From Squalus acanthias (lineage: Eukaryota): a DNA stretch of 64,000 nt. The position numbers and the translations under genes are program-made. Location of the stretch: NCBI GenBank assembly GCA_030390025.1, contig CM059432.1, positions 20,524,001 through 20,588,000 on the forward strand, read 5' to 3'. The notes under the pieces were generated by a model. It did not search any database and was not told the origin of the DNA. It saw only the letters and a list, made by a program, of their open reading frames with translations. Below, one piece after another: positions 1-64,000 of this stretch (position 1 is its first letter; the number at the start of each line of letters is the position of its first letter).

Positions 1-116
1 CTCCAGTGCCTCTATATCTTTTTTATAATATGGCGACCAGAACTGCACGCAGTACTCTAAGTGTGGTCTAACCAAGGTTTGATACAGGTTTAGCATAACT
101 TCCCTACTTTTCAATT
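1..116 (-). mobile_element. CR1 LINE fragment (RT C-terminal region)
   Basis: Reverse strand reads [33 protein letters not shown], matching the [15 protein letters not shown] motif of other CR1 copies here. Confidence 0.9.
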
Positions 117-184
117 TGTTCAAGTCTCACCATGGAAAATGAGGAAATTGTTTTCAATAAATCTTGTTATTTCTGTGCTAGCAT

Positions 185-398
185 TAGAAAAATGAAAGTT
201 GATTAAAAATCCAACTGATTAAATAGTATCATTCAGGGAAGGGACCTGCCACCCCTACCTGGTCTGGCCTCCATTTGACTCCAGTCCCACACTATCTGGA
301 CATATGAGGACACTTAATGCCTGCAGGCCCAACTACAGATGGTCAATAAATAATGCCTTGCCAGTGTTGCCCACATCCTAATGACAAATAAAAAAAAA
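185..398 (+). mobile_element. Decayed SINE of the same family as 58766-59338
   Basis: AGGGAAGGGACCTGCC...CCTGGTCTGGCCT...GACTCCAG body and CAATAAAT...GCCTTGCCAGTGTTGCCCACATCC-polyA tail are shared with 58766-59338 and the ends of the LINE at 49997-53200. Confidence 0.7.
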
Positions 399-627
399 AC
401 AGATATTGGTGCAAAGACAGTCAAGAAACAGGAAAAGGTCCATCAAGCCTGCACCACAAAGTTGTGATGCTTTAAGCATCATTACTCACAACACCCCCAA
501 CCACCAGCAACCATGTAATCTCCTGGGAGAGGCTACAAAACTGAATTTAGAAGAAAAAAATCTGGAAACGTCCCCTCTGATCCCCTTGCCTATGAATCAG
601 AATGTTTTCATTGACTGTAAAGCATAT

Positions 628-915
628 TGGGGTGGAATGTGGCTCAGTGAGTAACACTCTCGCCTCTGAGTCAGAAGGTTGTGGGTTCAAGTCCCACTCC
701 AGTGACTTGAACACAAAATGTAGGCAGGCACTGTAGTGCTCCTTCTAAGGGAGTGCTGCACTGTTTGATAGGAGCCAGCTTTAGGATGAGACATTAAATG
801 AACACAAAATGTAGGCAGACACTGTAGTGCTCCTTCTAAGGGAGTGCTGCACTGTTTGATAGGAGCCAGCTTTAGGATGAGACATTAAATCAAGGCCTGT
901 CTTTCCCTTCAATTG
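628..915 (+). mobile_element. Deu-domain tRNA SINE (SacSINE1/AmnSINE1-like), 5' part, with a 91-bp internal tandem duplication
   Basis: A box TGGCTCAGTGAG, B box GTTCAAGTCC, GGGAGTGCTGCACTG...GGATGAGACATTAAA body; 708-798 is repeated at 799-889. Confidence 0.8.
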
Positions 916-2310
916 GCCAAATCAGCGCAGGAATGTCAAGTGCAAATTACGTCCAGCACAAATTGAGTTTCCGTGATCTTTTGCGCTAGTTTGAAAAACA
1001 TCGGCCCGGATTTTGTGGAGGTACTGATGGCAAAACTGTCAGCATTCGCCGTCATTACCCCTCTGAAACTGACCGTAACTTCAGGATTTAGCACATGCGC
1101 AGATAAACACGGACATCCTGAACTTGCAGTCAGTCATTCCCTGCTCCACCAAAGGCTGTGCTGTGGAACTCCCCATAGCCGGCAATCACTGAAATCAATT
1201 GAACTAACGAAAACTTCCCCTTTTCCGCTCTAATATCATTATTAAAAACCCCATAAAATGTTAAGCCATGTTCAGTGAGGTGTAACTGGGTTTTTAACGG
1301 CGTACTGAGTAATAACTAATGCTGAACAACAGTTCTGGCCCTGAAAAACTAATTTTATATTTGTGGAATGTCAAATTTCTCCATTATGATAAAAATTACT
1401 AAATTTTTAAAATAATAAAAAAAAATCTTTTTAAAATTTGTTTATGATATTTCAACTTCTACCTAACTCCATGTGTATGTCGCAATCTTTATTTCACTCT
1501 CTGTAAAAAAAAATTAAATTGCATGATATAAGCTGCATTTTATTTCCTGGTTTGCTGTCTGAGAATTCTTCAATGTGATTGGCTGCTCAAACAGCTTGAT
1601 GACATCACTGCTGCTGTACGCTGGAGATCCCCTTTTGACAGCGCTACAAGAAAACAAAAGTTTTCGCCACAGAGATCGCGAGATCTTTGTGGGCAGCTTT
1701 CTTCGAGGTCAGCGGTGATCGCCGTCGCTTCGCCGCTGACCGCAAATTCCGGACAATTATGTTGGAAGCCGGCCCCGCCCACAAAACTGGCAATGTCCCC
1801 AGATCGAATTAATCACTATGCTGAGTTTTCGCTAATTGCGGGCCTTCGAGGAGGCTCTGAAAGTTAAGCTTTTTTTTTAGGCGCTGGGACACCAATAGAC
1901 ACTTTTTAAAAGGTTTTAAATATTTAAAAATATTTAATTTACTCAGAAACTGAGTACTGCATACTAATGAAACAAGTAAATGGTTCTGTATAGTTTGTTA
2001 AAGTCATTTTAAATTTAGGTTATGCCCATGTGGTGGACGAGACACTTAAAATGCTTATTATTTGTGATAAACCCATTTTTAGCTGTATTAATAAAACTGC
2101 ACCAGGTTACCACTCTTTTCAATTACTATTTTTTAATGCAAATTGTTTTTTTAAATTACGTTCCAAAACATTGCTTGATTGCACTGGTTCACGAAGATTT
2201 TATGTTCGGCCATATGAGTGGAAACATAAGCAAAAAATTTAAGTAGGAAAACTAGCGCAATTTTGAGCGCAATTTGTGCCCGGATTGCTGATTGTGCCCA
2301 AAGTGGAAAC
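915..2310. mobile_element. Decayed non-autonomous DNA transposon (MITE), host of the 1003-1755 insertion
   Basis: Subterminal inverted repeats GCACAAATTG...TTGCGCTAGTTT (~956-992) and AAACTAGCGCAA...CAATTTGTGC (~2249-2279) around an AT-rich core. Confidence 0.6.
1003..1755. mobile_element. PIF/Harbinger-type MITE
   Basis: Imperfect TIRs GGCCCGGATTTTGTGG / CCGCAAATTCCGGACA; flanks ATC/ATT fit a degenerate 3-bp TSD. Confidence 0.65.
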
Positions 2311-2945
2311 TCTGATGATATAACTTCCCACCATTCAGGGCTCCCAAGCACTCCTTCCAGGTGAAACAGTGATTTACTTGTACTTCTTTCAAATTAGTAT
2401 ACTGTATTCGCTGCTCACGATGCTGTCTCCTCTACATTAGGAAGACCAAATGCAGATTAGGCGATCGCTTTGCGGAACACCTCCATTCAGTCCACAAGCG
2501 TGACCCTGAGCTTCCTGTCGCTTGCCATTTAAATTCTCTGCCCCACTTCCACTCTGATCTCTCTGTCCTCGGCTGCCTACACTGTTCCAATGAAGCTCAA
2601 CAGAAGCTCCAGGAACAGCACCTCATCTTTCGGTTCGGCACTCTACAGCTTTCTGGACTCAACATCGGGTTCAACCATTATGATTATAACCGCTGCTCCC
2701 ATTTTTTCGGACAGCAAGTGCTGGTAATGATTCTGCTGCTACCATTTACAGTTCCTCTAGACCCACCTTTTGTTTCTTAACTTGTCCCATTACCACCCCC
2801 TTTTGCCTTGCCCCATCATCCTTTTTGTCATTTAATCTCTCCTGCCTTCCACCCTATCACAGACCTTCCCTTTTGTTCTTTCCTCTCCTCAACCTTTCCC
2901 TGCCCCTGCACTTGCCTAAAACCTGTTACATCTGTCACATTTTCC

Positions 2946-2978
2946 ACTTCTGACGAAGGGTCATCGACCTGAAATGTT
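2946..2978 (+). ncRNA. Minimal hammerhead ribozyme, disrupted by the Harbinger insertion
   Basis: CTGACGA core, stem II GGGTC/GACCT, GAAA, TGTT (decayed AACGTT palindrome); the stem I 3' arm AACT now lies at 7110-7113. Confidence 0.7.
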
Positions 2979-3249
2979 GGCCACGATTTTCAGAGTGGAG
3001 GCGGGTTGGGGGCAGCTTTGATGTTCGGTGGGTTCCGGTCCCGCTGTCGGTTTCAGCCGCCCTGGAATTAAGATTTTTGCTTCAGTGGGCTGATTAAGCC
3101 CGTCGTGCGCGCTACCCGGCCCAATCATTGGGTTCGGGTCTGCTGCTCGCCTCTGCTGATGTCTCTCAGCCAGCTGCATTTAAGGGGCCCATGCCGCCTT
3201 GTTTTTGATCGATCCTTTCCTGCTGCTTCTCGGTGTGTCACTTCTGAAA

Positions 3250-5161
3250 ATGACTGCTGCAAGACCCAAGGCATCTCCCAGATTTGATGTTGACTCCCTC
3301 CATGCTCTTGTGGAGGGAGTGAGAGGGCGCCAAGAGGTACTGTTCCCCTCAAACGGACGGAGGAAGCCTCCTCAGCAAAGCAAGGTAGCCTGGCTGCAAA
3401 TTGCTGAGGAGGTGAGCGCCAGGTCTTTGTGTGGTCGCACCTGGGTTCAGTGCAGGAAAAGGTTCAATGACCTGCTACGCACAGCAAAAGTGAGTATAAC
3501 ATCACACTTACCTTCAATCTGCTCCCCATCTCCTCTCATCACCAGCACTCTGCATTGTCAACCTACTCCTGCACATCCCACTTTACCCTTACATCCCTTG
3601 CACCCTTAACCATCCCTCTCTCTCTCTATGCACAGAATCACTTCACTATTCTACTATGCACCCCTCACACTCACTCTCACTGTTATGCAATGACCACAAC
3701 TGACAATGCACAGGGAGGGCCCTTGGTATTGGCACCTCATTCCATCTTTGTCTCCCTCTAAGCATCTATGCTATGGATTCTCTACACTCACTCCTACATT
3801 CTCACTCAAACTCCACTTGTGTCCCTCATTGCAGGAAAAGAGAGCCCACAATAAGAGGAGAGGGGGAGGACAGGAGGAGGCCCACCTTCGATTGCCCACT
3901 TGACCACCGCTGAGGAGGCTGCTCTCGACATCGTCGGAGGTGCTGAGGATCTGGAAGTGGGCGACGGTCAGACAGGCGCAGTAGAGCAAGCTGGTGACAG
4001 AATAGATTTGCAGCCCTCTCATTTAGATTGCATGAGTGACTGATATGGCATCTGATGTTCATACAGATTGAGTTCTGATCATCTGCACAAGTCGATGTGC
4101 CTGCTATGTTACTATCACATGTCTAACTCATGCCTTTGCTCCCCCACAGGACCATCAAGAGCTCCCCTCCGCACTGTCCAGGAGGAAGAGCTGGAGGACT
4201 CCTCAGAGGAAGCTGCAACCTCTGAGGGCGCAGTGTCAGCAGAATTGAGCTGCACCCAGCACCAGCGCAGAGTCGCACACCTCGGTGGGTCATTCGCGAG
4301 ATAGATTAGTGTTGTCACCTAGTGTATCACAGCTCACAAGTCAGCAGCAGCAGATGGTGGAGAAGGGACAGCAGTGGAGAGTCCTCGTCGGAGGCCGCAG
4401 GGCGCTTTCAGCTCTGCTCAGCTGCATGTGACCCTGTGCCTCTGGGGCCATCCAGAAAGAGAGCGGTGCTGGAACTTCAGCAACAAGTGCAGTAGTCTCT
4501 GACAGGTTTTGCATCCACGGTAACTACAAGTGTGCAGAGAATGGAGGAGTCCATCTCAAACATAAGCAATGCCATGTTGGAGGCAATGGCGCATGAACGT
4601 GCCACCATGGAGAGGGTGGCAACCTCCTTGGAGGATATAAGTCGCCAGACTCAACAGAGCATGGTGACTCTTCTAAATAGATGGTCTGCTATGGAGGATA
4701 GATGGGCAGCTATTGAGGAGAGACACCAGAGGTACATGGACGTCCCCATTATGAGGACTGTCAGTACAGAGACAGGTCCTCATGGCCCCACTGATGTGCA
4801 GCAAGGTGCTCTCCAGCTACTTGCTAGCAGTGAAGTACGGGCGACCCATGAGAGGGATGTTGGTGGTCGACAACAAGGAAGTGTGGGCTCCTCTCCAAGT
4901 GCTCACACTCCCATGCCACTGCAGAGCCCTCGGTCAGAGCCCTAGATTCCTTACCCAACTGAGATGGCTGTCTCAGCCCTGCACAGCCGCAGCAGGAGCA
5001 GACTGTTGCCGAGCCCTCCCAGGCGCAAACCCAGAGGACACCTGCCAAAGGTGTCGAAGCAGGAACAACATGAAAGTGAACAAGGTGCCTCCACATCTGC
5101 TGAAGCCACAGGGGAAGCACCACGTAGAAGCACGCGTAAGAGAAAGTTAACACACAATTAG
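3250..5161 (+). pseudogene. Harbinger Myb/SANT-like DNA-binding protein gene, spliced (exons ~3250-3489, ~3835-3993, ~4151-5161), with frameshifts and stops
   Basis: PRFDVDSLHALVEGV...AWLQIAEEVS...RTWVQCRKRFNDL trihelix/Myb motif; donor GTGAGT at 3490; acceptor TTGCAG at 3834; EKRAHN...RTGGGPP motif in exon 2; acceptor CCACAG near 4150. Confidence 0.85.
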
Positions 5162-5424
5162 TCACAAAGGTAATCACTTGGGTGTTTTGATGTAATACAT
5201 ATTTAAATTTATGATCGGCATTTCAATTGTAGTAAAGAAATGCGATGGCAAACATTCAAAGAGTTGGCCTACGTGTGCCCAGAAATGGAAGTGTCACAGT
5301 GAGGTGTCAGGGTGCCTTTCATCTGTAATGATGGTGGTGAGAGTGATAGGAACCCACAGTTTATTGTACAGATTGTGTATGGTGTGTTAAGAAGGTGGCA
5401 GCCACATGTGTTTGCTTCATAAAC

Positions 5425-6568
5425 TTAAGCGAATCTGGCATGGATTAGTGCATCCCTTGCATCACGGCCAGCAATGTGCTCGCGTGCTGGTGGAACTGGC
5501 ACATCCGCCTCTGCAAGGTCTTCCTCCTCCTCCTCTGAGGAAGAGGCTGTGTGCTGAGCCACTTGTTCCTCAGGCAGCAGTAAGCCACGCTACTGTGCGA
5601 TGTTGTGCAGTACACAGCAGACCACGATGATTCTGGAGACCCTGGCTGGTGCATACTTTAGGGCTCCCCCTGATCTGTTGAGGCATCTGAATCGCATTTT
5701 GAGCAAGCCGATGGTTTGCTCGATGATGGCTCTGGTGGAAATGTGGCTGACATTGTAACGCTCCTCAGCTTCGCTTGATGGCCTCCTCAACGGCGTCATT
5801 AGCCACGTCTTCAGGGGATAGCCCTTGTCTCCAAGTAGCCATCCAGAAAGTTGGGTTGGCAGATTGAAGAGCTGAGGCACAGTAGACTGCCGCAGGATGA
5901 ACGAGTCATGGCAACTGCCAGGGAACTTGGCGCAAACATGCATAATGTTCTTCCTGTGGTTACACACCAGCTGGACGTTAAGGGAGTGGAAGCCCTTGCG
6001 GTTCACAAATACAGCTAGGTTGTGATGGGGTGCCCTAATGGCCACATGTGTGCAGTCTACGACGCCCTGCACCCTTGGCAAGCCTGCCATATTTGCAAAG
6101 CCAACCGCACGCACGGTTACACTTGCTTGATCCGTGGAGAAGTGATGTAATTGTGCGCATTTGCAAAGAGGGCATCGGTAACCTGCGTGATGCAAGTGTG
6201 TGCGGCCGACTGGGAGATGCCGCTGATGTCTGATGATGATCCCTGGAAGGACCCTGAATCCAAAAAATTGAGGGCGGTGGTGACTTTGGCAGCCACTGGT
6301 AAGGAGTGTCCACACGTTCCTCTGGGCTCCAGGTGTTGGTGCAGCATTGCGCAGATGTCAGCGACTACCTCTCGCGAAAGTCTCAGCCTCCTTTGGCACT
6401 GCTGCTCAGTCATGTTGAGGAAGCTCATCCTCTGCCTGTAAACCCTGTGTTGGGGGTATCTCCTGTGGCGCGGTGCAGCCCTGCGCTGACACACTCTGAG
6501 GAGGAGGTTAGCGCTCCTGTTGTTGCTGCTGCTGTTGTGCCTGGTGAGAGGGTATAAATGGTTCCCAT
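5425..6568 (-). pseudogene. Harbinger (HARBI1-like) DDE transposase with frameshifts and a premature stop at 5590
   Basis: [24 protein letters not shown] (D), [30 protein letters not shown] (D), [21 protein letters not shown] (E), CCVLHN; frame continues past the 5590 TAG to RDALIHARFA*. Confidence 0.92.
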
Positions 6569-7182
6569 TCCGCTGGTATCTATGACAGTTCAGGAATAGA
6601 TGTTATACGCGCTCACTCAATGTGGGGAGAGGTTTTTCCAAGGAGGTCACAGTGCATATGGATCTCAGCTTAACCACTTACAAGCTCAATGGACCTGCAA
6701 AAAGTGTTCCAACACCTCAAAAAACAACGTTCTGTCATCTGAAACTCAACCATGTTACAGGTTCGCTTTTATGCTGCAGGTGCAGCTGTCAAGAATTCGC
6801 GTAGTTGCTGAACCCGGCACAATCAGCTGGCGTGTTTTGCGAACGGCGTGCAACACGCTGAAAATGTCCTAAAATGGGAAGAGCCTGCTAAAAGCGGATA
6901 ATGTAGGCAGTTAACAAGCTGTTAACTGCCTTAAGTGCCTCTCCCGTCGCTTGGTGGCGAGTCTGAGCGGGACTCTCAGAGCTGACACTTGGCAAAGTTG
7001 CATGGAGGCGCGTTGTCGGCGGGTTCGGAACCCACCGTCAATCAAAATAATTTAACTTCTGACCCGCATCGAAACCCGCCCTCTGAGCGCCGGCAAAATC
7101 GCAGCCATTAACTCTGTTTCTCTCGCCACAGATGCTGCCTGATCTGTTGAGTACTTCCGGTATTTTCTGCTTATATTTCAAA

Positions 7183-7906
7183 GGGGGTGAAATTGAATCG
7201 CGCCCACTTTGGGACGCTAATTTAGCGCCCCGGAAAAATTAACACCCCCACGGCCGAAATTGAGTGGTAGCCCCCCAAGAGGGAAGCAGGGCGCTACTGG
7301 AAGCACCCCGCCTCCCTCTTGGGGCGCTGCAAGGGAATATTGCGGCGCTACGTGCTGCGGTATTGCAGGCCTTCCTCCCCTTCTTAAAGGGGAGGGGCCT
7401 TGCGCAGCGCGACCCGGGGCCCAGCTGGGCCACCAGGGATCAGAGTGCTGGCAAAAGAGCCCAGCACTCAAGAGAAGTGCCGGGCTCACGGAGCGCAGCC
7501 GGCACTCCGCGGGGGGCGGGTCAGGAGGCCGGGGACGGCAGCGGAGGCAGGTGCTGGCAGGCGGCCAGCAACAAATATGGCCGCCCGGCACCTCGCCTTT
7601 AAATAGCGCCGCCCCGGCTGCAGGTAGGCCCCCCCTGACCCAGTCGGACATAGCGTCCGGCGGTAAGTCAGGGGGCGCTACTGAAGATCGCGGCCGGGGC
7701 ACGAGCGGGGCGCTGCGCATGGCGATGATGTCATCACCAGCGGCGCAGCACCGCAGGGTGCTAATGGTTACCGCCGCCGCTAACCTCCCGCCGAATTTTG
7801 CGGGAGGCATTGGCTGTGCCGTGCCCGGGCGCTAGTTGCTTTGCGCCCCGTTAGCGCCCTAAGAGGGCGCTAACGGGAGGCACAAAGCAACCAAAATTTT
7901 CCCCCC
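7183..7906. mobile_element. GC/CpG-rich Harbinger-type MITE
   Basis: TIRs GGGGGTGAAATT / AATTTTCCCCCC; flanks AAA/AGA restore TTTCAGATTT of the Penelope tail (3-bp TSD); repeated GGGCGCTA motifs. Confidence 0.8.
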
Positions 7907-8210
7907 AGATTTCCAGCTTCAGCAGTATTTTGCCTTTTTACTTTTATGAAGTATATTGTCGAGGCTACAAAATGCGTGGACAAACACCATTAAAAGAAAA
8001 GATTATCACACCTTGTAATAAATGTATATTATTTCTGTCTGTCTCTAAAAGTTGTGGTATTTTATATTTATTTTTAGAATTTAATTTATTTTTTAAACTC
8101 TGACAAGATACACTAATTATAGTCAGACAACTGTAATTTTTCTTAATATATGTTGGATCAAATCTATTATTAAGTGAACAGCTAGTATTAGAAATTGTTA
8201 ATATTGAGAT

Positions 8211-8355
8211 GGGGACTTGGTAGTTGATGGGGGTTAGCAGACTCTCCAAGCACCTCTGGGACTCGAATCCACCCAGACTGATAGGCTGAAAGTCTCCTCT
8301 CCCTGTCAGTTTCAAGGGTTCAAAGTACAATAAGTCTCGTCAGCCCAATCCAAGT
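8211..8355 (+). mobile_element. LF-SINE-like ancient tRNA SINE fragment
   Basis: GGGGACTTGG...CACCTCTGGGAC-TCGAATCCACCCAGACTGAT...GAAAGTCTCC resembles the LF-SINE head as recalled; not searched. Confidence 0.5.
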
Positions 8356-9750
8356 ACATATTAGTCCACAGCACAAAAGTGTCCAAAATGCAGCACAAAT
8401 TGACATTAATGGAGTTAATTATCTCTGTGCTTTGCTGTACCTGTTAATGATGCCTTAGTGTGCAGTAACTTAGCGAGTTGGCATTAATGGAGTTTAGGCT
8501 ACATTTTACCCACTCTCCAAAGTTTGCTCCTGGGAATAAGCAGGTGCAATGAATCTTAAGGTATAGACTACAGCATGCTCCGGATTTTAGATATCTAGCA
8601 CCTCGCCAATTTCAATGGCATCCCTGAGAGATTCTGCAGCAGTGTTGGCTGTATTCATTGTCAAAGCTAATGCTGTTCCATGTTAATTCATTGCAGTTCG
8701 CAGATCTGAGGAACCTTGCTCTCCAATAGTGATCGGATGGTTAATAAATCCGTGCCTTAAGGCGAGACTCTTGTTCAGTTCGTGAAAGGTTTTCCTTTTC
8801 ATTTGTGTCCCCGTGTGAACAGAATCACAAAGCTGCTGGGTCCATAGCCACGAGGAACCTCAGAGCAATATTAGTCAACCCTTCTTCAGCCTGCACATCT
8901 TCAGCCATGATGTGTGACTCATACTGTTCTCTGTTGGAATTCAGCACTGCTCTCTGGAGTGCCTGTGTCTGAGCTGATGCACGCTGCACTGATTGTTGAG
9001 GTAAGATTTGCTGTGCTAAGATGCAGGGTTCTTCCTTTTCCTCCCCTTGAGCTTGGAGCTTTGCTGTCGCAATGGAAAATGGCACATTATGTGCACAAGT
9101 ACATTGTTAAGCATCTTACAGCAGCAAAGACAGTAACCTGTGTTTAGCAATAGCAGAAAAGCACTGCATTGAACCTGATTGAAGTGCCAGTCATTGGTAC
9201 AAAGAACATCTGCACATTATCATTTTACAAGCAGCGAGCATTGTCAACTCCACCAACATCAACCACCCCCAGGCAATGAACACTCTCCTGACCAAAAGGC
9301 TCCTGTGATGGCCGCCGTGTAAGATGTAAGGTTGCACCTCCAGTCTCCACGTGTGATGAAGATTGATTGTAGATTTCTACTGCAAAGAAAACAACAGTAT
9401 GAATTGCTAGGCTGTGGTGTAGTGGTACTTTTTAGAAGTGGGTATAATGTACATCATTTATGGGATTTTTTTCCGAGTGAGCGTCTCCAGAAAAAATATA
9501 ATTTTTTACATTTTTGGTGCATTTTCCCGATTTTTGGATTACAATAATGTGCATGCATGTGCAAAAACTGGTCAGGCAATCTGTGTGATAATAAACAGAT
9601 CATAACATACAGATGCATGATAATAAATGGACTTTGTAGTTTGAGGAGTTAAAAATGGTTCCTTGTAGATTCCGAAATGTTCTGACCTATCTGTTTGGAC
9701 CCAAATGTCAGTGTCTGAAAGCCAGTCTGTTAGAAGGATTTGGGGAAAAT

Positions 9751-10570
9751 GGTGTAGATTTTTCCAAATTAGCACTCGGGGGTGCTTTTCTCAATCGGGA
9801 GCTTTTGGAGGCGGGCTTAGCAGGCCAATTAAGGGAAAGCCGGTTGCAGAGAATGTCAACATATGACGTTTCATCTGTCAAAAATTTTTGACAGATAAAT
9901 TGTCATCGTTTGACAGCTCTGTGAAGCTGTCAAACACTGACATTCTGGGTAGTTTGATGAGGTCTTGAATTCAAGAGCTCATCAAACTTCTTTCTTTTGC
10001 AGAAATGAGATGGTTGTTGCATTGGAGAATGCAACGGCCACCTGTCATTCCCAACGCGGAGGTCCGAGACTCTCCGCATACACACCGACTGAAGCCTGCA
10101 GGAAGAATCAAAGGTAAGTACACTTTTACTAACACTTTGCACTTACCTCAGATACTCACCTCTCCACACTTGCACCCATCACTTACCTTCACACCACACT
10201 TTTGCACCCCCCCGACCCCCACAGACCCACTACTCGCCTCGCTGACTTGGCGGGTTACGGAGCCTTCGGGAAGCCCGCACTTGTGAGGGCAAAAAGGGGA
10301 TAATCCATTTTCTGCCTGTTAACTACCTGTTAACTGGCAGTTAAGTGGCTGTAATCCCTGTCCTGCCTCCAAGGAGACGGGACCCGGCGCGGGACGGCTC
10401 CCCGCCTCCTGGCAAGATGGCACGGAGGCGGGTTGGGCACCCGCCCCCAAATTCTGCCATTTTCCTGGCAGTCCTGTCTCCATACCCACCTCCCCAGGGC
10501 TGGCAAGATCGCGCCCTCAGTGCACATATCAGAAATCCAGTAAAATGCCACACCAAAAATAGGTCCAGCC
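9751..10570. mobile_element. Harbinger-derived non-autonomous element with a Myb exon remnant
   Basis: GC-rich ends, right terminus AAAAATAGGTCCAGCC, internal TTTTGCAG...TEACRK...GGTAAGT followed by a CA-rich intron like that at 3490-3834. Confidence 0.5.
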
Positions 10571-10819
10571 AAATGATCTCTGAATCTAGATTGATAGAAA
10601 CACGCAGAGACAATCTCACATCTTGCTGAAAGAGAAGCCTCTTCTGAGCTGATCCAATTTATAATATGCAGAAATATGGTTAGGTGCTTCCCTCCCATCT
10701 GCACAAGACTGGCCTCTCAAATGAAAGTACACAGTTAGATAAAGGAACATATATCATACTTATAGTAAGACTCAGTTCGGAGAAAATTTAAAAGAGAAAT
10801 GTAGTCTAGGTATGTAGAA

Positions 10820-11557
10820 AGGGTTGTCTTATGAGGAAAGGTTGAGCAGGTTGGGCCTATACCCATTGGAGTTTAGAAGAATGAGAGGTGATCTTCTTGA
10901 AACATATAAGATTCTGAGGGGGCTTGACAGGGTAGATGCTGAGAGGATGTTTCCCCTCGTGGGGGAATCTAGAACTAGGGGGCATAGTTTCAGGATAAGG
11001 GGTCGCCCCTTTAAGATGGAGATCAGGAGGAATTTCTTCCCTCAGAGGGTCGTGAATCTTTGGAATTCTCTACCCCAGAGAGCTGTGGAGTCTGAGTCAG
11101 TGAATATATTCAAGGCTGAGATCAACAGATATTTGAGCTACAGGGGAGTCAAGGGTTATGGGGAACAGGCAGGAAAGTAGAATTGAGGCCAAGATCAGAT
11201 CAGCCATAGAAACATAGAAACATAGAATCTAGGAGCAGGAGTAGGCCATTCGGCCCGTCGAGCCTGCTCCACCATTCAATACGATCATGGTTGATCATCT
11301 AAATCCAGTACCCTGTCCCTGCTTTAATCCCCACAGTACACATATCCCACCCTACCCCCGTAACCCCACGTATTTAATTCCCCCTAACATATCCCATCCT
11401 ATCCCCATAACCCCACATATTTAATCCCCCCCTAACACTAAGGGTCAATTTATCATAGCCAAATCAACCTAACCCGCCATGATCTGATTGAATGGTGGAA
11501 CAGACTTGAGGGGCCGAATGGCCTACTCCTGCTCCTATTTCTTATGTTCTTATGTTC
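10820..11557 (+). mobile_element. CR1 LINE 3' end
   Basis: SYEERLSRLGLYPLEFRRMRGDL...WNSLPQRAVE; 3' UTR ending in (TTATGTTC)n. Confidence 0.92.
11208..11476 (-). mobile_element. HE1-like SINE 3' part with CR1-type tail, inserted in the CR1 3' UTR
   Basis: CAATTTATCATAGCCAAATCAACCTAACC body, ~50-bp internal tandem repeat, (AGAAACAT)n tail, GCCAT duplicated on both sides. Confidence 0.65.
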
Positions 11558-12123
11558 TAATGTTAGTCTACTGAATTGCCCATCATCTAGTTATGCATTA
11601 TAAAAACTTTATTTATGTGCCCAACACTCCCTATCTGTCACACTTCAGATGTTTATTGCAAATTTCTGTCACATTTGAAAAGAATTATAAACAAAAGCAG
11701 TCATTTAGATTATACAAACTCTCCAGCAACACAAAGTACCAAATTCACAATATCAACAGATTATTAATGACCTGAATTTAACAGCAAGGCAAAAACCAAC
11801 ACTTTAGCAGAAGACTACATTGACACATTTTGTTTTACATAGTATAGCATTGTTATTCTTGTAAAATAGTTTTTCTTCTGACTTCTATTAGTGCCACAGA
11901 AGGTTCTCCAGTTACATATATTTTTATCTGCAATTCTCTGATGCCACGGCTCACAAACGTCAGAGGATATACAGAAATATGTTATAAGTATGAGAGAAAG
12001 AGAGCAAATGTGGGAAAAGGAGAGAATTAGAAAGGTTATAGCAACAACTCAGGTCACTGGAAGATAATTCATTTCCACAAAATAGTGTACATGTGGAATA
12101 TATTACCAGAAAAAAAATATAAT

Positions 12124-13620
12124 GGCCCAAAATTTAGGGCTAAAAATTCGGGCGTTTAACGTCGGCCATTACTGCTCGATTCTGGGGAAAAAGATGGCGG
12201 CTGCCAGCGGATCCCGCGGCGGGCACCATTTTCGGCAAGTCGGCAGTGCTGCCGTTGCCTGCGCTCGCCAAAAGTATTGTAGTGAGTCGGAGCGTGACGT
12301 TAATCGACGTGCAACGCCAAGTTGACGCCCACTCGTACATTTTGGATTTTGCCGCTCCTATTGCCGCCCTCTCTAAAGCACGCCCATGCACGCAGCCGCT
12401 AAAAGCGCTTCAGCAGCATTAATGGCCATAAGGAGTCTGTCAGGACTTGGCAGATTGTAAACGAGGATGGAGGCTGACAAGGGGAAAACACCTCAGATGG
12501 ATGCTGGAACTTCAAACACCTCCTTTGTCAAGGTTCTTCTTTTATACTTTAATTTTTTGCCTATCAGTGGCGGGGGGGCGGGGGGGCGGGGGGGAGTTGC
12601 ATTTTCTGGAGGCTATCCGTGAGGCCTAAAGTGTTTGTGTGTCAGTAAATCAATGGGTGAAACCTTGTGGAACAAGCTTTTAGTTCAGAACTGAACACCT
12701 GCAAATCCCTCGGCGGATTCCCAGCAAATAAAAAAAATAAGATTTCCTAAAGAGCATCAGATTGCCTAGAACTCCATTGCAACGTTTGAAGATCATCTCT
12801 GATAAGATCTCTTTTATCTTTATGACAGCCTCACAAGAATGTCACCCCCTAGCAAATCTGGACTCAACTGCTTAAGATTTTAAGGAATTATCGCAAATTT
12901 ATTCAAAACTCCATAACCAATTATTTATCAAATAATTATTTTGTGTCGAGTATGCAAGACCCAGTAAAAGCTGGCAGGATTACAACACATTTAAACACTT
13001 TCAAGAGTAACCATTGGTGAACGATTAGTGTTACAGAGAACGCAGGTGCATTAATTTCATGAACTATTAAAAAATCAACAAACAACAGGTGGCAGGTAAT
13101 ATTTTTGTAGCAAGTACGGCAACTGCTCCGTACATGGCCGACAGGTTCGCTCCTTTCTTCCCCGTTCTCCTTCACTGCAAGTGGGAGACAGACGCAACCT
13201 TCGACCTCCTGCTGAGCTTAGCGCTGGAAAGAGTGCATCACATCACAAAATCAACGCCCTGCTGATGTTAATTAGTAGGCAACACCAAAATACCAGTGCT
13301 GCCTGCGCTCTCTCAGCCTTGGCCGGCACTGTCACCAGCAGGTTTCCATTTTTACCCCTTAGTGTCAAAACAATGGCGAGGGTAATAGCGCTCGCCGTTA
13401 TTTATGCGCAAAAGCCACAGCAACTTCAGGCGCGGGCAGTTGGGCGATTAAACATGGAAATTGAAAAGTTGCTGTCAGAGATGCGCCATTCTGCCGTTAG
13501 CTTTGCGAAAACGACAGCTCGCTACCTGGCTCCCCAATCAAATGAATTGAGTGGCATGTAGCTCCTGTACTTGCACGGTAGATACGAAGCAAGCTCGCCA
13601 CAGAAAGTTAAGTCAAGTCA
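12124..13620. mobile_element. Decayed MITE(s)
   Basis: GGCCCAAAATTT/GGGCTAAAAATTCGGGC termini, CpG-rich ends and AT-rich centre like the other Harbinger MITEs; right end not resolved. Confidence 0.4.
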
Positions 13621-13624
13621 TTTC

Positions 13625-16600
13625 AACAACAACACTTGCATTTATATAGCGCCTTTAACATAGTAAAACGTCCCCAGGCGCTTCACAGGAGCGTTATCAA
13701 ACAAAATTTGACACCGAGCCACATTAGGGCAGATAGAGGTATTAGGGCAGAGCTTGGTCAAAGAGGTAGGTTTTAAGGAGTGTCTTTAAGGAGGAAGCAG
13801 CGATAGAGAGGCGGAGAGGTTTAGGGAGGGAATTCCAGAGCCTAGGGCCTTGGCAACTGAAAGCACGGCTGCCAATGGTGGAGCGATTAAAATCGGGGAT
13901 GCGCAAGAGGCCAGAATTGGAGAATCGCAAATATCTCAAAAGGTTGTAGGGCTGGAGGAGGTTACAGCGATAGGAGGGGCGAGGCCATGGAGGGATTTGA
14001 AAGCAAGGATGAGAATTTTAAAATCGAGCTATTGCTTAACCAGGAGTCAATGTAGGTCAGCGAACACAGGGGTGATAGGTGAACGGGACTTGGTGCGAGT
14101 TAAGACACAGGCAGCAGAGTTTTGGATGAGCTTAAGTTTATGGAGGGTACATATGAACATATGAATTAGGAGCAGGAATAGGCCACTCGGCCCCTCAAGC
14201 CTGCTCCGCCATTCAATAAGATCATGGCTGATCTGATTACTCCACACTCCCGCCTACCCCGATAATCTTTCACCCCCTTGCTTATCAAGAATCTATCTAC
14301 CTCTGTCTTAAAAATATTCAAAGACTCTGCTTCCACCGCCCTCTGAGGAAGAGAGTTCCAAAGACTCACGACCTTCTGTGAGAAAAAATTCTCCTCATCT
14401 CTGTCTTAAATGGGCGACCCCTTATTTTTAAACAGTGACCCCCTAGTTCTAGATTCTCCCACAAGAGGAAACATCCTCTCCACCTCCACCCTGTCCAGAC
14501 CCCTCAGGATCTTATATGTTTCAATCAAGTCACCTTTTACTTTTTTAAACTCCAGCGGATACAAGCCTAGCCTGTCCAACCTTTCCTCATAAGACAACCC
14601 GTCCATTCCAGGTATTAGTCTAGTAAACATACTCTGAACTGCTTCCAATGCATTTACATCCTTCCTTAAATAAGGAGACCAATACTGTACACAGTACTCC
14701 AGATGTGGTCTCACCAATGCCCTGTATAACTGAAGCATAACCTCCCTACTTTTGTATTCAATTCCCCCGCAATAAACAATAACATTCTATTACCTTTCCT
14801 AATTACTTGCTGTACCTGCATACTAACCTTTTGCGATTCATGCACTCGGACACCCAGATCCCTCTGCATTTCAGAGCTCTGCAATTTCTCACCATTTAGA
14901 TAATATGCTTCTTTTATATTCTTCCTGCCAAAATGGACAATTTCACATTTTCCCACATTATACTCCATTTGCCAGATCTTTGCCCACTCACTTAGCCTAT
15001 CTATATCCCTTTGTAGCCTCCTTATGTCCTCTTCACAACCTTACTTTCCTACCTATCTTTGTGTCATCAGCAAATTTAGCAACCATACCTTCGGTCCCTT
15101 CATCCAAGTCATTTATATAAATTGTAAAAAGTTGAGGCCCCAGCACTGATCCCTGTGGCATTCCACTCATTCCATCTTGCCAACCAGAAAATGACCCATT
15201 TATGCCTACTCTCTGTTTCCTGTTAGCTAGCCAATCTTCTATCCATGCCAATATGTTACCCCCTACACCATGAGCTTTTATTTTCCGCAAATGGGAGGCC
15301 CACCAGGAGTGCATTGTAATAGTCAAGTCAATGCATGGATGAAGGTTTCAGCAGCAGATGAGCTGAGGCAGGGGCGGCGTCGGGCGATGTTACGGAGGTG
15401 GAAAAAGGTGGTCTTAGTGAAGGAGCTGATATGTGGTTGGATACAACAACAAGGTTGCAAACAGTCTGGTTCAGCTTCAGACAGTTGCCAGGGAGAGGGA
15501 TGGAGTCGGTGGCTAGGGAAAGGATTTTGTGGCAGGGACCAAAGACAATGGCTTCGGTCTTCCCAATATTTAGTTGGAGGAAATTTCTGCTCATCCAGTG
15601 CTGGATGTCGGACAAACAGTGTGACAATTTAGAGGCTGTGGAGGGGTCAAGAGAAGTGGTGGTGAAGTAGAGCTTGGTGTTGTCAGTGTACATTTGGAAA
15701 CTGACGCTGTGTTTTCGGATGATGTCACCGAGGGCATGTAGATAAAAAATGGGAGGGAGTCAAGGATAGATCCATGGTAGACACAGGAGGTAATGTTGCG
15801 GGAGCAGGAAGAGAAGCCATTGCTGGTGATTCTCTGGCTATGACTGGATAGATAAAAATGGAACCAGGTGAGTGAAGTCCCACCAGCTAGACGACGGTGG
15901 AAGGGCATTGGAGGAGAACGGTGTGGTCAGCCGTGTCAAAGGCTGCAGACGAGGTGGGATATTTTACCACGGTCACAGCCACATAGGATGTCATTTGTGA
16001 CTTTGATTAGAGTCGTTTCGATACTATGGCAGGGGCAAAATCCTAATTGGAGGGATTCCAACATGGAGTTCTGGGAAAGATGGGCTCGGGTTTGGGAGGC
16101 GACAACACGTTCAAGGACTTTGGAGAGGAAAGGGAGGTTGGCGATGGGGCAGTAGTTTGCAAGGACAGAGGGGTCAAGGGTTGTTTTTTTGAGGAGAGCG
16201 GTGATGACGGCAAATTTGAAGGAGAGGGGTACAGTACCTTAAGAGAGAGAGAATCGTTAACAATATCAGCTAACATGGGGGTCAGGAATGGAAGTTAGGT
16301 GGTCAGCGGTTTGGGAATAGGGTCGAGGGAGCAGGAGGTGGGTCTCATGGACAAGCTGAGCTCGGAGTGGGCATGAGGGGAGATGGGAGAGAAACTAGAG
16401 AAAGATGCGAGTTCAGTTCTAGGGTGGGTGGGGGGGGGGGGGAACTTTAGAGGAAGTTTTGTCCAGTGGGCTAGGGGAAGGGAGGGAAGCGGCAGAGGCA
16501 GCTGAACGGTGGTCTCAATCTTAGAGACAAAGAAATCCATGAGCTTCTCTCACTTGTTCGAGATGAGGATGGAGGAGGCAGGGGAGAGGGGTCTAAGAAG

Positions 16601-17000
16601 ACGGTTAGCAGTAGAGAAAAGACACCGGGGGTTATCTTTGCACTCCAGGATGATCCTGGAATAGTGAGCAGTTTTGGCAGAGGAGAGCAGGATGTGGTCC
16701 AGCCAGATCTGGTGATAAATGGCTAAATCAGTTGTCCACCATATACGTTCAAGTCTGCATCCCTTGGACTTAAGGGAGCGGAGATGAGGGCCATACCATG
16801 GGGGAATGACCGGGTGAGAGAGAGTAATGGTTTTAATGGGGACTAGGGCATCAAAGATGGAGGTGAGGGTGTGGTTGAGCAGATTGGTAGCTGCAGAGAT
16901 GTTGTGGGGAATGGAGGCTAGACAGTTGGGATTTTGAAAGTGCAGTTGTAAGTGAATTGGGAGAGAGCTTTTTCCAGGGGCCGACACAGAAGGAAGTAGG
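13625..17000 (-). mobile_element. L2-clade LINE, decayed, interrupted by a CR1 at 14151-15290
   Basis: LKTLLKTYLFDQA C-terminus, IQNSAACVLTRT, YTDNTKLY (YADD equivalent), LQLNIGKTEAIVF, PPWYGPHLRSLK; (TGT)n tail. Confidence 0.9.
14151..15290 (-). mobile_element. CR1 LINE, 5'-truncated
   Basis: [44 protein letters not shown] and CR1 3' UTR. Confidence 0.93.
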
Positions 17001-17009
17001 GTTTCAGTC

Positions 17010-17505
17010 TAAGTACCCTTTTAATGATGTGACAAGTGTTAATTACTGCCAGTCAATCTCTCTGGTGCTGAAAATTAACGATTACAAGTGTGGAGTCTTG
17101 TTTCTTCAGGTTTTAATTGTTGTTGGAGTTTAATTAATTAAATTAATTAAATTAATTTTTTTTTTACTTTTTCTTTCTGTCTCTTTTTCTCTCTCTTAAT
17201 CCAATCTTTGTTTTCCCCTCTTTATTTCTCTTTCTGTACCTGATTTGACATTGAATTCAACTCATTCTAACTTACGCTTCCGTCTCAGTGCTTGCGCTGT
17301 TAATTTCACAATGCTTCAATCTAATTGGTTAAAGAGATACAAAGTTGCTTGCTCTGTTCATCCAGATCCTGGATGTCCTGTAGGGGGCGCTGCGACATTT
17401 CCATCTCGCACTTCCAGCAACTTGCCATGCAAAATATCGTTGACATTAAACAGGCAAGGGCAAGTCTAACTAACACCATTGCCCTGCTACAGGAAATTTT
17501 GGGTC
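17010..17505. mobile_element. MITE related to 1003-1755, left end lost
   Basis: Shared internal segments (CTGAAAATTAAC...GTGGAGTC; CTTCAATCTAATTGG) and terminus GGAAATTTTGGGTC. Confidence 0.5.
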
Positions 17506-18399
17506 ATAATCCTGGGTCAATCAATACATTTAAAAAAGGAACTGATCAGTACCAATCAAGAAAGGGGATAAAATGTTATAGAGTTATTAATAGATCACAC
17601 GAGGGCTTTCAAGATGGAGAAGAATCAACAACTCAGGTTAATTATGGACCTTGGAAGGAACGGCCTTGTTGTGCCGAGTAGCCTTTTCTCATTCTAAACT
17701 CTCTTCTGTTCTTCTTACCATCATCCATGAGAGGTGACCATTGTATTATCCCAGGCTAACCTAATGATGCACATTCCATTTACATTTGCAAAAAAAAAGT
17801 CAACAACTCGAAGCCTACTCTGATCCAATCATCAAACTTCATTCCATTTATGTTTCACATGACTGTCACAAAGCGAAGCATGAAAAATAGGCAACTAAAA
17901 TTCACAGAGCATTATGCCTCTCACATGACAATCAGCTGAATGTAATAGAGATAAATCTATTCAACAATTATACTATGTCACGAATAATATAAGCAGGCTG
18001 TTTATTGAAGTCTTTTTTTTTGTTCTGCTAAGTCATACATTTTGAACTTGTTGACAAAATTAACTATTGGATATGTTCTTACACATTTTTTCCTTTGAGA
18101 CCCATTTTATTCACCTCGGGACTTGCTTCTATTTCTCCTTTTCTGATCCCTTGGGACGCCTCCAATATGGAAAAGGTGGATGGGCACTGCCACCAAGTCT
18201 GTTCCGGTCTTGAACCAGCAACTAGAATTTTTGTGAACAGACCCAGATGATAATTCTCCCTGTAATTTCCTTGCCCTCCCTTAAGGAAGCAATCTCCTCT
18301 TGGTGGCTCTTCTGAGCAGCACAGCGGAGGATGGGAACTCATCAGAACAAGGAATTGTATTGTTTCACCCTTTCTATTGCTCCTCGCATGAAGACCTGG

Positions 18400-19960
18400 A
18401 TTAAATAGTCAATGACAAATAAACCTGTTCAGTGACAATGCACTTGTATGTCTGGAACATCAAGGTGGTTGACACATCACAAGCTGCCTTATGTAGATCT
18501 GAGACTTGGGATGGCGCAGGTGTTACCTGGAGGCCAGTTATGAGAATATGTAGTCATATATCCAAGTCTTGGTGTCTACTGTGATTGGGTTGCAAAGAGG
18601 CAAGCAGATGCTGCTGAACATCTGGGCTTACAATTGGTGGAGCTCTCCTTCCATGGGGTATGGTGTGTCGTTATTGTGGTCTGCAGGAGGTGTCAAATGA
18701 CTCAATCATCTTAGCTCATTGGGGCTCCTGGTACCTGCTGTGTGCTAGCAAGGGTGCAAACCTGTGCTTGTCAGTTGTCTAACAACCAACGCCACTATCT
18801 TTCTTGGCTGAGGGTAGGTAAGCCCAAGGCCTCTTTGGGGTTTAAGGTGGCTCCAAAATGACATAATTACTGATGGAAGTTTGGAACCAAGTCTATCCTC
18901 TGTGGCAGACTCAGAAAGCTGATACTTGAAATAGGCAGGTCTGTGATGTTTCAGTACAATGTTGGTTGACCAGCCACGAATGGCTCACTAATAGACCTTG
19001 GAGAGGTAGGGCTTTAGCTGGTAGTTTGGATTCTTTCCACTCGACTCCATATAACCCTGCAAGCCTCTAACAGTTAGAATGGTCCTGGCATCCACCCAGC
19101 CACTGGGATTTGATCTGAGTCAACAACTGGGATAGATGCCCTTGTACCTTCCAATCAATACCTATGAGATCCCCTTTTGAGTTGTGCAAAGCCATAAAAC
19201 TTCAAATCGGGTCACTTACCACCATATTTCCTACACTACAAGACTGACTACACTTCAAAAAGTACTTAATTGGCTGTGAAGCGCTCTGGGACATCCTGAG
19301 GTCGTGAAAGGTGCTATATAAAAGCAAGTCTTTATATTTCACTGGTTAGTCCATTGTTTAAAATGGTTAGTGAGCAAATTGGATCCCCTGGTGAGTCTAA
19401 CAGAAACACAATGTTATCTGTGAAAATGAGTGCTGCAATTCTTTCAGAAATGTCTTGAACATACAGTCCAAGCCTGTTTCTTACAATGCCACCTAGCACC
19501 TCATTGATGAAGATATGGAATAGGATGGGTGACAGTGGATAACCTTACCTCACTCCTCTCACTTGAGAGAGATAGGTTCAGTGAGACTCTCATCGATCTT
19601 GGAGTTGGACTACACATTCCAGATAAAATCTAAGATTTGGCCATGTACTCTTATCGCTTTCAGTCTCTTTATGAGGGCCACATGTGGCATTAGGTTGAAA
19701 GCCTAAGAAAAATCAATGGAGGCATTGTTAGTGAGTTTCCCCTGAGCCTTGCGATACTCTGCAATCTACAATCTGTCCTACAGATTAACAACAGCAGCAA
19801 AATCCAGCCTTTTCCTTTCTAATTATTCCTTGAACCTGCGAAGCATATGCCGTGATAACTTGCTGGACCATTTTAAGGATGACTGGTACCAGCGTGATTG
19901 TTCAGTAGTTTTTGTCCTCACTAGAATAACCCGTTCTTGTGGCCAGAAACCAAAACTTGT
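18400..19960 (-). mobile_element. Ancient, highly decayed non-LTR reverse transcriptase (R2/NeSL-like or RTE-like)
   Basis: Collinear motifs on the minus strand: ITLVPVILK, ASIDFS*AFNLMPH, TEPISLK..RGVR*GYPLSPILFHIFINEVL, FTDNIVFL; interrupted by a Deu-SINE tail at ~19225-19335; extent beyond the RT core is uncertain. Confidence 0.65.
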
Positions 19961-20009
19961 CTGTGGAATTCTGAGGGTGTGCTACCTTATGTATCAGCTT
20001 GGTTCAGTT

Positions 20010-20428
20010 TGTAGCAGAGTTGAGCCAGGGTATGGATTCAAGCACCACTCCAGGATTTAAGATAACAATCTAGGCTCAGATTTCAGTGCGGTACTGAGGA
20101 AGTGCTGCACTACCAGGGGATCCGTCTTTGGGATGGGATGTTCAACCCACATAAAAGATTTGGTGAACATAAAAGTCCCGCGGCACTTGGAGAACAGAGT
20201 TCTCTTGGAGCCTTCGCCAATATCTCAACCAACACCACTGAAAAAACAGATTAACGGGTTATTCATCTCAATTGCTGTTTGTGTGACTTTGCTGTGTACA
20301 AATTGGCTTTCATATTTACCCACGTAACAACAGTTGCTACACTTCAAATGTATTTTATTGAATGTGAAGCGCTTTGGGACATCCTGAGAGCACGATCAGG
20401 TGCAATATAAATGCAGGTTCTTTCTTTG
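20010..20428 (+). mobile_element. Deu-domain SINE (SacSINE1-like)
   Basis: GTGCTGCACT...GTCTTTGGGATG body, AAATTGGC...CAACAGTTGCTACACTTCAAA and L2-type tail AAGCGCTTTGGGAC...TATAAATGCAGGTTCTTT. Confidence 0.85.
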
Positions 20429-20502
20429 TCCAATGTGATCCTGGCCACTAGAATGGCAGCTCCAAACCAGTGTACTTCAAGACCATTACTTTTTTTTCTT
20501 AC

Positions 20503-20996
20503 CTAAAGCAGCTTTTTGGAATTTGGTATCAATACTATCCGCACTTGCTGCACTACCGTTAGCTTGGTAACACAGTGCAGAGTCCACTTCCCATCATTGA
20601 AGTGGTTCATTATACCTTCTTTTTGTGCAACACAATCCACTTTCCTTTCCAACCTCCATGAGGATGAGCCCTTACTACAGCCTATTGGGTCAGATGGCAA
20701 CTCAGTATAGTGTTGTCTCTGGGTACTGAAAAAGCCTACATCAGTTTGTTGGAGAACATTCCCAGTCATTGCTACTGGCCCGGAGGAGCTTTTATGAGCA
20801 TGACTTTGGATAATTTTTGCGTAGTTACAAACCATTGATTGTGCTTCATCTCCCTAATGTCTCCCCTAGTCTCACAATACACAGTATCTGGACCTATCTT
20901 GTAGCAGCTCTTGATTATTCCAAAGAGGGTTGAAATACCACTCTTCTGCTTCCTGCTAACAGATCTCCTTCCCTTTGCAGTTACATTAACAGGAAC
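20503..20996 (-). other. Candidate 494-nt exon of an unidentified minus-strand transcript
   Basis: Non-repetitive segment between a pyrimidine-rich acceptor (TTTTTATTTTTAATAAGCAG|G) and a strong donor (TAG|GTAAGA); no frame is open throughout. Confidence 0.4.
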
Positions 20997-21171
20997 CTGC
21001 TTATTAAAAATAAAAATGGAATAAATAATTGCATAACTTACAATGACCATAAAGTGCAATTAACCAGCAACGTTATACGCATGAAACACATTTTAGCTTA
21101 CAAGCATAAATGAGGACTTTAATACTTGTATTAAATTAATCAATAAATTAATTGCATTGACTCTCTCCCCC

Positions 21172-21515
21172 AAAAGAAAGTCTTGCATTTATATAGCGCC
21201 TTTCATGACCTCATAATATCCAAAAGCACTTTGCAGCCAATGAAGTACTTTTGAAGTGTAGTCACTGCTGTATAGCAGGAAATGCAACAGCCAGTTTGTG
21301 CACTGCAAGGTCCCATAAAACAGCAAAGAAATAAATGACCATTTCATTTGTTTTATTGATGTTGGTTGAGGGATAAACATTGCCAGGACACTGGGGAGAA
21401 CGCCCCTGCTCTTTAGAATAGTGCCATGGAATCTTTTACGTCCATCTGAGAGCACAGACAGGTCCTCAGTTTAACGCCTCATCTGAAAATAGAGTGCGAC
21501 CACTGAGTCACGGCT
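21172..21515 (-). mobile_element. Deu-domain SINE (SacSINE1-like)
   Basis: Reverse of the tail (CTTGCATTTATATAGCGCCTTTCA) and Deu core (GTGCCATGGAATCTTTTACGTCCA). Confidence 0.88.
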
Positions 21516-22199
21516 CCGATTCAGTCTTTCTCAGTACCTCGAAACTCTGGAACTCCTTCTTTCCCTTAGTCTTTCTTTCTTCCTAAAATCTACAAGCTTT
21601 GAAAACCCAAGATTTCTGTCACCTAATCTTAATTATTCTCGTCTTCTCTCCTACTCTTTCCAAGCTAAGTGGCATCCTACGCTATGGGCCTCAAAACCTC
21701 AACTTGGATTCTTTATAATAATAAAGACAAAGATAGAAAAACAGGTTCGGGGGCAAAAAATAGAGAAAAAGGAGATGTAAACCAGAAGAGCTATATTAGA
21801 ATCTGGCTAGGTTCTAACTAAAAACAGTCAACCCATACAAATGGTAAATTACATTAAAAATTCTTCTATATTTCCTGTGCATCCACTGCTGCAGTTATTG
21901 CTGTAATAAGCATACTAACACTGTACTATGTCAGCATACTCGATCAGCAATGCAGTCTATTGAGACGACTGAACCTTTATAATCACATCAAAGAACATTC
22001 ATTGTCAATTCCAATACCACATTAGATTTTTTTTTGCATTAAATAATATTGTATCAAATTGAGTCAGAAATTTCAAGTCTCTATATACAGTACAGAAAGG
22101 TACATTTCAATCACTTACACTCCAAACTAATCTTTTTACCTTACTTCACTTGTCAGATTTTACTTTCTTTGGAGACATTCAGCTGGCAAGGGAGGTTCA

Positions 22200-23125
22200 T
22201 AGAATCATACAATCCTAGAAAGATACAGCTCAGAAGGAGGCCATTCGGCCGATTGTGTCGGTGTCAGCTCTTTGGCAGAGCTATTCAATTGATCCCACTC
22301 CCCTGAACTTTCCACATAGCTCTCTAATTTTTTTCCCTTCAAGTATTTATTCAATTCTCTTTTGAATGCTACGATTGAATGTGCTTCCACCATCCTTTCA
22401 GGCAGTGCATCCTAGATCACAACAACTTGCTGCGTAAAAAAATGTTTCCTCATGGCGCCTCTGGTTCTTTTGACAATCACCTTAAATCTGTGTCCTCTGG
22501 TTACCGACCCTTCTGCCGCTGGAAACAGTTTCTTCTTATTTACTCGATCAAAACCATTCATGATTTAGAACACCTCTATCAAATCTCCTCTTAACCTTCT
22601 CTGTTCTGAGGAGAACAACCCCAGCTTCTCCAGTCTCTTCACATAACTAAAGTCCCTCATCCCTGGAACCATCCTACTAAATCTCTTCTGCACCCTCTCC
22701 AAGGCCTTGACATCCTTCCTAAAGTGCTCTGCCCAGAGTTGAACACAATACTCCAGCTGAGGCCTAACCAGTGTTTTATAAATGTTTAGCTTAACTTCCT
22801 TGCTTTTGTACTCTATTCCTCTATTAATAAAGCCAAGGATCCAGTATGCTTTTTTTAACAGCCTTCTCAACTTGTCCTGCCACCTTCAAAGATATGTGCA
22901 CACAAAATCCCCAGGTCGCTCTGTTTCTGCACCCACTTTAAAGTGTACCATTTAGTTCTTATTGTTTCTCCTCGTTCTTCCTACCAAAGTGTACAACTTC
23001 ACACTTCTCTGTGTTAAATTCCATCTGCCATGTATCTGCCTATTTTACCAGGCTGACTATGTCTGTTATTATTATACTCATTGTTTACTACATTAATGAG
23101 TTTCACATCATCTGCAAACTTGGAA
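22200..23125 (-). mobile_element. CR1 LINE, 5'-truncated
   Basis: LVRPQLEYCVQLWAEHFRKDV...EQRRLRGDLIEVF; (ATAGAATC) tail. Confidence 0.9.
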
Positions 23126-23237
23126 TTATTCCCTGTTGAATCCCTCCAATCAGGTTTCTGCTCCTGCCACAATACCAAAACAGCTCTTATTCAAGTCACA
23201 AATTACATCCTTTATAAATACATGTAAATACACAAAT

Positions 23238-25073
23238 TACATGTTTTATAAATATATTAAGAGTAAGAGGATAACTAAAGAAAGGGTAGGACCTATTAGA
23301 GATCATGAGGGTAATCTGTGTGTGGAGGCGGGAGACGTCGGTAGGGTTCTTAATGAATACTTTGCGTCTGTTTTCACAAAGGAGAGGGGCGAAGCAGACA
23401 TTGCTATCGGGGGGAGAGTGTGAAATATTAGATGAAATAAACATAGTGAAAGAGGAAGTATTAAGGGGTTTAGCAGCTTTAAAAGTGGATAAATCCGCAG
23501 GCCCGGATGAAATGTATCCCAGGCTGTTAAGCGAAGCAAAAGAGGAAATAGCAGAGGCCCTGACCATCATTTTTCAATCCTCTCTGGCTTCAGGTGTGAC
23601 GCTGGAGGACTCGAGGACCGCTAATGTGGTACCCTTGTTTAAAAAGGGAGAAAAGGATAGACCGAGTAATTACAGGCCAGTCAGCCTAACTTCGGTGGTG
23701 GGAAAATTATTGGAAAGAATTCTGAAGGACAGGATAAATCTTCATTTCGAAAGACACCGATTAATCAAGGATAGTCAGCACGGATTTGTTAAGGGAAGGT
23801 CGCGTCTGACAAACTTGATTGAATTTTTTGAGGAGGTAACAAGGAGGGTAGATGAGGGTAGTGCGTTTGACGTAGTCTATATGGACTTTAGCAAGGCTTT
23901 TGATAAGGTTCCATGTGGCAGACTGGTCATGAAGTTAAAAGCCCATGGGATCCAGGGCAAAGTGTCAAGTTGGATTCAAAACTGGCTCGGAGACAGGAAG
24001 CAGAGGGTAATGGTTCATGGGTGTTTTTGTGACTGGAAGGCTGTTTCCAGTGGAGTTCCGCAGGGCTCAGTACTAGGTCCCTTGCTTTTTGTGGTATATA
24101 TCAACGATCTTGACTTGAATATAGGAGGTATGATTAAGAAGTTTGCAGATGATACTAAAATCAGCTGTGTGATTGATACTGAAGAAAGAAGCTGTAGACT
24201 GCAGGAAGATATTAATAAATTGGTCAGGTGGGCAGAACAGTGGCAAATGAAATTCAATCCAGAAAAGTGTGAGGTAATGCATTTGGGGAGGGCTAACAAG
24301 GAAAGGGAATACACATTAAATGGTAGGACACTAAGTAGTGTAGAGGAAGAAAGGGACCTTGGAGTGCATGTCCACAGATCCCTGAAGGAAGCAGGCCAAG
24401 TAGATAAGGTGGTTAAGAAGGCATACGGAATGCTTGCCTTTATTAGCCATGGCATAGAATACAAGAGCAGGGGGGGTTATGCTTCAACTGTATAAAATAC
24501 TAGTTTGGCCTCAGCTAGAGTACTGCGTGCAGTTCTGGTCACCACATTACAGGAAAGATGTGATTGCACTAGAGAGGGTACAGAGGAGATTTACAAGGAT
24601 GTTGCTGGGAGTAGTGAATCTTAGCTATGAGGAAAGACTGGATAGGCTGGGTCTGTTTTCCTTGGAACAGAGGAGGCTGAGGGGAGACCTTATTGAGGTG
24701 TATAAAATTATTTGAGGTGTATAGATAAAGTGGATAGAAAGGACCTATTTCCCTTAGCAGAGGGGTCAAAAACCAGAGGGCACAGATTTAAAGTAATTGG
24801 GGGAAGGTTTAGAGGGGATTTGAGGGGAAATTTCTTCACCCAGAGGGTTGTGGGAGTCTGGAACTCACTGCCTGAAAGGGTGGTAGAGGAAGGAACCCTA
24901 ACCACATTTAAAAAGTACTTGGATGTGCACTTGGGATGCTCTAACCTGCAGGGCTACGGGCCAAGAGCTGGGAAGTGGGATTAGGCTGGATAGCTCTTTG
25001 TTGGCTGGCGCAGACACGATGGGCCGAAATGGCCTCCTTCCGTGCTGTAACTTTCTATGATTCTATGATTCTA
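23238..25073 (+). mobile_element. CR1 LINE, 5'-truncated, RT largely open (23305-24495)
   Basis: NYRPVSLTSVVGK, SQHGFVKG, MDFSKAFDKV, GVPQGSVLGP, KFADDTK; (TTCTATGA)n tail. Confidence 0.95.
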
Positions 25074-25902
25074 TCCTATGTGACTGTGAGAAAGGTAAAC
25101 TATCCCTCCTCGCCCTTCTCGACCTGTCTGCAACCTTTGACACGGTTGACGACACCACCCTCTTCCAACGCCTCTCTACCATCGTCCAACTGGGTGGGAC
25201 TACACTCACCTGGTTCCATTCTTACCTATCTAATCGTAGACAGAGAATCACCTGCAATGGCTTCTCTTCCCACTCCCGCATCGTTACCTCTGGTGTCCCC
25301 CAAGGATCTATCCTTGGCCCTCTCCTATTTCTGATCTACATACTGCCCCTCGGCGACATCATCCGAAAACACAGTGCCAGTTTGCACATGTACGCTGACG
25401 ACACCAAGCTCTATCTCACCACCACTTCTCTCGACCCCTCCACTGTCTCTAAGTTGTCGGACAGCTTGTCCAACATCCAGTTCTGGATGAGCAGAAATGA
25501 CCTCCAACTAAATATTGGGAAGACCGAAGCCATTGTCTTCAGTCCCTGCCACAAACTCCATTCCCTAGCCACCAACTCCATCCCTCTCCGTAGCATTTGT
25601 CTGAGGCTGAACTAGACTGTTCGTAACTTTGGTGTCATATTTGACCCTGAAATGAGCTTCCGACCACATATCCACGCCATCACTAAGACTGCCTATTTCC
25701 ACCTCCATAACAACGCCCGACTCCGCCCCTGCCTCAGCTCATCTGCTGCTGAAACCCTCATCCATGCCTTTGTTACCTCTAGACTTGACTATTCCAACGC
25801 ACTCCTGGCCGGCCTCCCACATTCTACCCTCCGTAAACTTGAGGTCATCCAAAACTCGGCTGCCCATGTCCTAACTCGCACCATGTCTTGTTCACCCATC
25901 AC

Positions 25903-26073
25903 CAATGTTCCGCATAGTTTTTTTTGGGTGCGGGGCTCCTTTAAGGGGTTGCATGGCCCATTCATAGTTTCATGCATGCGCGAAACTTAACATTGAAAAA
26001 GCCGGTCCCGGGCTGCATCGGACCGGCAGAGAGCTGCGCGGTTGCACAGCTGTGCAGCTTCGAGGGAATGTTG
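25903..26073. mobile_element. hAT-family MITE (171 bp)
   Basis: TIRs CAATGTTCC / GGAATGTTG and 8-bp TSD CCCATCAC (25895-25902) / CCCATCGC (26074-26081) inside L2 sequence. Confidence 0.8.
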
Positions 26074-27417
26074 CCCATCGCCCCTGGTGCTCGCTGAGCT
26101 ACATTGGCTCCCGGTTAAGCAACGCCTCGATTTAAAAATTCTCATCCTTATTTTCAAATCTCCCCATGGCCTCGCCTCTCCCTATCTGTAATCTCCTCCA
26201 GCATCACAACCCTCCGAGATATCTGCGCTCTTAAGCATCCCTGATTTTAATCGCTCAACCATTGGTGGCCGTGCCTTCAGCTGCCAAAGCCCTAAGCTCT
26301 GGAATTCCCTCCCTAAGCCTCTCCTCCTCTCTACCTCTATTTCCTCCTTTAAGATGCTCCTTAAAACCTGCCTCTCTGACCAAGCTTTTGGTCATCTGTC
26401 CTAATATCTCCTTGTGTGGCTCAGTGTCAAATTTTGTTTTATAACACTCCTGTGCAGCGCCTTGGGACATTTTACTACGTTAAAGGCACTATTTAAATCA
26501 AAGTTTTTGTTGTTGTTGTTGTACACACAAATCTAGGTCATTAATATATATCAAAAGGAGCAGTGGTCACAATACCGACCCCTGGTAAACACCACTTTAT
26601 ACTTCTCTCCAGTCTGAAAAACAACCGTTCACCACTGCTCTCTCCTTTCTGTCCCTTAGCCAATTTTGTACCCATGCTGCCACTGTCCATTTAATCTCAT
26701 GAGTTTTAATTTTGCTAAAAAGTCTATTGTGTGGTACTTTGTCAAACACCTTTTGAAAGTCCATTTACACAACATCAACCACACTACCCTCATCAACCCT
26801 CTCCGTTACTTTATCAAAGAACTCGATCAAGTTAGTCAAACATGATTTGCCTTTAACAAATCCGTGCTGACTTTCATTTATTAGCCCATACTTTTCCAAA
26901 TGCCGAATAATTTTGTCCTGGATTATTGTCTCTAAAAGTTCCTCCACCACTGACGTTAGGCTGATTAGCCTATAGTTGCCGGGTTTATCCCTCTCCCCTT
27001 TTTTGCAATCCTCCAGTTCTCTGGCACCACGCCCAAATCCAAGCAGGATTGGATGATTATGGCCCGAGCCTCCGCAATTTCCACCCTTACTTACCTCAGT
27101 AATCTAGGAGGCATTCCATCCGGACTGGGTGACTATTCTAATTTGAGGACTGACAACCTTTAAAGTAAATCCTCTTTATCTATTCTTATCCTATCCAATA
27201 TTGCTACTGCCTCCTCCTTTACTGCTACATTGGCAGCATCCTCTTCTCTAGTGAAGACAGATGCAAAGTACAAATTTAGTACCTCAGCTATGCCCTCTGC
27301 CTCTACAAGTAGGTCTTTTTGGTCTCTAATTGGTCCCACCCTTCATTTGGCTACCCTTTTATTATTTAAGTGTTTATAAAAGACTTTTGAATTCCTTTTT
27401 ATGTTAGCCGTTCATCG

Positions 27418-27805
27418 TAAGAACATAAGAAATAGGAGCAGGAGTAGGCCATTCAGTAAGATCATTCTTCTACCTCAATTTCACCTTCCCGCACTTTCCC
27501 CATATCCCTTGGTTTCCTTAGTATCCAAAAATCTATTGATCTCTATCTTGAATACACTCAACGACCGAGCCTCCACAGCCCTCTGGGGTAGAGAATTCCA
27601 AAGATTCCTACAACCCTTTGTGTGAAGAAATTTCTCCTCATCTCAGTCCTAAATGGCTGACCCCTTATTTTGAGACTGTGACTGCCATTTATAGACTCTC
27701 CAGCCAGGGGAAACATTCAGCATATACCCCGTCAAGCTCCTTAAGAATTTTATACGTTTTGATGAGATCACCTCTCATACTTTTAAACTCTAGGGAATAA
27801 ACATC
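27418..27805 (-). mobile_element. CR1 3' end inserted in the older CR1
   Basis: (AAGAACAT) tail, AGGAGCAGGAGTAGGCC hairpin, reverse of EFKSMRGDLIKTYKIL. Confidence 0.85.
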
Positions 27806-28210
27806 TAGTCTACTCTACTCTCAATCTATTCTCCTACACTCTCTTTGCCCCTCTTATTTCCTTTTATAGATCTCCTCTGTACTTTCCATATTCAGCTTGG
27901 TTCTCTACTGTATTAGGATCCTTCCAATTGTCCTAAGCCTTCTTTTTCTGTCTCATTTTAACCTCTATATCTTTAGTCATCCAGGAAGCTCTAGCTTTGG
28001 ATGCGCTTCCTTTCCCCCTCATGGGAATGTGTGTGCTCTGTACCCAAACCAACTCATCTTTGAAGGCCTCCCATTGTTCAATTACTGTTTTGCCTACCAA
28101 TTTTTGATTCCAATCCACCTGGGCCAGAGTTAGCTCTCCTCCGGTTAAGTATTTTTACGCTTGACTGTCCTTTGTCCTTTTCCATAATTATTCTAAACCT
28201 GATGATAATT

Positions 28211-28975
28211 GGGCCAGAAATTCGGCTTTCTGGCTTCCTGCGGGTGCAAGCATCGCGCGCGTACTTGCCTGCCGTGCCTGCAGTTGTGCTTTGGGCCCAC
28301 GAGGACTTCGGGTCCTGGGCCTCCTCCAGCTGCCGGCGCGCAGTGCTTGCGTATCCAGGGGCGCAGTTAGTTCGAAGTGTCCCCTGGGATCACGTGGGCC
28401 ATGGAGAGCCAATCCTAGCAGGGCATTTTCATTCATAGATTTGACAGGAAGACCTGTCAAATCTATGAATAGAGATCGGCCCCAAAACCACACTTAAACT
28501 TCAAATAAATTTTTAAAAAAACATCATATTTTTAAAATAACTATAAGTTACATAAATTAACTACTTTAAACAAAAATTACAATTTTTGAAAAAATTAATT
28601 ATACTTTTTAACGGTGCTAAAAAATAAACTTACCTTTCTTTAAAGTATCTAAAAAAGATAAACCTGTTGAAAAAGTGTTTAAATTGTAATTAATTAACCA
28701 CTTACCTTGTTAAAAACAGGCCTTGCGCCTCCTTTTTAAAAGTGCAGCTTCTCCATACTTACCTTCCTGGAGAAACCTGAAAAAAACCCCGAAGTTCGCT
28801 GCGTGCGCGCAGCCTCTCCCGCGCACGCATTCGACTTCTGAACCCCTCCCTTCAGGGGAACGGAAGTTCCGGTTTCCCGCACATGCGCAGTGCATGCAGG
28901 AAACTGGCACTTCAGGTGGCCTTACGGGTGAGTACACAGCACGTACTCACCCAACAAGAGCCGAATTTCTGGCCC
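28211..28975. mobile_element. PIF/Harbinger MITE
   Basis: Perfect 17-bp TIRs GGGCCAGAAATTCGGCT / AGCCGAATTTCTGGCCC with exact 3-bp TSD ATT. Confidence 0.92.
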
Positions 28976-29261
28976 ATTAATGATCACTGTTCCCCAAATG
29001 CTCTCCAAATGAAACATGCCCCACTTCATTCCCCAGAACTAGATCCAGCACTGCTTCCTTCCTCATTGGGCTGGAAACATACTGATCAAGAAAGGTCTGT
29101 TGTACACATTTCATGATTTCCTCCACCTCTTTACCCTTTACACGTTACTACCCCAGTCTATATTAGGATAAATGAAGTCCCCCATTATCGCTACTCTGTA
29201 GTTCTTGCATCTGAGGTTGCATGTTTTTTTTTTAACTAAAGCAGGGAGATAACATACATCC

Positions 29262-30658
29262 TGTAAGGTTTCCAAAATTTGAAAATCCCCAAAACCTAAG
29301 GAAAAAGGACTTTGGAACTACCCCAGAGTGATAAAAATGCATTTGGGCCTAACATAAGGAATTTAAGACCAAAACCAAGCTTTGGCATTTTAAAAGGACA
29401 TGTCTGGACATGTAAGGGAGAAAAGGCTGCACAGGACGTGGGATCAACCTCTGTAAATAGAAGTTTTGGGTATTGCATTGTCTGGGAATTGGGATGACCT
29501 CACTCAAGCCCCAGCAAGCATTTAACATTTGGACAATAGCCCCTGGGAGAAGGCAGCCCCACCCAAAACACAGACCCATCAAAACCATGCATAATTTGAA
29601 TAATTCAAGACACCTTTTGAATATCTCCAGGCACAAACAGGATGCCAGAAGCCTGTAAACAATAAAACATCTAGTACAGCGATTACTTCATCAAAAACCA
29701 ATCAGCCAGGTATCTATAGGGACAAGATTTGGCGCGTAGATTAAGGCCCTGCCTAAATGGGAGACATCGGAAGCCATCAGGACAATTTAACACCAAGTTA
29801 AACCCATCAAAACTTAACAAGCCCGCAAAACCAAGACAATGGAATGAACAGGCCTCAACTGAAACCTAAATCACTTCAACACGAAACTGATTTAGTAAGG
29901 GGTTTTGGCGCGAAAAAGACAAAGGGTCTGAACAGTGTAATTGAGGGCCTAAACCCCCAAGAAAGTCTCTCTCAGCTCTGTTCCAGTTGCAGCAAGTTCC
30001 AGCAAGTTCCAGCAAGACATTACCAGCCACACGACACGAGCAGGAGGAGGAGAGAAGCAGCAAGACCACAAGGCAGACCTGGGGCGAGATCGGAGGCAAG
30101 GACAGACTGGAGGCTGGGAGCGAGTCAGTATTGCTCAACCCACAGTCCAGCCCCAGAAGGTACCGCCCCGAGAAGCCTCCAACGCAACAAAACTCGACGA
30201 CCAGACCACCATCGCAGATTTCACAGACCGGTACCACGTGGGGACGGCAGGCCCCAAAGGACAAAAGAGAGTACCTCAAAATTGCAATCAACTTACCTGG
30301 CTGGATTTCGCACTGTCAAAACCCCTGTTTGGTGAGCATTATCCCTGATCTCCTGAAACCAAAACCTAGCTAGATAGTGGGATTTTTGGGAGGGATAAGG
30401 GTTTTTGTATATTGTCATTTTCCCTCGCCTGTACCGTGTGTTCCCCAACCTGTTTAAGTGTTAAGTGTGTTTTAAGTTTGTTACCTTTTTTTTTTCTTTT
30501 AATAAAAGTCAAAATTCTTTCATCGGAACCTGTTGTCTACTGCATCTTTATTCACAACCCCTAAATAAGTCCAAGGTCTGGAACCAGGGGCATGGGAGCG
30601 ATTCGAACCGCTCACCGAGTCAGAGGTGAGGCTGACCCCTACCACACCACCCCATACA
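29262..30658 (+). mobile_element. Probable solo LTR (~1.4 kb)
   Basis: Starts TGTAAGG and ends CCCATACA (TG...CA, short inverted ends); AATAAA at 30501 after a T-rich tract; TSD not clean. Confidence 0.5.
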
Positions 30659-30740
30659 TTCTTTCTTCCTGCAGTGTTCAGTGAGAATGAGTGACATGTA
30701 TTGGACAGATGTTAAACTTTTCTTTTCACATAATGACATA

Positions 30741-31198
30741 GGGCTGGATTTTGAATGACCCGTGGAGTCGGGTTTGGAGGCGTGTGGGGGGTTAAATTTG
30801 CGGGGTCGGGGGTCCCGACCCCATCCCGACTCCATCCCACCTCCACGCAATTTTGACAAAATCAGTCACGGGGTTCCCGACTCCGTCCCACCTCCAAGAG
30901 GCGGGAGAGGCCATTAAAGCCCTTAACAAGACCTAAATTGGCTCTGTAATGCCATTTTGAAACGTTTTCGCTAGTTTAACCCTTTTCCGACGTGAAATAT
31001 GCCTGATGTGAAACACGCCAGTGAAACCTGGCAGGAGCACAAGTGGATAGCTGACTATCAGCTGCAGGTCCACTATTACAACGGAGATGTGATCAAGGTA
31101 GTAGTAGTATTAGGTCTGAAAGTCGCCTCTGATGCTGCTGCATTGAATGTCTTCAGAGATTGCATGGCCTTTGCTGTGAGGACTTGGATGCAAAAAAT

Positions 31199-31230
<32 letters not shown>

Positions 31231-31510
31231 CATTTTGCATCCAGGTCCACAGCAAAAGCCAGGCAGGTCCTCTCTCACCATCATCCAGTCAGTCTCTGAC
31301 CTGCAATGCAGCAGCAATGATGACATCATCAGAGGCGACTTTCAGACTGAAACCACTAATTAGTTCATGGGTTCCCACATGCTGGAACTCAATTGCCCAA
31401 TTAAGTGAAAATTGCATCATTCATCCACATTAATCTGGAGTCGGGGGAGGGGGGGAACACAAAATACGGATGACACGACCCCAACCCGACCCCAAGACAA
31501 AATCCAGCCC
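30741..31510. mobile_element. PIF/Harbinger MITE
   Basis: TIRs GGGCTGGATTTTG / CAAAATCCAGCCC with exact 3-bp TSD ATA. Confidence 0.92.
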
Positions 31511-31901
31511 ATAGATTGGATATACTTGGCTCTAATCTTTTTCAGCACTGTAGTATAAACAAGATATGTCACTGTTAATGTAACCAGAAAAATAAATTCA
31601 CTGTTACAAGCTGAATTTCTTTAAGAAATGTGTTGCTGGGCTGAGCCATTCCTATGAAGACTCAGCTGGCCCAGCGTCAGCTGCGTTCAGGGAAACCAAT
31701 TTGTTAAAGAAGGCATGAAAACAAGCAGTAGGCCCCTTATTTTCATATGCAAAGGCCTAACACCTGTTTCAGACATGGGATCCGGATGCCGTTTTTGATG
31801 CCTATACCAATATGGCGGTCAGTGCACATCCGGCTCAGAATGCGCCTGCACCAACACCCGCCATATTGGATGTTTTGGCGCCTGATTTATGCCTGTAAAA
31901 T

Positions 31902-32465
31902 TTGACTATTCCAATGCTCTTCTGGTCCACCTCCCATCTTCCACCCTACATAAACATGAGCTCATCCAAAACTCTACTGCATATATCCTACCTCGCACCA
32001 AGTCCCGTTCACCCATCACTCCTGTGCTCGCTGACCGACATTATCTCCTGGTCTAGCAATGCCTCGATTTTAAAGTTCTCATCCTTGTTTTCAAATCCCC
32101 CCATGGCCTCGCCCCTCCCTATCTCTGTAACCTCCTCCAGCTCTTCAAGCCTTTGAGATCTCTGCGCTCTTCCAATTCTGTCCTCTTGTGCTTCCCTGAT
32201 TTTAATCGCTTCACCATTGATGGCCGTGCCTTCAGTTGCCTAGGCCCTAAGCACTGGAATTCCCTCCCTAAACATCTCCACCTCTCTCTCCTCCTTTAAG
32301 ATGCTCCTTAAAACCTACCTCTTTGTCCAAGCTCTTGGTCATCTGTCCTAATATGTCTTTATATGGCTCGGTGTCAAATTTTTGTCTGATAACCGTTCAG
32401 GTGAAGCATCTTGGGATGTTTTGCTATGTTAAAGGCACTATATAAATGCAAGTTGTTGTTGTTGT
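31902..32465 (+). mobile_element. L2 LINE 3' end
   Basis: TTGACTATTCCAATGCTCT...CTCCTTAAAACCTACCTCTTTG...TATATAAATGCAAG(TTG)n. Confidence 0.88.
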
Positions 32466-32729
32466 AAACGGGCGAATGATCATCATCGAATTTCATGGCC
32501 AAAGTGTCTACAGCTGAGGAACCATCATGTTCTACAAAGCATTCAATTCTTTTTATCTATACTGATATTTTTAAACTCTCAACCCCATTCATAACCAGTT
32601 ATTCACAAAACTCTTTTATGAAGGGCCTGACCAACTGCTTTACTTGAGAGTCTGTTATACATATCCTTTGCTATCAATAAAAGCCCTTCTAGTCTAAAGT
32701 CTTGCATGAAACAGTTTAACTTTGATTTT

Positions 32730-33462
32730 CAAATTCTCACCCCTGCCTCCATCTTTCTCTCCAGCCATTGTCTCGGGTTCAACCAGGCTGGTCAGAACAT
32801 TGGGGGCTTGTTTAACCCTAATCCAGGCTTCCAACCCCATATCGTCTTTATCACAAAAACTGTCTATTTCCACCCCCATAACATCACCTATCTCTGCCTC
32901 AGCCCATCTGCTGATGAAACCCCCAATCCATGCGTTTGTCATTTCCAGCCTCAATGACTCCAATGTTCTCCTGGCAAGTTTCTCATCCTTCAACCTTTGT
33001 AAACTTCAGCTCATCCAAAACTCTGCTGCCCATATCCTATCCCACACCAAGCTCGCTTATTCATCACCCCTGCCCTTGCAGATATACATTGGCTCCCAGT
33101 CTCCAACATCTCAAATTAAACATTTTCATCCTTATATTTAAATTCCTTCTTGACCTGACCCTTCCTTATCTCTGTAACCTCCTTAACTCTCAATTCCTTT
33201 GACTGTGGCATTTTGTACATTCCTTCACCCCACCATTGGCAGCAATGTCTTCAGCAGCCTAGGCTCCATGTTCTAGAATGCCCTCCCTAAACCCCTCCAC
33301 CTCATTAAAGACCCTTCTTAACCACTTTGAACATGTTTTTGGGCACCCATCCTACGACCTCCTTCTTTGGCTTGCCATCTATATTTTTCCTGACACATCT
33401 GTGAAATGTCTTGGGATGTTTACCTATGTTAAAGGTGCTATATCAATGCCAGTTGTTGTTGC
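32730..33462 (+). mobile_element. L2 LINE 3' end
   Basis: IHAFVISSLNDSNVLLA...LQLIQNSAAHIL; L2 3' UTR and (TTG)n tail. Confidence 0.85.
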
Positions 33463-33629
33463 TGATATTTCTGCTCTCATTCTGGTTACTTTCTCCAAAG
33501 CAGCAATGTCTGTTTGAATTGAGGGCGTCTCAAACATACACACAATATCCCCAGAATTCTTCAGTTGGGGAATGACTTAATTTGGTAATTATGCCTTAAT
33601 AGGTTAAGGAATTTTTGATGGGGCTGATG

Positions 33630-34330
33630 TTCATCAACCCCCCTTTCCTCTCCAAAGTCCTTGAAAGTGTTGTCACCCAAGTCCGTGCTCGCCTTTCCCA
33701 TAACTCCACGCTTGAAACCTTCCAATCAGGTTTCTGCCCCTGCCACAGCACTGAAATGGCCCTTTTCAAAGTCACAAATGGTATCCTATGTGACTGTGAC
33801 CATGCTAAACTATCCCTCCTCATCCTGCTCTACCTGTCTGCAACTTTTGACACGATTGACCACACTATCCTCCTCCAATGCCTCTTCTCTGTTGTCCAGC
33901 TGGGTGGTACTGCCCTTGCCTGGTTCCATCCCTATCTATCCACACAGCCAGCGAATCACCTGCAATGGCTTATTTTCCCGCTCCTGCGCCCACACTGTTA
34001 CCTCTGGAGCCCCCCCCAAGGATCTACCTTGGCCCCCTCCCATTTCTTATCTATATACTGCCTCTCGGCGACATCATCTGAAAACACAATGTCAGGTTTC
34101 ACATGTATGTGGACGACACCCAGCTGTATCTCACCAACACCTAAACTGACCCCTTCACTGCCTCTGATTTGTCATGCTGCTCGTCCGACATCCAGTACGA
34201 GATGAGCAGAAATTTCATTCAATTAAATAGTGGGAAGAAAGAAGCCATTGTCTTTGGCCCCGCCACAAACTCTGTTCCCTAGCAACTGACTCCATTGCTC
34301 CCCCTGGCCACTGTCTGAGGCTGAACCATA
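33630..34330 (+). mobile_element. L2 LINE RT fragment
   Basis: PFLSKVLESVV, FQSGFCPCHSTEMAL, LSATFDTIDH, PQGSTLAP. Confidence 0.88.
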
Positions 34331-34439
34331 ACTCTTCCTATGAAGAACAGATAGCAGGTGCAGTGCTTAGACATCCATTTTACGCCTGTAAAACAGGTGT
34401 GGCGCCAACAAATTTCTTGGCTGTCATCTTTTACAGAAA

Positions 34440-34632
34440 AATGCAGCAGGGGTTACTGGACAGAGATCAGGAGAGAGAATGCAGGATGATTTTTCTTCGT
34501 CTAGCCCAGGGACACTGAGGCCAATTGTTCAAAAGGAGATCGACTAACTCAGCAGGGTCTCATGATCAAACCCAGCACCTTCCTGATCTGTATGGCACTA
34601 CTCAGTCACCCACTAAGCCATCAGGAGAGCCC
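34440..34632 (-). mobile_element. Ancient tRNA SINE resembling MamSINE1
   Basis: Reverse strand GATGGCTTAGTGGG...CCATACAGATCAGGAAGGT...GCTGAGTTAG...CAATTGGCCTCAGTGTCCCTGGGCTAG...CCAGTAACCCCTGCTG; family name from memory. Confidence 0.55.
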
Positions 34633-35677
34633 CAATCTTATTCTGTATCATTAAAAACAACAGCTGGAAGTGACTGTGATTGATGTCATCATATAAATGC
34701 TTAGCATGATTGTATCAAATTCCTCTCTCTCTGCGATTTTCGTGGAGGTGTTGACCTACTTAAGATAAATGGGTAACACCTCTGTTCAAATAGTGGAGCG
34801 AGGAATTTGATATGAGCGTATAAAGTGTTCGTTTAGTAACGTCGGCAGTGGTCATTCCTAAGCTAATGTTGACTTTATACGAATTCACCTCTGTTAATAA
34901 TTGTGATTTGTTTTCTGGTTGTTTTTGAAAAATTAGATTTTGAAAATGGATTGGGTTTGGAATGGTACAAGTGAATGAACATCACCAGCAGGGGTCTAAG
35001 AAGAAAGAACACTTATACCTAAACAGTGGAAGGGAGGTGGGGGAATGCAATAAAATGAAGACTGAATTATAATTACAGAGAAATAAAATACACTGTTTTC
35101 ACATTTTATATCTTTCCATGAAACATATTGGCCCAGAAATTAAACATGGATGATTCCCGCGGGGGTAAGGATTCCCCGCGATATCGCACTCCGCGCCTAC
35201 CTTTTTGTTTGGGGCCCACACGAACTTTAGTTTCAGGCACTCTCCCTGTTGCAACCGTGCAGTGTGTGCGTATCCCAGAGGCGCAATTAGTTCGTGCGAG
35301 CTCTGGGATCACGTGATTCAGTTAGAGCCAATGGCAGCACACCATCTTTCATTCATAGTTTTGACAGGAAGACCTGTCAAAGCTATGAATACTACAAACC
35401 CCCAAAAGAACAGCTAAACCTCAATTAAATTTAAAAAAAAGCCATCACATTAATAAAAGCGGAAAAACTACGCCATGTTCTTCGCAGCCTTCAACATGTC
35501 ATCGATGACGACGAACACCTTGCTAAGGCCATCGCCACGCCTCCACTACTCGCCTTCAAGCAGCCGCCTAACCTCAAAAGTACCATCGTTCGCAGCAGAT
35601 TACCCATCTTTCAGGCGAACAGCAACCAAGACACCACACAACCCTGCCACGGCAACCTCTGCAAGACATGCCAAATC

Positions 35678-36067
35678 ATGGACACAGATACCATCATCAC
35701 ATGTGAGGACACTACCCACCAGGTACACGGTACATACTCATGTGACTCGGCCAACGTTGTCTACCTGATACGTTGCAGTAAAGGATGCTCCAGAGCATGG
35801 TACATCGGCGAGACCATGCAGACACTGAGACAACGTATGAACGGACACCGCGCAACAATCGCCAGGCAGGAGGGTTGCCTCCCAGTCGGGGAACACTTCA
35901 GCAGCCAGGGGCATTCAGCCTCGGATATGCGGGTAAGCGTTCTCCAAGGCGGCCTTCGAAATACACGACAGCGCAAAATCATAGAGCAGAAACTGATAGC
36001 CAAGTTCCGCACTCATGAGGAGGGCCTCAATCGCGATATCGGGTTCATGTCACGATACAGAACGTGA
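35678..36067 (+). CDS. Penelope GIY-YIG endonuclease domain (C-terminal part of a truncated ORF)
   Basis: YSCDSANVVYLIRC..C...YIGETMQTLRQRMNGH...PVGEHF...EQKLIAKFRT..EGLN. Confidence 0.85.
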   Translation: MDTDTIITCEDTTHQVHGTYSCDSANVVYLIRCSKGCSRAWYIGETMQTLRQRMNGHRATIARQEGCLPVGEHFSSQGHSASDMRVSVLQGGLRNTRQRKIIEQKLIAKFRTHEEGLNRDIGFMSRYRT

Positions 36068-36289
36068 CTTGACATCATGGCCGGTCTTCCCAGGTGTTTT
36101 TTTTTAAAAAAGGCTAACACAAGAACCTACACAGATTGACAGGATATGCAGCCAGCAGGTGGTTTGACACGTTGGACCCCCTGGGACACATCTCATTGTC
36201 TTGGCTATGCTCTTTGATGTGGGAAAGATTTGAATATATTTTGTCTGTGTTTAAATTGTGAATTCTGGGAGATTCTCTCACTGCTAAAC

Positions 36290-36328
36290 TTACCTGACGA
36301 AGGAGCGAACTGCTCCGAAAGCTTGTAA
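36290..36328 (+). ncRNA. Minimal type I hammerhead ribozyme, core intact
   Basis: Stem I TTAC/GTAA, CTGACGA, stem II GGAGC/GCTCC, GAAA, AAGCTT palindrome, CUU cleavage triplet. Confidence 0.85.
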
Positions 36329-36944
36329 AATTAAATAAATCTGTTGGACTATAACCTGGTGTTGTGCGACTTCTCATTTTTGTCCACCCCAGTCCAACGC
36401 CGGCATCTCCACATCATTAATAAAATAAGTATAGTTAAATAAATTAACCACTTTAAACAAAAAATTAAATTTTTGAAAAAATTTAAAATCTTTTTAAAAG
36501 TTATAAAAATAAACTTACCTCTCTTTAAAGTCTCTAAAAAAGATAAACCTGTTGAAAAAAATTTAAAATAACACTTAATTAACTACTTACCTTGTTAAAA
36601 GGGGGTCCTACGCCTGCTTTCTTTATGTGTAAAATCTTCACCACTTACCTGCGCATTCAAAGCTGAAAAAAAAACTAAGTGCACTGCGTGCGCACAGCCT
36701 GTAGCGCGCACGCGGTTCACTTAGGAACCGCCCCCTTTTCAATTCACGAAGTGCCGGTTTCCCGCGCATGCGCAGTGCATGCAGGAAACCGGCAATTCGG
36801 GATCTAATACGCGAGAGTACACAGTGCGTACTCTCGCGTATTAGGTTTAATTTTCGGGCCATTGTATAACTTCAGTGGTCTGACTTTCACAGTGATGGAG
36901 ACTTCAGTGTAATTGATTGCATTTTGTGTCACAAGGACAATTTT

Positions 36945-37170
36945 TTTCACAAGATAGATTTGGATGAAAAAAGCATTTGTTCTCGTCGGTCCAGAATGCC
37001 AGCCCATTACAGCATCTATTTGTTTCTTGAACGAGTGAAGTGTCCTGGCCTCAACCACTCTTGCCAACCTGTTCCGGTTGTTGATTGCCCAGAGTGTTCA
37101 GAATTATTTCCTGGTATCAATGCTCAGCTTGCTCTTCAAAACCTTGAACCTCCTGAACCTTTACTGTGAC
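36945..37170 (-). mobile_element. Old CR1 3' fragment
   Basis: Reverse strand ARVVEARTLHSFKKQID. Confidence 0.6.
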
Positions 37171-38861
37171 GCACTGTGGAGTGTGTTGTTTTAGTGTTCT
37201 GTATTTTGTTCCTTAGGTAGGCTTGCATATCAGTATCAGCTGTTTTTTCAGAATTTAAATTGTGTTTCAATGTTACAGTATTATGCACACTGGCATTTAT
37301 GAGCTATAGACATCTTTCATCACAAGGTATCCCTTATGTTGAGGTGTTAACTGTTAAGTATACAGATAGTTCTTCTCTTTTAGTTTGATACAGTCCACAA
37401 ATGGTTAAGTATGGTTAGATCAAAACTTGCCACATTATTCAGTATTGCACCTACTCCCTTTAACTTTGATCGAACAATCTTTACTGAACAATGCGACCAG
37501 CGCAGGGCTCCCACCAGCTACATTTTGGGCGGAATGCGTTCTGGTGACATATCTAAAAAGCAGATTCTCATTTTGAAAATAATTGACTACTTTTCAACTT
37601 CTGAGTCTCGTGATATGGAGTCACTGATTATTAAAATGAACATTTTCAATACATTTTCATCAGCAGCGATTCAAATTTAAGAATTCAGGTCATGGCCCCA
37701 GCTCCACTCCAGCTCCTTGTCCCGTTTTGGACTTCGCAAAAAGTGCTCACCCGATTGACGTGGGATATTTTAATAAGGGGAGCCAATATTGGGTCAACAT
37801 TATGTTTATAATTATGGCCCAACAAAAACAGCAGCCCTTGTTTCAGGAGTGGATTGGCAATCAGCAGGAAACAGATGCATTTGCCCCCACAACTCCCAGG
37901 CTGTTATCATGACCTTTATGGCAGGAACTCGGGAGGACTTTCCCGATCATTCAGTTACAATTCTCTCTTTCGGCTAAACAAATAGGTGCACAATAGATGT
38001 GTACAAATTAGATGCGCACGAGTTAACAGGACTGCAACAGCCTATATTTTGCAGACACAATAATTGATCAGTACCATTATTAAATATATTTACATATAAA
38101 GTGTGTGTGTGTGTCTTTTGGTTGAAAACAGCACAGCGCCTCTCACTGGCGACGAAACTAACGAGGTCCGCCTCACTTCTCCAGCTGACTGCCTCCAGTT
38201 TCACAAAACTGGCTTTTCTGTTTGCCGGCACAGAACCTTTACCTGCACTTTTAACATTAAATTTCAGACTGTTGCCCCCCTACCCCCCCCCCTGAACCCC
38301 CCACCCCCATCTACTTGGTAAAGTTATATTATAAAGTCAGTAGTAACTTTCAGGCTGATCTGTTTAACACGTTGATGCATTAGTTTTGGAGCAGTTCTGA
38401 GTGAAGGCAACGATCGTAATGATATTTTTAATTCTTGTTTCTCCATCCGAGTGTCTTTCATGCCTTTCTAATTCTGCACGAACTGCATATAAATGAGCTG
38501 ACGACACACAGCCAGCAACTGCAATACCTTAACATTCTGACGTGACTATGACACTAAAGTGAAAGCAAAACCGACAAGCAGAACATTCCTCCCTCTGGGC
38601 AGATAAAGCACAAAGGCAGATACATATAGAGGGAGAGTAAGAGTCACTGGTTTTTTTTATTGCATATCTTCGATTCACAAAAAAAACAGTCAATGCCAAT
38701 AGCGTTTCCTTTGTAGCTTCGTTCTACAGTAGCTTTCTAACTGTTTTTAACTGCTGTCGTTTGAAACATTTTTATAATGATTGATCTGGGTAGTTTTTGT
38801 AGTTCAACATTGTTGCTTTTCGTCAGTCTACAGATACTTCATCCAGTATTTAATAGTATAT

Positions 38862-39101
38862 AAAAGCAAAATACTGCGGTTGCTGGAAATCTGAAATATT
38901 AACAGAAAATATTGGAAACACTCAAGTCAGGCAACATCGGTGAAGAGAAAAATATATGTTTCAGGCCAATGACCTTTTGGCAGAACTCCCAAAAGTTCTG
39001 ATGAAAGGGTCATTGACCTGAAACTTCAACCTGGCATTGCTCTCTTCCCCAGATGCTGCCTGACCTGCTGAGTGTTTCCTGCATTTCTGTTTTTGTTTCT
39101 G
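38862..39101. mobile_element. Head-to-head inverted pair of Penelope pLTR ends with decayed hammerheads
   Basis: Left arm (...TTTCAGGCCAATGACCTTTTGGCAGAACT) is the approximate reverse complement of the right arm (AGTTCTGATGAAAGGGTCATTGACCTGAAAC...CAGATGCTGCCTGACCTGCTGAG). Confidence 0.8.
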
Positions 39102-39474
39102 AAGTGGTACTTGGATTTCCGCAGCTTATTGACATTTTAAATAGAAGTGTAGCACAGCAAAAATTTGCAAAAGGTCAGCACCAGGGATGTCTCAAGATAT
39201 ATGTGCAATGACATGCAAAATGTTCTAAATGGTAGCAGTAAAAAAAATCTAATAATTTCCAAATGCAGCCAAGAAAGCAAAGCACCACCTTTAGAAAAGC
39301 CTACTAAGCAGGCCTGGGCTTGTCAAGCAATGATGCGTCTAGTCTATATGGGTAAGGGTATAGGTGGTGGTTTGCTAAGCTTGTATCATTTCATCTGTGA
39401 CCTAAAATTCCTCATTTGCATATTAGTATGAGGCTCATGCATATCAGTTGCACAATGTCCAATTTTCACAAATT

Positions 39475-40020
39475 ACATAAGAACATAAGAAATAGGAGCA
39501 GGAGTAGGCCAATTGGCCCCTCGAGCCTGCTCCGCCATTCAATAAGATCATGGCTGATCTGATCCTAACCTCAAATCTAAAGAACACAAGAAGTAGGAGC
39601 AGGACCCGGCCACTCAGCCCCTGGGCCCGCTCCGCCACCCACAGGGCCTTGACCGATCCGAACTCAGCCTCATGTCCAATTTCCTGCCCGCTCCCCGTAA
39701 CCCCTAATTCCCTTTACTTCTAGGAAACTGTCTATTTCTGTTTTAAATTTATTTAATGATTTAGCTTCCACAGCTTCCTGGGGCAGCAAATTCCACAGAC
39801 CTACTACCCTCTGAGTGAAGAAGTTTCTCCTCATCTCAGTTTTGAAAGAGCAGCCCCTTATTTTAAGATTATGCCCCCTAGTTCGAGTTTCACCCATCCT
39901 TGGGAACATCCTTACCGCATCCACCCGATCAAGCCCCTTCACAATCTTATATGTTTCAATAAGATCGCCTCTCATTCTTCTGAACTCCAATGAGTAGAGT
40001 CCCAATCTACTCAACCTCAT
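39475..40020 (-). mobile_element. CR1 3' end with a doubled 3' UTR
   Basis: RLSRLGLYSLEFRRMRGDLIE ORF; two successive AAGAAC...TAGGAGCAGGA terminal modules. Confidence 0.9.
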
Positions 40021-40037
40021 TGAACCTCATAAAATTG

Positions 40038-40490
40038 CAAGAAAGACTTGTATTTATATAGCGCCTTTCACAACCTCAGGATGTCCCAAAGCACTTTACA
40101 GCCAATGAGGTACTTTTGAAGTGTAGTCACTGTTGTAATGTAGGAAATGCGACAGCCAATTTGTGCACAGCAAGGTCCCACAAACAGCAATGTGATAATG
40201 ACCACATAGTCTGCTTTTTATGGTGTTGGTTGCGGGGGATAAATATTGGCCAGGACTCTGGGGAAGAGCTCCTCTGCTCTTCTTTGAAATAGTGCCATGG
40301 GACCTTTCACGTCCACTTGAGAGAGCAGACAGAGCCTCGGTGTAACATCTCACCCAACAGTGCAATAATCCCTCAGTACTGCACTGGGGATGTCGGCCTA
40401 GATTTTGTGCTCAAGTCTCAGGCATGGGACTTGAACCCACAACCTTCTAACTCAGACACGAGAGTGCTGCCACTGAGCCATGGCTGACAG
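40038..40490 (-). mobile_element. Deu-domain SINE (SacSINE1-like), near full length
   Basis: tRNA head (TGGCTCAGTGG, GTTCAAGTCC on minus), Deu core, L2-type tail. Confidence 0.9.
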
Positions 40491-41935
40491 TGTACAACAA
40501 CCCTCCTTGCTCGATTTTATGACCTCTTCAGGCTGCATGCCAGACCATACCGGGGGTATGCAGCCTTGAAAAACTTACCTAATATAATACAGAAATTTAA
40601 TGGTTTGAAACAAGATGGGTCATCCCCTCATGTTCAGTATGAAAATCCAACAGTAAATATATCCATAAAATAATTAAAACATTTTACATAATTTAATAGC
40701 AGTAATCAACTTCAAGACACATATGTATCGGTTGAGTGATTCTTTAATACTCAGCTTCATCGCATGTCTATTATTGACATATATGCCTGACTGTCCATTT
40801 TTATTGAGAAAATCAAAAAGCTATAAGATATTTTTTTCAATATTCTTCTTAAAAAGAATATCAATGAGTCAAAATAATGCAGGAGGACAGACTTGATTGA
40901 AAGACTTGACCTATTGTCCTGTTCTTCAGCAAAGCTGGCCCACCCTTAATTAGTCCCACACATTGATTAATGTTTACGGAAGGGGTATTGCTATCAGGCA
41001 CCTTTTATACATCAGTTGCAAAGAATTATAATTAACATTAAGATCATTTTTCTTTGTTCTTCCCATTATTTTGTATGAATAATGAGGGTGCATTAGAGGC
41101 AAGAAGGAATTGCTCAGGTTATTAGGGAGCTGAATTGTTATCAGTGGTAATGCTATTATGAACCTTGGAATGATTAAGCATCAACTGTGAATGTTAATTC
41201 AGCTCTGTCTTACTATCAGTTCCTAAGTCAATCTCCTAATGTGGTCTGATGAAAGATTTATCCCCAAAACGTTTCTATATTTTTCTTTTCAGATGCTAAC
41301 TAACCAGCTGCATATATCTAACATATTTTTATTATCAGCACTCATGGTTTAACAAAGCATTAAAAAACAGAAACTGAAACAATAAAGCAAAAGAATTGGA
41401 CATTGTATTTCTTTCCAGCAGTTTGATTTTTAAATGGTTCCTGATAGTGACACAATCAGTCTTTGAGTTTTCTTGGAACACCTCTGCAATGGGTTTGAAA
41501 TCCAAAGGTTGACATCATTGTATGTAGAGATTTATTTATTTAATTAATTGTTTTAGGAATTATAGGCTTAGGTTTGCTAAGGTACGACAAACAGCAGACA
41601 CTAATTGTATCATAAATTAGTTGCTGACATTCATAAAAGTTAGCAAAGAAGAGAGCCAGATTTAATTAGGAAGTCACCTCTTTAAAGTCTTGAAGGTTTT
41701 GAATTGAGCCTTTTTCTCCTTTCTTGACTCCAAGAACTATACATAGCTATTATGTATCTTCACCCAACTAAATTTAAACCAAGCAGATTTCAGCATGCAA
41801 AAGAAAAATGTGACAATCCATGTTCGGGGTGCTAACCTGCAGTATGAGAGCGTCAATGAACAGCCAATAGCTCCCATTAGGTTGGAAACTAACCAATGTG
41901 CCACCTATATTTAAAAACTGGTGCTGAAGCAGAAC

Positions 41936-42360
41936 CAATAGGTGAAGTAAGAGTGACTGCCCTTGACATCGACGCACCATTCGACCGAGTGTGCCACCAA
42001 GGAGCCATAGTAAAACTGAAGTCAAAGGGGATCATGGGGAAAACTCTCCAATGGCTGAAGTTATACCTAACACAAAGGAAGATGGTTGTGGTTGTTGGAG
42101 GCCAATCGTCTCAGCCCCAGGACATTGCTCCAGGAGTTCCTCAGGGCAGTGTCCTCGGCCCAACTACAGCTGCTTCATCAATGAGCTTCCCTCCATCATA
42201 AGGTCAGAGGTAGGGCTCTTCGCTGATTGCAAAGTGTTCAGCTCTATATGGAATAAAGCAGTCCATGCCTGCATGCAGCAAGACCTGGACAACACCCAGG
42301 CTTGGGCTGATAAGTGGCAAGAAATGTTCGTGCCACACAAGTGCCAGGCAATGACCATAA
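41936..42360 (+). mobile_element. RT fragment of the LINE family at 49997-53200
   Basis: GEVRVTALDI, GVPQGSVLGP, GLFADC; collinear with 52055-52455. Confidence 0.88.
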
Positions 42361-42364
42361 TATT

Positions 42365-43010
42365 ACATAGTATTTACAGCACAGAAACAGGTCATTGAGC
42401 CCAACAGGTGAATTGGAGTGTTTATGCTCCACACGAGCCTCCTCAACCTTTTTCATCTAACCCCATCAACATATCCTTCTATTCCTTTTTCCTTCAAGTG
42501 TTTATCTAGGTTCCCCTTAAATTCATCTATGCTATTCGCTTGAACTACTCCTTGTGATAGCGAGTTCAACCTTCTAATCACTCGCTGGGTAAAGAAGTTT
42601 TTCCTGAATTCCCTATTTGATTTATTGTGACAATCATATTTATGGCCCCTAGTTCTGGCTTCCCCTGCAAGTGGAAACATCTCTACATTTACCCTATCAA
42701 GCCCTTTTATAATCTTAAAGACCTCTATCAGATCACCCTTCAGTCTTCTCTTTTCGAGACAAAACTGCCCCAGCCTGTTCAAACTTTCCTAATAGGCATA
42801 ACCTCTTAGTTCTGGTATCATCCAGGTAAATCTTTTGTGCACCTTCTCCAGTGCCTATATATCCTTTTTATAGTATGGAGACCAGAACTGTTCACAGTAC
42901 TCTTAAGTGTTGACTAACCAAGGTTCTATACAAGTTTAACATAACTTCTCTGCTTTTCAATTCTCTCCCTCTGGAAATGAACCCCAGTGCTTTGTTTACT
43001 ATTTTTATGG
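42365..43010 (-). mobile_element. CR1 3' end
   Basis: [29 protein letters not shown]. Confidence 0.88.
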
Positions 43011-43259
43011 CATTTTTACAGGGTCCTACCGTGGTAGAGTCTTCCTTCTTTTCCAAACAGTAGTCCTTGCTCAATCCAATTTCCAAACACCTTTTAATGC
43101 ACATGTTTAATGTTGAATGCCACCGTAACCTTTACAGTGCTTTGTGTGCCCTGGTGTTTGACTCTAATTAAAGAAAGAAAGACTTGCATTTATATAGCAT
43201 TAATAATATATATTAATAACCTAAGAACATAAGAATTAGGAGCAGAAGGCCATATGGTC

Positions 43260-43680
43260 GCTCGAGCCGACTGCAACAGCGGACATTGGTCAGTGACTAC
43301 TCGCCCGTTAAGTCGCAGCCTCTTCATACATTGCTCTCTGTCATGTTGAGGTAAGACATCCTGTGGCAAAACACCTGTGTGCTGCAAGGCCTCCTTTGCC
43401 CTTACCTCCTTCACCCTCTTCTTTGACCCTCCACAGGTCTGTGCTGCCATGCTGGCTTCTGCTCTTGCCGCTGCTCTGGCAGCCTCAATGATAATCCCAG
43501 ATACATTCCCATCTTTTCCAATAAAACAGGGCAGCTGCAGCCGAAAGTCAGCTCTCCAACAGCTCTGCACACACAAAAACTTCCCGAACTCAGCCAAAGC
43601 AGCCAAAAAACGACTATTCAGAGACTTACCACAATGGAGGCAGGGATCTTTTCAAATATCACTGCTGCAGCCAGCTTCAC
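43260..43680 (-). mobile_element. Harbinger transposase 5' fragment (element probably continues at ~48020-48300)
   Basis: EQCMKRLRLNGRVVTDQCPLLQ matches [23 protein letters not shown] of the 5425-6568 transposase. Confidence 0.7.
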
Positions 43681-43769
43681 AGAACATAGAACATAGAACA
43701 TAGAACAGTACAGCACAGTACAGGCCCTTCGGCCCTCGATGTTGTGCCGAGCATTGTCCGAGACCAAGA

Positions 43770-46553
43770 TCAAGCTATCACACTCCCTATCACTCTGGTG
43801 TGCTCCATGTGCTTATCCAATAACCGCTTGAAAGTTCCTAAAGTGTCCGACTCCACTATCACAGCAGGCAGTCCATTCCACACCCCAACCACTCTCTGAG
43901 TAAAGAATCTACCTCGGACATCCCTTCTATATCTCCCCCCATGCACCTTATAGTTATGCCCCCTTGTAACAGCTGCCTCTACCCGAGGAAATAGTCTCTG
44001 AACATCCACTCTATCTATCCCCCTCATCATCTTATAAACCTCTATTAAGTCGCCTCTCATCCTCCTCCGCTCTAAAGAGAAAAGCCCCAACTCCCTCAAT
44101 CTTTCCTCATAAGACCTCCCCCCCAAACCAGGCAGCATCCTGGTAAATCTCCTTTGCACTCTTTCCAATGCTTCCACGTCCTTCCTATAGTGAGGTGACC
44201 AGAACTGCACACAATATTCCAAATGTGGTCTCACCAAGGTCCTGTACAGTTGCAGCATAACCTCACGGTTCTTAAACTCAAACCCTCTGTTAATAAACGC
44301 CAACACACCATAGGCCTTCTTTACTGCTCTATCCACTTGAGTGGCAACCTTCAGAGATCTGTGGATATGAACCCCCAGATCCCTCTGCTCCTCCACGTTC
44401 CTCAGAACCCTGCCGTTGACCCTGTAATCCTTATTCAAATTTGCCCTACCAAAATGAATCACCTCGCACTTATCAGGGTTAAATTCCATCTGCCATTTTT
44501 CGGCCCAGCTCTGCATCCTATCAATGTCTCTTTGCAGCCTACAACAGCCCTCCACCTCATCCACTGCTCCACCAATCTTGGTGTCATCAGCAAATTTACT
44601 GATCCACCCTTCAGTCCCCTCCTCCAAGTCATTGATAAAAATCACAAACAGCAGAGGACCCAGCACCGACCCCTGTGGCACACCGCTGGTAACTGGTCTC
44701 CAGTCCGAAAATGTTCCATCCACCACCACCCTCTGCCTTCTATGAGATAGCCAGTTACTTATCCAATCGGCCAAATTTCCCTCTATCCCACAACTCCTTA
44801 CTTTCTTCATAAGCCGACCATGGGGAACCTTATCAAACGCCTTACTAAAATCCATGTATACGACATCAACTGCTCTACCTTCATCTACACACTTAGTTAC
44901 CTCCTCAAAGAATTCAATCAAATTTGTTAGGCAAGACTTACCCTTCACGAATCCGTGTTGACTATCCCTGATTAAGTTGCCCCTTTCCAAATGGTCATAA
45001 ATCCTATCCCTCAGGACCTTTTCCATTATCTTACCAACCACCGAAGTAAGACTAACTGGCCTATAATTACCAGGGTCATTCCTATTTCCTTTCTTGAAGA
45101 GAGGAACAACATTCGCCACTCTCCAGTCCTCTGGCACCATTCCCGTGGACAGTGAGGACCCAAAGATCAAAGCCAGAGGCTCTGCAATCTCCTCCCTTGC
45201 CTCCCAAAGAATCCTAGGATATATCCCATCTGGCCCAGGGGACTTATCGACCCTCAGGTTCTTCAAAATTGCTAAAACATCTTCCCTCAGAACATCTACC
45301 ACCTCCAGCCTATCCACCTTTATCACACTCTCATCCTCAAGAACATGGCCCCTCTCCTCGGTGAACACTGACGAAAAGTATTCATTCATCACCTCTCCTA
45401 TCTCTTCTGACTCCATGCACAAGTTCCCACTACTGTCCTTGACCGGCCCTACCCTCACCCTGGTCATTCTTTTATTTCTCACATAAGAGTAAAAAGCCTT
45501 GGGGTTTTCCTTGATCCGACCCGCCAAGGACTTCTCATGCCCCCTCCTAGCTCTCCTAAGCTCTTTTTTTAGCTCATTCCTTGCTACCTTGTACCCCTCA
45601 ATCGACCCAACTGAACCTTGTTTTCTCATCCTTACATACGCTTCCTTTTTCCTCTTGACTAGACATTCAACCTCTTTTGTGAACCATGGTTCTCTCACTC
45701 GGCCATTTCCTCCCTGCCTGACAGGGACATACCTATCAAGGACACGCAGTAATTGCTCCATGAAAAAGCTCCACTTTTCGTTTGTGCCTTTCCCTGATAG
45801 TTTCTGTTCCCATCTTATACTCCCTAATTCTTGCCTAATCGCATCATAATTACCCCTCCCCCAATTATAAACCCTGCCCTGCCGTATGGCCCTATCCCTC
45901 TCCATTGCAATAGTGAACGTTACCGAATTGTGGTCACTATCTCCAAAGTGCTCTCCCACATACAAATCAAACACTTGGCCCGGTTCATTACCCAGTACCA
46001 AATCCAACGTGGCCCCAGCTCTTGTCGGCCTATCCACATATTGTGTCAGGAAACCCTCCTGCACACACAGTGCAAAAACTATCCCATCCGAACTGTTTGA
46101 CCTATAAAGGTTCCAATCAATATTTGGAAAGTTGAAGTCACCCATGACAACTACTCTGTGACCTCCACACCTATTCATAATCTGCTTTGCAATTTCTTCC
46201 TCCACATCTCTATTACTATTTGGGGGCCTGTAGAAAACTCCTAACAACGTGACCGCTCCTTTCCTATTTCTAACTTCAGCCCATATTACCTCAGACGGCA
46301 GATCCCCCTCGAACTACCTTTCTGCCGCTGTTAAACTATCCTTGATTAACAATGCTACTCCTCCACCTTTCTTACCAACTTCCCTACTCTTACTGAAACA
46401 TCTATACCCCGGAACTTCCAACAACCATTCCTGTCCCTGTTCTAACCATGTCTCCGTAATGGCCACCACATCGTAGTCCCAAGTACCAATCCATGCTCCA
46501 AGTTCTCCTACCTTATTCCGGATGCTCCTTGCATTGAAGTAGACACACTTCAA
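43770..46553 (-). CDS. CR1 ORF2: APE endonuclease plus reverse transcriptase, one internal TAG at 46314-46316
   Basis: KCVYFNARSI, AITETWL, GGGVALL, GDFNFP, LDLVL, SDHN, YRPVSLTS, DFSKAFD, PQGSVLGP, FADD; ORFs 46314-46553 and 43770-46247 share one frame. Confidence 0.93.
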
Positions 46554-46580
46554 GCCATCTTCCTGTCTGCCGGTACATTC

Positions 46581-47594
46581 CTACGACCTTGATACCCTCC
46601 TCAGTACCTCCCTACACTCACCACTGGCTCCTGGACTACAGCCCTTTTTCCCATCCCCCTGACAAATTAGTTTAAACCCCCCCCGAAGAGCCGTAGCAAA
46701 TTTCCCTCCCAGGATATTGGTGCCCCTCTGGTTCAGGTGCAAACCGTCCTGTTTGTACAGGTCCCACCTTCCCCAGAATGTGCTCCAATTATCCACATAA
46801 CTGAAACCCTCCCCGCTACACCATCCCTGCAGCCACGTGTTTATCTGCACTCTCTCCCTGTTCCTCAACTCGCTAGCACGTGGCACCGGCAACAAACCAG
46901 AAATTACAACATGGTTTGTACTGGCTCTCAGCTTCCAACCTAGCTCCCTAAATTCCTGTTTTAAATCCCCGTCCCTTCTCCTACCTATGTCGTTGGTACC
47001 GATGTGTACCACGACTTGTGATTGTTCCCCCTCCCCTTTGAGGATTCTGAAAACACGGTCCGAGACGTCACGGACCCTGGCACCCGGGAGGCAACATACC
47101 ATCCGTGAGTCTCTTTTGCTGCCACAGAACCTCCTATCTGTCCCTCTGACTATTGAGTCCCCAATAACTATTGCTCTCCTGCTCTCCCCCGTTCCCTTCT
47201 GAGCCACAGGGACGGACCCAGCGCCGGAGATCCGGTCACCATGGCTTACCACTGGTAAGTCGTCCCCCTCAACAGTATTCAAAGCGGTATACCTGTTACT
47301 GAGGGGAACGACCACAGAGGATCCCTGCACTGACTGCTTCCTCCTAGCCCCTCTCACCGTCACCCATCTATCTTCATGCTTTGGAGTAATTACATCCCTG
47401 AAGCTTCTATCTATGACCTCCTCTGCCTCCCGAATGATCCGAAGTTCATCCAGCTCCAGCTCCAGTTCCCTAACACGGTTTTCGAGGAGCTGGAGATGGG
47501 TGCACTTCCCACAGGTGTAATCAGCAGGGACACCTACGGTGTCCCTCACCTCAAACATTCTGCAGGAGGAACATTTCACTGCCTCCCCTGCCAT
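46581..47594 (-). CDS. CR1 ORF1: zinc finger, leucine zipper and SGNH/GDSL esterase
   Basis: CSSC...CGKC, LENRVRELELELDEL, IVIGDSIVRG, VHIGTNDI, DGLHLN. Confidence 0.93.
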   Translation of the reverse strand: MAGEAVKCSSCRMFEVRDTVGVPADYTCGKCTHLQLLENRVRELELELDELRIIREAEEVIDRSFRDVITPKHEDRWVTVRGARRKQSVQGSSVVVPLSNRYTALNTVEGDDLPVVSHGDRISGAGSVPVAQKGTGESRRAIVIGDSIVRGTDRRFCGSKRDSRMVCCLPGARVRDVSDRVFRILKGEGEQSQVVVHIGTNDIGRRRDGDLKQEFRELGWKLRASTNHVVISGLLPVPRASELRNRERVQINTWLQGWCSGEGFSYVDNWSTFWGRWDLYKQDGLHLNQRGTNILGGKFATALRGGFKLICQGDGKKGCSPGASGECREVLRRVSRS

Positions 47595-47790
47595 CCCCTC
47601 CAGCTAACTTGCAGATTAAACTAGAACAAAAAAGAGCTTACCTGATAGTCACTCACCTCCTTTAGGTTAGAGGAGGAGGAAGGGTGGGGGACACTACAAG
47701 TGTAGTGTCTCGGGTTTAGGAACCGCCCAACTTATATACAGGTAAAAATTAATCACCTACCCAGCAACCACTGCGTCCCGCACTTTAAAA

Positions 47791-48018
47791 GCCTCTGTGG
47801 GCCTACCTGGTCGCCGCCGCCTCTTGAGTCCTCCGCCTCGCCGCAGCCGCTCCACCCAGGTCCGCCGCCTCTGTGGGCCTACCTGGTCGCCGCCGCCTCT
47901 TGAGTCCTCCGCCTCGCCGCAGCCGCTCCACCCAGGTCCGCCGCCTCTGTGGGCCTACCTGGTCGCCGCCGCCTCTTGAGTCCTCCGCCTCGCCGCAGCC
48001 GCTCCACCCAGGTCCGCC
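47791..48018. repeat. Three identical 76-bp GC-rich tandem monomers at the CR1 5' end
   Basis: Unit GCCTCTGTGGGCCTACCTGG...CACCCAGGTCCGCC starts at 47791, 47867 and 47943. Confidence 0.95.
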
Positions 48019-48411
48019 GCTTCCTGATTGTTTGCACTATGTCTTTCAGGGCAAGCTTAAGAATGAATGAATCAAAAGGTCCCAGGCACCACATTTCCTA
48101 AAAGGGTCCTAATACAAGCACAGGTCCCCTATTTGCATATTTTACTGAAGCTAACATTCATTTCAGGTGGACTGAACCAATATGGCGGCTGCCGCTTTTT
48201 GTGCCCGCTTCTGGTGCAAGAAATTCCATCACAGAATAGGTAAGACGAACGTTGAAAACTTGCGGAAATGCAAATGAGCTTCTACTCCCAAAAAGTGGGT
48301 TGAAGGTTAGAAAGCAGCGGTTAATTGTTTGGGAAGTGATGTTGAGATAGGGGCAAAGTTTGAGTGAAATGCCCAGGGACTGACCTTGGGACCTCTACTG
48401 TTTTTAATTAG

Positions 48412-48685
48412 AATTATAGAATCATACAATGGATACAGCACAAAAGGAGGCCATTCGACCCGTTGAGCCCGTGCCGGCTCTCTGCAAGAGCACTTCAGCT
48501 GGTCCCACTCCCCCGCCCTTTCTCCGTAGCCCTGCAATTTTTTTTCCTTCAGGTACTTAGCCAATTCCCTTTTGAAAGCCACGATTGAATCTGCCTCCAC
48601 CAGCCTTTCAGGCCGTGCATTCCAGATCCTAACCGCTCGCTGCGTAAAAATGTTTTTTCTCATGTCGCTTTTGGTTCTTTTGCCT
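48412..48685 (-). mobile_element. CR1 3' end
   Basis: MRKNIFTQRAVRIWNARPERLVEADSIVAFKREL. Confidence 0.88.
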
Positions 48686-49019
48686 AAAAGAACTATAAGA
48701 ATAATAATAGAGAAAAATCTAAAGGAGAATCTGAGAAAATAAGGAGAAGGGGTTAAGCCAAAATTGTCCCCTAAATGTGGGACTTGGATTTGACTTTAGG
48801 CCAGACTGATTGAAAGAAAGCTGTTTGTAAGGGCCTTAAGCAAAATGTACATGAGCAGCCTCAGCATCCTTCCTAGTGGAAATAATCTCATAGTGCAAAA
48901 AATACCCAGAGCATAAACCCCCTCCCAAACAGCACACAATTCAACGTGTTGTGATAGTCTCAATAGGAGAGGCTACAATTTTAGCTGGTATTGGAAATGA
49001 AAATGGCACATTATAGGAG

Positions 49020-49288
49020 CCTCATTGTCTTAGTTGTATCTTGCTATGTCTTTGATGTAATGCCTTCCTGACTGACCTGATTGTTTCTCTGCCGAGGTGT
49101 GATAAAAGGCAGTCAGAAAGATTAACTGTAGTCGTCTGACATTGTACTCTGCACAGGCATTGTTCTCTGTCTATATATGCTTTGCCGATTCATATTCCTT
49201 CACTTCACCTGACGAAGGAGCAGCAGCTCCGAAAGCTTGTGATTTCAAATAAAGCTGTTGGACTATAACCTGGTGTTGTGCGACTTCT
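49020..49288 (+). mobile_element. Penelope pLTR-only insertion
   Basis: Same 3' end as 36290-36377; 13-bp TSD CACATTATAGGAG (49007-49019 / 49289-49301). Confidence 0.88.
49205..49242 (+). ncRNA. Minimal type I hammerhead ribozyme, core intact
   Basis: Stem I TCAC/GTGA, CTGACGA, stem II GGAGC/GCTCC, GAAA, AAGCTT palindrome. Confidence 0.85.
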
Positions 49289-49996
49289 CACATTATAGGA
49301 GGTGCTATTCTGGGACTGAGAGAAGGCACGTTATTGGAGAAAATAAGCTTGACTCTGCACTTGGCTCCATGCTATGTCTGGCCTGGGAATGTGTGATGTA
49401 GACATTAGATGTGAAAAGTAGAAAAAGTGTTTCATTCTCGCACAGTGACATTCCTGATCTTCATTAATACAAAATTCCAGAGTGTCTATTGACATCACTG
49501 TGCCAGCCAATGAGTTGGAGGTGGGGCGGGACTTACAGCAAACAGTCTATTTAACAGTAAAGAAAGGCCTAGAAATTTGCTCGGCCCCCGAAAATGGGCC
49601 CAGGGATCACGATGCGCGATCAACCCGCGTCCGTTCAGAGGAATGCAGGCAGCATGCAAACTTTGTGCTGCCTGGTCATTTCCATGATTGCAGCGTTCAG
49701 CCCAGCGCTTAACACGCTGCTGAGTGGCTGAACGCTCAGCCGGGGGCCTAAGTTTGTGTGAGGTGAGCACCAATTAAAGCTAGCCTGTACTAATTAAAGG
49801 CAGTCTGCAACTCTTAAAGGGGAGGTGCAATCTGCTTGCAGCAGCTCATTCAACTGGCTGGGTGCGCAGGAAGATCAACTAATGATGGCATAACAGGGGA
49901 AAGAGCATGCACCAAGGGGGTGGGGGTGGGGGTGGGCGGGAGTTGGTAGGAAGCCCTCCAGGCAAAATCGCAAACGGCAATGTGAGCAGATATTAA

Positions 49997-52900
49997 GGGA
50001 AAGGTAGCATAGTGGTTATGTTACTGGACTAGTAATCCAGAGGCCTGGACTAATGATCCAGAGACGTGAGTTCAAATCCCACCACGGCAGCTGGGGAATT
50101 TAAATTCAGTTAAATCTGGAACAAAAAGCTAGTATCAGTAATGGTGACCATGAAACTATCGGATTGTCGTAAAAATCCATCTGAATCACTAATGTCCTTT
50201 AGCGAAGGAAATCTGCTGTCCTTATCTGGTCTGGCCTATATATGACTCCAGATCCACAGCAATGTGGTTGACTCTCAGTACACAACCACTACGAAAAACA
50301 ATAATAAGAATAAAACTGGAGGGACTGGAGAGACCACCTGGCATCGGCTTCGGACACGACAACGGCACATCCAGACCAGTCGACCCTGCAAAGTCCTCCT
50401 CATTAACATCTGGGGACTTGTGCCAAAATTGGGAGAGCTGTCCCACAGACTAGTCAAGCAACAGCCTGACATATTCATACTCATAGAATCATACCTTTCA
50501 GCCAATGTCCCAAACTCCTCCATCACCATCCCTGGGTAAGTCCTGTCCCACCGGAACGACAGACCCACCAGAAGTGGCGGCACAGTGGTATAGAGTCGGG
50601 AGGGAGTGGCCCTGGGAGATCTCAACATTGACTCCGGACCCCATGAAGTTTCATGGCTTCAGGTCAAGCATGGGCAAGGACACCTCCTGCTGATTACCAC
50701 CTACCGCCCTCCCTCAGTTGATGAATCAGTACTCCTCCAGGTTGAACACCACTTGGAAGAAGCACTGAAAGTAGCAAGGGCACAGAATGTACTCTGGGTG
50801 GGGGACTTCAATGTCCATCACCAAGAGTGGCTGGGCAGCACCACTACTGACCGAGCTGGCCGAGTCCTGAAGGACATAGCTGCCAGACTAGGACTATGGC
50901 AGGTGGTGAGAGAACCAACACGAGGGAAAAACCTACTTCACCTCGTCCTGTCGCAAATGCATATGTCCATGACAGCATTGGTAGCAGTGACCACCGCACA
51001 GTCCTTGTGGAGACGAAATCCCATCCTCACACTGAGGACACCATCATTCGTGTTGTTTGGCACTACCACTGTGCTAAATGGGATAGATTCAGTACAGATC
51101 TAGCAGCTCAAAACTGGGCAATCATGAGGCGCTATGGGCCATCAGCAGCAGCAGAATTGTATTCCACCACAATCTGTAACCTCATGGCCCGGCATATCCT
51201 TCACACTATCATTACCATCAAGTCAATGGGCCAACCCTGGTTCAGTGAGGAGTGCAGAAGAGCATGCCAGGTGCAGCACCAGGCGTACCTAAAAATGAGG
51301 TGCCAACCTGGGGAAGCTGCAACACAGGACTGCATGCATGCTAAACAGTGGAAGCAGCATGCTATAGACAGAGCTAAGTGATCCCACAATCAACGGATCA
51401 GATCAAAGCTCTGCAGTCCTGCCACATCCAGTCATGAATGGTGGTGGACAATTAAACAACTAATGGGAGCAGGCGGCTCCATGAATATCCCCATCCTCAA
51501 TGGAGCCCAGCACGTGAGTGCAAAAGACAAGGCTGAAGCATTTGCAACAATCTTCAGCCAGAAGTGCCAAGTAGATAATCCATCATGGCCTCCTCCTGAG
51601 GTCCCCACCACTACAAAACCAGTCTTCAGCCAATTTGATTCACTCCATGTGATACCAAGAAGTGGCTGAGCGCACTGGATACAGCAAAGGCGATAGGTCC
51701 TGACAACATCCTGGCTGTCGTGCTGAAGACTTGTGCTCCAGAACTAGCCGCGCCTCTAACCAAGCTGTTCCGGTACAGCTACAACACTGGTATCTACCCA
51801 ACAATGTGGAAAACTGCCGAGGTATGTCCTGTCCACAAAAAGCAGGACAAATCAATCCAACCAATTACCGCCCCATCAGTCTACTCTCAATCATCAGCAA
51901 AGTGATGGAAGGTGTCGTCGACAGTGCTATCAAGCGGCACTTACTCACCAATAACCTGCTCACTGATGCTCAGTTTGGGTTTCGACAGGAACACTCGGCT
52001 CCAGACCTCATTACAGCCTTGGTCCAAACATGGACCAAAGAGCTGAATTCCAGAGGTGAGGTGAGAGTGACTGCTCTTGACATCAAGGCAGCATTTGACT
52101 GAGTTTGGCATCAAGGAGCCCTAGTAAAATTGAAGTCATTGGGAATCGGGGGGAAAACTCTCCACTGGCTGGAGTCATACCTAGCACAAAGGAAGACGGT
52201 TGTAGTTGTTGGAGGCCAATCACCTCAACCCCAGGACATCACTGCAAGAGTTCCTCAGGGCAGTGTCTTAGGTCCAACCATCTTCAGCTGCTTCATCAAT
52301 GACCTTCCCTCCATCACACTGTTCAGTTCCATTCGCAACTCCTCAGATAATGAAGTAGTCCATGCCCGAAAGCAGCAAGACCTGGATGACGTTCAGGCTT
52401 GGGCTGATATGGGGCAAGTAACATTCACGCCACGCAAGTGCCAGGCAATGACTATCTCCAACAAGCGAGATTCTAACCACCGCCCCTTGACATTCAACGG
52501 TATTGCCATCGCCGAATCCCCCACCATCAACATCCTGGGGTCACCATTGACCAGAAACTTAACTGGACCAGCCACATAAATACTGTGGCTACAAGAGCAG
52601 GTCAGAGGCTGGGTATTCTGTGACAAGTGTCTCACCTTCTGACTCCCCAAAGACTTTCCACCATCTACAAGGCACAAGTCAGGAGTGTGATGGAATACTC
52701 TCCACTTGCCTGGATGAGTGCAGCTCTAACCACACTCAAGAAGCTTGACACCATCCAGGACAAAGCAGCCCAGTTGATTGGCACCCCATCCACCACCTTA
52801 AACATTCACTCTCTGCACCACCGGCGTACCGTGGCTACAATGTGTACCATCTACAAGATGCACTGCAGCAACTCACCAAGGATTCTTCGGCAGCACCCCC

Positions 52901-53200
52901 AAAGCTGCGACCTCTACCACCTAGAAGGACAAGGGCAGCAGGTGTATGGGAAGACCATCACCTGCATGTTCCCCATCAAATTACACACCATCCTGACTTG
53001 GAAGTATATTGCCATTCCCTCATCGTCACTGGGTCAAAATCCTGGAAATCCCTGCCTAACAGCACTGTGGGAGAGCCTTCACCACACGGACTGCAGCAGT
53101 TCAAGAGGCAGCTCACCACCACCTTCTCAAGGGCAATTTGGGATGGGCAATAAATGCTGGCCTTGCCAGCGATGCCATCATTCCTGGAACGAATAAAAAA
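49997..53200 (+). mobile_element. Single-ORF EN+RT LINE (CR1/L2 group) with a tRNA-derived 5' head; coding region decayed
   Basis: KVLLINIWGL, ILIESYL, YRPP, VGDFNVH, SDH, NYRPISLLS, QFGFR, LDIKAAFD, PQGSVLGP; tail GGGCAATAAATGCTGGCCTTGCCAGCGATGCC-polyA; AGATA on both flanks. Confidence 0.9.
50004..50080 (+). promoter_or_regulatory. Type 2 (tRNA-like) RNA polymerase III internal promoter
   Basis: A box TAGCATAGTGG (50005-50015) and B box GTTCAAATCC (50070-50079). Confidence 0.75.
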
Positions 53201-53478
53201 AGATAGCCATAGCTGTCAATGTCAGTATTGTAGTCCCAAGGTTATGGCTGCAATGCAGGAAGAAGTTTAATGACCTCATGTGAGTAGTCAAGGTCAGTGA
53301 CTTCATCTTCAAATGCCATATCCCACCATCTGCACCACTGGTCTCACACACTGTTCAATTCACAGCACCCCCATCACTCAAATACCAACAATCTCTCCAA
53401 AACACGACTTGTACCTCACTTTGATAGCTTCACTTCACCCTCACACACTGCTGCAAGCCTCGCACCCACATCTCACAT

Positions 53479-55020
53479 AAACATAGAAGATAGGAGCAGG
53501 AGTAGGCCTTCGGCCCCTCGAGCCTGTTCTGCCATTTAATGAGATCATGGCTGATCATCCAAATTCAGTACCCTGTCCCTGCTTTCTCCCCATATCCCTT
53601 GATCCCTTTAGCCTTAAGAAATATATCTATCTCCTTCTTGAATATATTTAATGAATTGGCCTCAACTGCCTTGTGTGGTAGAGAATTCCACAGGTTCAGC
53701 ACTCTCTGGGTGAATAAATTCCTCCTCATCTCAGTCCTAAATGGCTTACCCCTTATCCTTAGACTGTGACCCCTGGTTCTGGACTCCCCCGCCATCGGGA
53801 ACATCCTTCCTGCATCTAGTCTGTCTAGTCCTGTTAGAATTTTATAAGTTTCAATGAGATGCCCTCTCATTCTTCTAAACTCTAGCGTATATAAGCCTGA
53901 TCGACCCAATCTCTCCTCATACGTCATTCCTGCCATCCCAGGTATCAGTCTGGTGAATCTTCGCTGCACTCCCTCCATGGCAAGAACATCCTTCCTCAGA
54001 TAAGGCGACCAAAACTGCACACAATACTCAAGGTGTGGTCTCACCAAGGCCCTGTACAACTGCAGCAAGACATCCTTGCTCCTGTACTCGAATCCTCTCG
54101 CTATGAAGGCCGACATACCATTTGCCTTCTTAATCGCCTGCTGCACCTGCATGCTTACCTTCAGCGACTGGTGCACAAGGACACTCAGGTCTCGTTGCAC
54201 TTCCCCTTTTCCCAATCTATTGCTGTTCAGATAATAATCTGTCTTCCTGTTTTTTTGCCACCGAAGTGGATAACCTCGCATTTATCCACATTATACTGCA
54301 TCTGCCATGCATCTGCCCAATCACCCAACCTGTCCAAATCATACTGGAGTTTCTCTGCATCCTCCTCACAGCACACACACCCACCCAGCTTTGTGTCGTC
54401 TGCAAACTTGGAGATATTACATCTAGTTCCCTCGTCTAGATCATTTATATATATTGTGAATAGCTGGGGTCCTAGGACCGATCCCTGCGGTACCCCACTA
54501 GTCACTGCCTGCCACTCGGAAAAAGACCCGTTTATTCCAACTCTTTGCTTCCTGTCTGCCAACCAGTTCTCTATCCAAGACAGAACCTTACCCCCAACCC
54601 CATGTGCTTTAACTTTGCACGCTAATCTCTTATGCGGGACCTTATCGAAAGCCTTCTGAAAGTCCAAATACACCACATCCACTGGTTCTCCCTTATCTAT
54701 TCTACCAGTTACATCCTCAAAAAATTCCAGTAGATTTGTCAAGCATGATTTACCTTTTGTAGATCCATGTTGACTTTGTCCGATCCTGTCACTGTTTTCC
54801 AAGTGCTCTGCTATTACATCTTTTATAATGGACTCTAGCATTTTCCCCACTACCGATGTCAGGCTTACTGGTCTATAATTCCCTGTTTTCTCTCTACTAC
54901 CTTTTTTAAATAGTGGGGTTACATTAGCTATCCTCCAATCCATGGGAACTGTTCCAGAGTCTATAGAATTTTGGAAGATGACCAGCAATGCATCTACTAT
55001 TTCTAGGGCCACTTCCTTAA
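53479..55020 (-). mobile_element. CR1 LINE, 5'-truncated, inside the Harbinger Myb intron
   Basis: [44 protein letters not shown]. Confidence 0.95.
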
Positions 55021-55919
55021 GCTTGCACACACTATCAGCTATTCAACCATGACAGGCACATCATCCAAACTCATTGCACCACACTCACTGACACACTTTC
55101 CTTTCTCTTTTAGAACAAGGTGGCTCACAATTGGAACCAGCAGGGGCTACCCGAAGGGGCACAGGCACGCCTGCATAATCTTATCCCATGGAGGAGATGG
55201 TGCTGGCCATTCCTGGGAGGGCAATCGCTGAGCCCGTGGCCAGTGGTGGGGCTGAAGCAATCCAAGATGACGGTATCCTCATATGTATATATTCTCACAT
55301 CCCACTTCCCCCTCATCCCACAATCTCTTCTGATACAAGCTGCACATGGTGTAAACATGCACCTCTTGCTTTACTCCCTTCCCTCACCACAACCTTACCC
55401 GCGTGCCTTTCTCCTTTCAGATAGACAAGAACTTTAGCCTGGCCATGTACTCGTGGAAGAGCAGGAAGACAGTGAGCATGAAGACACAGCATCACTCGAT
55501 TTCACACTTGCAGCCACCTGTTCAGATATGACGCTCTACGTGCTTTAGAGGATTGGTTAGACACGGGATCTGCACGTGGTGAGTCACCGAGCATGAATGG
55601 GCTACAGCCAGGGCAGGGAAAAGCGTAGCGTAGGTGCCAGCTCCAAGTTCTGCTGCAGAGGACTCAGATGAGGACTTTAATGGGCTGGCCTACAGTTGAA
55701 GGCTGATGGGTAAGCACAACGAAATGCTTGGTGCATTGGCAGGCCTGCCAGAAAGCCTGAGTGCAATGTGAAGGAGCATGGAGGTGCCCAGGCACCAACA
55801 TTGCACAGGGCTTTGCGCAGAGCTGGGAGCCCATGATTTCAGCATGGAAGTGATGGCCAACTCCATCAGTGCACTTGTAGACCCAACCATGATGCAGAGC
55901 CATGATGCAATTGTCAATT

Positions 55920-55993
55920 GGCTCCGTGGCTTAGTTGGTTAAAGCGCCTGTCTAGTAAAGAGGAGGTCCTAGATTCAACTCCCAGTAGGGCCT
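55920..55993 (+). pseudogene. tRNA-Thr(AGT) retrocopy fused to a CR1 3' end
   Basis: GGCTCCGTGGCTTAGTTGGTTAAAGCGCCTGTCTAGTAAAGAGGAGGTCCTAGATTCAACTCCCAGTAGGGCCT is close to vertebrate tRNA-Thr(AGT), with anticodon-stem and T-arm mismatches. Confidence 0.88.
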
Positions 55994-55998
55994 GTCTT

Positions 55999-56481
55999 TC
56001 GTTCACCAGACTGATTCCTGGGATGGGGAGATTGTCCTACGAGGAAAGATTGAGGAGACTAGGCCTATGTTCCCTAGAATTTAGAAGAATGAGAGGTGAT
56101 CTCATTGAAACATATATAAAATTCTTACAGGGCTTGACAGCATAGATGCAGGGAGAATGTTTCTCCTGGTAGGGGAGACTATAACTAGGGTTACAGACTC
56201 GGAATAAGGGGCCAGCATTTAGGACTGAGCTGAGGAGAAATCTATTCACTCAAAGGTTGCGATTCTTTGGAATTCTCTACTCCAGAGGCTGTGAATGCTC
56301 AGTCATTGAGTATATTCAAGACAGAGATCGATAGATTTTTGGATATTAAGGGAATCAAGGGATATGGGGATAGTGCGGGAAGGTGGATTTGAGGTAGAAG
56401 ATTAGCCATGATATTGAATGGTGAAGCAGGCTCGAATTGTTGAATGGCCTACTCCTGCTCCTATTCTTATGTTCTTATGTT
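55999..56481 (+). mobile_element. CR1 3' end (body of the tRNA-CR1 chimera)
   Basis: FTRLIPGMGRLSYEERLRRLGL...; (TTATGTTC)n tail. Confidence 0.9.
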
Positions 56482-57272
56482 CAGAGTCTGATGGCTGATG
56501 TCTCAGCTTCCATTGTAACACAAGCAGAAGCCACCGAACGGAGTGTAGCAATGGAAGCTCAGAATTCTGTCATACAAGCTCAGACTGCTGCCATCGTGGC
56601 TCCGTTTACCAGTGTGGAAAGGGGCTGGCAGGGTGTCACAGCAGTCTAGCAATCTGTCCTCCAGCAGAAGGCTAGGAATGCTGAGGCGCCGGCCCGTGGG
56701 TGTGGCAGTGGCCCGTGGAGCACCAACTTGTGGTCCTCTCTCAGGATGACAACATTCGTCCTGTCACCACTGCCACTCTGCCAGTGCCCTTGCTGTTGCC
56801 TGTGAGCCAGCCAGCCAAGACTGTTGCTGCCCATGCTGAGGTGGTGCAGTCTGAAGTCAGGCCTTCTAGGCTCAGAGCTGCTCGAAGTCATCCTGCAAGA
56901 CCATCTTCATTCTCCCCTTTGAAAGTCAGCAGCCTTCCACCAGCCGTGCTGCAACAATTGGGGTATTACTTTGTAGGAGCACGAGGACAGGCAAAGGCAC
57001 ACGCAAGACCAGCACTAAGGGAATACACAAGGGGGATTTGTTGACTTTGTCATGTAATATTGGATGGATTGATGTATAATGTTGGATTGGAATGTTTCTT
57101 TTGTGGTGGCTTTTATTTCAGCACTGTGGCCAAGAGGATGCTGTGATGGTCAGTAACAGAGGGAAGGTAAGGTGTGGGACTGTTGTTGAATGGGGAATTG
57201 GGGTTGCGTTCACTGGTACCACAGCCAGATGAGTCGATCGCGAACAGTCCAGGCAGAAAGGGGCTGCCTCCT

Positions 57273-57583
57273 CCCAGAGGGCACAGATTTAAGGTGATTG
57301 GCAAAAGAACCATGAGGAAAGAACCAAAAGACACGAGGAAATATTTTTTTACACAGCGAGTTGTGATCTGGAATGCACTGCCTGAATGGGTGGTGGACGC
57401 AGATGCAATAGTAACATTCAAAAGAGAATTGGATCAATACTTGAAGGGAAAAAATTTACCGGGCTTTTGGGAAAGAGCAGGTGAGTGGGATTAATTGGAT
57501 AGCTCTACCAAAGAGCCAGCGGCAGACACGATCGGCCGAATGGCCTCCCTTCTGTGCTGTATCATTCTATAATTTTATGATCT
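57273..57583 (+). mobile_element. CR1 3' end
   Basis: RGHRFKVIGKR...FFTQRVVIWNALPEWVV. Confidence 0.88.
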
Positions 57584-58136
57584 ATGGTGTGACAATGTAT
57601 ATTATCACCTTTTAGCTGTTTTAACACATACTTCATTGAGATAGGCAGCACAATCACACTGTTACATTTCCTACCAAAGTTAGAAGTGTCACGTTCTCTA
57701 ACAGAACACTGGCAGCATGTTCATTCTTTGACTGCTGTCATCAAGACCCAATTGTTATTGGAAACAGCAAGGGATGTTACATTGTGTTTGATAAAATACA
57801 CACAGATAACCAAGCACCTACAACAATAGCACTGAGCTATTCAAGATGGATAGGTACATAATCCATATGATTTTCAGTGTTCTGCTGTTAAATAAGGTTT
57901 TAGAATGTTTAAAAAATGTAAGAGTGCCTGATAGCATGTTCTAAAATAGAAGGCAGCAGGACCTTTCAACGTATTATTTCTTTCTGAAGTACCCGTAAAC
58001 CTAATGAGCTCCTGGGAAAGAGACCATGAGAAAATGTAGTTTTGTTGTAAAGGTTTAAGACTGAACAGTGAAATCAAAGTGTGACAGCATTGAAGATTAG
58101 AGCCAAAATATGTATTCATAATGTGGTACACATGAT

Positions 58137-58703
58137 GACGAACCTTTATAAAATACTGGTCCGATCTCAACTGGTGTATTGTGTCCAATTCTGGGCACCG
58201 CACTTTAGGAAGGATTTGAAGGCTTAGAGAGGGTGCAGAAAAGATTTACAAAAATGATTTCAGGGATGAGGGCTGGAGAAGCTGGGGTTGTTCTCCTTAA
58301 AGCAGAGAAGGTTGAGAGGAGATTTGATAGAGGTGTTCAACATCATGAGGGGTCTAGACAGAGTAGATAGAGAGAAACTGTTCCCTTTGGCAGAAGGGTC
58401 GAGAACCAGAGGACACAGATTTAAGGTGATTGGCAGAAGAACCAAAGGCGACATGAGGAAAAACTTTTTTACGCAGCGAGTGGTTATGATCTGGAATGCA
58501 CCGCCTGAAAGGGTGGTGGAGGCAGACTCGATCGTGGCTTTCAAAAGGGAGTTGGATAAGTACCTGAAGGAAAAACATTTGCAGGGCTACGGGGAAAGGG
58601 CGGGGGAGTGGGACTAGCTGAAGTGCTCTTGCAGAAAGCCAGCATGGGCTCGACGGGCTGAATGGCCTCCTTCTGTGCTGTAACCATTCCATGATTCTAT
58701 GAT
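58137..58703 (+). mobile_element. CR1 3' end
   Basis: FSLKQRRLRGDLIEVF...GERAGEWD; (TTCTATGA) tail. Confidence 0.9.
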
Positions 58704-58765
58704 AATTCAGGTTCTCCACATCTTGAGTTCCTAATCCCAGCTGGTTTACTGTGCTCCCAGTGTGA

Positions 58766-59338
58766 GGGAGGGAGCGGTAGCTTAGTGGTTATGTTACTGG
58801 ACTAGTGATTCAGAGGCCTGGATTAATGATCTGATTTAATGATCTGGAGATGTGAGGGCAAATCCCACCAGGATAGCTGGGGAATTTAAATTCAGTTAAT
58901 TAATTAATTAAATAAATCTGGAATAAAAAAGCTAGTATTAGTAATGGTGACCATGTAACTACCAGGTTGTTGGATAAAACCCATCTGGTTCACTAATTTC
59001 TTTTAGGGAAGGGAATCTGCCATTCTCACCTGGTCTGGCCTATATCCGACTCCAGACCCACCAGTAATGTTGACTTCACTTCACCAGACGAAGGAGCAGC
59101 GCTCCGAAAGCTTGTGATTTCAAATAAAGCTGTTGGACTATAACCTGGTGTTGTGCGACTTCTCACATTTGTCCACCAGTAATGTGGTTGACTCTTAACT
59201 GCCCTCTGAAATGGCTTACCAAACCGCTACAACAAAGTCACTGTGGGAGTACCTTCACCACACAGACTGCACCACCACCTTCTCAAGGGCAATAAATGTT
59301 GCCAGCGATGTCCACTTCCCATGAATGGAAAAAAAAAA
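58766..59338 (+). mobile_element. tRNA SINE consisting of the 5' and 3' ends of the 49997-53200 LINE
   Basis: 58770-59235 aligns with 50000-50295; 59240-59338 aligns with 53063-53200. Confidence 0.9.
59071..59172 (+). mobile_element. 102-bp Penelope pLTR insertion with a mutated hammerhead (CAGACGA)
   Basis: 13-bp TSD CCACCAGTAATGT (59058-59070 / 59173-59185); near-identical to 49198-49294. Confidence 0.9.
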
Positions 59339-59339
59339 G

Positions 59340-59790
59340 AAACCTGAAGGGAGAGCTACCCTGGGTTTATCTCCATGGGTCACGAGATACTCTCCTCCTG
59401 CTAGAATTCTCAGAGATGTTAAAAAAGCTGCGCTGACCGCAGAGAAATGATTTTGACATTTCCTCACTGAGATCATTGTCTTCAGAGATGACAGGATCCC
59501 AAGCATTTAAATTCAGGGAGGTTCTCCTGCCAGCTCACTTGCCACAAATATTGACGTGTAGATCTGTTTTCAGCATTAGCTGTTGGTGGTGTTCATTGCA
59601 AATTAGCATGGACCTTTGAATGTTAATTTGAAGGCCGACCCACTGTGCTTCATACTCCAAATGCTCAATGACTTTTTGTAGGTCTCCTGTGGAATCACTA
59701 TTAAGAAGCCCATCATCTGTGCACAGCAGTTTGTCCACCAGTTGTTATTGGATGAGTTCTTCCTTTAGAAAGCGTGTTGGTTATAGAGGA
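59340..59790 (-). mobile_element. Decayed RTE-like RT fragment
   Basis: LLCTDDGLLNSDSTGDLQKVIEHLEYEAQWVGLQINIQRS resembles the YADD...GL.IN..KT block. Confidence 0.6.
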
Positions 59791-60379
59791 TATTGAATAA
59801 TTGTAGAATACTAATTTTTAATCCCATAAGTGCGAAGGATGGCAGAATTCAGGACTGATGGTACATTATAAATTGGGCTAAAATGGTACCACAGTTGCTT
59901 ATTAACCAATCTACTTTTATCAATTAAACAAAATCAAGATAGCTGCACACATTTATTCCTGGTTAAACATAATTTGATTTAATTTTAGGGGTGACCATTT
60001 AAAATATTTAGACTATATTAATTTTCCTAACTTGTCACGCAAGGCTGTTTATTCCTCTCTGAAATTCGTTTGGGTACCATATGAATGCGGATCTAAGCTT
60101 ACTACAAAGTTGATGACTACATTTAGATCCGTGGCTGAGAAACACTGCAAATACTTTAACAAAATTTGTATTTTATGAAATGGCTCTGGATGTCAGATTG
60201 AAATTAGAAAGCACATCCAGCCCTAAAGGACTTTCAGTAGGGAGGTCAATCTCTTCTGCAGAGGGACAAAGGCTCTTTCAGTGATGATTGAGGTGATCTT
60301 CCATGGCTACTTATAGAATGGTTTTAATCCAATGGGTTTAGGCCATTTGAAGTCAAAAACAGCACAACACCCTCGACAG

Positions 60380-62330
60380 TCGGAGGAGTGGAGAGTTGGG
60401 GGGGTTGATGGTTGTCGGACTGGAGGAGATTAAAGAGATAGGGGGGATGAAGAGCCTGAGTGATGGATCCCGACTATCGGGACAGTGTGAGATAAGATAT
60501 GGGCAGCAGAGTTTTGGATTAGCTGATGTTTATAGAGGATGCAAGACCAGCGAGGAGAACATTGGAATAGTCATCTGTAGGTGACAAAGGTATGGAAAAA
60601 TGTTTCAGCAGATGGGCTGAGGCAGGGACAGAGGTTATGGAGGTGGTATTCGGCAGTCTTTGTGAAGGAGAGGATATGGGATCCAAAGCTCAGCTCAGGG
60701 TCAAGTAGACACTGAGGTTGCAAACAGTCTGGTTAAGCCTGAGACAATGGCTGAGAAAGGGGATGGAATCAGTGCAAGGGTACAAGTTTGGGGTGAGGGG
60801 GTGGAGGGGGTGGTGTGTGGAGGGATCAAAGACGATAGCTTCAGTCTTCCTGCTGTTTAATTGGAGGAAACTGTGGCTCATCCAAGACTGGATGTCGAAC
60901 AAGCAGTGTGACAGTACAGAGGCAGTGGATGGACCGAAAGAGGTGATGGAGGGGTCGATTTGGGAGTTGTTCATGTGGAAGCTAACTACATGTCTTTGGA
61001 TAATATCACCAAGAGGCAACATGTCGATGAGGAAGCGGAGATGATCGAGGATAGATCCTTCGGAGACTGTGGATGTAATGATATGGGATGGGAAGAGAAG
61101 CCATTGCAGGAGATGCTCTGGCTATGATTAGATAGCTAACAGTGGAACTAAGTGAGAGGAAACCCACTGAGCTGGACAATGGAGAAGGTTCATTGGAGGA
61201 GGATGGTGTGGTCAATCATGTTATTGGCTGCATTCAACGGCATTACCATTGCTGAATCCCCCACCATCAACATCCTGGGGGTCACCATTGACCAGAAACT
61301 TAACTGGACCAGCCACATAAATACTGTGGCAACAAGCGCAGGTCAGAGGCTGGGTATTATGTGACGAGTGTCTCACCTTCTGAATCCCCAAAACCTTTCC
61401 ACCATCTACAAGGCACAAGTAAGGAGTGTGATGGAACATTCGCCACTTGCCTGTATGAGTGCAGCTCTAACAACACTCAAGAAGCTCGACACCATCCAGG
61501 ACAAAGTAGCCCGTTTGATTGGTACCCCATCCACCACCTTAAACATTCACTCCCTCCACCACCGGCGTACCGTGGCTGCAGTGTGCGCCATCTACAAGAT
61601 GCACTGCAGCAACTTGCCAAGGCTTCTTCGGCAGCACCTCCCAAACCCGTGACCTCTACCACCTAGAAGGTCAAGGGCAGCAGGCGCATGGGAACACCAC
61701 CACCTCCAAGTTCCGTTCCAAGTCACACACCATCCTTTGATCCTTTATCGTCGCTGGGTCAAAATCCTGGAACTCCCTACCTAACAGCACTGTGGGAGTA
61801 CCTTCACCACACGGACTGCAGCGGTTCAAGAAGGCGGCTCACCACCACCTTCTCAAGGACAATTAGGGATGGGCAATAAATGCTGGCCTTGCCAGCGATG
61901 CCCACATCCCATAAACAAATAAAAAAAAAGAATGGTCAAAGAGGGAAATTGCACCATGGTCACAGATTATATTATTTGTGACTTTAGTTAGGGACATTTC
62001 AATGCTGTGCATGGATGGAAACCTGATTGAAGAGATTCAAACATGGAATTGCAGGGAAGTTGGACATCCATTTGGGAGGGGACAACACATTTAAGATCTT
62101 TGAAGAGATAAGGGAGATTGGACATGGGGTAGTAGTTTGCAAGAACAGAGGGGTCAAGGGTATGTTTTTTGAAGAGGGGGTGATGACGGCAGATTTTAAA
62201 GGGAAAGGGACAGTACCTGAGGAGAGGAAAATGTTTACAATGTCTGATAGCTTGGGGGCCAGGGAGGGAAGTTGGGTGGTCAGTAGTTTAGTGGGAATGG
62301 GGTCTAGGACGTAGGAGATGGGTGCATGAA
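60380..62330 (-). mobile_element. L2 LINE, decayed, interrupted at 61228-61929
   Basis: LDPIPTKLL, KSAVITP, LQLNSRKTEAIVF. Confidence 0.85.
61228..61929 (+). mobile_element. 5'-truncated copy of the 49997-53200 LINE family
   Basis: FNGITIAESPTINILGV, IYKAQVRSVME, shared tail plus polyA. Confidence 0.92.
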
Positions 62331-62785
62331 GGCACTGATGCAACATATGGCGTTCAGCATAACACTTGTTTGATATAGTAATGGTTTATCATGATGCCCA
62401 ACCTCTTTCAGCGCCACACTTCAATTGGCCAAAGTACTATGTGGCTTTTGTGGGCCATTAAGACTTTCTCCTTGCACAAGCTGTTGCTTTCGTGGCCCTT
62501 TTTTTGTGATAGTTTGTCCTTGAGACAGATCAGTTTTTTAAAAAAACAAGGCTAATTGAGCATGTTCAGACATTTGTAGGTGTGAATATCAATTTCTTAT
62601 TTTGCAAGGGTACTTATTGCACAGCAAAAAAATACATTCATTATTCAATGTTTGTAGAGCCAATTTGTTCAGCTGCACATTATCGTATTTCAAATTTTGT
62701 ATAATTCATTCATAAATTGTACTGACTGTCACTTTATAGTACAACAACCAAATAAGCATTTGTCCCATATTTAGAGAGACATTTG

Positions 62786-63170
62786 GGTAGATTTCCCCCA
62801 CCCCGAGCGTGTTCAGGAGGCCGCCATTTTGATTAACAATTGTAAAAGGCACTGCCAAAAAAATCCTGCGTGCCCTTTTTAGATAGATGGGAATTTACTC
62901 ACTTTCTTTAGGTTGTAGAACTTTACACAGACCTCCTCCTAGTCCATGATGTTGGAGCTGGAGTTCAATCTATCCATGATCTCCTGCCAAGCTCTTGGTG
63001 TCCTCAGCAAATTAGTTGAATGCATTTCCCTCCCAACCCCCTTCCCATTCCAATGATGGTGGCTGGTAATGTTACGGTCCCTGTATCAACACACTGAGAT
63101 CCCAATGGGTGAGGATGCTGTTGCTCTGGTACTTCTCCAAACTTTTCCTAGATTTAGAAAGAGTCCACTA
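62786..63170 (-). mobile_element. Old Harbinger remnant with a Myb/SANT exon
   Basis: Minus strand RAWQEIMDRLNS...EEVCVKFYNLKK|GTGAGT; terminus GGGTAGATTTCC. Confidence 0.55.
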
Positions 63171-64000
63171 TTTATGCAATTTACAGGCAACTTAGCAAGT
63201 TGAAAAGTGTGAAAAGGAGCACTATTGAGGGAAAATCTTGATTGGCTACGGTGGTTCAAACAGGAAAAACAGAGAAACACTATTTTAAATTAGGTATACC
63301 GCACTTCTGCAAGATACGGGCTGTTCATCCATACTTTCCAAAATGAGGAAAAGGTGAATGGTGTTCTGCACTATGGGGTTAGACCCTTCACATAGATTCC
63401 TCAATTTAATAAAATCCTTGCCAGAGAAATGTAGCACATGAAAAATATTTGTTGTTCATGAAACGGATTGCAAAAGTTCACCAGAAATATGATTTTAAAC
63501 ATTTCTGATATGGCATCAATTTTTGAATATATTTGCAGTATATATTGAAGGTAATCTACCTAAGTAACTGCCATTCCATGAACATAGATGGGGACTCTGG
63601 AAAGCATTTAACTATGCTGAGAAAAAGGTGAAAGAAATAAAAGACTCTGCTTCCTAGCAACAGTCCTTGAACAGAAGATTTTATGGCTGGAACAAAATAT
63701 ATTATAACCTCGACATTATCGCTGGTTCACCTCTCTCTTCTTATTTTGCTCGTTCAGTGAGTCAAGCAAAGGTTTGGTTCAGTGGGGAGTGGAAGTTCTC
63801 TTCCGCCTCTCCCAAGTCCCCATTCTTTACATGTGAGCGTGGGTGTTCAATTATGAAGCCAACTTCACTGAATAGTGCCTTATCTTTCAACTAAGCATTC
63901 TGGCCTTAATATTCACTTGAATAACTTCAGACCTTATCTGTAGCTCCTATGTTCTCTCTGACAGGAAGTGTTGGCAATGGGAATAGGCGTGCCAGCACTA

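Follow-up and report, generated by a model that had tools for sequence, protein, structure and literature searches.

The window, i.e. the whole stretch of 64,000 nucleotides of Squalus acanthias DNA under analysis, harbours on its minus strand a copy of a CR1-clade LINE, the features of which are the following:

43681..48036, minus strand, inactive copy of a CR1-clade LINE of about 4.35 kb, its 5' end being approximate
47791..48020, minus strand, 5' UTR array of three 76-bp monomers
46667..47594, minus strand, ORF1, with an N-terminal Cys motif (CxxC...CxxC), a predicted coiled stretch and then an SGNH/GDSL esterase domain
46677..46684, minus strand, run of eight G (family norm seven)
46670..46676, minus strand, heptamer U_UUA_AAC (TTTAAAC), a likely -1 frameshift site
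46667..46669, minus strand, ORF1 stop TAA directly 3' of the heptamer (TAA in some families, TAG in others)
46650..46659, minus strand, G-box GGGGG-AT-GGG with its start 11 nt downstream of the heptamer, a candidate linear stimulator
46542..46676, minus strand, -1 frame linker of 45 codons (FKLICQGDG...LKCV), Met-free
43770..46550, minus strand, ORF2 body, APE endonuclease and reverse transcriptase (Pfam PF03372, PF14529, PF00078)
43681..43707, minus strand, 3' terminal microsatellite with a 7-nt unit in 3.9 copies

The esterase domain of ORF1 matches Pfam PF13472 (E 1e-12), and the element has the layout of CR1 members with an esterase ORF1, namely a zf/lz motif followed by the SGNH esterase in ORF1, APE then RT in ORF2, and a short tandem repeat at the 3' end, where CR1 elements carry such a repeat rather than poly(A). 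In its two ORFs, Cys motif with SGNH esterase, APE with RT and 3' microsatellite, it is alike to CR1 subgroup 7, ORF1 type IVB, as described in excerpts of PMC4120745; in the text of that source on esterase-ORF1 CR1, neither the word "frameshift" nor the word "overlap" appears.

The window copy is a dead one, whose extra G hides the ORF1/ORF2 layout, the inactivating lesions being this extra G and two stops in the ORF2 frame. In 7-G copies, ORF1 is 308 aa long and ends in ...ALRGGLN-stop; in the window copy, the eighth G shifts the frame just before this end, and ORF1 continues into the ORF2 frame (...ALRGGFKLICQGDG...) up to the TAG at 46583-46581. The latter stop had been raised as a possible refutation of an open linker, but it is not conserved, the family reading CAG at this place and TAG being found in 2 of 30 copies and 2 of 71 in a second sample (the same two copies). 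The second stop, TAG at 46316-46314, breaks the endonuclease. With seven G, ORF1 ends U_UUA_AAC_UAA, so the heptamer sits in the X_XXY_YYZ register predicted by the sequence-only reading, i.e. in the zero frame, forming the two terminal codons of ORF1, and the Tyr of LKCVYFNARS follows 135 nt (45 codons) downstream in -1 register; the 7-G version also creates an overlapping G_GGU_UUA heptamer in the -1 register. That reading also rightly placed the first Met inside the endonuclease domain, the first in-frame ATG of the ORF2 frame (46178-46176) being situated 119 codons beyond the N of NARS. In the window alone, the 10-letter motif is not beyond chance (one match, with at least one match in 27 of 100 shuffles); the evidence comes from the comparison of the family.

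Regarding the G-run, exact junction copies genome-wide number 21 with six G, 1208 with seven and 50 with eight, which bears out the earlier assumption of seven G as the family norm, and four public runs, each of a different organism, carry one G fewer than the window copy in their main contig, together with C replacing T at the linker TAG. The eighth G arises sporadically and recurs independently on many branches, the 8-G copies being scattered over the tree and having no private variants in common. It had been put down to a mutation or a miscall: it is atypical for the family, as supposed, while these two origins look alike in the assembly. A lineage of 8-G copies of their own was considered and rejected, as no variant separates 31 of them from 40 position-chosen 7-G copies (P 0.3-1.0), and shared variants that were apparent earlier stemmed from a biased 7-G sample. 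A polymerase slipping on the G-run could in principle insert one more G into some transcripts and fuse ORF1 to ORF2, the 8-G copies then being its products; ORF1 does enter the ORF2 frame with eight G, and 8-G copies outnumber 6-G ones. Yet six or more G precede the heptamer in just 2 of 19 representatives, the others having GCT, GCA-T or GGA-T, the 8-G copies are dispersed as described, and the heptamer would be left unexplained, so that this route is hardly credible.

In 36 of 40 position-chosen 7-G copies, the -1 linker keeps the register and contains neither a stop nor a Met. When copies are chosen by the endonuclease motif alone, a heptamer with its stop is found 90-300 nt upstream in 55 out of 84, and in 49 of these 55 it stands in -1 register. 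Modal distances from heptamer to endonuclease are 135, 150, 156, 165, 174, 192, 201 and 207 nt, all multiples of 3, as are two further distances of 180 and 198 nt, each from one intact copy. Old copies with the endonuclease located (n=29) are distributed as 16 in -1 register and 10 and 3 in the other frames, the many departures being largely due to the downstream G-run, which is unstable in old copies and the mode of which (7 positions, 16/30) is in register. The focal family has no Met upstream of the endonuclease, while some other families have an AUG inside the linker; a fixed -1 register, an open linker and the lack of a common AUG are directly observed.

Such an arrangement could also serve termination-reinitiation in the -1 frame, with the restart either at an AUG overlapping the stop (UAAUG, the SART1 type) or at a non-AUG codon, giving a separate ORF2p. 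UAAUG coupling is established for SART1 (excerpts of PMC3708506 and PMC2699510), AUG-independent initiation of ORF2 is reported for mammalian LINEs (excerpts of PMC5009743), and a restart codon tied to the stop could likewise yield a fixed overlap; besides, one family with TTTAAAC-TAATG comprises at least 1061 copies. However, UAAUG occurs at the ORF1 stop in 1 of 16 own-genome representatives, the heptamer being kept there, and is absent in the focal family. The -1 frame codon following C-UA is variable, and reinitiation leaves unexplained both the invariant upstream T TTA AA and its swap to U_UUU_UUA one or 13 codons before the stop in distant relatives, all of which makes it an unlikely alternative to a ribosomal slip.

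When ORF1 ends are selected only for Leu-Asn-stop (DGLHLN, 18 codons, then Leu-Asn-stop, any codons allowed), U_UUA_AAC is used exactly in 11,122 out of 11,970, bearing in mind that copy counts are not independent events because families share ancestry. ORF1 ends with a spacer one codon longer (+3 variants) number 218. Internal Leu-Asn codons in 40 sampled copies are split between TTA, CTC, CTG and TTG (14/11/9/6); at the terminal site, 36 of the 40 have TTTAAAC. Among seven cluster representatives, the terminal Leu column is always encoded by TTA, against 3-5 codons in each of the three other invariant Leu columns; third-position invariance is also found in three other columns of the ORF1 C-terminal block of these representatives and, by itself, is weak evidence.

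Beyond this genome, 59 of the 67 ORF1 homologues with the C-terminus covered end in Leu-Asn, among them named proteins of shark, ray, frog, eel and penguin. Nine metagenome loci have an esterase ORF1 match, and in seven of them ORF1 and ORF2 overlap in the -1 register and the overlap contains a heptamer, namely U_UUA_AAC twice and U_UUU_UUA five times, the latter located one or 13 codons upstream of the stop and followed by a downstream hairpin in three of the five. Homologues of the ORF1 of this U_UUU_UUA group end in Phe-Leu-x in 57 of 59 cases, and both groups share a Leu at position 25 after DGLHL. More broadly, of 20 metagenome loci whose long ORF1 is in -1 relation, 13 have a strict heptamer in the overlap vs. 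about one expected, an excess whose P value is overstated because the loci are related. Bird proteins are found among the ORF1 homologues, and in an endonuclease tree that is weakly resolved (9 of 37 branches well supported) the endonuclease clusters with a bird-like locus (support 87/84). While esterase ORF1s are given as exclusively vertebrate in excerpts of PMC4120745, low-GC metagenome loci falling outside the vertebrate-type clade of this weakly resolved tree carry one here. Conservation of TTTAAAC-stop with an open -1 frame, which the sequence-only reading had proposed as a check, extends across families of this genome and other vertebrates, and heptamer and stop are kept in the Squalus acanthias CR1 families as well as in bird-like and fish-like relatives.

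The same conservation could in theory reflect a need of ORF1p for a C-terminal Leu-Asn, with codons persisting by descent and ORF2 being reached by another way, e.g. splicing at the post-stop CAG/G. The Leu shared by both groups and the equal invariance of some neighbouring third positions are compatible with this, and CTAAT...CAG/G in several families resembles a branch point and acceptor when compared with their consensus. Against it, other Leu columns switch codons freely, the sister group ending in Phe-Leu-x re-creates a heptamer one codon earlier, and a protein constraint cannot fix the register across linkers of 99-309 nt. As for splicing, the AG and the putative branch point are separated by about 8 nt, with no pyrimidine tract, and no skipping joint at CAG/G was seen in four public runs, the contigs of which show presence and not absence. 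This explanation is quite improbable, and the codon contrast together with the directly seen exchange of heptamers in relatives argues that the heptamer is kept beyond protein coding needs.

Since ORF1 ends on a slippery heptamer and a stop, with ORF2 one base back and mostly devoid of a usable start, a ribosomal slip is the likely route to ORF2. Intact members of the CR1 family probably produce the endonuclease-reverse transcriptase as part of an ORF1-ORF2 fusion protein, via programmed -1 frameshifting at U_UUA_AAC. Most ribosomes would stop at the UAA or UAG after the heptamer and release ORF1p, while a smaller share would step back by one base and translate a linker of 33-100 codons through to the endonuclease and reverse transcriptase. 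The ORF1-ORF2 fusion suggested in the sequence-only reading is supported at the sequence level by the 7-G norm, the open AUG-free linker and the conserved heptamer, stop and register, from which we infer the slip, the fusion protein and the share of fusion.

More speculative is what would stimulate the slip. G is present at +11 in 19 of 19 representatives and at +12, +13, +14 and +18 in 18 of 19. The G-tracts noticed after the junction are there as described; the conserved element is a single G-box of constant spacing. A four-tract G-quadruplex was rejected as a general stimulator, four GGG tracts being found in 1 of 19 representatives, even though a quadruplex belongs to the predicted fold of 10 of the 19 (two-tier allowed), the focal family not being among these. 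No stable local structure was found 3' of the heptamer in vertebrate-type copies (16 own-genome representatives, z -1.2 to +1.4), nor any conserved long-range partner for the G-box at any shared position within the downstream DNA available (up to 1.6 kb, shorter at several loci), and 13 loci with non-esterase heptamers have 3' folding z of -1.7 to +1.4. Hairpins do lie 8-12 nt downstream in five of nine low-GC relatives (z -2.6 to -3.3), no significant hairpin being found in L076, L099, L108 and L119, and no consensus fold was obtained from six low-GC relatives. In vertebrate-type elements, the G-box 11 nt downstream may act as linear RNA bound by a protein, and in the low-GC sister group a hairpin may act instead. 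That the vertebrate CR1 frameshift is driven by a protein-bound G-box, with an esterase-tethered Gag-Pol-like fusion as the active enzyme, is put forward tentatively, as a possibility with less than even chances.

Known systems offer several points of comparison. According to excerpts of PMC5009743, U_UUA_AAC, G_GGA_AAC and A_AAA_AAC are among the heptamers most prone to shifting in mammalian ribosomes; U_UUA_AAC of IBV and coronaviruses and U_UUU_UUA of HIV-1 are the heptamers met in CR1, likewise with an upstream structural gene and a polymerase in the -1 frame. Typical viral stimulators are RNA structures 5-9 nt downstream, whereas none was found in vertebrate-type CR1, where the stop directly follows the heptamer. 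In PRRSV, nsp1beta and PCBP act on CCCANCUCC, a short linear motif located 11 nt 3' of the shift site, independently of RNA structure (excerpts of PMC5009743); the likeness is limited to the spacing (+11), the CR1 motif being G-rich and its binding protein hypothetical. Among APE-type non-LTR elements, Dictyostelium TRE5-A and TRE3-A are said to require a -1 frameshift for ORF2 in excerpts of a review (PMC5911963), but they differ from CR1 in clade and ORF1. SART1 and mammalian L1 face the same task of obtaining ORF2 from a bicistronic LINE mRNA but make a separate ORF2p; most CR1 families here have a slippery heptamer and not a SART1-type AUG, UAAUG being present in one family. A literature search, from which the older primary CR1 papers (chicken, turtle) were left out, found no description of a CR1 frameshift.

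How ORF2 is translated from a two-gene LINE mRNA is described as unclear in excerpts of PMC3708506 and PMC5009743, and a defined heptamer with a downstream box makes the question testable by one reporter. If the proposal is true, the active CR1 enzyme would be an ORF1-ORF2 fusion, ORF2 annotations based on AUG would truncate the endonuclease, the rule used to screen for "intact" CR1 copies would have to be replaced, and vertebrates would harbour a widespread natural -1 frameshift with a stimulator other than a pseudoknot. CR1 is the most abundant repeat class of the chicken genome (PMC11835228), and about 12,000 recognisable CR1 ORF1 ends are present in that of Squalus acanthias.

The minus-strand ORF1/ORF2 junction of a CR1 element in the window is a real, conserved recoding-type signal, visible here through a broken copy. 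The element and its relevant features are as follows:
about 48036-43681, minus strand: near full-length LINE (5' array, ORF1, ORF2, 3' microsatellite)
47791-48020, minus strand: 5' UTR array of three 76-bp monomers
46583-46581, minus strand: TAG stop in the CR1 copy
46316-46314, minus strand: TAG stop in the CR1 copy

ORF1 carries an SGNH esterase domain as well as a Cys motif, ORF2 an APE endonuclease and a RT, and the 3' end is a microsatellite with a 7-nt unit. The 76-bp array resembles rodent L1 promoters and its copy number differs among full-length CR1 copies. The closest named homologues to ORF1 come from sharks and rays, and the element is putatively assigned to the esterase-type CR1s, namely type IVB of subgroup 7 in the scheme of PMC4120745. 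Every junction detail claimed in the sequence-only reading, namely the run of eight G, the heptamer TTTAAAC (U_UUA_AAC), the stop and the ORF2 frame, was found in the window; with one extra G plus two TAG stops, the copy is inactive. Besides, the window contains further CR1-type 3' fragments (about 39670-40026, 42453-43131 and 48307-48795 (-)) and pieces of another LINE family, the translations of which resemble endonuclease and RT (50193-52102 (+) and 41893-42398 (+)).

Genome-wide, the exact junction occurs with 7 G in 1208 copies, 8 G in 50 and 6 G in 21; in four public runs, each from a different organism, the main contig is one G shorter and devoid of the TAG. Recurrent slippage or miscalling accounts for the eighth G, since no variant separated 40 7-G copies (from the first 87 on one contig) from 31 of the 50 8-G copies and since the latter are spread over many tree branches; together with the 7-G norm, this scatter bears out the earlier suggestion of a mutation or miscall. 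That polymerase slippage on the G-run joins ORF1 to ORF2 is barely credible, because the upstream G-run is not general. As for the linker, i.e. the -1 frame stretch from heptamer to endonuclease, whose openness had been proposed as a check, it is open, Met-free and in register in 36/40 7-G copies, the remaining four exhibiting one stop, two indels and one substitution in the scoring motif. In agreement with the first Met having been placed inside the endonuclease, the first in-frame Met comes 119 codons after the N of NARS, the end of the motif LKCVYFNARS, and a product initiated there would therefore be without the first endonuclease half. Of note, a second heptamer, G_GGU_UUA, overlaps U_UUA_AAC one codon upstream in 7-G copies (window 46677-46684) and in loci L056, L059 and L185, this arrangement being present in several families.

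Across Squalus families, copies were chosen in two ways, neither using the heptamer, that is by the ORF1 end with free codons or by the endonuclease motif. T TTA AAC was present in 11,122 of the 11,970 ORF1 ends matched genome-wide (93%), and the terminal site of 40 fetched copies read TTTAAAC (36), TTTAAAT (3) or TTTCAAC (1); where this dipeptide occurs 18 codons further upstream, its Leu is encoded by four different codons. Among seven cluster representatives, six from this genome and one from a metagenome, TTA is the sole codon of the terminal Leu and the preceding codon (Ala, Gly, His or Thr) is T-ending throughout, with three to five codons in other Leu columns, a contrast tempered by three other third positions likewise invariant. 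The endonuclease motif gave 19,561 matches, of which 86 were fetched and 84 were usable: heptamer and stop lay upstream in 55/84, in -1 register in 49 of these 55, and the other 29 appear truncated or mutated. The modal heptamer-to-motif distances (135, 150, 156, 165, 174, 192, 201 and 207 nt) are all multiples of three, as are the 180 and 198 nt each seen in one intact copy. Counter-evidence comes from older ORF1-selected copies, in register in only 16/29; many exceptions trace to families in which another G-run follows the stop, the commonest length of this run (16/30) giving 207 nt in 5/10 scorable copies. The small family of L166 and L167 yielded decayed copies only (205 and 206 nt). In 3/112 copies (L049, L174 and L178), 5' truncation apparently falls exactly at TTTAAA of the heptamer, for which microhomology, pausing of reverse transcription or detection bias may account.

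Reinitiation as the source of ORF2 has precedents in SART1 and L1, and one Squalus family (L141, L147, L150 and L172; at least 1061 copies) has UAAUG at the stop; this family nevertheless retains the heptamer and most others have no AUG there, which leaves reinitiation unlikely. Combining TAATG and slippery site in one junction, this family is a natural test case for frameshift vs. reinitiation.

Regarding other organisms, 67 of 101 ORF1 homologues cover the C-terminal helix and 59/67 end in Leu-Asn, on protein evidence only, with named examples from Mustelus, Stegostoma, rays, Hyla, Leptobrachium, Synaphobranchus and Pygoscelis. Three homologous proteins (P0006, P0038 and P0155) correspond to one CR1 ORF1 under a bacterial name, probably through contamination from a host, and two predictions that continue beyond ORF1 into the linker in the -1 frame. 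When metagenomes were scanned with the endonuclease pattern, at least 61 loci were obtained, some of them unrelated. The proposed check of the heptamer-stop in other CR1s was positive, TTTAAAC-TAG occurring in -1 register in L083 and L086, bird-like in our reading of their sequence, and in the likewise fish-like L082 (111, 264 and 99 nt, respectively). Among the matches listed, nine metagenome loci matched an esterase profile from which the last four residues had been omitted; in 7/9, ORF1 and ORF2 overlap in -1 register and a heptamer lies within the overlap, the remaining L086 and L111 carrying indels. U_UUU_UUA replaces U_UUA_AAC in 5/7, all five with a Pfam esterase in ORF1 (3/5 above the curated cut-off), and 57/59 motif-bearing ORF1 homologues of this group end in Phe-Leu-x. 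This exchange, at one place, of one known shift site for another is the strongest indication that conservation concerns slippage rather than an amino acid. Protein constraint or splicing leaves both the -1 register and the heptamer exchange unexplained, and is very unlikely to account for the junction; programmed -1 frameshifting is probable. Six esterase-ORF1 CR1-like loci (L073, L075, L106, L108, L117 and L119), mostly low in GC, fall outside the vertebrate-type clade of a weakly resolved tree; the published survey PMC4120745 called this ORF1 type exclusively vertebrate.

Among APE-type non-LTR elements, a figure legend in the review PMC5911963 presents Dictyostelium TRE5-A and TRE3-A as requiring a -1 frameshift, to which the accessible text of PMC5006619 adds nothing further. 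CR1 is absent from the examined text of a 2016 frameshifting review, and the chicken genome report, in the part available, describes two ORFs and gives no mechanism. Full-text literature search found no description of a CR1 frameshift; older papers and Repbase notes, outside its reach, may mention the overlap. Here a variant of an established mechanism would operate in a host family for which no earlier description of it was found.

Downstream, 16 own-genome representatives showed no stable fold over the 60 nt that follow the heptamer (z -1.2 to +1.4). Among the low-GC relatives, 5/9 have a hairpin (z -2.6 to -3.3) whose start lies 8-12 nt downstream, and an alignment of six yielded no consensus structure. 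A quadruplex was rejected as general stimulator, not being general among representatives. In vertebrate-type copies, a G-box holds a fixed position, with G at +11 in 19/19 representatives and at +12, +13, +14 and +18 in 18/19, and the linker diverges beyond it; elsewhere in these elements, 4-8% of 25-nt windows contain a five-G run. Since both +11 and +14 fall on third codon positions of the -1 frame, the constraint would act at the RNA level. No common pairing partner for the G-box stood out. According to the review PMC5009743, a minority of stimulators are located 11-15 nt downstream and work with trans-acting factors, the PRRSV motif (11 nt) being one. The leading guess, a tentative one, is that the G-box may be a protein-bound stimulator.

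More widely, where the metagenome loci among the matches listed carry a long ORF upstream, this ORF mostly stands in -1 relation to ORF2; 13/20 such -1 loci have a strict heptamer in the overlap vs. about 1.0 expected from the heptamer rate in the rest of ORF1, a contrast inflated by related loci. Non-esterase members have G_GGA_AAC or A_AAA_AAC, and five more loci G_GAA_AAC or G_GAA_AAU, mostly at most 20 nt from the point where the -1 frame opens. Because ORF1 may also constrain those residues, these putative signals are treated as a lead. The CR1-like metagenome loci with a non-esterase ORF1, such a -1 overlap and G_GGA_AAC, G_GAA_AAC or A_AAA_AAC near its opening are L074, L077, L078, L085, L088, L094, L096, L101, L103, L110, L112, L116, L118 and L128, many of which exhibit a G-rich tract 12-13 nt downstream.

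Follow-up and report, generated by a model that had tools for sequence, protein, structure and literature searches.

A LINE family with a tRNA-derived, SINE-type 5' end in Squalus acanthias, a candidate for Pol III transcription

The window (the whole 64,000-nt stretch of Squalus acanthias DNA that was analysed) contains at 49997-53201 (+) what sequence comparison indicates to be one decayed, dead copy of an abundant, autonomous LINE that encodes an APE endonuclease and a reverse transcriptase (RT) and lacks ORF1; taken as a whole, this anatomy is at the least very probable. The copy is 3204 nt in length with 21% T, and its terminal A-run ends at 53201. Its parts, and the related sequences in the window, were as follows.

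41940..42358, + strand: older fragment of the same LINE family (blastn, element positions 2058-2459, 78% identity; no run of four or more T, T4+)
49997..50096, + strand: tRNA-derived head, with A box, duplicated anticodon-arm-like segment and B box (Rfam tRNA)
50097..50330, + strand: AT-rich SINE-type leader, common to the short SINE form (alignment of 21 copies)
50262..50264, + strand: conserved leader ATG (GCAATGTGG), which opens ORF0 in less damaged copies
50387..51103, + strand: AP-type endonuclease domain (Pfam Exo_endo_phos_2, E=1.4e-9; Exo_endo_phos, E=1e-3), frameshifted in the window copy
51704..52579, + strand: reverse transcriptase domain (Pfam RVT_1, E=4e-10 and 1.2e-9), split by a stop at 52100-52102
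52624..53108, + strand: ORF C-terminal domain and start of the 3' UTR (colinear BLASTP, copy L076 against a local CR1-like ORF2)
53109..53201, + strand: 3' tail common with the SINE form, ending ...GGGCAATAAATGCTGGCC...GAAyGAATAAAAAAA with a short A-run
58770..59338, + strand: SINE-form copy, made of head, leader and LINE 3' tail (blastn to element positions 1-269 and sequence reading)
61231..61926, + strand: 5'-truncated copy of the same LINE family (blastn, element positions 2495-3204, 88% identity; no T4+)

The original prediction had the element inserted as one unit into a Harbinger Myb exon, and this held. When the flanks were joined, tblastn with the Myb-like ORF at 3184-3606 of the window gave an alignment in a single frame over joined positions 348-554, across the boundary at 396/397 (E=7e-9); with the downstream flank alone E was 1.4e-8, and no Pfam domain was called in the short Myb-flank ORFs. 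A diverged duplication of ~25 nt possibly flanks the window copy. Target-site duplications in the family are short or ambiguous because the tail is A-rich.

An endonuclease and RT without ORF1 had likewise been predicted, and both domains were recovered by Pfam, in broken frames, with no ORF1 among the matches. Judged from the family copies, the full-length element is ~3.3 kb with a predicted single ORF running from APE through RT to a C-terminal domain. In copy L012 one 716-aa frame holds Exo_endo_phos, Exo_endo_phos_2 and RVT_1 (Pfam), and copy L076 matches RVT_1 at E=1.6e-38. The N-terminal APE motif CKVLL(I/T)NIWGL is kept across family copies. The window RT lacks ~35 nt near 52316, matching ~35 nt extra at element position 2320 in other copies. 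Colinearity of L076 with the local CR1-like ORF2 extends through the ...MEY..W...L..LD.IQ... region at 26% identity (BLASTP), and the nearest database proteins, unnamed and encoded on sequences of 3.4-3.8 kb, are 37-40% identical to the family ORF.

The element opens, as predicted, with A and B boxes followed by a SINE-type leader (~230 nt after the head), and Rfam places a tRNA match at 50004-50083. The A box (TAGCATAGTGG, 50005-50015) starts 8 nt downstream of the first base of the element, and the B box (GAGTTCAAATC) occupies 50070-50080. The Rfam score was 26.3 bits (E=0.021; gathering score 29), the alignment spanned tRNA model positions 7-64 only, and this was the sole Rfam match at E<=1 within 49500-53700, ribozyme families, HDV-like ones included, being without a match there. 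Among 17 loci searched at E<=0.1, only the head of copy L014 was reported (29.6 bits), and ARAGORN called no tRNA at the window head. By reading, acceptor-stem pairing is absent, the 7 nt after the T arm being unpaired with the 5' GGGAACG. From its sequence the head is best described as a degenerate tRNA. Of 21 aligned copies, 15 keep the A-box pattern and 19 the B-box pattern. Two head variants were distinguished, an ATTA type (11 copies) and a GACG type (5 copies), which differ also at element positions 301, 316 and 883; by this alignment head variants travel together with body variants, and both retain the A and B boxes. The leader of the window copy is without 8 nt and ~38 nt that most of the 21 aligned copies have, and TATA-like AT-rich tracts occur within the leader of the aligned copies. 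The leader is presumably unlike HE1 and V-SINE sequence.

The head is not private to the window copy: at 8 of 9 non-self loci with head and leader, these run directly into the LINE body. When copies were chosen instead by the 5' region of the ORF, 16 of 29 carried the head colinearly and the other 13 began inside the leader, five of these at element positions 102-116, directly past the tRNA part; a separate 5' UTR or ORF1 was found in none of the 29. The full-length comparison covered 9 near-full loci together with loci taken by their 5' and 3' ends. Full-length copies begin GGGAA, GGAA or GAA, within 1-3 nt of each other, and their upstream flanks are unrelated, so the template RNA would start at the first base of the element, and a start there would require an internal promoter. 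Across the aligned copies the head behaves as a family feature, inherited together with the ORF.

Nineteen of 20 copies hold no in-frame ATG in the stretch from the preceding in-frame stop to the catalytic N of APE; by majority consensus, 12 relatives aligned to L076 begin with M ~13 residues before that N. The ORF0 opened by the conserved leader ATG has 74-76 codons (5 copies) and runs into the beginning of the APE coding sequence, whose frame is -1 with respect to ORF0; the phase from leader ATG to APE frame was 2 in 11 of 16 measurable copies. No canonical X XXY YYZ slippery heptamer was seen by eye in the ORF0/APE overlap, and several upstream AUGs are visible in the aligned leader. The missing in-frame AUG and the upstream AUGs would fit an unconventional start of translation.

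At the 3' end the family is uniform. All 37 ends taken from other loci (37/37), and that of the window copy, close on GAAyGAAT(A)n, where the A-run is short and a microsatellite is absent, and AATAAA hexamers lie near the end of the element. At 29 loci found by this 3' end, copies start at many element positions (e.g. 2057 to 2890) or past the edge of the locus. A common 3' end with variable 5' truncation is the pattern of a dispersed LINE. A multi-copy short SINE consists of the 5' ~300 nt of the LINE joined to its 3' ~90-140 nt, in total ~440-480 bp. The leader-tail junction (141 nt) was spanned by all 40 scored genome matches (40/40), out of 2916 first-look candidates. In the SINE-form copy at 2428-2834(-) of locus L051, element positions ~46-300, with the same leader, are joined to 3113-3204, and the SINE copy at 58770-59338 of the window holds a nested insertion of ~100 nt. 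Since the SINE is the same element minus the ORF, LINE and SINE share both ends. The short form, composed of the 5' and 3' regions of an autonomous LINE only, is a bipartite non-autonomous LINE by definition.

The element was compared with known classes. RTE-type LINEs are ~3.2 kb long and have a single APE+RT ORF and a short overlapping upstream ORF. The element resembles them in size, in having no ORF1 protein and in its short upstream ORF overlapping the main ORF in another frame; it differs in the colinearity of its ORF with CR1-like ORF2, which takes in the C-terminal ...EY..W...L..L..Q... region. The hallmark of CR1/L2, tandem microsatellite-like repeats at the 3' end, is absent from it, and identity to the local CR1-like ORF2 is 26%. 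With tRNA-derived SINEs (SINE2) the 3.2 kb element shares the tRNA head, though it is neither short nor non-coding; the deletion form is both. No sense-strand tRNA was called at 60 metagenome loci encoding distant relatives by ARAGORN, which also misses the head studied here.

Pairs of tRNA-SINE and partner LINE, such as HE1/HER1 in sharks and rays and UnaSINE1/UnaL2 in eel, are listed in the review PMC3747384. Like these, the present pair has a head with A and B boxes, a SINE tail identical to that of a stringent-type LINE, and 5' truncation of the LINE; the pairs described there share the 3' tail only, and here the LINE itself carries the SINE head and body at its 5' end. The short form is also like the bipartite derivatives of Kojima 2018 (PMC5786205), in which 5' and 3' parts of a LINE remain and the ORF is deleted. 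That paper reports 5' contributions from LINEs of the RTE and Vingi clades only, puts a small-RNA head on the short derivative only, states that SINEs are unable to encode protein, and assumes Pol II for LINEs and bipartite derivatives. Unlike the cases given there, the head here sits on a coding element, whose ORF is colinear with CR1-like ORF2. R2 and L1Tc, according to PMC3185411 and PMC3383444, have uncapped RNAs, 5' HDV-like ribozymes and cap-independent starts. As there, a structured, small-RNA-like 5' module would set the first base of the RNA, ahead of an ORF without a conventional AUG context; the module here differs in being a tRNA relic of Pol III promoter type, with no ribozyme detectable by Rfam. 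In literature full text (including PMC5786205, PMC3747384 and PMC5499810) no LINE with a tRNA-derived 5' end and no Pol III-transcribed LINE was found; Repbase or Dfam may already catalogue the family.

The sense strand of the window copy carries no T4+ run in 3204 nt, against 16 A4+ (and 11 C4+ and 7 G4+), in agreement with the original reading by eye. The fragments at 41936-42360 and 61228-61929 are also without T4+, and the CR1 at 23238-25073 has 8. No T4-free stretch of the window, whichever strand is read, exceeds the one around the copy (48983-53839, 4857 nt); the next in length have 2422 and 1649 nt. In 67 copies (117,113 aligned nt) there were 20 T4+ runs, all private, against 582 A4+ runs; none of the T4+ sites was common to three or more copies, and 17 A4+ sites were common to at least half of them. 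Five near-full spans had 0, 0, 0, 1 and 2 T4+. As far as the aligned copies tell, the ancestral element had zero T4+.

Set beside other LINEs, the T4-free state is an outlier. None of 51 distant LINE relatives was T4-free (minimum 2 T4+, median observed/expected 1.29), four of them with T <=23% having 5-12 T4+ each, and three local CR1-like LINEs had 13, 8 and 3, matching expectation from composition. Measured against the element's own sequence, the depletion was less clear. For the window copy, mononucleotide shuffles gave 4.7 T4+ expected against 0 observed (P=0.007) and dinucleotide shuffles 2.4 against 0 (P=0.06). Synonymous-codon shuffles of long ORFs of the family gave 1.6-2.6 T4+ expected per ORF of 1.7-2.2 kb (P(0)=0.04-0.17, and 0.04-0.12 for ORFs of ~2.2 kb). 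All of this is in effect a test of one ancestral sequence. T-run lengths fall off smoothly (464 T1, 85 T2, 13 T3), so that extrapolation yields only ~2 T4+. The claim that TTTT is depleted beyond composition therefore stood against the 51 relatives and the three CR1-like LINEs and was borderline against the element's own dinucleotides and codon usage. Phe codons (TTC:TTT) in the long ORFs were 16:4, 14:5 and 13:1 (L012, 7:5), versus 15:23 and 3:13 in local LINE controls.

The question raised by this anatomy is which polymerase makes the template RNA. To our knowledge, no natural kilobase-length protein-coding Pol III transcript is known from a vertebrate. The full-length LINE is a candidate for Pol III transcription from its head promoter, to which we assign a probability of roughly 0.45. 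As internal promoter for the template RNA, the head would supply its type-2 Pol III promoter. With no T4+ terminator in the ancestral sense strand, Pol III would read through the entire ~3.3 kb element and stop only in the 3' flank. The resulting full-length RNA would be uncapped, and uncapped RNAs are poorly translated; the ORF might be started by non-AUG initiation, by reinitiation (an ATG-GCC-TAG mini-ORF precedes it) or by a -1 shift from ORF0. Priming by an RT of the stringent type would follow on the 3' tail common to both forms, in the same way as for the SINE. A stronger form, in which selection keeps the element T4-free, translation proceeds capless from a leader without an in-frame AUG, and the SINE is the same transcription unit minus the ORF, is put forward tentatively, as something that may be so at short of even odds. 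Of the original proposal of a LINE read by Pol III, the anatomy and the family-wide head hold, and the T4 depletion is only borderline once the composition of the element itself is allowed for.

An internal Pol II promoter is a serious rival and could well be the right explanation, even if we would not bet on it. Here the anatomy is the same, the family having captured a SINE 5' module as its 5' UTR; a Pol II promoter in the head or leader would start at +1, Pol III would be limited to the short SINE form, or to abortive RNAs, and the lack of T4 would follow from a T-poor, C-rich composition and the preference for TTC. LINE 5' UTRs are often replaced, some SINE sequences have Pol II promoter activity, and all characterised internal-promoter LINEs that we know of use Pol II. 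The shuffles against own dinucleotides and codons (P=0.06; P(0)=0.04-0.17), in which the absence of T4+ is not significant, agree with this reading; the AATAAA hexamers would suit Pol II 3' processing, the TATA-like tracts of the leader could contribute, and the starts at 102-116 in 5 of 13 leader-truncated copies could mark a second start site. The composition called upon is, however, itself unusual, with 0/51 relatives and 0/3 local controls T4-free and with local LINEs preferring TTT. The kept A and B boxes would moreover bring Pol III to that very start, where interference would be expected, and upstream AUGs with a missing in-frame AUG are ill-suited to cap-dependent scanning.

The head might also not be the promoter of the LINE at all. 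Full-length RNA could come from read-through or host transcription, with an RNase P-like activity cutting its 5' end at the tRNA-like fold, by analogy with the ribozymes of R2 and L1Tc; uncapped, processed LINE RNAs are precedented in PMC3185411 and PMC3383444. The precise 5' ends, at most a nucleotide or two away from tRNA position +1, speak for such trimming. We consider it improbable and reject it as the main model because the head is without acceptor-stem pairing by reading. Rfam coverage is of tRNA model positions 7-64 only, no ribozyme family matched at E<=1 in 49500-53700, and promoters would have to lie by luck upstream of thousands of copies, again and again. That a SINE came by chance to stand beside, or was template-switched onto, a 5'-truncated LINE in this copy alone has nothing in its favour and is ruled out, the same head-leader-ORF junction occurring on many chromosomes with differing flanks.

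LINEs are regarded as Pol II transcripts and SINEs as Pol III transcripts unable to code, and this division underlies models of SINE origin and of LINE/SINE competition. A high-copy LINE whose 5' end, passed on vertically, is a SINE head makes this boundary less sharp, be the polymerase Pol II or Pol III. If transcription by Pol III is true, the family would provide the first case, as far as is known, of a natural vertebrate Pol III transcript that reaches kilobase scale and codes for protein, and a natural system for cap-independent translation. If T4-selected, capless reading is true as well, the pair would be a living example of SINEs born from, or giving birth to, LINEs. As a concrete LINE/SINE pair sharing both ends, it bears on the model of SINE origin in which a head is added to a deleted LINE, as given in Kojima 2018 (PMC5786205).

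Four sequencing runs (Logan contigs, their RNA status being presumed only) cover the whole element, with cover falling at both ends. The SINE joints 50275 -> 53107-53127 occur in contigs of two sequencing runs.

The LINE at 49997-53201 (+) of the window is one inserted element, which starts with GGGAAAGGTAGCATAGTGG and ends with ...GAACGAATAAAAAAA; element positions are counted from 49997. Rfam searching of 49500-53700 (E ≤ 1) aligned tRNA model positions 7-64 to 50004-50083 (26.3 bits, E=0.021; gathering score 29) and returned nothing else, an HDV-like ribozyme included, and ARAGORN made no tRNA call in the head of this copy. Duplication of an anticodon-arm-like segment sets the A and B boxes 54 nt apart. 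The head is followed by an AT-rich leader and then by broken coding frames with Pfam matches to Exo_endo_phos_2 (E=1.4e-9) and RVT_1 (E=4e-10 and 1.2e-9); ORF1 was absent from the frames and Pfam matches of this copy. Promoter boxes and the local Harbinger-type ORF pair are as follows.

50005-50015, +, A box (TAGCATAGTGG)
50070-50080, +, B box (GAGTTCAAATC)
3184-3606, +, Myb/SANT-like ORF (Myb_DNA-bind_5), Harbinger-type pair member
5593-6357, -, DDE_Tnp_4 transposase ORF, Harbinger-type pair member

The element sits within a second, diverged Myb-like ORF. Rejoining of the exon across the insertion, as proposed, is supported: the alignment of the Myb-like ORF at 3184-3606 crosses the junction of the joined flanks in frame, although the short flank ORFs are uncalled by Pfam. 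A loose likeness over ~30 nt on each side (49961-49996, ...CAATGTGAGCAGATATT...; 53202-53233, ...CAATGTCAGTATT...) may represent a long, diverged target-site duplication.

Family copies were sought in the window's own genome (3.7 Gb); candidate counts are first-look lower bounds, and the copies sampled were those scoring best against the window copy, hence old or divergent subfamilies fall outside the sample. The original prediction had allowed that the head might be confined to one copy, or that other full-length copies might carry a separate 5' UTR or ORF1. A one-off SINE-LINE chimera is refuted. With head plus leader as query (at least 5,820 candidates), the match continued directly into the LINE body in 8 of 9 non-self loci returned. 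The ORF 5' region (element 340-900), a query with no selection for the head, gave at least 5,402 candidates and 29 non-self loci, 16 with the head colinear with the ORF (one with an ~800-bp insertion between) and 13 starting within the leader at positions ~102-351; another 5' UTR or ORF1 was found in 0/29. Full-length copies begin GGGAA, GGAA or GAA, 1-3 nt apart and 8 nt 5' of the A box, and their upstream flanks are mutually unrelated. Of 21 aligned copies, 15 kept the A-box pattern intact and 19 the B-box pattern; at E ≤ 0.1 the sole head match to the Rfam tRNA model among 17 loci was in one copy, L014 (29.6 bits, which reaches the gathering score). Two head variants at positions 13/21/26/32, ATTA (11 copies) and GACG-like (5 copies), varied in this small sample along with element positions 301, 316 and 883, which suggests joint inheritance of head and ORF in at least two master lineages.

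Five of the 13 leader-truncated copies (L012, L016, L018, L021 and L035) start at element 102-116, at most 15 nt apart and immediately downstream of the tRNA-related part. The cluster could mark a second start of transcription, or a region where the reverse transcriptase stalls on the structured head. At another locus (L010, 1395-1410, -) a head-plus-leader copy ends at element ~345 and passes directly into a T8-T9 run, for which a deletion, a truncated copy and an early-terminated transcript are candidate readings.

The last 300 nt of the element retrieved 29 loci with the usual 5'-truncation spectrum. All 37 aligned ends of other loci and that of the window copy share the 3' end ...GGGCAATAAATGCTGGCCTTGCCAGCGAyGCCCACATCCCAkGAAyGAAT(A)n, which closes in a short A-run and no microsatellite. 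Frames reach 744 aa in less damaged copies. Copy L076 matched RVT_1 (Pfam, E=1.6e-38), and its alignment to the uninterrupted ORF2 of a CR1-like LINE in the window is colinear, with 26% identity. The closest database proteins were at most 40% identical, except for a 73%-identical piece inside a shark protein model annotated by its source as aldo-keto reductase.

The head also occurs in a short element without the ORF. At L051, adjoining a LINE copy, head and leader to element ~300 are joined to element 3113-3204, and a second such copy lies in the window at 58770-59338. The 141-nt leader-tail junction was fully spanned in 40/40 scored genome matches (at least 2,916 candidates), and the same joints, 50275 to 53107-53127, were present in contigs of two sequencing runs. 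These recurrent joints indicate that LINE and SINE form have both ends in common; in the terms of Kojima (PMC5786205), the SINE form is a "bipartite" derivative. The copy at 58770-59338 is interrupted at 59067-59165 by a fragment (~100 nt) of a different repeat (...cacttcaccagacgaaggagcagc...gatttcaaataaagctgttggactataacctggtg...); judged from ORF translations, a similar fragment seemingly precedes the LINE, at about 49190-49300.

Depletion of TTTT, the vertebrate Pol III terminator, had been proposed for the sense strand. The window copy has no run of four or more T (T4+) and 16 runs of four or more A (A4+), and the 4857-nt T4-free stretch around it is the longest in the window on either strand. 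In 67 copies (117,113 aligned nt) there were 20 T4+ (0.17 per kb), none at a site common to three or more copies, and 582 A4+ (4.97 per kb), with 17 sites common to at least half of the copies; five near-full spans held 0, 0, 0, 1 and 2 T4+. The ancestral element was therefore free of T4+ across ~3.3 kb. A young-looking local LINE served as one control.

43773-47603, -, CR1-like LINE
46584-47603, -, its ORF1, 340 aa, GDSL-lipase/esterase domain
43773-46313, -, its ORF2, APE+RT, 847 aa, uninterrupted

It contains 13 T4+, the CR1 at 23238-25073 has 8, and a third local CR1-like LINE (53568-55042, -) has 3, all in line with shuffle expectations. Among 51 distant relatives on metagenome contigs, none was T4-free over 2.1-2.9 kb of ORF (minimum 2; median observed/expected 1.29), and the four with T ≤ 23% had 5-12. 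For the window copy, absence of T4+ had P=0.007 by mononucleotide and P=0.06 by dinucleotide shuffle, TT observed/expected was 0.79, and T-run lengths fell off smoothly (464, 85, 13, 0). When synonymous codons were shuffled in five long ORFs of family copies, 0.7-2.6 T4+ were expected, with P(0)=0.04-0.43 (0.04-0.12 for the three ~2.2 kb ORFs). TTC:TTT was 16:4, 14:5 and 13:1 in three long family ORFs versus 15:23 and 3:13 in local LINEs. The depletion held family-wide, against the controls and against base composition, but was borderline against dinucleotide and codon composition. Given the weak shuffle P values and smooth decay, the gap is largely carried by T-poor composition and preference for TTC. 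Selection against T-runs could have produced that composition, or it may be plain family base composition; the absence of T4+ has moderate weight as a prediction that came true, and is not proof.

New family copies derive from RNAs starting at the element's first base, and an internal promoter is therefore required. The only one recognisable at the 5' end is a type-2 Pol III promoter, and the same 5' module heads the multi-copy SINE form. We tentatively favor (probability about 0.45) a model in which Pol III would start at the head of full-length copies as well and, meeting no T4+, would read all ~3.3 kb and on into the flank; the uncapped RNA would be translated, inefficiently, and the reverse transcriptase would work in cis on the 3' tail common to LINE and SINE form. 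The main rival, an internal Pol II promoter within a captured SINE module with a compositional T4 gap, is a serious possibility. Setting of the 5' end by RNase P-like cleavage is improbable, because the head, as we read it, is without an acceptor stem. No report of a tRNA-headed LINE was found in the open-access full-text literature.

In 19/20 copies the endonuclease frame opens directly 3' of a conserved in-frame TAA, and ~36 codons without ATG (QTATK..NNKNETGRTTRHRPRHRLRTRQRHTQPSRP) separate this TAA from CKVLLTNIWGL, the catalytic-N motif. Aligned with L076, 12 relatives have a majority consensus that starts at an M ~13 residues before this motif. A conserved leader ATG (50262 in the window) opens an ORF0 of 74-76 codons in less damaged copies, which overlaps the APE frame, the latter lying at -1 relative to ORF0 in 11/16 copies. 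Farther upstream is an ATG-GCC-TAG mini-ORF in the APE frame, preceded by several other ATGs; a by-eye search found no canonical slippery site. Judged from these frames, initiation is probably unconventional whichever the polymerase, by a putative non-AUG start, reinitiation or -1 shift.

Elsewhere in the window, ARAGORN called a tRNA-Thr(AGT) at 55920-55993 (+), which continues directly into sequence similar to the 3' end of the coding region of a CR1-like LINE (cf. the minus-strand ORF at 53568-54281). The element at 55920-56400 (+), with a T5 run inside it at about 56336, looks like a second, conventional SINE with tRNA head and LINE tail.
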